64,000 nucleotides of DNA from Eledone cirrhosa (Eukaryota). Each line of letters opens with the position of its first letter. Within the stretch, counting starts at the first letter, position 1. The notes under the pieces were generated by a model. That model ran no database searches, was not told the origin of the DNA, and saw only the letters and a program-made list of their open reading frames with translations. The stretch is taken from the NCBI GenBank assembly GCA_964016885.1, contig OZ024742.1, forward strand, positions 74,214,001 through 74,278,000. The letters run 5' to 3'. Below are positions 1 to 64,000 of the stretch, in pieces. The translations under genes and the position numbers were made by a program.

Positions 1-575
1 CTTACTGTGGTAACCCACGATTGAACCTGGGACTCATAATATAATAAGAAAGGTAAAGAGAACATAATATCATCTATAATTAAAAAGATTTGGTAGAATA
101 AATTATATAAACAGAATTTCATAGCGCGATGACACAGAAAGTTTATTTAATCGATCAGAAGACAATTATATAAAAGAATATATAGAAATATATACTAACA
201 TTTCTGCTTGGAATATTTGTTTCCATTTTCGCATACATGGTAACAATATTTTCAATGGACGGACATACAACGTTTGAATATAACTCAACCATTGAACTGT
301 TTAAGTTGGAAAATGGAGAAAAGTAGAAGGAGAGTAAAATGAAGTGTCAATCCTTTTTTTTTTCAGTACCGGAATTACAGCTTTCCAGGATTTAAGGTCT
401 CATTTTTTTTTAGGAGGATGGAGGGTATTTACCTTCTCACGAATGACTATGCATTTCACACATACGTCTACCTTTAACATAATTCTCAGGCGGGATCAGT
501 GCGACAAATTGCGTCAAGCTGGCTTTTGAGTTACATTTTTGCACACTTCAATTTCCACCCACCTTTTTTCTTCAC

Positions 576-737
576 ACACGCACACACACACACATACACA
601 CAGACACACACACAGACACAGACACAGACACACACACAGACACAGACACAAACACAGACACACAGACACAGACACAGACACACAGGCACAGACATACACA
701 CACACAGACACACACAGACACACACAGACACACACAC

Positions 738-777
<40 letters not shown>

Positions 778-781
778 ACAC
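576..781. repeat. (CA)n/(CACAGA)n compound microsatellite
   Basis: Directly visible; source of spurious HT/CV ORFs. Confidence 0.95.
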
Positions 782-1539
782 AAATACGACGTCCATTCCT
801 ACACTAACCAAACCCTTGCCCTTCGCAAATCCGCCACCGTCACCACAACAGCATTGCAAACCCATTCTCCACTCACTTTTAAGATGGCAATCAGTGTCTC
901 AGCTCGATCGACCACATGTCAACACCCACATTGCTGAACAGCGCTCCAATCCCCGATTATCCGTCTCAACCTCCACCCTCATAAGAAGCCACCATCAACA
1001 GGCGGAAGAGAAGTAGGAACTGATCAACATGCGACAGTTTCCATCATCTCTCTTGTGTCGGTCTGACACGTCAAGCCTCGAACGGTCTCCCAGCGTGGAG
1101 ATGCAGCAGCTGCCTCTTCTCCTCGTCTGAGCAGCTGCACCCCCACAACACCCCCAGACGACACAGCATGCCTGTCAGACCCCCAGCCCTCACTAGTCAA
1201 TATCGTTCGGCTCAGACCACTTCACAAGATCCCCCTTAAGGTCCCGAAAAAAGCCCGGGTGCCTTGGACTCCGACCGACACAGCGATTGGGAGTGATTGT
1301 TTTATTTCGCTCCACTCGCCCTCGGTCTTCCCAACACCATCCTCTAACCCACCTAGGAGGTTTTGGCTACTCTCCGGCTCAAACATCCCGGGCCACCTGC
1401 AGACTTCAGACTTCCGACACATACCACCTTATCCTAAACCCCTTTACGTGGCCTCCGAGGAACACATCATCTCTGCTTTGTGATCTTTTCATGCCAGCAG
1501 TAGCAGAAGCGCCGATAGTCTCCGACATGGCCACCTAAC

Positions 1540-2350
1540 AGACTTGGTGTCGCCACCTAAAAGACTTGGTGTCGCCCATCACTGTCGAAGTCGGGCGCCG
1601 CCAACTGAACACCTTCGGGGCCTTCACTAATTGGTTCATTCTCGGCGTCTTGGGCTCTTATACCCGAGACCTCTTCTTTTCGGTCCGCCTCACGGCTCTC
1701 AGGTCATGAAAAAGGCGGTAGGAAACGTCTTCGGGAGGCTCGCAGCCAATCTCATCTGCATATCTGTCATACCTCATCTAGGTGAGAAACTCAGTCCGGT
1801 GCAGGTAGGGGTAGGCGTAGCCTGTGGGAGCGAGGCGGCGCCTACGCCGCTAGAGTTCATAAAAAACTGTTCTCGCGAGCCGGTGCTGAGTGATCCCAAA
1901 CATCTCATCGTCAAGCTCGACATGAGAAACGCCTTCAACTGTCTACGCCGTGCCCATATGCTCGAGGCTTACTTAGCCGTGCATCATCCACCTACCCACT
2001 GGCTTACCTATCATACGGGTCCGCGAGCATGCTCCTTGCTGCGGACAGGATCATACCGTCCTCAACCGGCGTCCAACAGGGCGATCCATTAGTCCCTCTA
2101 CACTTTGCTCGCGGAGTGAACAGCGTTGCACGGAGCATCACCGCTCCTCTGAACGCCTGGTACCTGGACGATGCGACGATACGTGGTCCCGCGTTTGTCA
2201 TGATCTCCAATCAGAGTTTCCGCTCTAGCAAGGTTTAGCCTTGAGGTCAACTCGTCCAAGTCGGAAGTCATGAACGTCAATTACAACGCAGAGGACTTTC
2301 CGGCCTCTGTCTCGGAAGTGCGATTATCACTCCATCTGGTGCAGGTGACC
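1540..2350 (+). mobile_element. Decayed CRE-clade-like non-LTR retrotransposon RT fragment
   Basis: Frameshifted peptides AVGNVFGRLAA, QVGVGVACGSEA, KLDMRNAFN, GVQQGDPL, WYLDD; homologous to 13499-13740; element may extend upstream to about 800. Confidence 0.8.
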
Positions 2351-2927
2351 CCTAGCGATATACGCTATGTTTATGAATTTGAAAGCCTTCAGTTATGCAT
2401 TTTGGAAGCTGATGACATTAAGACATCAGGTGGATTCCAGTAGTGGCAGGGGCGAGTAACTGTCGACGATCATCGTTATTGACTCTGGTCTTATCAAGAC
2501 AACGCTTCCTCACCATGCTCTCTGGTGCGATTCAATATAGGCAAAAACATATGTTAAAACCGTCTTTTGAAGGCGTGGTTTAGCCACAAATAGTGCAGGT
2601 GAGATCATCCCTGGTCTTCCAATTTTACATGCATTTTGCTTCATCATTTGGTGAGCAATCCTATTTTTCAAACCAGTTATGCAAACATAAGTCTGAGGAG
2701 GAATGTAAATATAATCACTTTTCCAATATGGGAGAAACAATCAAGAGAATCTTGGACAATCTGGAATTTCCTGTTTCACCTCACCATCTTGCTTATTTAA
2801 TGAATAATTCAAAAGATGTTACGATAATTCCCCTATTTCGAAATTAATTATACCAGTCTTCCACTAGATGCTGCCTACAAAATATATTACTCCTATAGAA
2901 ATTTAATATTGTAATTATGCTGCTCTA

Positions 2928-3170
2928 AGGCGCGTGGTTTAATGGATCGAGTGATACAATGTATTCTTGAGCAAGACACTTTATTTCTTGTTACTCCAGT
3001 CTATCCAGCTGGTGCAAAGCTGTATTGGTTTTTGCTTTTCTCAGTGGCGTTGATAGAGTAAGCTTGCATGCGTGGGTGATTGTTAGTCCTCCACTACACA
3101 ACCTGTTCTGGCTTGTGCAGAACAGGTTGTGTAGTGGAGTTTTTTCTGGTACAAACCCATGGTCATTCAC
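2928..3170 (+). mobile_element. tRNA-derived SINE (family 1), degenerate
   Basis: ggcgcgtggtttaatgg head and ttgagcaagacactttattt core shared with 6948 and 8519. Confidence 0.7.
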
Positions 3171-4269
3171 TCTATTAGCATATATAACAAAAATTAATGC
3201 CGTCTTTTTTCATTTTATCCATATTTCGTTAGGTCCACTTAAATATAATGGAAATAAATTACTTTTCATGTCACAGTTAAAATGCATTTTATGCGACATA
3301 TGCACGAAATAAACCTATTTGCATTGTCACTGATTGGCAATTTCCAACGTAAGACTTCTCGTTTGTTTGTGTAACTAGTAAATAGATAACATTTTTAAAT
3401 TCAAAATTTCCTCCCTGTAAATGTCTGGTGAGATATAATTTATAAGTCTATTTCAGATTTCAGTTTAGAAATATGAAAATTTTAATGTTAGTCTTGCTTA
3501 GATAGCTCATAATTGCGTTAACATTAAGCTTTTCATCTAAACTAACAGATTTTTCTTTAGCAGGAATCTGATACTGTTATAGAACCATATAACGCAACAC
3601 TATTAATACACCAATTGATGGAAAACAATTTCTGCGTAGACAGTGAAACATTTTACAGCATCTGTCAACATACGTTGAAACTTCCCACGTCTAGCTATTT
3701 TGACTTAAATCATTTAGTCTCGACCACATTAACTGGCATTAATATATATCTGTGATTCTCTAGCAGCTCGAGGTATCCAGCTATACAGAATTTTGCCTGT
3801 TGCAGAACTTGGAGATCAGTGGTTCGATGCTAAGTATGATGGCTACCTGTAGTCAAAGACGAGTTCACTACCCAACTGTTGTCACTGATTGAAAGACGTT
3901 GATGATGAAATGTTTAAAGTGCAAAATATCTATAACAGTTATTTTTCTGAGTGGCAAGAAATGTACAAACAGATGGTTGTTATTTATGTGCATTTCTAAG
4001 TGGCTCTAAACATGCTATGTTTCGACATAAAGACTTTTTACGTTGGTACACTGGCGAGGGTATGGAAAAGAAATTAAGTTGCATGGTGGGCTGGGATCGC
4101 TCTTATTCCGTGAACGATACAAAACTTAAACTTGACCTGAAATTACAGAAGTCTTATATGTACCGTTGCCTGGTCCTGTCTTGAGTGAAGAAGTTGCAGA
4201 AAGGTGCGAAATTATCAGATTCACACGTCATTCGATACGATGACTGATAAGTGAAATGTAAATAATAGT

Positions 4270-4905
4270 GCACATACTTAAATATGGAATGTTACGCGAT
4301 GCCTCCCTCCCAGCCCCGGCGGACAGGATGGAGAAGGCGTTTCCCCGGAGGACGGCAAGGGAGACGCGCTGGAAAAGCCATTCCAACTCGCGGGGTTCAC
4401 ACCTGCGGCTGGCCAGCTCAGCGCCTATGGTGGTGAGTAGGGAGGTAACCCTAGGGCCGAGGACACCAGAAGTCTTCACTGCCAGGGGTATAACCGCAAA
4501 CCTATCGGATAGCGACCGGTATTTGAGGAATTTGGCCTCCTCAGCCCGACGTGCAACAGAACCTGGGTTAGTCGCAGACTGCACCAGGTTGCGACTGTAG
4601 AAAGTGTCGGTGCAAGTAGCATCCAAGACGAGGAGTGTGCCACCGCGGAACGGGAAGATGGTCATGCCATCTAGCCTTTTGCCGTCCCCTTGGTCCATCC
4701 CCACCGGCTCGAGCTGGGAAGGGAAGCGCGCAGCGTCCAAGCCAAGCTTAATGACCTCGTTGAGGGCAGCATGGCGTGGAAGGCGGCCGGTACTGTGGCG
4801 ACAGGAAAGCGGGTGGAGGCCGAAAGAGTCCAAGGTGGATCCGCAGCGACATTGGTGTGGCTCGCAAATCCGGAGGCCGAGCTTCAAGGAAACGCCGATG
4901 CGCAT
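4270..4905 (-). mobile_element. CRE-like non-LTR retrotransposon 3' end: zinc knuckle plus restriction-like endonuclease
   Basis: ORF 4228-4905: CRCG...HPLSC...RHAALN, GKRLDG, LDATCTDT, AEEAKFLKY, LFQRVSLAVLRGNA. Confidence 0.85.
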
Positions 4906-6947
4906 TATGATACTTTACTGTGGAATGAGATGGAGCATACAAAGCATGGTCCAGCACCGCTGACAAGGATTTACAAGCGCTCGGAATCATAGCTAAATAT
5001 TTTAGATAAATCTATGTCATCGGACTTTACTCAGGACGTTGAGGGTCAGTTGTTTTGTAATCTGATATGCTCTTCTTGCAGCATTTCGAAAGCTAGCTAA
5101 TAGGTGGCCCGGTTTAAGATCCATTTATTCAAGTGTGGTGACCGTCAACGAAATATCCACTTGTATAACGGTAGACGTTCTACGCCAAGTTGTACTAACG
5201 ACTGAATATTTAGTATTCTCATCTGGTATTTAAGGTCTGAGGAAGATAGCGGAACTATCTCAATTTCGATTTTCAAATGCCCTTGGAAGCGAGCATAGTC
5301 ACATAAAAAATCTTCACCCGAGGCATCAAAACATCTGGAGTTCTTTGACCGAACTACCGTTGATGATCTTGAAGATCTCTTAACGTGTGACTGGCTGGCT
5401 TGTCTCTGACACAGTGTGCCTTCTAGTCTTGTCTATGATCGACCCGGTTGCATATTCGGGCCACATATCTACGGATATATCCCGGGCGCATTTCTTTGTA
5501 CTCCTGATCAGATACGCGCATGCACGTAATTTTAAAAAAATGTAAACATATATTTTAAAAGTCGGACTAGAGAGTGGTTGAATTTGATGCTCGTTACTAT
5601 CATATCAGAGGGAATCCCTACCATTAGTTTGTAGTTAGTTTTCTACCCTATCCTCGTTATTTACTTAGTAACGCACATGATTGAATCAACGAGATTCCCA
5701 CAGAATTAATCTCTGAGTACAACCAATAGCAGGAGGTTACTGTTGAGGAAGAAGAATTATAGGACAGCAATACATTGTTTTCTATTAAATTCTCTGATAA
5801 ATTTTGACTTCTCTTTAATATTTCACAATTTAATTTAATTTGTTTTTTTGGTTGGTGTTGATGAGTTAAAAAAATGCAAAAAAACTTAAAAAAAAATATT
5901 TTTATGCTTTTCAATAGTCCAGCCAAGATAGTCAATTAGATTCCTTTGACACCAAATACCTACACAATCCTTGGCATGAGGTAGAATAACTTCATCACCA
6001 ACAAAGAAGACCACCAACGGACCCCAAAACAATGAACCCCACCAACAAAGCGTATCTAACTTCATGTGCGACTCTCAAGTAAGAGATATGTTAATCAGGT
6101 CCTGTATTGGTATTCCTACGTAAAGAGGCAAAGAGGACATCCAAAGACGAACTGGCGGCAGATATTCAGCAGGACCTGAAACCCGTCAACAAAAGTTGGA
6201 ACGATGTATTGATCGATGCAACTGACCATGGTTATTCGAGCACTTTGGCTGCCTCATGCGTCTCAAGATACGGGAGCTTCTAAGTAAGTTTTCATTACAC
6301 TGTGGAAATTGGTATGTTTCCTGATGAATGTCAAGGTCGTTTAATAAAGGTAGTGCCTTAATGTAAGGAAATCCTTTATTTGCTCAATATTTCTGACAGT
6401 AGTCTTCTACTCCGTGACTCACTTCTTGCTTCACTGACATTATAGTTTAATATCGTTTGTACATCGAATACGATATTTGATAAATTTTACACGGATTTAT
6501 TTATAAATATTTCAGTTCAGTAAATTCTAGCCACGAGCGATCAGTTGTACATTCAACACATATTTATAAAATTTTATTTTCGACTCAACTAATTTTCATA
6601 AATCTTAAACATTTTCAGTTACTCCTTTACATATTCCAGTCCGTAGACTGCGGCAATGCTTTTAGAAATGTCTAGTTTCCAGTATAGTAGGGACTTTAAC
6701 ATCTATCAATTTACAGTATGGCATTCATTTAATCACTGAAGAATGCTACCATTAAATTTAGTCACAATTCTAAAAAATGTTTTCAAAATTAAAGCAGTTT
6801 ATTGTTAAACTAAAAATGAATTATTAATGCTTTGGGATATATCTATAGCAAAAATGTTCCCAACTCTGGATTTTATTGAAAAGTAATGCAATAATTGAAG
6901 AACAATAAAAAAGAATCATTTAAAAAGAGAACTAGTAGACTATGACA

Positions 6948-7285
6948 AGGCGCTTAGCTTAGTGGTTAGAGCGTTGGGCTTGCAATTATGAAGTGGTGAG
7001 TTCGATGAATCCCGATGCGTTGTCATTGAGCAAGACACTTTATTTCACATTACGCCAGTTAACTCAGCTGTAGAAATTAGTTGCGACGTCACTGGTGCCA
7101 AGCTGTATCGGTCATTGCCTTTCTCTTGGACAACATCGACGTGGAGACGGGAGACTGGTATGCTTGGCCGACTGCTGGTCTTCCACAAACAACCTTGCCT
7201 GGGCTTGTGCTTCGGAAGGGAAGTTTCTAGGTGCAAACCCCAAGGTCATTCGTGACTGAACGGAGGGGTCTGTACAACTTTACCT
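6948..7285 (+). mobile_element. tRNA-derived SINE (family 1), near full length
   Basis: A-box-like tagcttagtgg, B-box-like gagttcga, core ttgagcaagacactttatttcac. Confidence 0.8.
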
Positions 7286-7784
7286 TAGTAGATTACTAAA
7301 GGTGTCCTAACAAAGACGTTTGATTGAAATATATTTCAAGTCCGTTCTTTTAAACATTACACTTTGCAATAATTTCTATTGGTAAAGCTTCAATCGTACT
7401 AATTCATAACTAATTCTATTACATATGTTAACCACGTAGTTTACAACCCTTGTACATTATCCTAAAGATTGTGTGTTAAATTAAATGCCACTGAAGAATG
7501 TCCATCATACACGGATAATCATCTCTTTCATTCCCTAGAGTCAGCGGCCCTGTCAATAATGTAGACCATATAATATATTACCAGAAACGTAATACCTTAT
7601 AACAGACTAGACATTACCCAGCTTAAATAATCTTTTCAGATTTTGGAAGTGATCATTTCGTTAATAAATCACTGAAGATTATTCACTGAAAGTCAGGGAA
7701 GAAGCACCTTTGATACAGTAGTCTGTGCCTCTAAGTAATTATTATTTAATATATTATTCAATATATATATATTTCATTTGCAGA

Positions 7785-7980
7785 CACCCGAGTTGTCCGG
7801 GGGGTAACCAGAGTTAAAAGAAGTTCTCAATAAATTGGTAGAGTATAGGCATCTTTATTATATATATAGAAATGACTTCTACAGGGCTAGAACTGTTTCA
7901 TTCATTTGTATGAAACCATCAGGACATTCATGATGATTTCATACGAATGAAACAGTTTTAGTCCCATAGAAGTCATTTCT
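7785..7980 (-). mobile_element. Foldback mini-element family K with degenerate hammerhead core
   Basis: Imperfect inverted repeat 7868-7980; homologous to 59872-60060, and its tail resembles 1-35; tgatga-tttc..gaat-gaaac..gtc remnant. Confidence 0.7.
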
Positions 7981-7985
7981 CCCCC

Positions 7986-8111
<126 letters not shown>

Positions 8112-8114
8112 ATG

Positions 8115-8400
8115 TAAGTTAAAACAATGAAATAAAAAATCAAGTCATTAGAAATATACTTCACTGCTTTACGATCGTTTCTAGGTGATGATAATACATC
8201 GTAACTATACTTCGTTATCGATCTATAGTTACGATGTATAGTTACGATGTATTATCATCACCTAGAAACGATCGTAAAGCAGTGAAGTATATTTCTAATG
8301 ACTTGATTTTTTATTTCATTGTTTTAACTTATATCATGACTCTATTTTCCTTTTAATGTTTTATTGTTTACCGGGATTTATTTGAACCTACATTTAACAT
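8115..8400 (+). mobile_element. Foldback mini-element with hammerhead 3' half
   Basis: About 95-bp arms (8115-8210 / 8236-8331); GAAA-cgatcg-TA at 8265-8276; unique 3' tail. Confidence 0.7.
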
Positions 8401-8454
8401 ATGGATTACATTGAGTTCTTCATGCAGACTGGACCCCACAACTTACCGTGAATA

Positions 8455-8517
<63 letters not shown>

Positions 8518-8518
8518 G

Positions 8519-8635
8519 AAGGCGTGTGGCTAAGTGGTTAGAGAATTGGATTCACAATCTTGAGGTTGTGAGTTCGATTCCTGGACCGGGTGATGCGTTA
8601 TGCCCTTGAGCAAGACACTTTATTTCACGTTGCTC
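8519..8635 (+). mobile_element. tRNA-derived SINE (family 1), 5' part
   Basis: tggctaagtgg A box, gagttcgattcc B box, ttgagcaagacactt core. Confidence 0.8.
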
Positions 8636-8808
8636 CTTCTACCTGAAGTTGCGACCGATAGATAGTAAAAGCAACTGGAAAGACCGACGAAAACATTGTT
8701 CCCTCGGTCCGATTTGACGAAAGTCGATCGTCCTTTTATATATATATATATATATAAAAGGTAAATGAAACTGGTAAATGAAATAATTATCTTATGTTGT
8801 TTATTACA

Positions 8809-8862
<54 letters not shown>

Positions 8863-8888
8863 TGTAATAAACAACATAAGATAATTAT

Positions 8889-8949
8889 TTCATTTACCAG
8901 TGGTTTCTTGAAGGCAGATGTTGTGTCTGTCTTCAGTCGTCAGAATGAA
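8889..8949 (-). ncRNA. Type I hammerhead ribozyme (family A)
   Basis: Minus strand: ttcatt CTGACGA ctgaagacaga-cacaaca-tctgccttcaa GAAA ccactgg TA aatgaa; stems I and II pair; GUA triplet. Confidence 0.85.
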
Positions 8950-9120
8950 TAAATAACATGGCGTTTTTATTAAATATGGATTTGAAAACAAAATTTAGGA
9001 AATATGAAAGTGAGGCTGAAAAACGGGCGAAAAGGAAATAGGGGGAATATATATATATAATATATATATATGAAATAATAATTCAAAATATTAATAAATA
9101 TAGACATTCATGTGATCAAA

Positions 9121-9190
9121 TATACTTTATTATATATATTTCAGAGGTACTGTGCTGTTTCTTCAGTACGTCCTAATCAGTTAAAATAAA
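9121..9190 (-). ncRNA. Degenerate hammerhead (family B; core CUGAUUA)
   Basis: Homologous to the intact copy at 59651-59720; G8 mutated. Confidence 0.6.
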
Positions 9191-9535
9191 TTGATGTATG
9201 ACATACCTCAACTGTGATGATGGTTCAATTCCAGTCTTGGCAGTATATATAAAATATATATATAAAAAAATAAATATCCAGAACATAAACATACACACAC
9301 TCAACTACGCGCATATACTTAATAGTACGTAGACGTATACTTTCTCACATAAGCGTATTTGCGTCTAAATAGAAATACGGACAGGAACATAAATACATAC
9401 ACATACATATACGCAGATATATATGCATTCAAAAATATACACACGAATACGGGAAGTAGTTTAGAAACAGGATTAACTCGGAGGTTGTTTTTCGTTATTT
9501 CGTGGGCCGAAGTGCGAATCTCGATAATTTATGTT

Positions 9536-9633
<98 letters not shown>

Positions 9634-9761
9634 AAAGTAAAAATCAAAATCAAAAACAAAATAAAGTCAAAAAAGGGACGTGTTGACAACGAAAGGTGTG
9701 AGAGTGTTGGGGATGGGGAAATGAATAAAAACAATTTAAAAATAAACAAATACATACGATA

Positions 9762-9836
<75 letters not shown>

Positions 9837-9842
<6 letters not shown>

Positions 9843-10157
9843 AAAAAGAGATGAAATCGAAAATGCAACTGAAGTCTTATTTTTTAAAAAAATATATATA
9901 TTTATTTGGTTCCTTTACCGGTTTCGCAGTTCTTCTGCTTTTCAAAAGGTGAGTTGAGATGGAGGGTCTGTGGTTTTTCTCACCTTTTGAAAAGCAGAAG
10001 AACTGCGAAACCGGTAAAGGAACCAAATAAATATATATATTTAAAAAAAAAATAAGACTTCAGTTGCATTTTCGATTTCATCTCTTTTTCTTTATACTTT
10101 CACTCGTGTAGGACACCTCAGTTACTTTTCATTTTGTAAAAAAAACCTCACTTTCTA

Positions 10158-10158
<1 letters not shown>
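9837..10158 (+). mobile_element. Foldback mini-element family F between (TA)n tracts
   Basis: About 117-bp arms (9837-9953 / 9979-10096) plus 3' tail; HHR in each arm. Confidence 0.8.
9983..10020 (+). ncRNA. Minimal type I hammerhead, U3-A8 variant (mirror copy 9912-9949 on minus strand)
   Basis: cctt TTGAAAA gcag-aagaa-ctgc GAAA ccgg TA aagg; palindromic stem III. Confidence 0.7.
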
Positions 10159-10250
<92 letters not shown>

Positions 10251-10380
10251 TACACATATATATATACATATATACACATATACATGCATATATATCTATA
10301 CACACATACAAACACACACACATATATGTGTATTTATATATAAAATAAATATATCTACATCTACATATATATATATATAT

Positions 10381-10698
10381 ATACGATATATTAACAAATG
10401 GAAACTATATTTATAAAAGCATATTTATTTCATTATACATATTTCAAGGACACCAAGTTAAATTATGGTGTATGTCAATATTTATTTATAAAACTGATCT
10501 ATATTATATTTTATCTGATGAAAGCACACCATAATTTAACTTGGTGTCCTTGAAATATGTATAATGAAATAAATATGGTTTTATAAATATAGTTTCCATT
10601 TGTTAATATATCGTATTTTTACTCCAATAATTTGTTGAGTGCTTTATATCAGTTATAAAAATATTTGCTTGTTGTATCCCAACAATTTAAATAGAACT

Positions 10699-10700
<2 letters not shown>
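10381..10700 (+). mobile_element. Foldback mini-element family H between (TA)n and (TC)n tracts
   Basis: About 90-bp arms (10381-10470 / about 10527-10616); tail contains tactc...gagtg. Confidence 0.8.
10507..10571 (+). ncRNA. Type I hammerhead ribozyme (family H)
   Basis: tattttat CTGATGA aagcacacca-loop-tggtgtcctt GAAA tatgta TA atgaaata. Confidence 0.85.
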
Positions 10701-10768
<68 letters not shown>

Positions 10769-11054
10769 CACACACATACACACACATATATATATACACA
10801 AACATACATACATATACACACACATCCACATACATACACATACAAAAAACCTAAAATAAATTAGATAGATGAACCTCAAAGTTACATAACCCACATACAT
10901 ACGTACACATACGCGCGCGCACACACGCACGCAATAAAAAATCAACAAACGCATACAAATAAACATATACGTAAATCCATACACACATATATACACATAT
11001 ATACAAAAACATATATACAAACACATACACACACATATATATATATACATATAT

Positions 11055-11085
<31 letters not shown>

Positions 11086-11408
11086 AATATATATATATAT
11101 ACACACACATGTATAGGTAGAAATACACACACACACACCCCTATACATACACACACATATATAAATACACACACACACACATACACGTGCGTGTGTGTGT
11201 GTGCGTACATAAACATATAGGCAGACAAACTATAAATACACACACTCTCGCAGGTGGGAGTATAAAAGGGGGTACCAAAAAATGAAAAAATGAAAAAAAG
11301 GGGTGGTATTATACTCCAGAAGAACTGTCGAATGCTTCGAATCAGTTAAAATTATATATTTTTGTTGAATAACCGACAAAATAAATATTCCCTATGCTTA
11401 TAAATGCG

Positions 11409-12475
<1,067 letters not shown>

Positions 12476-12834
12476 TTTTTTAGCTATTTTTTAGCTATTT
12501 TTTTTCATTTGACTTAAGATCCTCCCCCCTACTTTCTACCATACCTTTAACACATACACACCCACCACCTTCATTCTTTACCCAGATCACTTTTTAACTA
12601 TATACCCTTATCCAGATCTCATCACAAACACTCACTTTCTACTACAACTTTTACATCCCTTTTCTCCCTTACCTGTTCTTGATAATTGTTTTTATTATTT
12701 TATTTCAGTTTTATTCCCCCTTGTCCTTATTTACCCACTAGGTTTTTAAGTGTACTCACATAAGGTTGTATGTGTCTCCCCCTCCATGCAGCCCCTTTTC
12801 GCTCTCGTTCTCTGGCACCTCCATATATATATAG

Positions 12835-13900
12835 GTGAGCTATGCTGCCCTCTTACCAGCACTTTCCCTTCCAACCACACACACCAGCCACCGACCCCTG
12901 ATGCCGCTCGGTGCCCCAGTGCCCAGCCCCACGCCCCATCTCCCACCCCTCCAAATCGACACCTGCAGCACTTGCGGCACTACTAACAAACGGAAGAGGG
13001 GTCGGAACTGTTTGGGGTGCGGCTTCTTCCACCACCTCACCTGCGTTGGCTTGACTCGTCGAGCTTCCAATGCCCTCGCAGCGTGGAGGTGCAGGAGCTG
13101 CCTCTTCCCCACGTCTTCCCAGCCACGGCTGTCTGGCACACCACCAGAAGCCACCCCGAGGCCAGCGCCAAGCGTTTGCGTGACCAGGTAAACGCAAAGT
13201 TTATCATCGGTGATGTCTCGGCCGCAGGCAAAGTTGTTGCCTCAGAGGACACTGTCCTTCAACCCAACGAGGAGATCCTGGCTGCTCTGCGGCTCAAACA
13301 CCCTGAGCCACCCACTGATCTCAAACCCATACCCCCACCCGACCCCCACCTGCTCCTTGTGGCTACTGATGCAGATATCATGTCCGCCATCAGGTCCTTC
13401 CCAGCTAGCAGCTGCGGAGGTGTTGATGGTCTCCGACCAGGCCACCTCAAGGAGTTGACATTCCCCCTCTCCGCTGAGGCCGCGCGCCGCAGTTCTGAGT
13501 GCAATTGTGGCGCTCACCAATAGGCTCATTCATGGCTCCCTCGACCCTTACGCCCGAGGCCTCTTTCTATTCGGCCAGCCTCACCGCTCTCAGGAAGAAA
13601 GAGGGTGGCATACGCCCCATTGCTGTGGGCAATGTCTTCCGGAGGCTGGCTGCCAAGGTGATCTGCAAGTCCGTCACACACGAACTGGGTGAGGAGTTTA
13701 GTCCGGTGCAACTGGGTGTCGGCGTGTCCTCGGCCCCAGGGCTACCTCCTTACTCACCACAATAGGCGCTGAGCTGGCCAGCCGTAGGTGTGAGCCCCGC
13801 GAGTTGGAGTGGCTTTTCCAGCGCGTCGCCCTTGCCGTCCTTCGGGGAAACGCCTTCTCCATTCCGTCCGCTGGGGCTGTGGATGGGCCCCATCGCGTAC
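12835..13900 (+). mobile_element. Internally deleted CRE-like retrotransposon with N-terminal PHD-type finger
   Basis: CSTC...CLGC..FHHLTC...WRCRSC; GVDGLRPGHL; LRKKEGGIRPIAVGNVFRRLAAK; QLGVG joined at about 13730 to a 3' end homologous to 4270-4470. Confidence 0.8.
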
Positions 13901-14369
13901 CATTACATTAGTTAAATACCATTCTTTTATCTCATACATATATATAACGTGTACACATCACTGTTATTATTTATATATATATATATATGTTTATATATAT
14001 GTGTATGTATATGAGTGTGAGCGTGTGTATATATGTTTGTGTATGTGTACGCGCATTTATAAGCATAGGGATATTTATTTTGTTGGTTATTCAACAAAAA
14101 TATATAATTTTAACTGATTCGAAGCACTCGACAGTTCTTCTGGAGTATAATACCACCCCTTTTTTTCATTTTTTCATTTTTTGGTACCCCCTTTTATACT
14201 CCCACCTGCGACCGTGTGTGTATTTATAATTATTCTGCCTATGTTTATGCACACACACACATGCACGTGTATGTGTGTGTGTGTATATTTAAATATGTGT
14301 GTATGTATAGGTGTGTGTGTGTGTGTGTGTATTTCTACGTATACATGTGTGTGTGTATATATATATATT

Positions 14370-14402
<33 letters not shown>

Positions 14403-14645
14403 TTATATATATATATATATGTATATATGTATATATATATATATGTATATATATGTATATACATATGTGTGTGTATGTGTTTGTATATATGTTTTTGTAT
14501 ATATGTGTATATATGTGTGTATGGATTTACGTATATGTTTATTTGTATGCGTGTGTTGACTTTTTATTGCGTGCGTGTGTGCGCGCGCGTATGTGTACGT
14601 ATGTACGTGGGTTTTGTACCTTTGAGATTCATCTATCTAATTTAT

Positions 14646-14752
14646 TTGTTTCTACTTTAGGCACAAGGCCAGCAATTACCCAGAGCATTACTGGTACTTT
14701 ATTTTATCGACCCCGTAAGGATGAAAGGCAAAGTCAACCTCGGCGGGATTTT
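14646..14752 (-). mobile_element. SINE family 2 fragment
   Basis: Matches 36721-36905. Confidence 0.8.
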
Positions 14753-15068
14753 AATTTATTGTAGATGTTTTTGTATGTGTATGTGGATGTGTGTGTATAT
14801 GTATGTATGTTTGTGTATATATATATGTGTGTGTATATATGTATATATATATATATATATGCATTTAAATATGTATATGTACGTATATTTATTTTATATA
14901 TAAATACACGTGTGTGTGTTTGTATGTGTGTCTAGATATATATGCATGTATATGTGTGTATATGTATATATATATGTGTATATTTATATATATATATGTA
15001 TATGCATATCGTGTGTCAACACGTCCCCTTTTTGACTTTATTTTGTTTTTTATTTTGATTTTTACTTT

Positions 15069-15131
<63 letters not shown>

Positions 15132-15444
15132 TCAGCGAGAATCGCATTTCGGCGGGTAGAAAAAGCGAAACGTAACGCAAATTCAGAGTCATGCTGGCAA
15201 GCGCTCCATGGGCTAAAAAACCAGAGCTATAAACATAGGTTATAAAGGCCATACAAACTGAGAAGGCGGTCAAGAAGCCATTAACCACCTAAGCCAAAAA
15301 AACAAGTCAAGCTAAACTGGTCAGACAAATAAATGACATAATCATACATATATATATATACACATATACACATATATATATACATTACACATATATATAT
15401 AACTAACCTGGACCCTTGGAATTGATGGTAAAATCCAATAACAA

Positions 15445-15497
<53 letters not shown>

Positions 15498-15715
15498 TTT
15501 GTATTTTTTGTTCTTATTTATTTATTTAGTTATTCCTGTTTCTAAACTACTTCCCGTATTGTGTGTACATTTTTGAGTGCATATATATCTGTGTATATGT
15601 ATTTATGTTCCTGTCCGTATTTCTATTTAGACGCAAATACGCTTATGTGAGAAAGTATACGTCTACGTACTATTAAGTATATGCGCGTAGTTGAGTGTGT
15701 GTATGTTTATGTTCT

Positions 15716-15763
<48 letters not shown>

Positions 15764-15888
15764 CTTCAGTCGTCAGAATGAATAAATAACATGGTGTTTT
15801 TCTTAAATATGGATTTGAAAACAAAATTTAGGAAATATGAAAGTAAGGCTGAAAAAACAGGCGAAAAGGAAATAGAAGAAAAAAAAAT

Positions 15889-15934
<46 letters not shown>

Positions 15935-16032
15935 TTTTTTCTTCTATTTCCTTTTCGCCCGTTTTTTCAGCCTCACTTTCATATTTCCTAAATTTTGTTT
16001 TCAAATCCATATTTAATAAAAACACCATGTTA

Positions 16033-16093
16033 TTTATTCTGACGACTGAAGACAGACACAACATCTGCCTTCAAGAAACCACTGGTAAATGAA
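16033..16093 (+). ncRNA. Type I hammerhead ribozyme (family A, second copy) within foldback 15758-16190
   Basis: tttatt CTGACGA ... GAAA ccactgg TA aatgaa. Confidence 0.8.
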
Positions 16094-16188
16094 ATAATTA
16101 TCTTATGTTGTTTATTACATAACTAATAAGCTCTGTAGCCTACTTAGAGCACTCTTTTTTCCTGTACCTTTCCGACGGAAATTCTTCA

Positions 16189-16357
<169 letters not shown>

Positions 16358-16499
16358 TTACACATTTATTTTTTATATATTTAATGTTATTATGTGTACA
16401 TAAATTACATGATTATTTTAAATGTTGTTTTGGTGTTTCTGTTGTTTTCAGCTCACTTGACAAAAGAGGTTATCCCCCAATTTGATACTAATATTTTTT

Positions 16500-16625
16500 C
16501 AGCTGAGTAGACTGCAGCAAGGTGAAATTGTTTTGCTTGAAGACACAATGTGTAACACGGAACTAGGATTGAACCCACGACCATATGATTGTGATCTCAA
16601 CAGCTTAACCAATAGGGCTTGTACC
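16500..16625 (-). mobile_element. tRNA-derived SINE (family 1-like), degenerate
   Basis: Reverse complement shows ggttaag...gggttcaatcc head and tcttcaagcaaaaca core. Confidence 0.55.
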
Positions 16626-16744
16626 TTCACTAAAAGTGTTGGTGATAAATACGAACGATTAATCTTTCGATACTAGGTGGCGCCGTCTTTGGTAGAGACT
16701 TTAGCTAATTATTGAAAGTGTATTCTTACAGATAAATATAATAA

Positions 16745-17290
16745 TTGTTTCTACTTTTGGCACAAGGCCAGTAATTAATTACCCCAGTGCATTACTGGTA
16801 CTTTATTTTATCGACCTCGTAAGGATAAAAAGCAAAGTTAACTTCGGCGGGATTTGAACTTAGAATGGCAAGGGCCGTAACTCTATGCGTCAAAGCATGG
16901 GGTTCGACCCTCTACCGATACTGCCAATCCACCACCAGATAAACATAATAAAGGTTTCTTATATAGGCACAAGGCCATCAATTTTGGGGGGGAGGGGAAA
17001 GTCGATTAAATCGACCCCAGTTCGTGACTGGTACTTTATTTTATCGACCCCGTAAGGACGAAAGGCAAAGTTAACCTCGACGGGATTTGAACTCGAGATA
17101 AACACAATAATTGTTTCTACTTTTGGCACAAGGCCAGCAAATTACTCAGTACATTACTGGTACTTTATTTTATCTACCCCGTAATGATGAAAAGCAAAGT
17201 TAACCTCGACGGGATTTGAACTCAGACCGTAAAGGGACGTATCTATGCTGGAAAGCATGGTGTCCGACCCTCTACCGATACTGCCAATTC
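16745..17290 (-). mobile_element. Cluster of three SINE family 2 copies
   Basis: Repeated ggcacaaggcc...ctggtactttattttatcgacc...gggatttgaact. Confidence 0.85.
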
Positions 17291-18844
17291 ACAATAATGA
17301 AATCAAATATTACTCACGTGAACGGCAACAGAGCTAAATCTCCACCCCATTAGTGTCAAATAGGTTTAAACTTGTTTAGATATTTCAATAATTCGAAAAT
17401 ACATACATGGCCAGTGTTATTGAAATCAGTACACATGATCGAAGGTAATTACATTTTTAAAAACTTTTGTGGATCACAGTATGAATCACATATCACTTAT
17501 TTACAATGTTTGCAGTTTCACAGAGAAATTGTAAGTTTTATTTACTCTAAAAGGCAAAAACACATTTTAAAGAATTCTCAGAACTCCCCAAAGCAAATCA
17601 TTCGGGAAAGTTTAGTTGTTTTATAATTAGATTGTTTCAAATGAAACATCGAACTCGACTGTTATTTCTATTTCCATACTGAATTGGTTACGACCCGAAT
17701 TCTGTCTTTAATTTTATTTTTGTTAAAACTAAAATAAAATGACTATTACAGACTGGTTGTGAGACGCCGATCGATGCAGCAGAATTTATTTTCAACAAAT
17801 CTCGGCTTTAATGGCTTCTATGCTGTAAGAATTAATGAATGTCATATTTAGAAGCAACACACTGATTCACTCTCTTATCTTCGGAGTTGATATCAACGAC
17901 GACGGTAGAAAGATATGGCGACTGTTGAACAGAATTCTGAAATGAAACCTGAACATTATTTATTATCGTCAGAAAAATATTTGAATAATTTAATTAGATG
18001 CAATAAGTTTATCAAAATAGTGAAATGAAATAAAACGTTCATCTAAATTTGATTAATATTCTAGTAAAGTTTTCCGTGAATGTGTATATGTAGAAGTTAC
18101 ATATATTTTTGGTAAATGCATGCGTATAAATATAGGATATATGTACGCACACACAAATGCTTAGGGTTAAGAATCAACATTTACAAACAGGCGAATATTC
18201 AAGATTTAGTAAGCACACATTATAACTAATCATACTCAATTGCTTTTAAAATACTTATATTTATATACCTATGTATGAGAGTATGTGTGTGTTTGGAAGC
18301 ATATATACGAGAAAATATACTTTATACAAGTAATATAGTTCATTTAGGGAATTGTTTGTGAGCAAAACCGGTAGAGCCCGGACAAATTAGCTTGTGGTAC
18401 TTGTTTCCACTCTTTACATTCTAAGTTCAGATTTTTTCCGAGGTCGACTTTACCTTATAGCTTCTGCGCTGGTATATATATCATTGTGCCTATGTAAAAA
18501 ATCAATATATAATTTGGTGAGTGTGGTAATTTGCCAAAGTTAGTATAGTTGTAGGAAAAAGACCTACGATCTTTTATGAGTCCAAATCCCACCGAAGTCA
18601 ACATTACCTTTCGCCCTTCAGGTTCTTTAGGGTCCGTTAGCGCCGAAAATCTGTGAATTTCTTATTGTTATTATATTGATGGTATGGACCCGTAACCCCT
18701 TGGGGGATTCGTGGGTTCGCCATATTGAAATACGGCGTTTCTAGGGCATTTTTAGACATGGCGGAGCCCATTCTCTCTCTCCAGGTCTGAGTACAGCAGA
18801 TTTCCAGAGAAGTGGAAGTGAGAAAGAGATATAGAAGTAGAATG

Positions 18845-18998
18845 GACCCAGTACTAGACTGGTACTTTTTTTTTACCTCGAATGGATGAAAGGCAAAGTT
18901 AACCTCGGCGGAATTTGAACTGAGAGAGCAGAGTGCCGAAACGAATACCGCAAAACATTCAATCCAACGTTCTAACGACTCTGCCAATTCGCCGCCTT
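18845..18998 (-). mobile_element. SINE family 2 copy
   Basis: ggatgaaaggcaaagttaacctcggcggaatttgaact. Confidence 0.75.
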
Positions 18999-19007
18999 TA
19001 TTGATAT

Positions 19008-22000
19008 ACTAGCTTCAAAGTGCCTTCTTTTCCACACTATCTCTCTAATGCCAGAGGGGGTCATCCTAGCGCCATATTTCTATACTGTATCACTCAAGCT
19101 TCCCAGTGCCATAGTTGCCCACCCTAGCTCCGCAGTGCCATAGTGCGGCACCCTAACTCCGAAGTGCTGTATTTTTCCCACCCTATCTCCCCATTGCCAT
19201 ACTGCGACATCCTAGCTCCATATATCCATACTGTGTCACTCAAGCTTCCCAGTTCCATAGTGTGTCACCCCAGCTCCGCAGTGCCATAGTATGGCACCCT
19301 AACTCCAAAGTGCCGTATTTTCCCCACCCTATCTCCCCATTGCATTACTGCGACATCCTAGCTCCATATTTCTGTACTGTGTCACTCAAACTTCCCAGTA
19401 CCATAGTGTGCCATTCTAGCTCCGCAGTGCCATAGTGCAGCATCCTAGCTTTAAAAGTGCCATTTTTTCCACACTATCTCCCCATTGTCATAAAGGGTCA
19501 CGTTAGCTCCATATTTCCATACTGTGTCACTGAAGCTCCCCAGTTCCATAGTGTGTCACCCTAGCCCTGCAGTGCCATAGTACGGCACCCTAGCTCCGAA
19601 GTGCCGTATTTTTCCACACTATCTCTCCATTGCCATACTGCGACATCCTAGTTCCATATTTCCATACTGTGTCACTCAAACTTCCCAGTGTCATAGTGTG
19701 CCACGCAAGCTCTGCAGTACTGTATTTTTAATCTGTCACTGACCCTTATTATTTTTAATCCGGTACTGATCATTTGTGTTTTGAATCTAGCTCTCAAACT
19801 TTTAATCCGGCACTAATCCATAATGTTTTTAATCCGGCACCGACCCGTATCATTTTTAGTGCGCCACCCAAGCTCCCCACTGCCTTATTGCAGCACCCAA
19901 GCTTCAAAGAGCCATATTTTAAACACTATCTGCCCATTGCCATGGGGTCACCCTAGCTCCATATTTTCATACTTATTAATTATAATCCGGTACCGACCCT
20001 TATTATTTTTAAACCGTCACTGACACTAATTATTTTTAATGGGGCGGGGCACTCATCCTTATTAATTTTAATCCGGCAGTTACCCTTATCAGTTTTAATG
20101 CGGCACCGATCATTTGTTTTTTCAATCTGGCACTCAAACTTAATTTTAATTCAGCACTGACCTTTATCATTATTAATCCGGTACTGACCCTTATTAATTT
20201 TGATCAGGCATTGATCATAAGTGTTTTGAATCCGGCACTGAAATTTACTATTTTTAATCCGATACCCACCCTTATTATCTTTAATCCGGCACTTAAAGTT
20301 ACTATTTTAATTCGGCACTTATCATTAGTCATTTTAATCTGGCACTGACCCTTATTAGTTTTAATCCGGCACTTATCCTTATTAAATTTAATCCGAAACA
20401 AGCCCTTTTTTGATCCGACACTAATCATTTGTGTTTTTAATCCGACACATAAATTTACTATTTTCAATCTGGTACTAATCCTTATCAATTTTAGTCCGTC
20501 ACTGACCCTTATTATTTTTAATCAAGCACGCATTAATGCTTATTATTTTTAATCATTGCCGCATTAATGTTTTTAATGCGGCAATGATCATTTAAAAAAA
20601 AATCTGGCTCTTAAACTTATTTTAAATCCGGCACTTAAAATGTCTATTTTTAACCCGACACTTCTCCTTATTAATTTTAATCCGGCACTAACCCTTAATA
20701 TTTTAAATGCGGCACTGACCCTTTTCATTTTTAATTCGGCACTTAAAGTTACTATTTTTAAATAAAGGTAAATGCCGAATTAAAAATAATAAAGGTAAAT
20801 GCCTGATTAAAAATAAAGATAAATGCCGGATTTAAAATAATAAATGTAAATGCCGGATTAAAATTAATAAGGATAAATGCCGGATTTAAAATAGTAATAA
20901 GGATATTTGCCGGATTAAAACTAATAAGGATAAATGTCGGATTAAAAATAAGGCAAAGTGCCGGATTAACAATAATAAATGTAAATGCCGGATTAAAAAT
21001 AAAAATGTAAATGTCAGATAAAAAATAATAAGGATAAGTGCCGGATTAAAAATAATAAGAGTAAATGCCGGTTTGAAAATAAGTGTAACTGCCGGATTAA
21101 GAATAATAAGGATAAATGCCGCATTAAAAAAATAGGGATAAATGAAAGATTATAAATAATAAATATTAGTGCCGGTTAAAATTAATAAGTGTAAATGCGG
21201 GATTAAAAAATAACAAGTGTAAATGCCGGATTAAAGATATTAAGTGTAAATGCCGGATTGAAATTAATAAAATTAATAAAAATAAAAATAATAAGGATAG
21301 GTGCTGGCTTAAAAATAATAAAGATAAATGCCGGATTAAAACTAATAAGGATAAATGTCGTATTAAAAATAAAAAGGATGTGCCGGATTAAAAATAATAA
21401 GTGTAAATCTCGGATTAAAAATAATAAAGGTAAATGCTGGATTTAAAATAAGTGTCAGTGCCGGATTAAAATTAAAAATGATAAATGCCGGATTAAAAAT
21501 AATAAAGGTAAATGCCGGATTTAAAGTATTAAAGGTAAATAAGTCGAAATGCCGGATTAAGAGTATTAAGAATAAATGTTGGATTAAAAATAATAAATGT
21601 GAGTGCCGGATTAAAATTAATAATGATAAATGCCGGTTTAAAAATAATAAGTGTAAATGCCGGATTAAAAATAATAGCTGACATTTATTATTTTTATCCG
21701 GTACTGATACTTATTATTTTTAATTCGGCACTGATCATTTGCGTTTTTAATCAGACACTTAAATTTCTTTTTTTTATTCCGAAACTAATCCTTATTTTTT
21801 GTGTGCAACCCAAGCTCCGCCGCGCCCTAGTTTCACAGAGCCACATTTTACCACACTATCTCCCCATTGCCATAGGGGGTCACGCAAGCTCCATTTTTCC
21901 ATACTGTGTCACTGAAGCTCCCCAGTTCCATAGTGTGCCACCCTAGCTCCGCAGTGCCATAGTGCGGCATCCTAGCTCCGAAGTGCCCTATTTTGTCATC

Positions 22001-22310
22001 CTATCTCTCCATTACCATACTGTGACATCCTAACCACCCAGTTCCATAGTGTCTCACCCTAGCTCCGCAATGCTATTATGCGACACCTTAGCTTCAAAAT
22101 GCCTTATCTTGCCACCCTATCTCACTATTGGTATACTGTGACACCCTAGGCTCAATATTTCCATACTGTGTGACTCAAGCTTCCCAGTGCCATAGTGTGA
22201 TACCCTAGCTCCTCTGTGCCATAGTACACTCTATCTTCGAAGTGCTGTATTTTACCACCCTGTTTCCCCATTGCCATATTTTACCATCCTATGTTCCCAG
22301 TGTCATACTA
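19008..22310. repeat. Compound satellite: 29-bp unit in a 146-bp higher-order repeat, enclosing an about 31-bp AT-rich satellite with an internal inversion
   Basis: Higher-order register at 19066, 19212, 19358, 19503, 19648; ttttaatccggcactgacccttattatt units on + (19720-20760), inverted (20761-21680), + again (21680-21800); 29-bp type resumes 21800-22310. Confidence 0.9.
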
Positions 22311-22335
22311 TCCTTTAACAGAATCTTCAGGCGAC

Positions 22336-22441
22336 TATGATGATGATGTTTTGGATGATGACGAAGATGATGGTGATGATGATGATAGTGATGATGATAA
22401 TGATGATGATGGTGATGGTGATGATGATGATGGTGATGGTG
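22336..22441. repeat. Degenerate (GAT)n/(GGT)n
   Basis: Directly visible. Confidence 0.9.
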
Positions 22442-22595
22442 AGCATAGTTTTTTTTACACCATCCTCTTTCCTTGAAACGCTGATTTTATTTTCGCCGTA
22501 GAATTTTCACCATCTCCCTTCTTTCGTTTTAATTCATTCGTCTCACGAGTGGACTGACACACGGACGGACACGATTCGACTTTTATTTATATAGA

Positions 22596-23168
22596 CTAGC
22601 AGAAAGCCACCCGGTGGGCGGTTTTCTGCTAGCAAATCTAGTGTATATACTGATATTGTTGAGATTTGGATGAGAAATTGAACAAATCAAACGTATTAAT
22701 CAAATCCCGCAGCTCCAGACTGAGGTTATGGAACTGCGCAATCTGATTAATAAATTACCTCATCAGCAGCAACCTTCTTCAAATGGTCCTTATTATCAGC
22801 AGCAACAACCACAAATTCAATGGCAACCTTCTTCAAATGGTCCTTGGCATGGTGTCAGGTCAGAACCGCCTCGAACTGGTTACTTCTGGCTCGTAGCAAG
22901 GTGTCTCTATATCAACCAGCGATTCCCTCGGCCTCAGTGACCAAAGTCAGTGGAGAGGGGAAGGTAATGTTTCTATAGCAACAGTGTTTCTCTTGGTAGT
23001 ACCAAAGTGGAGAAAGGAAGGGGAAGGTGATATTTCTGTAGCACCTACATTTGAGTTTTAGGGACGGACAGACAGACAGACAGACAAACAGAGAAATGCC
23101 CATATATTTCTGTGTGTGTAATATATATATATATATATATTACACACACAGAAACGTATATATATTTC

Positions 23169-23215
<47 letters not shown>

Positions 23216-23241
23216 CACACACAGAAATGTATATATATTTC

Positions 23242-23310
<69 letters not shown>

Positions 23311-23859
23311 CACTTACAGAAATGTATATATATTTCTGTGTGTATATATATATATATTACACACACAGAAATGTATATATATTTCTGTGTGTGTATATAT
23401 ATATATATATTACACACAGAAATGTATATATATTTCTGTGTGTATATATATATATATTACACACACAGAAATGTATATATATTTCTGTGTGTATATATAT
23501 ATATTTCTGTGTGTGTATATATATATATATTACACACACAGAAATGTATATATGTTTCTGTAGCACTCCTCAATTCCCCCCTCCTCCCTCCCGCTATCCC
23601 CCTCTTGTAGTCTGTCTCTTTCTTTCACTCTCACTCTCTCTCTACGTGTGCGCAAAAAACATTCGCACACGCGCACGTGTTTTAGCGTCTATTCACTCTC
23701 TCTCTCTCCCTCTCTCCCTCCCGCTATCCCCTCTCGTAGTCTGTCTCTTTCTTTCACTCTCACTCTCTCTCTACGCGTGCGCAAAAAACATTCGCACGCG
23801 CGCACGTGTTTCCACTGTCGGACAGACAGAGAAATTGCTGGTTATATATTATAAGGAGA
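22596..23859 (-). mobile_element. Probable non-autonomous Helitron with internal compound microsatellite
   Basis: Minus strand starts A|TCTCCTTATAATATATAA then (TCTG)n; ends in a GC hairpin plus CTAG at 22596, directly followed by TCTATATAAATAAAA (a second 5' end). Confidence 0.45.
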
Positions 23860-24079
23860 TTAAAGATGCTTTAATACAATATAAAATGGTGTACTATATA
23901 AGATTAATAAATTATAATAAAAAGCAAAACAAAACGATACACAGACAGTTTTTTATTGTCTCTGATATACTGGCTATTTTATTAATTTTTATTTATATGT
24001 AATTTATATGTCTATTTTTGAAGAGTATTTATTTTGCCGTGGCCTATTGTGACGCCACAGTATTGTATTATTACTATTG

Positions 24080-24200
24080 GTGAGTTCAAATCCCACCGAG
24101 GTTAACTTTGCCTTTTATCCTTACGGGGTCGACAAAATAAAGTACCAGTAATACGCTGGGATAATTGCTGGCCTTGTGCCAAAAAGTTGAAACAATTATT
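24080..24200 (+). mobile_element. SINE family 2, 5'-truncated
   Basis: gagttcaaatccc...ggggtcgac...gtaccagt...gtgccaaaag. Confidence 0.8.
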
Positions 24201-25507
24201 ACTATTAAATCCGTTACATCGAGGTCTGTTGAACCAAGGCTGCACTATACCAGTAAATTACTGGATCGTTTTAGCCCAATATTTAATCCATACCAATGCT
24301 AGAAATCAATACTGAATTTAGTAAGTTTACATTAATACATCAGGCTTTGAGGAATTCAACGATAAGCTTAGCTTAAAACATAACGTGGAAATGGAATTCT
24401 TTCTTTCTTAGTTGGATCTTTTCAAGAAAGAATGTTACAGCTCTCTCTCTTATTTTCTCTCCATCTTTCTTTCTCTACCCCCGCACAATTTTTACAGCCA
24501 ACACTTCTATATCCACAGCGTTGCTTTTGATTTAGGTTTCATTTGTCCTGAACAAGGGAAGAAAAGAAGAAAAAAAAGAGAGAAGAAAAATAAATACAAT
24601 AAGAAAAAGAGAAACGAGGAAAGAAAAGAAAGGTAAAGGGGAGAGAAAGAGAGAAAAATACTTTAAACCAATTTAAGTCTAACAAAAGTAGCTGGTTGAA
24701 GAGAAGTAGGTCAAAGCTAGGAATCAATTTGGCACTGGAGTTTAGAAAGCGGCAAAATTTGGTGACGCGTGAGTCAGTTGAACGCAAGCAAGGCTGAATA
24801 CGGAAGCTTATTAGCAACCAAAATTGTTTTTTTTTTTATATTCCTCATATTTTCATTCCTGCTCACCATATCTGCTAATCTCTCCTCACTGTCACAGCCT
24901 AGCTCCCCCTTTCTCAAAACCTGTTTTGTTTCTCTCTCTCCTCTCTTTCTCTTTCTCTCCCATCTCTCTCTCTATCTCTCTCTCCTCTCTCTCTCTCTTC
25001 ACGCACATATATGTATATATATATATAAACGCACATAAATATACCTTGAACGTTCGAGAAACATATATATATAATATCTATTACATATTAATTCATATAC
25101 AATATTCAACTCTCTGCTAAACGCATGCACACACACATACACCCTATCACATGCACAGCACAATATAACACTCCAGATCATGCAGATACGTGTAACTAAA
25201 CCAGTACATGCGCGCACACACACACACACACAGACATACTTACACGCACATGGACACAAATGTACATACTCATTCACATATACGCACGCACACACATACA
25301 AACACACACACACACACACACACACAGAAATATTCCACCGTGAAATTTCTCGCGAATGAGACATTTTTGTTGCCATATTGATTTTATATTTCCTTAACTT
25401 CCGTCACACCACTTGTAGCATCAGCGCTGTAGCAGCAGCAACAGTGGCGGCGACAGCAGCAGCAGCAGCACTAGTAGTGTAGTAGTAGTAGTAGTAGTAG
25501 TAGTGAT

Positions 25508-25539
<32 letters not shown>

Positions 25540-25904
25540 TAGTGGATTCTGTGAAACAAAACCAACCATCATAAATTAACATCTTCCAACATAACTTCAT
25601 ATAAGAATCATACGTTAAGTAACGAAATAATTAGTGATTTTAGTACACCAAACAAATTTCTTCATTTATTAATCGTAATAGAGTGTTTCATTAGAAATAC
25701 GGCAATGAAAATGATTAAACCTTTGATTAAACCAGCACTTGACTGCTATTTTAGGTGACCTCGGCAGGGTTTGAATTCAGAACGTAAAGTGTCAAAACAA
25801 ATAACTCAACGCACTAACGATTCTGTTTATCGTACTTGCCAAGCCCCACCCCACCAACACCAATACTAATAATAACGATTTTTTAATCACCACAATAATG
25901 TTTT

Positions 25905-26305
25905 CTTTTTATGGGAACAAGGCCAGCAATTTGGGAGGAGGGGAAAGTCGATTAAATCGACCTCAGTGTGTGACAGGTACTTTATTTTAACGACCTCGTA
26001 AGGATGAAAGACAAAGTTAACCTCGGTGGGATTTGAACTCAGATCATAAAGGGACGTAACTCTATGCTGCAAAGCATGGCGTCCGACCCTCTACCGATAC
26101 TGCCAATCCACCACCCTCACTACAATAATGGTTTCTAGTATAGGCACAAAGCCAGTAATTTGGAGGGAGAGGAAAGTCGATTAAATCGACTCCAGTACTT
26201 TAATTTATCGACCCCGGAGGGATTTGAACTCAGAACGTAAAAGGCCGTAACTCTATGCTGCTAAGTATGGTGTCCAGCGCTCTACCAATACTGCCAATCC
26301 ACTGC
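25905..26305 (-). mobile_element. Two SINE family 2 copies
   Basis: Match to 36721-36905 and 58705-59078. Confidence 0.8.
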
Positions 26306-27479
26306 CCTCATCACAATAATACTAATAACAATAATAATAATGATGTTTTAAAATGGCAAGATTTCTGTAGCCTTTAGCAGCTTCCTGAACGTCAGCATCT
26401 ATGTGTGACACACTAACCTTTTCCTCCACTACACGAGAGGAATGTGATATTGCTTTATGACAAACAGATTCTCTGACTTTTCATTTAAATGTCTCCAATC
26501 TAACAGGTGAACGAAGTGTAAGAACTATTAAACATTGCTTTTCTAAACTTCTAGCTGATAGTTCAATTTCTGGCATGTATAATGAACTGGGTTACACATC
26601 AATTATGGTTAGAATGTAGCTTGTATAAAAAGATCACTTTTTTAAATGGTTAAATTTTCAAAATGGATACTCCTTCAGATAAGATTCATATGAAATATAG
26701 AATGTTTGCCACTTACTTCCTGTTGTTTCTACATCGTTTTCAAATGATTAAATGCGACTGATTGTATCTCCAAGGGTTCCTATAAAAATATCAATGTCTT
26801 TCTTTATGTTAAAACACTCTATGACAAATCGACATTGATATATATAATGTACAAACAACGTTTACTAAGTCGTTTATATTTCTCTCGTCATTCATATGTC
26901 ACCTGCTTCGTTCAACCTCCTCAGAAAGTCAAGCTCCCTTCACTGCATGTTTTCCTGCTGTCATCAACTTACAACTGTTTAACAAACTCACTAACCACAT
27001 GAATCTCTTATACAGTATATAGAAGGTGTACGATCAAGTCCCACGAGTGGCGCTATCCAGTGTTTTCCGTCTCCAGGGGCTTATATGCCCTACTTAATAG
27101 ACTATTTCCATAAAAAAGAAAGTGCGTTGAAGCCGTTAACTCTACTCTAATATAAACTCTTAAAGAAATCTGTGGCCGCGTTGCGATTACTAGAGAACAA
27201 TTGGTTATTGTGCAAAGACTGAATCTACTATTTCCTTTTATCAGATTTAAAAAAGATAAATGACTATTCTGGGGTTTGGGGAATTGAAAATTCATTCAAG
27301 CCATTTTCACCTCCTCTCTTGCATTTAATTGAAACAAAAGAAAATTTCTGCAAATGATTCTCAACCATTGATTTAGATATTTTATATACGTTTGCTATCT
27401 TACATGGCCTATAGGACACAACTATATCTTATGCCACTACCACCATCATCCCCAACACACCCATCACGAAATCCTTCGA

Positions 27480-28240
27480 CCGAATGAGTCATGTTGTGAA
27501 CATGTCAGGTGCCTCTCTGTCATCCAATAAATATCGATGAAGAAGTCAATATTAGCATCTCCAAAGCCAGCACTGATTTTAGCATATTGCGGGAGAATGT
27601 GTGGGAACGAACACAAGAGAATCAGCCTCACCACCAAGCTGAAAATATGAACAGTTCTCACAATCATCATATATGTCTGTATGAGGTGTCTCCACTGCAG
27701 TCTGAACGCCTGCAAGATAATATCTCAAACCTGTACACTATCTTGCTGAAGGTTCGGGGGAGATGGGTTGGTCATATACCTCACATGCCAGATTACTCTA
27801 TCTCAAAGCAGAACAACTATGTTAATCTTTCTCAAGCAGTGCCGGATCTAGGACAAATGATGTCCTTTGGTAGTTAAGTTATGAGGCCCCTTATTTTTGA
27901 AAACTTCACCGTAAAAAGTTTTTTCTGGTAGGAAGATGCACCCCTCCCCCCATGATCAACGGGGCCCCGTGCTTAAGCACACCTATGCACAGTGGTAAAT
28001 CCGGCACTGCTCCCAAGGAAAGCATGCTCTTAAGAAATACCTGAACAGTGTGATTAACTCTTGGGAAATATTCGTTCAAAACCGATATAACTGGCACAGT
28101 CTATATGCAGCGGTGTTCAAACATATAAAAGCAAAATAAATGTTGCTGTTAAAATGGCGTAACATCCTCTACGTGTCTTACATATGGGGAATGATTCCTG
28201 ACCCAATTACATCTCATTAGCTCACCAGCGCAGTCATACA
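27480..28240 (+). mobile_element. Highly decayed RTE-type LINE 3' fragment interrupted by a MITE
   Basis: IDEEVNISISKASTDFSILRENVW and RWVGHIPHMPDYSISKQ resemble the RTE C-terminus at 49850-50230. Confidence 0.6.
27837..28009. mobile_element. hAT-like MITE
   Basis: TIR cagtgccggat / atccggcactg; degenerate 8-bp TSD ttctcaag / ctcccaag. Confidence 0.7.
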
Positions 28241-28399
28241 GTAAGACCTAAAGGACGACAGAAGAAAGGAAATTTTAATTGTGGTGTATATGTCAACTTT
28301 AAGGTACACGTTATCTGTGGAATTAACTTTAATTGTGGATACTAACAGTTGTTCCTTATAGTAAAAAATATCAAAGTTATGGCCCTTTACGACCTGTGT

Positions 28400-28540
28400 T
28401 AAAATCCCGCCGAGGTTAGCTTTGCTTTACACCCTTACGGGGTCGATAAAATAAAGCATAAGTAAGTACTGGGGTTGATTTAATTGACTTTCCCCTCCCT
28501 TCAAATTGTTGGCATTGTGCCTAAAGTAGAAACAATTATA
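28400..28540 (+). mobile_element. SINE family 2 copy
   Basis: aatcccgccgaggttagctttgc...ggggtcgataaaataaag. Confidence 0.75.
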
Positions 28541-28619
28541 GTAACAAATATTAAATTGATATCTTTGTATGAATGTATGCATGTCTGACGTCTGAACGAG
28601 TATGCCCCCTCCAACTATC

Positions 28620-28890
28620 TTACCCTCCGTCCCATGGTCCTGGTCGAAAGGGTGGAGAATACATTTCCCCGGAAGACGGTGGGAGTGACGCGCTGGAACA
28701 ACAGCCATTCTACCTTGCAGGGTTTGCACCAGCGGACAGCCAACTCCACTCCGATAGCCGGGAGCAGGGACGTGATCCGAGGGCCAAGAGCGCCAGAAGT
28801 CTCCACTGCTACAGGCTCTACCACACACCTATCAGAGAGCGGCCTATACTTGGCCTCTTCGGCCTTGCGGATAGCGAAGCCTGGGCTGGG
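28620..28890 (-). mobile_element. CRE-like 3' end fragment
   Basis: AVETSGALGPRITSLL...LFQRVTPTVFRGNVFS, homologous to 4270-4560. Confidence 0.8.
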
Positions 28891-30544
28891 TTGTGATATG
28901 CATATCTGTTAACTGTGTGGTATTTGAACTGTAGTATATATATTAACTGTCGTTTATTTCAACTGTGGTGTATATGTGTTATTTGCGGGAAATATATTAA
29001 CTGTGGTATGTACATCTGTTAACTGTAGGATATATGTTAAAAATCATTAATATTTATGTGGATTGTTGCACCTGTCTGCATTTTCAAAGTGTCACTTTCT
29101 CGGTTGGAATGATGATGCTGAAGCACCAAACATTATGCTTCAGTACACTTAGCCTTAAATATGTACCATCTAGCTGTAAATAAATACATTGAGAAGTACA
29201 GTCTATCACATTCAGCAATAAGGACATGGGAAATGAAATGTTTCGCTAGCTTTCAGAAAATATTCTTATTAAATTAAACACGAAGTTGATAGGCTATTGA
29301 AGTATATTAAAATACAATATCAGAATTTCTTTAAAATTAGCTCCAGTCTGTGTCTTGAATTGCCTGACATAAAACTAATGATATCAAACTTGTGTGTTCC
29401 TTACATTAAACTGACGAATCACTTGAATGTCTGACGTCGTATGTCACGAGGTCATCATGTCAAATTAGATATTTACAGTGAGATCTAAATGGAAATTGAG
29501 GAGTAGTTTGTGCATATCGATTCTTATTAAATAAGAATGAACAACTTTCTTCAATACCCTATGTTTGTTTAATACAACAAAATTTACCCACATTGAATGC
29601 ATTTGAAAGATTTTATTGCTATCTCTCATCAGTTTAATTTATCACTGAAAAGCTTAGTATTTTGTATGAGTTTAAATTTATTTTAAATGTCAAATAGAAT
29701 CCTTAGTAATTTTTATGAAAAATATTAGCATCATGATCTACAGATGAACTTCAGTGATTCATTGAACGTAACAATGCGAAGAATTTGTAGAACTTCAGCA
29801 CAGAGGGTTGTTTATTAATGGTCATTTCTTCATTGAAACCTTCCTTGACACTTTTATCTTCCAGCTTCTTTTCTTATTTTATTTGCTGTGTTAGGATGGA
29901 AGAGCTAGTCTAATAACTTTGTTAAGCCTATTCGGGGATTAATTATTCGATGATTGGATAATGTTAGAGCAGCAAACCCTTTTCTATTGTAAAGGAAATT
30001 GTATTCCTGATAAATATTATAAGGAAGAGAAGAGTATGAATTGAGAGAGAGAGAGAGAGGGAGAGAGAGAGAGAGAAAAGGAGGGAGAGAAGGGGAAGAA
30101 AGAGAGGGAGGGGTGGAAAGAAGATTGATAGCGAGTAGTTGAAATTATATTATTGAATTCTTTGTGATAGACAATCAACAAAATCGTAAAGAAACTATTA
30201 AATTGTTTTGACAAGCCACGAGGTCAGTTGTTATAAGAAAAGAGAATATGTGACTGAATAGATTACAGCGACTTATTTTATCTACTCCGAAGGAAAGAAA
30301 GACAAAGTTGATCTAGTTAAGATTTGAACTTAAAACAAAAATAATCAACTCAATATTATTTAAGCCGTTTTATTAGTGTATTCTAAAAAATCTATACAAA
30401 ATTAAGGAGTTCAACTAGAAAAACAATTTGGTTGATATCATGGAGAAACATGATCATAATTATTATATCTCACATAACATTATAACATTGTGCCATATAT
30501 TAAAATAACTAATCCCAATCAGAAGCTGAAATATTAATTTATCC

Positions 30545-30690
30545 CTTACCATCCTCCGGAGAAATACCTTCTCCATTCTGTCCGCCGGGGCTGTGGGACG
30601 GCCAGCACGTGGGACCCCATTTGCTGATAATACAGAGAGATGGGGAGGGCGAGAGAGATGGAGGCGATGACAGTTGGAGTTCGGCTCTTC
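30545..30690 (-). mobile_element. CRE-like 3' end remnant (element sense is on the + strand)
   Basis: Minus-strand peptide APADRMEKVFLRR matches APADRMEKAFPRR in the antisense frame of 4268-4600. Confidence 0.55.
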
Positions 30691-31839
30691 CATGTTCGGA
30701 CACATTGGTATGCACTTGGAATTTGGTTTGTTCCTGGTTGACTATCAATTATTGATTTACTCATCATCTTAACTCTCAAGTTTATGGCTATCTCGCATAG
30801 AATTTACCTTTACCTTTAAGAAGATGTGACACACTCAGATGGGACGGTATATTACCTACAGACTGCTTAACTTTATGGATAGAACAGAGGTTCTCAGAGA
30901 CCCAGCTCATATTCCTTCCCTTTCAATCTCAGGTTTTCTCAATTACTCCACATTTTGAATTGTCGTCTTGTAATTGTTCACCCGAGCACCATATTAACAT
31001 GAGCAAGCCTTACAAACCTCTATAATTGTATAATTCCAAACGAGATTACGTCTGTTAGTTGGTGATCGTCATTATAGCTGGGTGAATTGCTATTTCAGTT
31101 GATATATACAAAATGTATCCTATTCTTTCCCAATTTGGATTAGTCCCTGGCTGACATTCTTTCTTATTTTCTACTTTAGCTACAATTTATCTCTTGGGAG
31201 CCAAATGCCTCCCGTTTCAGAATCACTTAGATAGAGGTAGACCTTACCTGGAGACTGCTTGAATCTATGGATCGAGCTGTACCTCATCTAGGAATCTCTT
31301 AATATAGATATAAGTTTACCTTTCTTGGAAATATTTTAAATGGACAGATAGGGGTGTAGCTTTCTCGGAGATATTTTAGATGGACACACAGAAGTGTACC
31401 TTACATAGTAATCCCATAACTCTATAGAGGTGTACCTCACTTGGAGATTCTTTAGTTTTATAGATGGAACTGTACATCATCCAGATATCTTTCAACTTTC
31501 CAAATAGTGGTGTGGTTTATCTAGAGACCTCCTAATCCCATAGATAGCAGTGGACCCACCTAACGGTTCCTTAACTCTATAGATAGAAGTCTATCCCTAG
31601 TGGTCCCTTAACTCCATGTGTAGAAGTACATCACACCTAGAGATCTCTTAACTCTGTAGACGAATATGTACCTAACTTAGAGTCCCCTTAAAACTATAGA
31701 TAGAGGTGTACCCCACTCAGAGTTCCTTTAACTCTACAGATAGAAGTCTACCTTATCAAGAGTCCCCTTAAGATAGACCTTACCTAGAGTCCCATTAAAA
31801 CTATAGGTAGAGGTGTACCCCATCCAGAAATCTTTTAAC

Positions 31840-33070
31840 TCTACGGATAGAAATGTGCCCTACCCAGAATCCCCTTAAGACAGAAGGGCACCTTACCCAA
31901 AATCCTCTTAAGATAGAAGTGCACCTTACCCAGAATCTCCTTAAGATAGAAGTGTACCTTACCCAGAATCCTCTTAAGATAGAAGTGTACCTTACCCAGA
32001 ATCCCCTTAAGATAGAAGTGCACCTTACCCAGAATCCCCTTAAGATAGAAGTGTACCTTACTCAGAATCCCCTTAAGATAGAAGTGTACCTTACCCAGAA
32101 TCTCCTTAAGATAGAAGTGTACCTTACCCAGAATCCCCTTAAGATAGAAGTGTACCTTACCCAGAATCCCCTTAAGATAGAAGTGCACCTTACCCAGAAT
32201 CCTCTTAAGATAGAAGTGCACCTTACCCAGAATCCCCTTAAGATAGAAGTGCACCTTACCCAGAATCCCCTTAAGATAGAAGTGTACCTTACCCAGAATC
32301 TCCTTAAGATAGAAGTGCACCTTACCCAGAATCCCCTTAAGATAGAAGTGTACCTTACCCAGAATCCCCTTAAGATAGAAGTGTACCTTACCCAGAATCC
32401 CCTTAAGATAGAAGTGCACCTTACCCAGAATCCCCTTAAGATAGAAGTGTACCTTACCCAGAATCCCCTTAAGATAGAAGTGTACCTTACCCAGAATCCC
32501 CTTAAGATAGAAGTGTACCTTACCCAGAATCCCCTTAAGATAGAAGTGTACCTTACCCAGAATCCCCTTAAGATAGAAGTGCACCTTACCCAGAATCCCC
32601 TTAAGATAGAAGTGTACCTTACCCAGAATCCCCTTAAGATAGAAGTGTACCTTACCCAGAATCTCCTTAAGATAGAAGTCCACCTTACCCAGAATCCCCT
32701 TAAGTTAGAAGTGCACCTTACCCCAAATCCCCTTAAGATAGAAGTGCACCTTACCCCAAATCCCCTTAAGACAGAAGGGCACCTTACCCAAAATCCCCTT
32801 AAGATAGAAGTGCACCTTACTCAGAATCCCCTTAAGATAGAAGTGTACCTTACCCAGAATCCCCTTAAGATAGAAGTGCACCTTACCCAAAATCCTCTTA
32901 AGATAGCAGTGTACCTTACCCAGAATCCCCTTAAGATAGAAGTGCACCTTACCCAGAATCCCCTTAAGATAGAAATGCACCTTACCCAGAATCCCCTTAG
33001 GATAGAAGTGTACCTTACCCAGAATCCCCTTAAGATAGAAGTGCACCTTACCCAGAATCCCCTTAACTCT
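31840..33070. repeat. 33-bp minisatellite, about 37 homogeneous copies, with degenerate flanking copies (about 31230-31840 and to 33145)
   Basis: Unit ccttacccagaatccccttaagatagaagtgya; produces 11-aa repeat ORFs on both strands. Confidence 0.95.
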
Positions 33071-33544
33071 ATAGTTAAAAGTGTATCTCATCCAGAATCC
33101 CTTTAACTCTCTAGATAGAAGTGGCCTTACTCAGAGTCCCTTTAGGAATACTTTAAAAGGTAGTTTCATTTTTCCTCGGATAGGATTCATTAAAACAGCA
33201 GCAATTATTTATATAATAATCCTGTTAGTAACAACAGAAACCTACTCCACATCAAACAATAACTACAGTAAAACCCAGCAATGGCAATGATAGAAATTAC
33301 TTGTGTATATGTGTATATGTGTATATGTGTGTGTGTGGGAGGGGGCACTACCAACTTTTGTCCAATCCATTCAGCTAAAAGCTTTGACTCCCATCTCACC
33401 GATTCAGTTCGATACATAATTCAGCAGATCGATGAAAAATATTACATTTCTCATGCTGTTCCTATTAATCAACTACGATCACAGCTCTTATCTTCTCTCT
33501 AACAATAAACCAATTTCTTTCTTTCTTACTTTTTATTTATCTCT

Positions 33545-33583
<39 letters not shown>

Positions 33584-34949
33584 CTGCCTCCCGATTTCTT
33601 TATTTCGGTCTTCTTTGCTTTCCTTCTTTCTTTTTTCTTATTTATCTTTCTATCTTACTTTCTTTCTTGTCATGTTTCGTCAATTATTTATCTATAGTAT
33701 ATCCTACTACAATTATCTCCTTCACATCGATCATCGACCACGATCATCGTCATCTCTGTTACATCCCCATCATGATAACCTCCACTACTATTACCTCCTT
33801 TCGTTATTATCATCCTCAACCGACCATCCCCAACTTTCATGCTTAATGCTTCTACCTGGGTGAAGCCAATTGTTTTTACCTTCCATAAAGAGCTTTAATC
33901 CGTCACCCAGTTTATCACTACTACCTGGTATTCGGGTACCTTTAGTGGACTTAACGCTATTGTAAATATTCTGACTAGGGGTCACGGAGGTTGAGGGTCT
34001 GCTCTTCCTTCATTAATTAAGTAATTAAACTACCAATTATTAAAACCATACAGATTTAAGTTAACAGGTTTTAGAGGTCAGTTTACCACCGATCTATGAC
34101 CCACAGCAAAGGCTGCATTTCATTTTGCGACCCAATGTGCCAGGAGTGTTTATCCTTCTTGCTTATTTATGTAATTTTTTTCTTAATTTTATTTATTTAT
34201 TTTGCGACCCATTAATGGGTCAAGACTCGCAGTTTGAAAACGCCCTTGGTCTACATTACATTTCTAGAGAGCTCAAGTGAAGTACTAAGTGGATTTATAG
34301 AGTTAACACTCGGGGACCATTCATATATTGCGGCTACAGTCAGCGTCACAAGTTACGAGGCTGGCAGGAGCTTTGTGTGGTCACTCGATCTACCAGAAAC
34401 AGTAGCCAAATTTTACTTATGTAACACCCGATCAACTTAAGTAAAGAAAGATACATTGGATAATGTAGTCCAAGTATTCTATGCTCGAAGAAAATGGCAT
34501 GACCATATCTAGAATGTCTTTGATCCTAGGTCGTTCAGGGCTGACTTGGGTTAAATAATAGTCACAACAAGAACAACAAAAACAACAGCAACAGTTAATC
34601 TCTCCGGCCAATTATGGAGGCTTCTACGTTGTCGCACGAGATGCTAGAAATAGTAGCCATATTTCATTTCACTGCTCTTGAAAGAAGACACATTAAATCG
34701 TGTAGTCTCGATAGATACACAATATATGAAAACAAGAAGAGATTGTCATTGCTTGAATACCTTTGACCATGGGTCTGTTCAATCAGAATTCTCATGTAGT
34801 TAAACAACAGTAAAATATGAACAAAAACCGACAGAAGCAACAACAACCTATGTGTTTACATATCAGAAACTATATTATCCAATGTGCTCTACAGTTCTTT
34901 AGGTGGGATTTAAAGGAGATTTAGTTGCATAATTCTAACTTGAGCATAC

Positions 34950-35450
34950 CCATGACGGTTGACTGAAAAGTTCATAGACTGACAACGATACTCTCATGGA
35001 ATGTGACCAAATAAGGTTTATTTTTCAACATAGCCTCCCTTGCAGTCCACACATTTCTTCCATCGGTGTTGCAGTGCTTGGATCCCATGGTGAAGAAGCT
35101 TTCATCCGGTTAGTCAAAAAAGTCATCAACAGCAGATATGACGTCATCATCACTGCAATACTGGTTCCTAGCCAAGTGTTTTATCATGTTGGGGGATAAA
35201 TGATAGTTAGATGGGGTCAAATGAGGAGAATAGGGTGGGTGATAAACCATTTCAAAACCACAGTCACACAAGGACTTGTGTGCTGGAGCATTGTCCTGAT
35301 GAAACAGTTTTTCTTGGCGTTTGGTCTTTGTAGCAACTGCCTCAGCAAGTTGGCATAGTACTCTCCATTGATGATGTAGCCCTTTTCAAGATACTCAATA
35401 AAACAAAGCCTTTTGCATCCCCCCAAAACTGAGGCCTTCACTTTCCCTGC
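34950..35450 (-). mobile_element. Decayed mariner-type transposon fragment
   Basis: IEYLEKGYIINGEYYANLLRQL and qDNAPAHKS-like motifs; TIR-like gactgaaaagttcat near 34960. Confidence 0.7.
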
Positions 35451-35624
35451 AAATGAAACAACCTTGTAACTACTACCATCTGTCTTCTTGAATATCAGGA
35501 ACTCAATTTTCTAAAGTATTCTTCTTTTTAAAGGCATTAGGATGGGATTTGAGAGAACTTTAGCTTTTATATTTAGAACGTCGACTACAGGAATAGTTTT
35601 CAATAAATTATTATTACATACTAT

Positions 35625-35740
35625 GAGTTCAAATCCCGCCGAGGTTAACTTTGCCTTTCATCCTTCCGGGGTCGATAGAATAAAGTACCAGTAATACATT
35701 GGGTAATTGCTGGCCTTGTGCCAAAAGTAGAAACAATTAT
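35625..35740 (+). mobile_element. SINE family 2, 5'-truncated
   Basis: Match to 36790-36905. Confidence 0.85.
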
Positions 35741-35867
35741 TAATATAGAGGTTGAAGCCTTTATTATAATAACCAAGGATTTTCCTACAATATGCCGTAC
35801 GTGTATTGCAAATATTACGAATACATAATTAAATAAAAATTACTCAAAATTGCATTAGCTTATTTAT

Positions 35868-35943
35868 CACTGTTTCTCGCGGAACCCCTAGCAACCGCTT
35901 AAGGGACCCTAGGGTTCCGGGGAAAGCCGGTTGAGAAACGCTG
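35868..35943. mobile_element. Small hAT-like MITE remnant
   Basis: cactgtttctc ... gagaaacgctg termini with internal ggaacccctag/ctagggttcc palindrome. Confidence 0.55.
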
Positions 35944-35951
35944 GTGTAAAG

Positions 35952-37039
35952 CAAACCCGTAGTCAGGTTTTCTGCCAGGTAATGCCATTCGAATATATGT
36001 TAAAACATGGGGATGCCAAAACAAAATAAAGAAATATTGTTTAGTAAAATATATATATTATTCCAAACAAAGACACATTATACAATGAAATGTTAAAAAA
36101 ATAGTTTTCGTGGTTTCTTTAACCACTCATTTGAAAAGTCTTCAAATTTAATTTTTTCACATTCATCTTTTTCGAAAAAGATGTATGTCAAATTGCATTC
36201 TCTGTAAGGTGACTTCTTCTTTGTGATGAGTCTACGTGAGCCATAGCAGAAAACAGGTATTCAACCCTTGATGAACTATAACCACATGTTAATACAATTC
36301 TGTATAGCATTATTATTGCAGAGACCGTTGATTGATATTTTGTATGTAATAATTTATATCTTGAATATCTAATGTTTTTTTATGCAGACGCAGAGCAGTC
36401 ATAAAATGTATTAAAATATATAATGTAAAAACATACCTTTAAACTTTCATGAAATTTTAGTTTCACTTTTACAATACAATTTTAGAAAAAGAATGCAGGT
36501 ATTTAATAATAGGTAATTATATCAAATATGTCCTGTATACATGTGATACCTCATGCAGATATTTAAACAAATAGAAAGATATTATAAGATGTGTATGTAT
36601 ATTCTCTCTCCTCATATTCGTATATGTATATTGTATATATGCTTTGTCTAAAATACAAGTCAAACCGTATAATATTGTGATATTGTCTTATATAGGCTTA
36701 TTCTGTGTCATTAATGTTTTGTGGATTGGCAGTATCGGTAGAGGGTCGGACGCCATGCTTTGACGCATAGAGTTACGGCCCTTGCCATTCTGAGTTCAAA
36801 TCCCGCCGAGGTTAACTTTGCCTTTCATCCTTATGGGGTCGATAAAATAAAGTACCAGTAATACACTGGGTAATTGCTGGCCTTGTGCCAAAAGTAGAAA
36901 CAATTAATGCTTTATTTTGCCTTTACCTGTTGTGTTAATTTTTAAAAATAAAATCTTGTTTGATGGGGATGCCAAAACTAAATTTGCTTTTGATAGGGGC
37001 TGCCGGGAATCCCCTGGCATTCCCTTGGCTACGGGCCTG
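35952..37039. mobile_element. Non-autonomous hAT element
   Basis: Imperfect TIRs caaacccgtagtca / tggctacgggcctg; perfect 8-bp TSD gtgtaaag (35944-35951, 37040-37047). Confidence 0.8.
36721..36905 (+). mobile_element. tRNA-derived SINE family 2, near full length, nested in the hAT element
   Basis: tggcagtatcgg A-box-like, gagttcaaatccc B box, ctttcatccttatggggtcgataaaataaagtaccag central domain. Confidence 0.85.
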
Positions 37040-37331
37040 GTGTAAAGACTCGTTTAGCACCAGATTTGAACGAGTAGATTTATGGTAAAAAAATATCCCA
37101 GCCGTAACCTGTATTTGTGTATATTAGAGACTACATAACTCAAGATCTCTTTTATTTTTAAGACACTATGGTGTACGACTGGAGGGCGATTTGGCTGCTA
37201 TATCTTGATGGTTCGTGGTTCAGTTAATTACTGATTCATGACAACTCTTCTTTGTCACTTTCCTAGAATATCGATAAGGACAACAACGGTCAAGTCTTTT
37301 AAAGATGGTAGAGTACATGTTATATTTCCCT

Positions 37332-37375
<44 letters not shown>

Positions 37376-37419
37376 ATAATAATAAATTTGAAGACTAAAA
37401 TCCAAAGATTGACTTTGTT

Positions 37420-37470
37420 AGTTTCAGAAGATCCCGTTAAGGGTGAAAGCAGCGATTCTTTGCTTAAACT
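37420..37470 (+). ncRNA. Type I hammerhead-like fold with U4A change, in an island between (TA)n tracts
   Basis: agttt CAGAAGA tccc-gttaa-gggt GAAA gca-loop-tgc TT aaact. Confidence 0.55.
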
Positions 37471-37481
37471 TTAATCTGTTA

Positions 37482-37582
<101 letters not shown>

Positions 37583-37871
37583 GTATATATATATATATAT
37601 ATGCTTTTCTATGTATGAAGTACATGAAAATAAAAATATATGAATAAGTTAGTTCGCTATAATTTATCTGACCAGAGTCTACATGTGATTCTATTATATG
37701 ATAACACAGCTATATAATATTTCATTTCATTCAATGCATAACTTAGTTTCTTGGTAAAAATACCTTTTTATATATATATGTTTGAATATAACTATCTGTA
37801 TGTATATAAGTGCATAGGATGCTCGTATACAGTTATACTATATAATTATATTTGGTGCTCACTATGTATGT

Positions 37872-38735
37872 ATGTTCTTCAGGTTTTATAATTTTATAAA
37901 TTTTTGCTAATAGAGAGAGTCGGTTTCTAACATAGATACAAGACTTTCTCATTGGAATTTACACAACATCAATTAGGTAGATATGTATGCATGTGTGTGC
38001 AAGTATGGATGTTATTGTATGTGTGAATGTGTATGTTTTGAGTTGTATGTGTGCATATGCATATGTTTTGTATCTGTACATATGTATATGCAGTTATTAG
38101 ATGCAGCATTTTTGGAATGTTTTACATATTTTTACTGTTCCATTAATGGATTGTACTTTCCTAACTAGTTGTGTTCTTTCTGTTTCTAGGAAGCCCAGCT
38201 TCTCAAGATTTGTATTGAGGCAGTTACTAACATATCCCAGTGCCCCAATAATCACAGGCATAAATCCGAAGGTTTAGTCAGGATGAAGTATCTGCAGATT
38301 TCTCATTAGTTCTGCACAAATAGTCTCCTTTTCGCTAATCTTTGATATTGGCATCTGCTGGGCAGCTTACTTCAACTACCGTGTATGTCTTCTTTTCCCT
38401 GTCATTACATCTGGTCTGTTATGCCTGCATTTTATCGGGGTTTTTACTGGAACATTCCACCAGTACTATTTCATGTCTTCCACATTGCTGTAGCTTTTAA
38501 TGTGTTTATTATCAGGGCTATCATTTCTACGGATTGCATTGTACAGTTTTTTGGCCACTACATCATGCCTCATAGGTAGATAATACCGCGATGACATCTT
38601 TGGACAGCTGATAATGACATGGATGACATGTTCGATGTTAATTCTGCAGAGTATGCACTTGTTGTCACATCTAGGTGTTTTACCAGCATCCCTATCTCTT
38701 TTGTGAAACAGGTATTTCGTGTTGATTTCCTGTTC
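37872..38735 (-). mobile_element. Dong/R4-like non-LTR retrotransposon 3' portion, decayed
   Basis: Nucleotide match to 39183-39985; abuts (TATG)n on both sides. Confidence 0.8.
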
Positions 38736-38849
38736 TTGTATGTATGTATGTATGTATGTATGTATGTATGTATGTATGTATGTATGTATGTATGTATGTA
38801 TGTATGTATGTATGTATGTATGTATGTATGTATGTATGTATGTATGTAT

Positions 38850-39140
38850 GTTCTTCTAGTTTTATAATTTCACAAATTGTTGCTAATAGAGAGAGAGTCG
38901 GTTTCTTACATAGATACAAGACTCTCTCATTGGAATTTACTCAACATCAACTAGGTAGATATGTCTGCATGTCTGCATGTGTAGGTATGGATGTTATTGT
39001 ATGTGTGGATGTGGATGTTTTGAGTTATATGTGTGCATGTTTATATGCTTTGTATCTGTACATGTGTATATATGCAGTTATTAGATGCAAAATTCTTGGA
39101 ATGTTTTACATATTTTTACTGTTCCATCAATGGATTGTAC
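38850..39140 (-). mobile_element. Dong/R4-like 3' UTR copy between (TATG)n tracts
   Basis: Match to 39183-39470. Confidence 0.8.
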
Positions 39141-39182
39141 TTGTATGTATGTATGTATGTATGTATGTATGTATGTATGTAT

Positions 39183-39990
39183 GTTCTTCTGTTTTATAAT
39201 TTCACAAATTTTTCCTAATAAAGAGAGTCGGTTTCTAACATAGACACAATACTCTCTCATTGGAATTTACACAACATCAACTAGGTAGATTATGTATGCA
39301 TGCATGTGTAGATATGGATGTTATTGTATGTGTGGATGTGGATGTTTTGAGTAGTATGTGTGCATGTGTATATGCTTTGCATCTGTACATGTGTATATGC
39401 AGTTATTAGATGCAAAATTTTTGGAATGTTTTACACATGTTTACCGTTCCATTAATGGAGTGTACTTGTAATTTCCTAACTAGTTGTGTTCTTTCTATTC
39501 CTGTGAAGCCTAGCTTCTCAAGATTTGTATTGAGGCAGTTACTAACATACCCCAGTGCCCCAATAATCACAGGCATAAATCTGAAGGTATAGTCAGAGTG
39601 GAGTTTCTCCAGATTTCTCATCAGTTCTGCATAAATATTCTCCTTTTCGCTAATCTTTGATATTATATTGGCATCTGCTGGGCAGCTAACTTCCACTACT
39701 GTGCATGCTTTCTTTTCCCTGTCACATATCATAATATCTGGTCTGTTATGCCTGCATTTTATTGCGGTTTTTACTCGAACATTCCACCAGTACTCTTTCA
39801 TATTATGTATATGGATGTCTTCCACATTGCTGTGGCTTTTAATGTGTTTATTATCGGGGCTATCTTTTCTACGGATTGCGTTGTACAGTGTTTTGGCCAC
39901 TACATCATGCTTCATAGGTAGATAGTACTGCGAAGACATCTTTGGACAGCTGGTGATGACATGGGTGATATCCTCGATGTTAGTTCTGTC
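39183..39990 (-). mobile_element. Dong/R4-like non-LTR retrotransposon 3' end with restriction-like endonuclease
   Basis: ORF 39406-39939: KHDVVAK, WWN, HNRPDI, VVEVSCP, KENIY, PVIIGALG. Confidence 0.85.
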
Positions 39991-40005
39991 TCTATGTATG
40001 TATGT

Positions 40006-40634
40006 GTGGGGTCACTCTTGAGTGCTACTGGTAACATGTAACCCAGTACAACCTGTCGCATAGTCGGGTCGTCGGCGACTAAACTGGCAACCCCACCAAG
40101 TTTACTTGGTGAGGAGGGTGATTTCGGACCCCCTGCAGGACAAAAAACAAAACCTGACAAAGTGCGGAAGAACTCATAAGGGTCAACGGCCATCCAAAAG
40201 TGTGTAAATATGTATATACACATGTACATATGTATGTATATGTATATGTGTATATACATGGGTGCATGTGTATGTATATCTGCGGGGACATAGAAATAGT
40301 CGGGCTGGATACCCAATCGCGCGGTTAAACCACTGGGAGTGAAGGACCCCTAACATTTGTCAGGGCATTCTCTTAGGAGAAGGCAATTCAGGAAACTGGG
40401 ATAACTACGACACAAAACATGCGGCTTAGTAGCTACCGATGATGTTGATCCGTTCTTCTTTTCGAGTTATAGCTACTGTCGCTCAGAGAGTGGGATTGGC
40501 TCAGTGCACAGTCTTCCACACTTTAAAAAAAAAAAAATCTTCACGCACGGGCATTGCACGATAGCATTAATTGATAATTATTAATAATGTTATATCGTGC
40601 AATGGCCATACTCGATAACGAGGGGGCAGCCATC
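40006..40634 (+). mobile_element. Non-coding repeat element flanked by (TATG)n; second split copy at 40995-41292 plus 52289-52329
   Basis: 40281-40600 repeats at 40995-41292; 3' end gtgcaa.ggccatactc.ataacgagggg.cagccatca(TGTA)n occurs at about 40597 and 52291. Confidence 0.7.
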
Positions 40635-40806
40635 ATGTATGTATGTATGTATGTATGTATGTATGTATGTATGTATGTATGTATGTATGTATGTATGTAT
40701 GTATGTATGTATGTATGTCAACTGTTGACTTTCAAGAGTTTGTATAGTTGAAGCCGTTCGTCAACAGTTGACATAATCTTGTAATCTTGTATCAGTAATG
40801 ACGGTA

Positions 40807-40842
<36 letters not shown>

Positions 40843-41520
40843 AAGTGAGTAGCGTGTGTGTGTTTGTTTGTATGTATGAGTGTTGCTGTGTGCGCGCGTA
40901 TGTATGCGTGTGTGTACGCGCGTATGTATGCGCGTGTGTGTATGTCGTACGTAGAAGTTTCAATAAGTGAGTTTTTTTTTTTCTTTTTTTTTGCGCGGGG
41001 ACAGAAATAATCGGGCTGGATGCCCGATCACGCAGTTAAACCACTGGGAGTGAAGAACCCCTAGCCCTTGTCAGGGCATTCTTCTAGGAGAAGGCATCTC
41101 AGGAAACTGGGTTAACTCCGACATAAAACCTGCGGCTCAGTAGTTACCGATGATGTTGATCTTTTCTTCTTTTCGGGTTATAGCTACTGTCGCTCAGAGA
41201 GTGGGATTGGCTCAGTGCACAGTCTTTCCTCACTTTAAAAATATTCGTCACGCACAGGCATTGCACGAGTGCATTAATAATTATTAATAGTGTATTATTA
41301 TTATTATTATTATTGGTCTAAGCGGACGTATTTTGCTCGCTCACAGTAAGTCGCTTTATTTGCCTGTTTAAATTATTTGTTGTTAAATATTTCTTGTTGT
41401 GTAAGGGATATAAGCCCTTAGACTTTGCCCCGTGAAGGGGAAAGTATAATATTTGGGCCTTTTTGCCCAAATATTTGAACATTTTTTTACATGTTAAAAA
41501 ATTTACGAAGAAAAAAAAAC

Positions 41521-43501
41521 ATGGCTGAGCCACGCCCCCCAGCGATATGTCGGCTGTCGTGCGACAACGACGTAGAAGTTGAGAGGAGCGCTACAGCGAA
41601 ATTAACACACATTGATAACACAAACACCACCACAAACAAGGTAAACAAAGACACCAATGATACCAATAAGAACTCTAATTTTGAAAAAAATGACAGTAAC
41701 AGTGACAACGAATATACAGATAACAACAAAAAAAATAACAAATACAACAACAATATCAACACCACTAACATGAAAGCAAATAGCGACAACACCAACAGCA
41801 ACTATACCAACTGCACCGTGAACAACGGTGGCAGCAAAGACAACAATAATAACAGCGACAGTGCTAACAACAACACCAACAAGAACAACGTCAACAACAC
41901 CCCAACGAAAACAAGACCACCTTCGCTGCGGCAGCAGCAAAAAAGAAGCCATGCTTCAACATGGACCTCTCAAACAAAGATGAAATGTTGGCCCAGGCAT
42001 GGAAGCTCATCAAGCAAGAGCAAACTTGGGCCAACTTAACTGTCCCGGTAGAAGCTATTGAGGAAGTGGAGCGCAAAACGGTGCATTATAGATGCATCTC
42101 AGCACAAACCAAAAGGGCAGCGTTAATCCCACAAGAAGATATCGAAGTCGCGCTGAGGTGCATCAGAGAAGACACCCAGTACATAGAGAGGGGCAGACAG
42201 TACGGCACCATTTCGGTGTTGTTCAAGTCAGAAGCCCTCGTGATGAAATACGCCATGACTCCTTGCAAAACCAGCAAGGTCATAATGTACCCCTCCCACA
42301 TGGGAAAAAGAACGGCCCGTCTCCGCATTCCTAGAATCCCACCAGGACTTGACATGTGGTGGCTTCTGGGATGTGTGATTGTGGAGGGGACGGATACAGT
42401 CCCTATAGAAGTGACCAGAACGGCCATAGAGGACTGGTCCGGGGTTGACCTGGAGATCCTTCTCCAGATCAGGCCTGAGAATGTGAAGACAATCCCAGAC
42501 CATATCCGACTTTAGAATGGGACTGTCATTCACATTATGACCGAAGGCAAAAGGCCGCAGTGTTTTGTTTGTGGGGAAAAACCCCTTTGCGAGCCTTCTG
42601 CCCTCAACTGCTGAAAGAGGCAAGGGGTCGAAAGGCTCCACTGCTGCCGACGCCGGGGCGAGGACTACAACCAACACCTGCACCGGCAAAACCACCAACA
42701 ACAACACCAATAGAAAAAAAACAACCAACATTGACCACCCAGGGGGGAAACGAGGAAAGCTGTCAAATTCCCCCTCCCCACCCCCAAAAATACACACACC
42801 AATAAAACCTTAAACATACATACAAACGCACTTACAGACACAGACCCCCTCATCTACCAGTAGTGAAGATGAGGGAAATCCAAAATCCCCCAAAATCCAA
42901 AAAAGGAAACACAAAAAGAAAAAAAAAACTCAACAAAGCACAAAAGCACCCACAATAAAAAAACGCAGACACCACCCACGCAAACATCTCTCCAATAACA
43001 CCAACATCAACACCACCATCACCATCACCAGAATCCCCCAAACGCAAACAACCGAAACAGACGCAAGAACAAATATACACACAAACATCTGAAACCACAG
43101 ACATCGCACTCACAACAAACACAGATACAACCGAAACAACACCACCAAAACCATCACCACCACAGCCACGCAAACAAATAAAATCACACCAACAAAATAT
43201 ACAAAACTTCGTGCTCGTCAGGAGGGTCAACAAGGAACTGATGGCCCTCGTAACACGAAGTGAAAATATACAAAAAGAGGGGGAAATGTTTAAATCGAGC
43301 ACATTTCGCGTGCCGGAAGATTTGGTTCTGGTGCGAATGTCGCTCGACATATTCAAAGAAATACGAGACAGCTTTCCTCGGGACGTGGGAACCCCGAACG
43401 TAAAACCCACTTCAAGACTTTTAAAGGGGCTCCCAAAAGAAACCCCACTAACTATGGAGGTCGAACAACCCGACCTTCACAAGAGCCCGGAAGGTAAGTA
43501 A
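41521..43501 (+). pseudogene. Tx1-like ORF1 (Asn-rich N-terminus, degenerate CCHC knuckle), frameshifted
   Basis: ORF pieces 41491-42039, 41961-42515, 43211-43501; QCFVCG...LRAFCP near 42557-42603. Confidence 0.7.
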
Positions 43502-43532
43502 ACCTTCCTCTCTCTTTGTTTAACCTGCCAAC

Positions 43533-46500
43533 ATGGCCGTATTAAGAGTAGGATGTTTAAATGTTCCAGGCCTGGGATCGTCCTGGAAGCAGGGTCACCT
43601 GCTCAACGACCGCAGGTCTATAGAAATGGATGTAATTGCAGTCAGCGAGACCAGGATTTCCGACACGCGCACACTAGCCCCCATTTTCAACGACTATCAG
43701 ATCTTTGAATCTGTTAGCCAGCCGGGAATGGGAGGCGGGGTGGAAGTGCTGTTTAGGAAAGGCCTGGATCTCGAGGTAAGGTCGATCTTCCGGGACCCGG
43801 AAGGGGAGTTGGTGGTCCTGGACGTGAACAATAATGAAGGTGGTGCCTTTAGACTGGTGGCCGTCTATGCTCCTACTGGGGCAGGACGGCCGGACTTCTT
43901 TAGACGCCTGGAAGCCTTTCTGGGTACGTCTCGCCCTTTACTGTTAGCGGGGGACTGGAACGGCATCTTAGACGCACACTGGAACTGTGTGGGAATATCC
44001 GATAGGAGCGGGGGGTGCAAAAGCCTCAAGAACCTGATCAGCCAGTTCCAACTGTCAGACAGATACCGACTAGATTTCCCTACTGCGCCAGTGTGGACCT
44101 GGGCTAACCGCATAGGGTCATTTAAATCGTATATAGACAAGATATTCATTAGGAAAATAGACAGAAATAGTGTAAGCTGTCTACGTTTTGAAACGGTCGC
44201 CTAATCATATCACAAGTTTGTGATCTGTATGGTCGACCTAGATAAGACGCGTAGGTTAGGACCTGGTTACTGGAAGCTAAACATGTCATTTCCGGCACGT
44301 AAGGCTTACAGGGACCAGGTCAACAATTTAGTTAAGAAAAAGTTGACAGGAGGAGTCGTCAACAATAGATGGTGGGGGGCTCTCAAAAGAGAGATTAGAG
44401 TAATGTCGATAGAGTTTAGCAAAGAAGTAGCATTAGAGAAAAATAGAAAGGAGGGAGAGTTGGTAGATAAGTTAGACGAGGCTATTGGTAGTGTCATTGC
44501 AACTGATGTGCTAGCGGCGAGAATGGCATTAGACCATTTCTTCAATGCGAAACACGAAGGCGCGTGCTCTGAGAAACGAGGGAACCAAAGCTGTTCGATG
44601 GGCCCACGTGGCAGAGGCGCAGCGTGGTAATAAAACCACGATTCGCTCTTTGACGGACCGAGACGGGCTCGAGCTGAGCGATTCCAAGAGGATGTGTGAG
44701 GCCTTTCGCCAACATTTTGCTCAGTTGTTCGGGGGAAGTGGCGGGTCAGAGATGGTGGCGGACTTCAGTCCCTACCTCGACGGCTTGCCGCAACTCTCGA
44801 TGGCTGACGCTGGGCGCTGAGAAAGGCCAATTACTTCAGCCGAGATTCAGGATGCCCTTGTAGGCTGCATGAGGCGCAAGTCACCCGGTTTGGATGGTCT
44901 GCCCTACGAGCTTTACGTAAATATGCCAGACTTGTTCTCGGATCTCCTCGAAGCGCTCTACAGTATCTGGCAGCAAAACGGGAGTATTCCCAGTTCTGTG
45001 AGCCGGGGCGTAGTGACGCTGATAAGGAAAGACGAGAACAAGAGGGACACATTAGACAATTTCAGGCCCATAACTCTGCTTAACACAGAGTTTAAGATTT
45101 TGGCCAGGGTGTTAGCGAAGAGGTTGGCGCTTGTCGTCGGGGATTTGGTTGGGGAGGAGCAAACTTGCGCAATCCCAACCAGGTCCATACACGACAACCT
45201 CCACCTAATGCGATACATCATAGAGAGGGTAGGGTATAAACCTGGCTTCGGTGGGGCTCTTATCAATTTAGATCAATCGAAAGCATTCGATAGGGTCGAC
45301 CATCGGTACCTGGAGGCTGTCCTCAAGGCGGCTGGCTTCGGCCCCGTCTTCAGAAGCTGGATCGCTGCAATGCACAGCGGCACCTGCTCGATGGTCAAAA
45401 TTAATGGCCACCTCTCGGAACCGTTTCAGGTCTCCCGATCGGTCCGTCAAGGGTGCCCTCTCTCCTCCCTTCTGTACGTATTGACTCTCGAGCCTTTATT
45501 GCGGAAGCTGGAGCTGTTGCAGGGCATCCCGCTCGAACCGGGACGCGGAAAGGCTGTGTCGGCTTATGCGGACGACATCACCGTGATGGTGTCGGACACC
45601 TCAGAAATCGAGGTGGGCGGCAACTTATTGGAGGAATATGAAAGGTTGACGGGAGCAAAGCTTAACCCGGAAAAGTCAGTGGGCTTGCAACTCGGCACCT
45701 GGAGAGGCAAGTCCATGCCGTCCAACAACGTCGTTAGGCGCTGGACGGACGGACCGGTAAAGTTGCTAGGGGTTTGGTTCGGGCCAGACCTCCAGGTGGA
45801 TAAGAATTGGGACGAGGTACGGGCAGCGTAGTCAGTCTCACCCAGAAATGGGCTGGGATGAAGCTATCACTGAAAGGTCGGGCGGAAGTGGCGAACGCCT
45901 ACATCGCGTCCGTCATCTACTACCGTCTGACTGTCGTCCCTTGCCCCCGTTCGCGCCTCGCCATCTTGGAACGGCTCCTCTTCAAATTCTTGTGGAGGGG
46001 TCAGGTTCCGCTGGTGAGGCGGTCCATCTGCTGCCAGCACCCTCTACGTGGAGGGCTGGGCATGCCGTGGCTAATGATGCGCAGGCACGCGCTGAGGCTG
46101 CGGCATCTCCAGATATTCTGCCTAAACGGTGAACAGGTGTGGTCGCCGTTTGTCAGACGGGCCTTTCGGCAGCTCGTTTCTTTGATTGAGTTGCAGTCCT
46201 GGGTCAAGAAGAGACCGAGACTGGGTGACTGGCATCTGGAATGTTGCCAGGCACTCACTGCCCTCTACCAGGCGGGCAATGCGGTCAGTGGAACTTCCAC
46301 TCTCGAGTTCTATAGAGGATTAGTGGTGGGCAAGTGCGACGACGCACTCGGAGAGGCTCTGGGAGTCAACGAAGTCGAACTAACCAGTCTGTACCGGAGG
46401 ACTTTCGAGTCGGGGACGATGGATAATTTCCAAAAATCCCTCGCTTGGCACTGCCGGTTCGAGATAAACTCTACAGGCACGGAAGTGCTGTCAGACGGAC

Positions 46501-46918
46501 CTGCCCGAGATGCGCGCAGAGCGACGAAACCGTTCTGCACGCACTCGTCCAGTGTCCGTGCATTACTGACTTGTGGAGTTATGTTGAACAGCTGTTGTCG
46601 CGTGTAGAACGGATCCGGCTATCGGCCGAGTCCATAGTGAAGATCGACCCGCCGCCTTCTTTTGGCCAGGAAAGGCAGGCAATTTTCCTCTGTCTGGTGG
46701 CAGTAGCGAAAGAGGTTGTATGGTAGACGAGGTTGAAAGGACTGAAGACAGACACTTTTCTCTTCGGCCAATCCCTCATCAACTTTTTCAAGTTTCACTT
46801 GGAAAGGAAGATGAGGGTGGAGAGAGAAGTGCTTCCCCCCAGTACAATTGCTGAAAGGTGGGTGAATGTGGCGAGAATGGCCCGTGTGAGTGGGCCTGCT
46901 CTGGTCATGCGGCTGTAG
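43533..46918 (+). pseudogene. Tx1-like ORF2: APE endonuclease, RT and C-terminal zinc finger; disrupted
   Basis: LNVPGL, SET, VYAP, GDWN, YIDKI, PGYWKLN, KSPGLDGLP, FRPITLLN, LDQSKAFDRVDH, RQGCPLS, YADD, CPRC...HALVQC. Confidence 0.92.
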
Positions 46919-47192
46919 GTAGGTAAATTTGAAGAGGAGAGGGGGTGCCCTTCCAGGGTTCTCTCGAAGCGTCGGGTCGTTCAGGACTGGTGGGGTATCT
47001 GAGCGAACCCTAGGTGGTCATCCCCGCTATTGGGGAATTTTTTCTTGTTGTAATTTTCTTGTTACTTTATTGTTACTTTGTTATTGTTACTTTGTTTATT
47101 CATATTGTTTACTCGATTTTTCTGTAAAACCCCACTGTCCCAGTCTTTTGTATTGTCCCCTATATGTCGGCCCTTGTGGCCAATAAATGAAA

Positions 47193-47224
<32 letters not shown>

Positions 47225-47399
47225 GTTACTATTATTATTACCTTTTTTTTTTTTTCAAATTCAATGATGTTCCAGAACAATATAAAAGAGATAATTGGCA
47301 ATTTAGGTTCTGGAACAAAAAAGATAATTGGCAATAAGGGCAGGGGCCCCAGGTTATCACAGCCTAGGCCCGCTCGTCATCGTGCCATTGTAATAGAGC

Positions 47400-50300
47400 C
47401 AAACAAGGCATTTAGTCTTGGCTGCTGGAACGTACGGACGCTGCTTGACAGGGATTCCTTGGAGCGTCCTGAACGAAGCACAGCTCTTGTTGCAAAGGAG
47501 CTTCGACGTTACGATCTTGACATCGTGGCTTTATCTGAGACGAGGCTAGCTGGAGATGGTCATCTTACAGAATTTTATGGAGAATATACATTCTTCTGGA
47601 AAGGAAGAGATGAAGGAACCAGAAGAGAGGCTGGGGTAGGATTTGCTGTTAAGACTGTTCTTGTGAATAAATTAGAAGAATTCCCAGTAGGGATTAGTGA
47701 GCGTCTTATGTCCATGAGAATTCCGCTGGACAAAGGAAGATATGCGACCCTAGTGAGTGTGTATGCTCCAACTATGAATTCTGTCGATGAAGAAAAAGTG
47801 TCCTTTTACCATGCCTTGAAAGGTGTTTTAAGAAATATCCCTCAGGCAGACAAAGTCATCGTGCTTGGTGACTTTAATGCTAGAGTGGGTAGCGATTTTA
47901 ACACATGGAATGTAATCGGAAGGCATGGGTGGGAAAGCGTAACAACAATGGTATGCTCCTGCTGCAGATGTGTGAGGAGCTGGATCTGTGTGTTACCAAC
48001 ACCATGTTCCAACAAAAGAACAAATTCAAGACCACATGGATGCATCCTGCATCTAAGAAATGGCATCTTTTGGACTACGTCCTAGTCAGGATGCGTGACA
48101 GACAGGATGTGCAGTGTGTTCGTGCTCTTCGTGGAGCTGAGTGCTGGACGGACCACCGCCTGGTACGCGCAAAAGTGAAACTAATCACTAAACGTAAAAT
48201 CCGGGCTCCTGGTGTTGCCCTGCCCAAAAGATTGAATGCTGCTCGTCTTAAGGATAAAAATGTGAAGAGGACATTGGAAGAAGAGATGCAGCTGCAGATC
48301 TTGGTGAGGATTGGCCGACCCTTAAAAGTCGGTTTATGATGTAGGCAAGCGTGTTCAGGGATTGGTGCAGAGAAAACATCAGGACTGGTTTAATGAGAAT
48401 GATGTACATATAGAAGACTTGTTGGCTGATGAGAGGCGTGCTCTGTCACGCTACTTGACGGAAAAAACACAGGAGAGGTAATACGTTGCATGAGGAACTC
48501 AAGGATGTAAAATCACGTGTTAGGCGGAGTCTTTCTCAGATGAAGGATCAGTGGTGGAGTGAGAAGGCTGGTGAGATACAAACTGCGTCAGATTCCAATA
48601 ACACAAAGCTGTTGTACAGTCTCTTGCGTGAGGTTTATGGGCCGTCTTCTCTGGTGACACCGCTTCGCAGCAAGGATGGCAGATAACTTTTTCGTGACTC
48701 ACAAGGAATTCTACGAAGGTGGCGAGAGCACTTTGATGATCTTTTGAATCAGTCGTCTGTCGTCAGTGAAGATTTCCTCAATCTCATTCCAGAAAGTCCT
48801 GTGAAAGTAGCTCTCGCAGAACCCCCGACGCTTGTGGAGGTTGCAGTGGCTATCTCGAAGCTGAACAGTGGAAGGTCTCCAGATATGGATGACATACATG
48901 CTGAGCTCCTACAATATGGTGGTGAGAGACTCCTGCAACATCTTCACTCTTTGTTTGGCAGGATATGGGCTAATGAATCCGTACCTGAGGACTGGAGAGA
49001 TGCAGTAATGGTGGTCTTGTACAAGGGAAAGGGTAACAGGAATGATTGTGGGAACTACAGAGGTATATCATTGCTTTCTGTCGTAGGGAAAGTTTTATGT
49101 AGGGTGCTTCTGGACCGTCTACTGACACACATTGCAGATTGTGTTCTTCCTGAAAGTCAATCTGGTTTTCGTGTTCGACGCGGCACTACTGATATGATCT
49201 TCTCAGCTAGACAGCTCCAGGAGAAGTGCATGGAACATGGTTTGGATCTGTATCAGGTTTTTGTCGATCTGACAAAAGCTTTCGATACTGTTAACAGAGA
49301 TGCATTATGGAAGGTTCTCCAGAAACTTGGTTGCCCTGATAAGTTCCTTGCTTTAGTTAGGTTTTTCCATGACGACATGAAGGCTTGGGTTAATGTCGGA
49401 GCCTATCTCAGTAAAAAATGGAGTGAAACAGGGGGATATTCCATCACCGACCCTGTTTGCCATATACTTTGCAATGGTTTTCTGTATTGCATTCAGGAAT
49501 TGCGAGCATGGTGTTTACATCCGATATCGAACCTCAGGCAGCATATTTAACATCAGGCGCTTTGCTGCGAAGACAAAAGTATTTACATCAATCATAAGAG
49601 ACCTCTTGTATGCAGATGATTGCGATCTTGTAGCGCACACAGAGAGTGATATGCAGCACATTTTGAATGCATTTTCTAACGCTTGCACTGCCCTAGGATT
49701 GACTGTCAGTCTCAAGAAAACCGTCGTCATGTACCAACCTGCTCCTGGTAAGCAGTACACTGAACCAAATATCTATGTGTATGGTAAACGACTTGGAGTG
49801 GTTGATCAGTTTGTCTACCTGGGAAGCACTGTCAATCGATACAGAAACCTTGACAGTGAAATCTCACTTAGGATTAGGAAAGCAAGTGATGCTTTCGGAA
49901 AGCTAGAAAGGCGACTCTGGGGTCGGTGAGACATATGCAGGAGGACAAAGGTAAAGGTGTACAAGGCATGTGTGCTCTCTTGTCTTCTTTATGCCTGCGA
50001 GACCTGGGTCACATATCGACATCACCTTAAGCAATTGGAGCGTTTCCATCAGATGTGTCTCAGACGGATCCATGGCGTTCACTGGAGGGACTACATCAGT
50101 GATGTCGAGATTTTGGAAAGCTCTATGTGTGACAGTATAGAAGCTCTTGTGCTTAAGCAACGACTCCGTTGGAGTGGTCACCTTGCCAGGATGAAGGATT
50201 CTAGAATACCAAAACAACTCTTTTATGGAGAGTTGGTTAAAGGAAAACGACCGCCACATAAACCAAAAAAGAGGTATAAGGATTCCTTGAAAGCCTCTTT

Positions 50301-50780
50301 GAAAGACGCTAACATCTCTGCTGATACATGGGGAAATATTGCTGCTGATCGTAATAAATGGAGAAAGACTGTATATGAGGGAAAAGTTGCCTTTGAGGCA
50401 TCTCGAATCGCATACGAGAAAGTAAAGCGGGATGTGAGGAAGGGCATTGCTGTTGCACTTCCAGACGGAGAGGGTCCTCCTATGGTGCTGACATGCAGCG
50501 TCTGTGCGAGACTCTGCCTAAGCAAAGCTGGACTCGAAAGTCATTTTCGCAGTCATAAAGTAAGACCAGTGGTTGACTACCAGGCTGCTGTTGGAGATGC
50601 TACTCATCATGCTTGCCAAACATGTGGTAGAGAATGTAAATCAGCAGGAGGGCTCAAGCGACATGCAAAAGTACATGAACTCCAACCACAGCCGACTATT
50701 CCCAGTGAATGTTTTGGTTGCCGACTCTGTGCAAGACATTTTAGATCATTGGCTGGGCTAAAAAGCCACATTCGATCGTA
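47400..50780 (+). mobile_element. RTE/BovB-type LINE: APE, RT and three C2H2 zinc fingers; frameshifted
   Basis: WNVRTL, LSETR, GVGF, YAPT, GDFNARVG, LDYVL, TDHRLV, NYRGISLL, DLTKAFD, GVKQG, LYADD, YLGS, LRWSGH; (GT)n after the stop codon. Confidence 0.93.
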
Positions 50781-50884
50781 GCGCTGTTAGTTGCTATCGT
50801 GTGTGTGTGTGTGTATAGATATGTTTATGTGTGTGCGTGTGTGTGTATATATATATGTATATGTATATTATTATTGTTGTTGTT

Positions 50885-52088
50885 GTCGTTTGCTCTTTCG
50901 CTTTTTGTGGAAGGGACGCGCTCCGATGGTCAGGCGGTCCATCTGCTGTCAACACCCGCTACGTAGAGGGCTGGGCATGCCGTGGCTGATGATGCGCAGA
51001 CACGCGCTCAGGCTACGACATCTCCACCTCTTCCTCGACGGTGATCAGGTGTGGTCGCCGTTTGCTAGACGCGTTTTTCCCCAGCTCGTCTCCTTGACGG
51101 AGCTGCAGTCCTGGGTCAAGTAAAGACCGAGAGGGAGCGCTTGGAGACTGGAATGTCTTCAGGCGCTCACAGCCCTCGACCAATCGGGCAATGTGATCGG
51201 TGGAAACTCTACCTTGGCGTTCTATAGGGGATTAGTGGAGGGGAAGAGCGACGACGTACTTGGAGAAACTCTAGGCTTCGACGAAAATCAACTAGCCAAT
51301 CTCTTCGGAAGGACTTTCAGGCCGGGGCCTATGGATAACTTCCAGAAATCCCTGGCCTGGCAGTGCTACCGGGGAGCTTTGCCAGTTCGGGTTAAACTCT
51401 ACAGGCATGGAGGTGCCGTCAGCCGGGCATGTCCGAGATGCGCACAGGGCGACGAAACCGTCCTGCACGCACTCGTCCAGTGTCCGAGCATTGCTGACTT
51501 GTGGGTTTATGTCGAACACCTGCTGTCACGTGTAGGACGGATCCAGCTATCAGCTGAGTCCATCGTGAGGATTGCCCCGCCCTCTTCCTTTAGCCGGGAA
51601 GGGCAGGCAGTTTTTATCTGTCTGGTGGCCATGGCGAAAGAGATAGTATGGTGGACACGTTTGAAAGGGCTGAAGACGAGCACTTACCTCTTCGGTGATG
51701 CCCTGATTAACTTTTTCAAATTTCATTTGAAGAGGAAAATCAGGGTAGAGAGGGAAGTGCTCTCTTCCCAGCATTTTGTTGAAAGATGGGTGAGAGAAGC
51801 AAGTATAGCCCGAATGAATGGGCCTTCTCTGAGTATGTGTCTGTAAATTAAAGGTGGAAAACTGGGAGAGGGCACTTGCCCTGGTGGTCAGGGCCACTGT
51901 GGTCTTTTAATGGGCTTTCTCCACAAATGTCCCTCGGAAGTCTCCCCCTATTGGGGAATTTTTCTTTGTTATTTTATTTCAACCTCCGTTGTTTTTACAC
52001 GCAGAAATGCCCATTTGTACCGTCCTGTATTGTCCTGTACTGTCCTTAATGTCTACTTTATGTAAACCCTTGTGGTTAATAAAGAAAA

Positions 52089-52089
<1 letters not shown>
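50885..52089 (+). mobile_element. Second Tx1-like LINE, 5'-truncated, ending in (ATT)n
   Basis: Peptides homologous to 45970-46918; AATAAA followed by (ATT)n at 52090. Confidence 0.9.
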
Positions 52090-52148
<59 letters not shown>

Positions 52149-52190
52149 ATATGTGTGTATGTATATATATGTGTGTGTATATATGTATAT

Positions 52191-52231
<41 letters not shown>

Positions 52232-52428
52232 TTATTTTATTTTATTTTTTATTTATTTATTAATATATATATATATGTTTTTTTTCTCCTCGTGCAACGG
52301 CCATACTCAATAACGAGGGGACAGCCATCATGTATGTATGTATGTATGTATGTATGTATGTATGTATGTATGTATGTATGTATGTATGTATGTATGTATG
52401 TTTGTATGTATGTATGTATGTATGTATG

Positions 52429-53010
52429 TACGACGAGGTTTGTCAGAAAGGAAACATGACCGGTGTCACAAAAAATATTTCAAATTCAAACTACAAACTA
52501 CAAGTTTCCTCTTTCAAATAATCCCCCTCGAGTCTAACGCACTTTCCCATCCTTCTCCACCACGCCTCCCTGCACTTCTGGAACGATACTCCCGGGATTC
52601 TCCACAGCTCCGTCGTCACGGCCTTCTCGATGGCTTCCACGTCCCAAGAACGGATCGTATTCGAAGACTCATGACCCATCACCGGCGATGATTCTCCCCA
52701 GTAAGTTTGGTTTGGTTTCAGGACACTCGAGGATGTCCTGACACACCTACATACGCCACTTCTTCTGGTCATCATTCAGTACCTTAGGCACTATCTCCGT
52801 ACTAAATCTTCTGTGATAATCTTCTAAACACTGCCGTGGTTCATGTCCAGCTCAGTTGTGGTCAGTCGAACAGTCAGCCGACGATCGTCATGCACCACTT
52901 GCTTGACGCGCTCAACGTTGTCTCCAGTCCTGTTCGTTGAAGGCCTTCCGCACCAGGGGTCATCTTTGAACCTTTTGTGCAACTCGAAAACCCGTGAGAG
53001 CACCATCGTC
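52429..53010 (-). mobile_element. Internally deleted mariner transposon
   Basis: VFELHKRFKDDPWCGRPST...DRRLTVR (N-terminal HTH region) and WWRRMGKCVRLEGDY (C-terminus). Confidence 0.8.
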
Positions 53011-53419
53011 TCATCTCCGACACTTGCTACAGTATTCCGAGTGCTTCTGGTATGCTCTGGGATCGCTGGCTTAGGGTGACCCCGGCCTCGTTGAACAAGA
53101 AGAAGAGGAAGTAGAAGAAGAGGAAGAAGACGAAGAGAAAGAAGTGAATGTGTGTGAAAGTGTGTGTGTTTGTGTATATGTGTGTGAGAATGTGTGTGTT
53201 TGCGTGTGTACTGTGTATGTGTGTATGTGTGAGTGCATGTGTGTTTGTGTCTTTGTGTGTATGTGTGTTTGGTGGGAGTATATGTGTGATGTTATTGACT
53301 GTTCTTAACTTACTGAAATAATGGTCGGAATGTTTGCAACATGACTAATGACAGCAGTTATACAGCAATGGCGGCGGCGGCGGCGGTGGTGGTGGTGGTG
53401 GTGGTGGTGGGGCGTGAGG

Positions 53420-54570
53420 TTGTGTATGATAGTGTGGTGGTGGTATTGTGGGGGAGGGGAGGGGGTGTTATGTATGATAGTGTGGTGGTGGTATTGTGGG
53501 GGAGGGGAGGCGGTGTTATGTATGATAGTGTGGTGGTGGTATTGTGGGGGAGGGGAGGCGGTGTTATGTATGATAGTGTGGTGGTGGTATTGTGGGGGAG
53601 GGGAGGGGGTGTTATGTATGATAGTGTGGTGGTGGTATTGTGGGGGAGGGGAGGCGGTGTTATGTATGATAGTGTGGTGGTGGTATTGTGGGGGAGGGGA
53701 GGGGGTGTTATGTATGATAGTGTGGTGGTGGTATTGTGGGGGAGGGGAGGGGCTGTTATGTATGATAGTGTGGTGGTGGTATTGTGGGGGAGGGGAGGGG
53801 GTGTTATGTATGATAGTGTGGTGGTGGTATTGTGGGGGAGGGGAGGGGGTGTTATGTATGATAGTGTGGTGGTGGTATTGTGGGGGAGGGGAGGGGGTGT
53901 TATGTATGATAGTGTGGTGGTTGTCAGGTGGGGCGTGAGGTTGTGTATGATAGTGTGTATGATAGTGTGGTGGTAGTAAGGAGAAGGGAGGGGTGTTATG
54001 TATGATAGTGTGGTGGTAGTAATGTGGGGGGAGGGTGGTGTTATGTATGATAGTGTGGTGGTGGTAATGAGGGGGAGGAGGGAGGGGGTGTTATGTATGA
54101 TAGTGTGGTGGTGGTAATGTGGGGGGAGGATGGGGTTATGTATGATAGTGTGGTGGTGGTAATGTGGGAGGGAGGAGGGGTGATATGTATGATAGTGTGG
54201 TGGTGGTAATGAGGGGGAGGAGTGAGGGATGTTTTATATATGATAGTGTGGTGGTGGTAATGAGGAGGGAGGAGGGGGTATTATGTATGATAGTGTGATT
54301 GTAATGAGGAGGGAGGGGGTGTTATGTATGATAGTGTGATGGTAATGAGGAGGGAGGGGGTGTTATGTATGATAGTGTGGTGGTGGTAATGAGGAGGGAG
54401 GAGGGGGTATTATGTATGATAGTGTGATTGTAATGAGGAGGGAGGGGGTGTTATGTATGATAGTGTGATGGTAATGAGGAGGGAGGGGGTGTTATGTATG
54501 ATAGTGTGATGGTAATGAGGAGGGAGGGGGTGTTATGTATGAGAGTGTGATGGTAAATGAGGAGGGAGAG
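53420..54570. repeat. G-rich 48-bp minisatellite, degenerating 3'-ward into shorter units
   Basis: Unit atgtatgatagtgtggtggtggtattgtgggggaggggagggggtgtt. Confidence 0.95.
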
Positions 54571-55395
54571 TTAGAGTTATTCAAAATGGTTTCTATTAGA
54601 GTTGTTACTGTTGTCAACCACATAACATGGGAATACTGTTAAAGTGAATGAATAAAAATAGAAACCTTGTTTGTTTTATTTGTCTTTTGTTGGTATTTTC
54701 ATTGCAATCACTTCCAAATATCAAAATTGTCAACATGCGCCATTACACAGTAAAAATTATTTAATAAAAACCATTCAGATTTATAATAACGTTTAACTGG
54801 CTAAACAACGCCATGCTACCTTTCTATTATAATGGCGTCATCATTTTATTTGATTCCGTGTCTAACCAAGCGCAACTCCTTTCTCTACACTGAGGTAATT
54901 CACCTATTGTCAATCACCGAACCTAATAACATTGGACGGCTGCTGTCCGCCCGTTTCATTAATTTTCAACGGGTGTTCCATTTCTTAGAATTCAAGAAAT
55001 ATTCTAACCCCTTATTTCAGGTTTGTCCGACATACGTCAGGAGGTGAGATTGTTTATATTTACTGGCCGATAGATAAGGCTTAAAAATAACGCGAAGATA
55101 ATCAGCCTCGTTTTGGTGTAACAGTAGCGAAACATACGATATTGCTGTCTACTTTTCCGTCTCTATCGGGCTGAAACTAAAAATCCTGCTTTGAAGCAAC
55201 TAACTTTCAGCTAAGATACATTATATATATATATACGGCAACACTCATCTTTTTCCATTTCTCCGAGGGTTATAAACCCCACTATCAGGCTAGAAATTTA
55301 TTTAGTCTAAAATACGGTGAAAGCTTATAATTTCTAATTTCAAACTCGCGCACCGTTTCAAAAACATACTTACATGTTTACGTTTATAATTTGCT

Positions 55396-55480
<85 letters not shown>

Positions 55481-55488
<8 letters not shown>

Positions 55489-55684
55489 ATACTTTGGGAG
55501 GGTCATGTTGCCAATAAGAAACACACGCACCAGTTGCTTTCACTTCAATTTATTATAATAAATTGGAGTGAAAGCAACTGGTGTGTGTGTTTCTTATTGG
55601 CAACATGACCCTCCCAAAGTATAACAATATCGGTTTCAACACACGTTTTCAGATAAAGAATCTTGCTAAACAAATTCAGAAACG

Positions 55685-55687
<3 letters not shown>
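55481..55687. repeat. 150-bp zero-spacer palindrome plus tail between (TA)n tracts
   Basis: 75-bp arms 55481-55555 / 55556-55630 with 2 mismatches. Confidence 0.9.
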
Positions 55688-55744
<57 letters not shown>

Positions 55745-55748
<4 letters not shown>

Positions 55749-56025
55749 GGAATAGAATGAAACGAAATTTCATTTCTCACTCTTATTACGGCACTTACTT
55801 AAATGTAAGTATGTATGTATACAGACGTACAGTAGTATGTATATATATACACACATGCACACATATCTACATGCGCGTATCGGTTTACCGAACATTTATT
55901 ATAATGCTGGCTTTGTTTGTTTGTAAACAAACAAACAAACAGCCCGAATTATGCCGTACAGTGTTTAGGCAATCACGTCACCTTTTTGTTCAATACTGAC
56001 ACAGGAACGATGTACTAGTTTCAAG
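55745..56025 (-). mobile_element. Diverged, truncated copy of the 60927-61808 HHR unit
   Basis: Homology ends at gtactagtttcaag, inside HHR stem II. Confidence 0.8.
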
Positions 56026-56612
56026 TAAATATATATATATATATATATATATAAAGGTTAACATATACATAAAGTTATAGATATATACATGTTGCAACTG
56101 GTCACTTTTAAGCTCTATGAAGAATTAATAAATTAAAAATAAAAAAAATAAAAAATCAGAGCATTACATCATAAATCATGTCTTTTAGAATCATCAGATA
56201 ATAAAATATATACTATTTCTTCTTCTAATTAGCATAATTAACCATATAAAAAATCAATCAGAACAAGCTATAAGAATAAATGCTCTTATGGGGAAATCTC
56301 CGACAAATAACCGAACGTAGCGTCTTCGCGGCGGCCTCAATCGAGTATTTATCCAACATTTCGACAGCTTGTAGAAACTGACTAAATATACCATCAACCA
56401 TACACAATTAGGTGTAAAATTAAACTTAGAAGAAATCCGCACATACCGTAATTATATCTCTACCATGGTTTCTTCCTTATTTTAGACATCCAAATAATAG
56501 GAATGTCCTGAGTTAGGATTCATCAGGAGACAAACTCAAAATCAGACATCTAGATTTTCAATCCGATCCCGCCAAAAATAGATTCAAATAGTTTTTCCTA
56601 TATATATATATG

Positions 56613-56800
56613 TATAGGAAAAACTATGACCCCGACGGCAGAGCTCAAGCCGTTTCGACGGCTATTTCTAGTCCAGAAATAGCCGTCGAAACGGCTTGAG
56701 CTCTGCCGTCGGAGTCATACTTTTTCCCATAACCCACTCTACTTCCCTAAGTATTGAGTAATCTGGTGCGTTATGGTCCATCTGATTCCTTACCACAACA
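56613..56800 (+). mobile_element. Foldback mini-element family L with hammerhead 3' half
   Basis: Arms 56613-56669 / 56675-56731; GAAA cggc-ttgagctct-gccg TC at 56688-56710. Confidence 0.75.
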
Positions 56801-56859
56801 TAATCAGTATACACTGAGGATGAAAAACTCAGAGCTGTATGGGAGCCTCCCAAAAGTAG

Positions 56860-57105
56860 CTCAAAAGTGACACAGAGGAGACTGAGGTTAGCTGGACATG
56901 CTCACCGACATCCAGAGTTGACACTGCACTCAGGGCTCCTCTGGGAACCCCTGCATGGACACACTGGAAGAGGAAGACCAAGATTAACGTATGTTGATGT
57001 CCTAAGGACAGACACTGGTCTGTTGGAGACGCAGAACATGGCAGCGATAATGAGGGACAGAGACCGCTGGAGAGAACTCGTCCATGGATCTCGGGAAGTT
57101 TAGCA
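56860..57105 (+). mobile_element. LINE (RTE-like) 3' end fragment
   Basis: RRLRLAGHAHRH...LLWEP...RGRPRLTYVD...MRDRDRWR. Confidence 0.75.
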
Positions 57106-57106
57106 G

Positions 57107-57175
<69 letters not shown>

Positions 57176-57191
57176 ATATATATATATATAT

Positions 57192-57381
57192 ATAGGAACG
57201 AGTAGGACCCCAACGGCTGAGCTCAAGCCGTTTCGACGGCTAATTCTGGACAATTAGCCGTCGAAACGGCCTGAGCTCAGCCGTCGGGGTCCTACTCGTT
57301 CCTATTACCCACTCTACTACCCTAAGTATTGATTACTTTGGTGCGCTATCGTCCACCTGGTTCCTTACCACATTTCCTTCG

Positions 57382-57382
<1 letters not shown>
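57192..57382 (+). mobile_element. Foldback mini-element family L, second copy
   Basis: Arms 57192-57245 / 57252-57305; GAAA cggc-ctgagctca-gccg TC. Confidence 0.75.
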
Positions 57383-57463
<81 letters not shown>

Positions 57464-57943
57464 TATATATAGAGAAATACACAAAGAGGTATGTGTTCAA
57501 TTATAGGGGATAGAATACCACCAGAGTGAAAACCATATTGTCTACGAACAGAATGGAGAATACATATCAATTAAAAGAATAAATTAAAACGTACAGACCA
57601 TTTGTTTATAACAATATCCCCTGGACATGCAGTAAGCATATTTTGCCACAAATAAAGTGTGGAATCATACCGCTGACGGCTTATCAACAGGAGGGTCAAA
57701 CAATACGATCCACCCTTCTAAAAATATATCAGACAACTAGCAAACGTTTTAGAGGTGCAAATTAATTGCGTCCGTAGGCGGTATACCAAGATGAGCACTC
57801 GATGCTCGTGGGGAACAGAGTATCAATAATAATAATATATAAGGGATCAAAGTATGAATGTTGCATCATATACATATTTAATTACATATTACATATTACA
57901 CTTAGGCGCGAGTTTACATGTGAACACATATCTGAGGAGCTTT

Positions 57944-58023
<80 letters not shown>

Positions 58024-58128
58024 TTGATAATATACTGTATGTTTATTCAAAAACATTTTGAAGACCATTCGCTATGTGTTTTAAAGTAATGACTGTTTCA
58101 CTTATTTTGTCTCGGCAAAATCAAAGGG

Positions 58129-58177
58129 AAGCAACCGACAGCTGTTTCTCGTTTGTTAACGGTTATCAAGATTGCTT
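58129..58177 (-). ncRNA. Type I hammerhead, U3-A8 variant
   Basis: Minus strand: aagcaatc TTGATAA ccgt-taacaa-acga GAAA cagctg TC ggttgctt; palindromic stem III; GUC triplet. Confidence 0.75.
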
Positions 58178-58289
58178 ATCCCTCCGCTTCTGCATAATTT
58201 CTTTTTTCTTATGACAGGCTGAATAAGTCGGGGTCCAGAACCCAACGAAACTTAAGTACCTAATTATGTCAATGTTGTAACTATTTATT

Positions 58290-58374
<85 letters not shown>

Positions 58375-58704
58375 TTCAAAGAACAAACCCACAATATTGT
58401 TTATGAAAGAGAACCTTTTTGATAGATTCTGATTTAATGTTGAAAATTAACACTGTAGATCTGTCTTATAAGTATTTTTTCACCCAGAACATAAAGTATG
58501 TAATAATAGCTGCAGAGTTTCAAGAATGACAGCTGTATATACTCGTATACTTCTATAGATGATTAACGAATTTCGATTAAACATTGTTTATTTCAGATAT
58601 CCTAGTGTGTGGAGAGAGGCCTTGCTAAGAATGAAAATTGCAGTTAAAGAGTTCTTATTATATTGGTGTTAGTAAAGAAATGATTATTATATTAAATAAT
58701 ATCA

Positions 58705-59078
58705 GGGCGGTGGATTGGCAGTATCGGATGAGAGTCGGACACCATGCTTCGCAGCATAGAGTTACGGTCCTTTACAGTCTTTCATCCAGGGTCGATAAAC
58801 TAAAGCACCAGTAACGTACTGGGGTCGATTTAATCGACTTTCCCCTCCCGCCAAATTACTGGCCTTATGCCTATACTAGAAATCATTATTTGGTGAATTG
58901 GCAGTATCGATAGAGGGTTGGACGACATGATTTCTAGCATAGTTACGTCCCTTTACGGTCTGAGTTCAAATCCCGCCGAGGTTGACTTTGCCTTTCATCC
59001 TTACGGGGTTCGATAAAATAAAGTACTAGTAATGTACTGGGTAATTGCTGGCCTTGTGCCAAAAGTAGAAACAATTAT
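58705..59078 (+). mobile_element. Two tandem SINE family 2 copies
   Basis: ttggcagtatcg heads near 58715 and 58898. Confidence 0.85.
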
Positions 59079-59650
59079 TTAATAACATATATATAAATAA
59101 ATCACTTATTATGTCGGTATGCATTATACAACCCCACCCCCAACTCCCCCCTCTATTCACCTCCCTAAACATGCCAAAGCTCACACCTCCTCTAATTGTA
59201 ACCAGTATAATGAAGTAATGCACCAATTGATACCTCTCCTTCCTGTTAGTTCAACTAGTGATAAAATAGAAAGTATATGACAGTCAGTCATAAATTAAAA
59301 AATGTATTCACACATGTCTATATATATATATATATGAGTGTGAGTGTGTGTGTGTGTGTATGTGTGTATGGGTGTGTGTGTGTGTATCCGTCGGGCCCCG
59401 ACTCTGTACTATATTTACACTCAACTATCCCAGTATCGAGTACTCTGTTGAGTACTCTGTCGAGTTACTGGTATTAACCTGCTCTCCCCCCCCTCTCTCT
59501 ATATATATATATACACATTACCTTTTTACTCGTTTACCTGTTCCATGTTGGGGAACCGCCCTTGATATATTTATATAATCATATATATATATATATCCAA
59601 GACTGGAATTGAATCATCAGCACAGTTGAGGTATGTCATACGTCAATTTA

Positions 59651-59720
59651 TATATTTTATCTGATGAGGACGTACTGAAAAAACAGCACAGTACCTCCGA
59701 AATATATATAATAAAATATA
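59651..59720 (+). ncRNA. Type I hammerhead ribozyme (family B)
   Basis: tatattttat CTGATGA ggacgtactg-loop-cagtacctcc GAAA tatata TA ataaaatata; 10-bp perfect stem I. Confidence 0.88.
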
Positions 59721-59823
59721 TTTTCATTACGTGATTGTCTATATTTATTAATATTTTGAATTAATATTATATATATATATAGAGAGAGAGAGAAGTGGTT
59801 ACACAACAGTTAGTTCACTATAC

Positions 59824-59861
59824 CGAGAACAATTGTTTCACCTTAGCGGATCCTCAGCTCG
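59824..59861 (-). ncRNA. Minimal type I hammerhead ribozyme
   Basis: Minus strand: cgag CTGAGGA tcc-gctaa-ggt GAAA caattg TT ctcg; palindromic stem III. Confidence 0.8.
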
Positions 59862-59871
59862 TAATCATTAT

Positions 59872-60065
59872 AGTTTTAATATAGATGAGATTCTACAGGA
59901 CTAGAACTGTTTCATTCTTTAGAAATCATCAGATTCCTGATGATTTCTAAAGAATGAAACAGTTCTAGTCCTGTAGAATCTCATCTATATTAAAACTTTT
60001 ATACTCTGCTATGTATTGAGTACCTTACTTACTGTGGTTACCTCCGATTCAACCCGGAATAACAT
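59872..60065 (+). mobile_element. Foldback mini-element family K; HHR core lacking the 5' strand of stem I
   Basis: Perfect 61-bp arms 59872-59932 / 59937-59997 with 4-nt spacer; CTGATGA tttct-aa-agaat GAAA c..g TC starts exactly at the right arm. Confidence 0.8.
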
Positions 60066-60070
60066 ACCTA

Positions 60071-60867
60071 TACCCTCGCGTCCCCTTTATTTACGTGTCC
60101 CAACGACTTTTTTTAGCCGTTGCTCGCACCAACCGGAGGTATATGGTCTTTAAAGCGATGAAATACCTATGATAGTTGGAAGATCACTGATGAAGGACAA
60201 ACTTTTTTCATATGTAACCCATTTGCAACTCCGCAGCGCCCTTATTATCATATTTACACATATTTTTTCCTCTGCTGCTACACCGTCTTTTTCGTTCTAC
60301 GTATCTTTACCCTTTCTAGCAGTCTCTCTCTCTGTTAGCCTCTTCCTCACCTCACCCTTCACTCACTCATTCTCTGTCACTACCTCTCCTCCTCCTCCTC
60401 TTTCTTCCCGTTTGACCTGTGAGTAACTCTTTTCTCTCACATTCTCGGCCAAACTGGTCGGAATTTTTTCTCTCGCGTCTACGATTTCACAGAACTTATG
60501 TTTACCGAAGTCGCAGACCAGACCCTTCTTCCTCCCGTTAGACCTGTGCGAAATTCCTTCCTTGCTCACATTTCAACCAGGTTTGATGGTCGTTATTCTC
60601 TCGTTCACGATTTCACCAAACTTAAATTCATAGAAATCTGGGACTTGTTTCCTCCTTCCTCACTTTCTGTTGCCTCACCATTTTGTTCGTTTACCCTCGC
60701 GTCCCCTTTATTTACGTGTCCCAACGACTTTTTTTAGCCGTTGCTCGCACCAACCGGAGGTATATGGTCTTTAAAGCAATGAAATACCTATGATAGTTGG
60801 AAGATCACTGATGAAGGACAAACTTTTTTCATATGTAACCCATTTGCAACTCCGCAGCACCCTTATT

Positions 60868-60874
<7 letters not shown>
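60071..60874. repeat. About 183-bp direct repeats (60071-60253, 60692-60874) flanking a pyrimidine-rich spacer
   Basis: Near-identical copies 621 bp apart. Confidence 0.9.
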
Positions 60875-60929
<55 letters not shown>

Positions 60930-61215
60930 TTGAAAAAAATGAAAACGAAATTTCATTTCTCACTCTTAGTATGGCACTTACTTAAATGTAAGTATGTATG
61001 TATACGTACATACATATATGTATACAGACGTACAGTAGCATACATATATATATATATATATACATACAGGTACACATACATATATGCACGCATCAGTTTA
61101 GCGGACGTTTATTATAACGCCGCTTTATTCGTTTGTCAACAAACTGAACAGCCTGAATTTATGCCATACGGTGTTAAGGCAACCACGTCACCTTTTTGTT
61201 CAACACTAACACAGG

Positions 61216-61260
61216 AACGATGTACTAGTTTCAAGCTTGTTAGCTATCATCAGCACCGTT
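61216..61260 (-). ncRNA. Type I hammerhead ribozyme (tandem unit 1)
   Basis: Minus strand: aacggtg CTGATGA tagc-taacaa-gctt GAAA ctag TA catcgtt. Confidence 0.88.
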
Positions 61261-61494
61261 TACCCATCTGCCAGATAGTTGAACGTTCGAAAGTATATAC
61301 TTTCCTTATGAAAATTAACGGCTGAGCAGCCTAATTTGCATATTGAGTGAGTTAAATCGGTCAGGCATACCGAAAACGATAAGTTGAAAAAAATGAAAAC
61401 GAAATTTCATTTCTCACTCTTAGTATGGCACTTACTTAAATGTAAGTATGTATGTATACGTACATACATATATGTATACAGACGTACAGTAGCA

Positions 61495-61554
<60 letters not shown>

Positions 61555-61703
61555 CAGGTACACATACATATATGCACGCATCAGTTTAGCGGACGTTTAT
61601 TATAACGCCGCTTTGTTCGTTTGTCAACAAACTGAACAGCCTGAATTTATGCCATACGGTGTTAAGGCAACCACGTCACCTTTTTGTTCAACACTGACAC
61701 AGG

Positions 61704-61748
61704 AACGATGTACTAGTTTCAAGCTTGTTAGCTATCATCAGCACCGTT
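61704..61748 (-). ncRNA. Type I hammerhead ribozyme (tandem unit 2)
   Basis: Identical to 61216-61260. Confidence 0.88.
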
Positions 61749-61808
61749 TACCCATCTGCCAGATAGTTGAACGTTCGAAAGTATATACTTTCCTTATGAA
61801 AATTAACG

Positions 61809-62140
61809 ATTCTACCATTCACTAGAGTACAATGGATTCTACCACTCACTAGAGTACAATAGATTCTACCATTCACTAGAGTGCAATAGATTCTAACATT
61901 CACTAGAGTACAATGGATTCTATCATTCACTAGAGTACAATAGGTTCTACCATTCACTAGAGTACAATAGATTCTACCATTCACTAGAGTACAATGGATT
62001 CTACCATTCACTAGAATACAATGGATTGTACCATTCACTAGAGTGCAATATATTCTAACATTCACTAGAGTACAATGGATTCTACCACTCACTAGAGTAC
62101 AATATATTCTGCCATTCACTAGAGTACAATGGATTCTACC
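61809..62140. repeat. 27-bp minisatellite, about 12 copies
   Basis: Unit attctaccattcactagagtacaatgg. Confidence 0.95.
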
Positions 62141-62259
62141 CAGCTTTGCAAATTGCCTTCTCTGTTATATTTATTGTCACTTATCCTTCTAATATGAAGA
62201 ATAAGTCTGAACAAGTTTTTAATTTAAGGGAAAACTTCAAACATTCACGGTCGATGAGT

Positions 62260-62327
62260 GTCGCCTTGCAGTTGTCCACTTGAGCTAAAATTTTGCATAG
62301 ATTGTTTTTTTTTTGTTAATTGAAACA

Positions 62328-62415
<88 letters not shown>

Positions 62416-62608
62416 GGATAAGTGACAATAAATATAACAGAGAAGGCAATTTGCAAAGCTGGGGACAGAGTGCAGTAAACACCTATTTTCCGCTGTGGGA
62501 ACAACAAAATTTTAACTTTCTGAAAATTACCTATTGCTAAGGGCCACCCTAATATACATATATCCGTATGTGGTTGACAGCTGAGGGAAATGAGTACTCG
62601 GTATTGAG

Positions 62609-62695
<87 letters not shown>

Positions 62696-63583
62696 TATAC
62701 ATATGATATGTATATATATATATACTCTCCTTACTTATTTCTCCTTGCTCCCCATTTCTCATGGTATTTGTATATAAAGGCAAAAAGGAGAGTAAAGAGA
62801 GCAAGGCTAAAAGGAGAACAAGGAGAGCAAGGATAAAAAGGAGAGTAAGTAGAGCAATGAAAAAAGAGGGCAAGGAAGCAATGAGAAAAGGAGAGTAAGG
62901 AGAGCAATGGTAAAAGGAGAGCAATGAGAAAAGGAGAGCAATGAGAGCAATGCGAAAAGGAGAGCAAGGAGAGCAAGGAGAGGAAAGAGAGACAAAGGGG
63001 TGGGGACAGGGAGGAAAGGAGGAAGGGGAGAAAGGGAGGAATGGGAGAAAGGGGAAGGGGAAGTAGCGGAGGTATGGGATGAGAGGGAGTAGAAGGGGAA
63101 GGGGAAGGAGGGAAGTGGAAGAAGGGGAAGTGACAGAATAGAGGGGCAAGGGGAGAAAGGGATGGAAATGGACGTAGGAGATGAAGGGCGGGAAGGTGAG
63201 GAAGGGGAGGATGGGGTGAAGTAGAGTAGGAAGGGAGGAATTGGATGAAGAGGAGGAGAGGAGCATATATACATATATCAGTATGTGGTTACATATATAT
63301 ATATACAATGTATATATATATATATACATTTGCTGGGGTTGCCTGGATGTGTCACATAAATTTCTCTAAGAAGAAAAAAGAAAATGGTCGAGATAGGGAA
63401 CAGTATTAATCGTTGAGCATACTATGTTCCAACTTCAAAGCGTTTGAGGGTCGCCAAACAGTTGTCCGATTGAGCTGAAATTTTGCACATCCCGTTCTTT
63501 TGTTGATTGGAACAGGATTAGGGGATAGGAGCAGCAACATTTTAACTTTCGGAAAATTACCTATTGCTAAGGGCCACCCTAAT
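62260..63583. mobile_element. Two direct copies of a Tc1/mariner-like transposon end (62260-62553, 63450-63583)
   Basis: Shared cagttgtcc..ttgagct.aaattttgca and aaaattacctattgctaagggccaccctaaTA. Confidence 0.55.
62780..63265. repeat. Purine-rich (GA) low-complexity tract
   Basis: Directly visible. Confidence 0.85.
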
Positions 63584-64000
63584 ATATGTATATATATATA
63601 TATAAAGAATTAGTATATCTACCAACATATATATACAGATGCATACCTATGCTAGCAAATGCATAGGTTTTGTCTTAGTAACTTTGTAGTTCAATGCAAG
63701 GGGATGCAGAACAATTATATGAAAGACGTAAAATAAGAAAATTATAAAAATTAACTTACTTACTAAAATTTCACTCCAACTAATTAGTTTCTGAAAGGGA
63801 ATAATCATGGTTTCCAAATGGAAAGCATGGAAAAGCCTTTCGTCATCAGGAAGTCAATTCTCAGCTAAGTTCCCAGGCGATGCGTGGACACAGGGAACTT
63901 ATACAAAAATAATTCAGTGGATGGAAAAAAACAAGCGTGGACTAAATTCCAAGACATTGAAAAAATCACTGCCTACTTGGTCGGTGGCAAATTCAAAAGA

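What the first reader, a model, noticed from the sequence alone, without database searches (positions are those of the whole stretch)
60927..61808. Tandem HHR dimer that could release a 488-nt monomer or circular RNA
Seen: two head-to-tail units, each with an identical intact HHR on the minus strand (61216-61260, 61704-61748), 488 nt apart. Stem III is the palindrome ACUAGU, with a 2-nt loop that is too tight for a monomer. A third, diverged copy at 55745-56025 is truncated in stem II. No credible protein is encoded. Established: non-LTR retrozymes are tandem non-coding repeats whose paired HHRs excise monomers that circularise. Inference: a candidate retrozyme, unusual in carrying an internal variable (UA)n tract.
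Basis: partly seen in the sequence, partly recalled or inferred. Interest (0 to 1): 0.78.

Follow-up and report, generated by a model that had tools for sequence, protein, structure and literature searches.

The report
Penelope-spread hammerhead repeat, U6-like box
This is one of about ten thousand copies of a short non-coding repeat that carries a hammerhead ribozyme sequence and sits in TA microsatellites with the end pattern of Penelope-type retrotransposons, which likely copy it into new sites from a predicted small RNA circle.

Summary
The two identical type I hammerheads are real (minus strand, cut sites 61711|61710 and 61223|61222, 488 nt apart). They belong to a dispersed family with 10,412 exact copies of the core in a 3.0-Gb genome. 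The unit is 454 nt plus a variable (TA)n tract, so 488 is locus-specific; a sister family has no such tract. None of 110 loci shows the unit as the end of an ORF. Insertions carry the Penelope (PLE) footprint: (TA)n targets, partial tandems, a 5'-inverted arm, and a ~60-nt tail on one end only (26 of 29; 41 of 42). cDNA starts ~295 nt from the cut site and usually runs through it (51 of 64 arms), with excess stops just beside it. This fits a circular template copied by a TA-targeting PLE; young Hydra-clade PLEs are present. New: all three related families carry the box found upstream of this genome's U6, U6atac and MRP genes, though 5 nt closer to TATA. This locus's upstream unit lacks that box. 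Cleavage, circles and promoter are untested; no RNA data. Verdict: a non-LTR retrozyme with unusually clear mechanistic footprints.

The parts
60927..61808 (-). Whole insertion: 1.87 head-to-tail units, 5'-truncated at unit position 60, single arm (no inverted arm here)
60926..61379 (-). Complete 454-nt unit (downstream in RNA sense)
61380..61808 (-). Upstream unit, lacks positions 1-59 (including the octamer-like box); TA tract 34 nt longer
61694..61762 (-). Type I hammerhead 1 with extended stem I; core 61704-61748; predicted cut 61711|61710; U.U at base of stem II; palindromic stem III
61206..61274 (-). Type I hammerhead 2 with extended stem I; core 61216-61260; predicted cut 61223|61222
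61223..61710 (-). Predicted cut-to-cut monomer, 488 nt (would circularise; inferred)
61331..61342 (-). Octamer-like box, same as the box at -77 to -79 of U6 and RNase MRP genes of this genome
61294..61299 (-). TATA-like element 43 nt after the box; would place a start near 61269, just upstream of hammerhead 2 (inferred)
60927..60987 (-). Terminal ~60-nt tail with hairpin (60936-60960); present at one end only of inverted insertions
61498..61554 (.). Internal variable (TA)n tract of the upstream unit
60871..60927 (.). (TA)n microsatellite target next to the tail end
55738..56025 (-). Diverged copy (78%), 5'-truncated inside stem II, flanked by (TA)n on both sides
61808..62140 (.). 27-bp minisatellite abutting the truncated 5' end (not part of the element)

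Best explanation
This is a copy of a high-copy, non-coding tandem hammerhead repeat (a non-LTR retrozyme) that sits in (TA)n with Penelope-type ends and is likely reverse-transcribed in trans by a TA-targeting Penelope-like element from a predicted circular RNA. Steps: (1) inferred: a tandem array is transcribed through at least two ribozymes, likely from the U6-like box in each full unit. (2) Inferred: adjacent ribozymes pair through the ACUAGU palindrome and cut after GUA, releasing a 454-570-nt monomer that a host ligase closes. (3) Shown by the footprints: insertions begin at two fixed internal sites, unit positions 453 (tail end) and ~392 (tail-less end), each joined to genomic (TA)n. (4) Inferred: the PLE enzyme primes there from nicked (TA)n, rolls round the circle for a variable number of turns, and the two cDNAs join head to head, giving partial tandems with a 5'-inverted arm. 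The helper is most likely of the Hydra clade; Neptune is not excluded.
For: Copy number 10,412, control 0. Tail joined to (TA)n at 40 of 41 tail ends and 1,571 times genome-wide for one pattern, control 2. Inverted arm in 29 of 53 and 42 of 60 insertions; tail on exactly one arm in 26 of 29, on both in 0, and missing from the inverted arm in 41 of 42. The same geometry is seen in autonomous Hydra-clade copies here and is described for PLEs (PMC8557442). Units within an insertion, including opposite arms, differ by a median 0.36% versus 3.9% between insertions. Of 64 arms that reach the ribozyme, 51 read through it, up to 11 times in a row; 16 of 58 mapped 5' ends fall at positions 153-187, beside the cut at 157|158 (p 0.002 against uniform). 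Compensatory stem changes. Monomer MFE is a misfold (-19.0 vs -16.0 kcal/mol for the active fold without stem III); the swapped dimer reaches -38.0. Young Hydra PLE copies, near 100% identical over 601 nt of ORF, 2,486 candidates. Box plus TATA beats 300 of 300 shuffles in all three families.
Against: No RNA evidence of any kind. Li et al. 2026 found cleavage in only 1 of 9 Xenopus dimers in vitro. U.U at 10.1/11.1 weakens stem II. The read-through statistics fit uncleaved linear multimers as well. The 153-187 window was drawn after seeing the data, and RT stalling at the helix would also give ends there. No shared 3' sequence with any PLE examined. 0 of 29 independent Hydra-2 loci held retrozyme sequence. 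Direct joins to PLE ends can be nested insertions with target deletion. The box-TATA spacing is 42-43 nt versus 47-49 in five Pol III genes, and the unit has T4 and T7 runs. Most covariation comes from one sister family.
Confidence: 0.62

Rival explanations
1. Same non-autonomous PLE passenger, but the template is a linear, mostly uncleaved multimeric transcript from long source arrays; the ribozyme cuts rarely and circles play no part.
For: Arrays of 11-14 or more units exist and could serve as sources. 80% read-through per ribozyme equals what a weak ribozyme would give. U.U pair and predicted misfold. 8 of 9 Xenopus dimers did not cleave.
Against: The ribozyme and its extended stem are kept with compensatory changes across families only 67-78% identical. 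An 11-unit array of the T7-run subfamily (L082) would need 11 read-throughs of that run if Pol III makes the RNA, a circle needs one. Related animal repeats are mostly circular in vivo (PMC7229834).
Confidence: 0.22
2. The unit is simply the terminal repeat (pLTR) of an autonomous PLE not yet sampled, and the arrays are heavily 5'-truncated insertions of it.
For: All end features are PLE features. Li et al. 2026 derive Xenopus retrozymes from pLTRs. Only 110 of several thousand loci were read.
Against: 0 of 110 family-1 loci, and none of the loci fetched for the two sister families, show an ORF or a recurring 5' flank leading into the unit. Arrays of many pure units cannot arise by truncating an ORF-bearing element. 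The ribozyme has canonical, not minimal-PLE, proportions.
Confidence: 0.1
3. A dead or DNA-level satellite that spreads by duplication and unequal crossing-over; the hammerhead is a relic.
For: Tandem arrays with variable TA tracts; array units are near-identical.
Against: Thousands of dispersed sites with fixed 3' ends, variable 5' ends, inversions and a one-ended tail are retrotransposition footprints. Copies are 95-100% identical on many chromosomes.
Confidence: 0.06

Closest known systems
Metazoan non-LTR retrozymes (Cervera & de la Pena 2020, PMC7229834; Li et al. 2026, 10.64898/2026.07.22.740005)
   Same: Tandem non-coding units with one type I hammerhead each, low GC, coexisting with PLEs. 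Axolotl HHR_Amex2 also has a U.U at the base of helix II.
   Different: Unit 454-573 nt, longer than the 150-450 nt of the 2020 paper but inside the 51-972 of the 2026 one. (TA)n targeting, inverted arms and a one-ended tail were not in the passages read (0 hits for 'microsatellite' or 'inverted' in PMC7229834). No parent pLTR found here.
EN+ Penelope-like elements, Hydra and Neptune clades (Craig et al. 2021, PMC8557442)
   Same: Partial tandems, 5'-inverted copy, tail at one end, (TA)n target, hammerhead with palindromic helix III.
   Different: No RT or GIY-YIG ORF; arrays of pure units; tail ~60 nt (30-40 in the paper, ~90 in the Hydra family here); cut site ~235-295 nt from the ends versus ~40 nt from the tail-less end in Hydra-2.
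Non-autonomous Chlamys PLEs such as MRC1 (PMC8557442)
   Same: Non-coding PLE passengers with multicopy head-to-tail insertions.
   Different: Those generally share 3' sequence with their helper and Chlamys mostly lack hammerheads; this one has a hammerhead and no shared 3' end was found.
Newt satellite 2 and schistosome SM-alpha repeats
   Same: Hammerhead repeats with an internal promoter (newt: snRNA-type, Pol II; schistosome: Pol III), as summarised in PMC2220036.
   Different: Here the box matches this genome's Pol III-class genes (U6, U6atac, MRP) and not its U1/U2 genes. The primary papers were not seen.

Membership tests
non-LTR retrozyme | Type I hammerhead in each unit | tested here: met
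non-LTR retrozyme | Short head-to-tail tandem repeats, at least two consecutive complete ribozymes | tested here: met
   this locus; 23 of 53 and 20 of 60 insertions; 5,907 junctions
non-LTR retrozyme | No protein coding | tested here: met
   128-aa frame open in 7 of 65 units
non-LTR retrozyme | Low GC (<50%) | tested here: met
   GC 0.37 for 60001-62000
non-LTR retrozyme | Target-site duplication longer than 4 bp when present | tested here: inconclusive
   (TA)n targets hide any duplication
non-LTR retrozyme | Self-cleavage in vitro | not testable with these tools
   only folding energies
non-LTR retrozyme | Accumulates as circular RNA | not testable with these tools
   needs RNA; see decisive steps
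non-LTR retrozyme | Coexists with autonomous PLEs | tested here: met
   Hydra motifs RWR/DKT/CxCX5C and Neptune RT+GIY-YIG in flanks
non-LTR retrozyme (Li et al. 2026 origin model) | Sequence related to the pLTR of a PLE | tested here: inconclusive
   no match to two Hydra and one Neptune family by blastn; other families not sampled
autonomous EN+ PLE | RT plus GIY-YIG ORF attached to the repeat | tested here: not met
   0 of 110 loci
PLE-type insertion | 5'-inverted truncated copy | tested here: met
   29 of 53; 42 of 60; absent at this locus
PLE-type insertion | Tail at one end only | tested here: met
   26 of 29; 41 of 42
PLE-type insertion (Hydra, Neptune, Naiad) | (TA)n target | tested here: met
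   40 of 41 tail ends
canonical metazoan type I HHR (PMC4209133) | Helix I ~6 bp, helix II ~4 bp, 1-2 bp helix III with palindromic loop | tested here: met
canonical metazoan type I HHR (PMC4209133) | G10.1-C11.1 pair | tested here: not met
   U.U in 6 of 7 representatives, G-C in the sister family; U.U also in axolotl HHR_Amex2
U6-type (type 3 Pol III) promoter of this genome | Upstream box shared by U6, U6atac and MRP | tested here: met
U6-type (type 3 Pol III) promoter of this genome | Box-to-TATA spacing 47-49 nt | tested here: not met
   42-43 nt in three families
U6-type (type 3 Pol III) promoter of this genome | Transcribed region free of T-run terminators | tested here: not met
   T4 at 4, 66, 435 and T7 at 441; some subfamilies have T4 only
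U6-type (type 3 Pol III) promoter of this genome | Pol III occupancy and mapped start | not testable with these tools
   needs 5' RACE, inhibitor tests or ChIP

The most novel reading that the evidence does not exclude
A retrozyme with its own captured U6-type promoter: each unit carries the host's Pol III upstream box just before the ribozyme, one read-through makes a circle that contains the promoter, and Hydra-clade Penelope enzymes roll round that circle from two fixed internal priming sites. It would be a helper-unrelated RNA-circle parasite whose thousands of insertions directly record rolling-circle reverse transcription and explain the Penelope one-ended tail.
Probability: 0.3. Interest if true: 0.75.

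Novelty: new variant of a known kind. Interest (0 to 1): 0.55.

Why it matters
That PLEs mobilise animal retrozymes from circular RNA has been a hypothesis resting on co-occurrence and pLTR similarity (PMC7229834; 10.64898/2026.07.22.740005), and Craig et al. call an in vitro system the next task for explaining PLE tandems, inversions and microsatellite bias. This family shows those footprints on a 454-nt non-coding RNA with mapped priming sites, beside young Hydra-clade PLEs. It offers a small defined substrate for testing circle versus linear templates and the origin of the tail. The U6-like box gives a testable answer to how such repeats are transcribed. The class itself is known, and without RNA data the circle remains inferred.

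Tried and rejected
RNA evidence: no RNA holder listed. Laying 4 of the 6 listed runs (contigs of unknown kind) showed only sequence variants of the repeat; nothing on expression or circles. Naiad as helper: first guess from recalled motifs, dropped once the ORFs showed a C-terminal EN with Hydra motifs. 'Only 1 of 82 5' ends near the cut site': dropped as biased, since that sample required an intact core; redone on 60 tail-selected loci (one search used too narrow a window and classified only 25 of 60). Chimeras as proof of the helper: retrozyme joined without (TA)n to PLE-like ends at L044, L047 (Hydra-2), L038, L059 (a Hydra 3' end), L058, L077, L199, L231 (families not firmly assigned) and, through TA-like microhomology, to a Neptune tail at L039; 4 of the 6 cases examined for it pair a tailed with a tail-less end, 2 do not; 0 of 29 Hydra-2 loci had any; kept as a lead only. 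A U1/U2-type (Pol II) promoter: noticed by eye, rejected by profile (p 0.27, 0.83, 0.39; one of 7 training rows was misaligned). The (UA)n tract as key feature: sister family lacks it. Circular-fold z of -11.6: not used, self-complementary TA tracts inflate it. A tail-less-end regex failed; one search replaced it (30 ends in a TA run, 97 continuing, 7 other). Whole-window Rfam showed no hammerhead in the 150 of 172 rows displayed. Earlier scan findings: none.

Full report
Observation. The minus strand carries two hammerheads identical over 45 nt, at 61216-61260 and 61704-61748. Each has stem I, CUGAUGA, a 4-bp stem II with an AACA loop, GAAA, the palindrome ACUAGU and the cut triplet GUA; the cuts fall at 61711|61710 and 61223|61222, giving 488 nt. 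The base of stem II is U.U. Rfam scores the motif below threshold (HH9, E 0.03). The insertion spans 60927-61808: one full 454-nt unit preceded by a unit lacking its first 59 nt and with a TA tract 34 nt longer. It ends in a (TA)n run and its 5' end abuts a 27-bp minisatellite. The copy at 55738-56025 is 78% identical and is cut off inside stem II. Unit positions below count along the RNA strand from 61379; the cut is at 157|158.

The ribozyme looks selected. Seven representatives, from subfamilies to a sister family, keep an extended stem I with a small bulge, stem II and the palindrome: 94.6% of cells paired, 7 pairs changed on both sides, 0 of 500 shuffles as high, slid controls 29-46%. Most changes come from the one sister family, which has G-C where this family has U.U. 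U.U at this place recurs in other hammerhead families in the same loci and in axolotl HHR_Amex2, which cleaves weakly as a monomer and well as a dimer (PMC7229834). Folding predicts a misfolded monomer (-19.0 versus -16.0 kcal/mol for the active fold without stem III) and a swapped dimer at -38.0, near the cofold minimum of -40.7. Dimer action of such ribozymes is established (PMC4209133; PMC6765202).

It is a large dispersed family. The 36-nt core occurs exactly 10,412 times in the 3.0-Gb genome, control 0. One degenerate pattern finds 5,907 unit-to-unit junctions and its partner 1,571 unit-to-(TA)n ends. I read the 50 loci holding the first 100 cores on contig C1 and 60 more taken in order from the tail-end list. 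Periods run 454-573 nt because the internal TA tract varies. Two sister families have the same layout: one 78% identical (636 candidates) and one 67% identical, with a 466-nt unit and no pure TA tract (83 candidates).

It is not attached to an ORF. PLE and LINE fragments are common nearby, but in none of the 110 loci does an ORF or a recurring 5' flank lead into the unit. Blastn found no similarity between the unit and two Hydra-clade and one Neptune-clade element. Rare autonomous copies could have been missed.

The ends are Penelope ends. Insertions stop at two fixed sites: position 453, after a hairpin, and about 392, each followed by (TA)n. Many have a head-to-head inverted arm: 29 of 53 and 42 of 60. 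The 60-nt segment between the two sites is on exactly one arm in 26 of 29, on neither in 2, on both in 0, with 1 off the locus; in the second sample the inverted arm lacks it in 41 of 42. Craig et al. describe this partial-tandem, inverted, one-tail structure for PLEs, and (TA)n targeting for Hydra and Naiad elements (PMC8557442). The genome holds PLE ORFs with the Hydra motifs (RWR, DKT, CxCX5C, C-terminal EN) and Neptune-type ORFs. One Hydra family is young, with 2,486 candidates and top copies near 100% identical, and shows the same tail geometry. Direct joins of retrozyme to Hydra sequence exist (L044, L047, L038, L059), but nested insertion with deletion explains some of them, and 0 of 29 Hydra-2 loci had any. 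The helper is therefore a TA-targeting PLE, Hydra more likely than Neptune (inference).

What was the template? Units within an insertion, on either arm, differ by a median 0.36% against 3.9% between insertions, so each insertion comes from one template. The 3' ends lie 235-295 nt from the cut site, so a cut linear monomer primed at its own end is excluded. In the tail-selected sample 64 arms reach the ribozyme and 51 pass through it, up to 11 times; 16 of 58 mapped 5' ends fall at 153-187 (p 0.002 against uniform, window chosen after the fact). A template that only sometimes ends or stalls at the ribozyme is either a religated circle or a poorly cut multimer. I favour the circle because the ribozyme is conserved, related repeats are circular in vivo, and rolling reverse transcription was proposed for both PLEs and retrozymes. 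Against it, 8 of 9 Xenopus dimers did not cleave in vitro.

A promoter-like box. Each full unit has an octamer-like 12-mer at 38-49 and a TATA-like run at 81-86. The same box lies at -77 to -79 in three U6 gene types and RNase MRP, and with one change in the best U6atac copy, but not within 110 nt of four U1 and three U2 genes. Its 10-nt core occurs 8 times in 990 kb of flank. A box-plus-TATA profile beats 300 of 300 shuffles in all three families, while a U1/U2 profile does not. Against a plain Pol III promoter: spacing is 42-43 nt, not 47-49, and T4 and T7 runs lie in the unit. The polymerase is unresolved. Newt satellite 2 has an snRNA-type promoter read by Pol II (seen only as summarised in PMC2220036). 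At this locus the only box lies between the ribozymes (61331-61342), so the 488-nt monomer would need read-through from upstream.

Comparison and novelty. By every sequence criterion I could test this is a non-LTR retrozyme; cleavage and circles are untested. Searches returned no paper describing one-ended tails, inverted arms or a U6-type box in an animal retrozyme; the library lacks most subscription papers and I saw no supplements. Papers seen: 10.64898/2026.07.22.740005 parts 1-3 of 5 (abstract to discussion); PMC7229834 parts 2-4 of 6 and passages; PMC8557442 passages and the Hydra section; PMC4209133, PMC6765202 and PMC2220036 passages; Coats 1994 and Ferbeyre 1998 not seen. Hammerhead numbering, the labels 'octamer' and 'Nematis-like', and the Pol III T-run rule are recalled, not from a call.

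Verdict. Real, a known class, with clearer mechanistic footprints than I found in print and an unexpected promoter-like box. Interest 0.55; best explanation 0.62.

Noticed in passing
window 10515 (+), 16039 (+), 8943 (-), 59661 (+), 59937 (+), 59857 (-): Further hammerhead cores of other families (first five pass a stem test; the last seen only as a core). Most look like short 3' ends of TA-targeting PLEs, some as inverted pairs.
   Followed up: partly
window 56599-56800 and 57177-57382: Two hairpin-shaped inverted insertions in (TA)n; their sequence is the 3' end of a Hydra-clade PLE (matches the UTR behind the L054 ORF), each with a tail on one arm.
   Followed up: yes
window 11345-12490 (-): 382-aa open stretch of a Hydra-like PLE RT; no Pfam RT hit, as for the other Hydra ORFs.
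   Followed up: partly
window 43524-51843 (+): Two nested or adjacent LINE remnants with APE endonuclease, RT and zf-RVT matches.
   Followed up: partly
L084:4860-6500: The 466-nt sister retrozyme has inserted into the internal TA tract of a family-1 unit, so the tract serves as a target for other TA-seeking elements.
   Followed up: yes
L034:6947 onward (+): A third, unrelated tandem hammerhead array (8 copies of one core, also with U.U at the base of stem II).
   Followed up: no
L033:4300-4380, L034, L039: The Hydra-1 family has a hammerhead-like fold whose first core motif departs from CUGA, yet copies are about 97% identical.
   Followed up: no
L086-L088, L144, L145 versus L098-L100, L138-L143: In this genome Pol III snRNA-type genes have an octamer-like box at about -78, in the proximal position, while U1 and U2 have a TCAGT motif at -56 to -58; both have AT-rich runs near -30.
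   Followed up: partly
L038 and L071 flanks: Two other repeat-like sequences carry the same box followed by related sequence; possibly another Pol III-type repeat.
   Followed up: no
window 60071-60263 and 60692-60884: A 193-nt direct repeat, 97% identical, directly beside the (TA)n target; not part of the unit.
   Followed up: no
window 31846-33066, 53386-54554, 61808-62140, 19972-21781: Minisatellite arrays of 33, 48, 27 and 27 bp.
   Followed up: no
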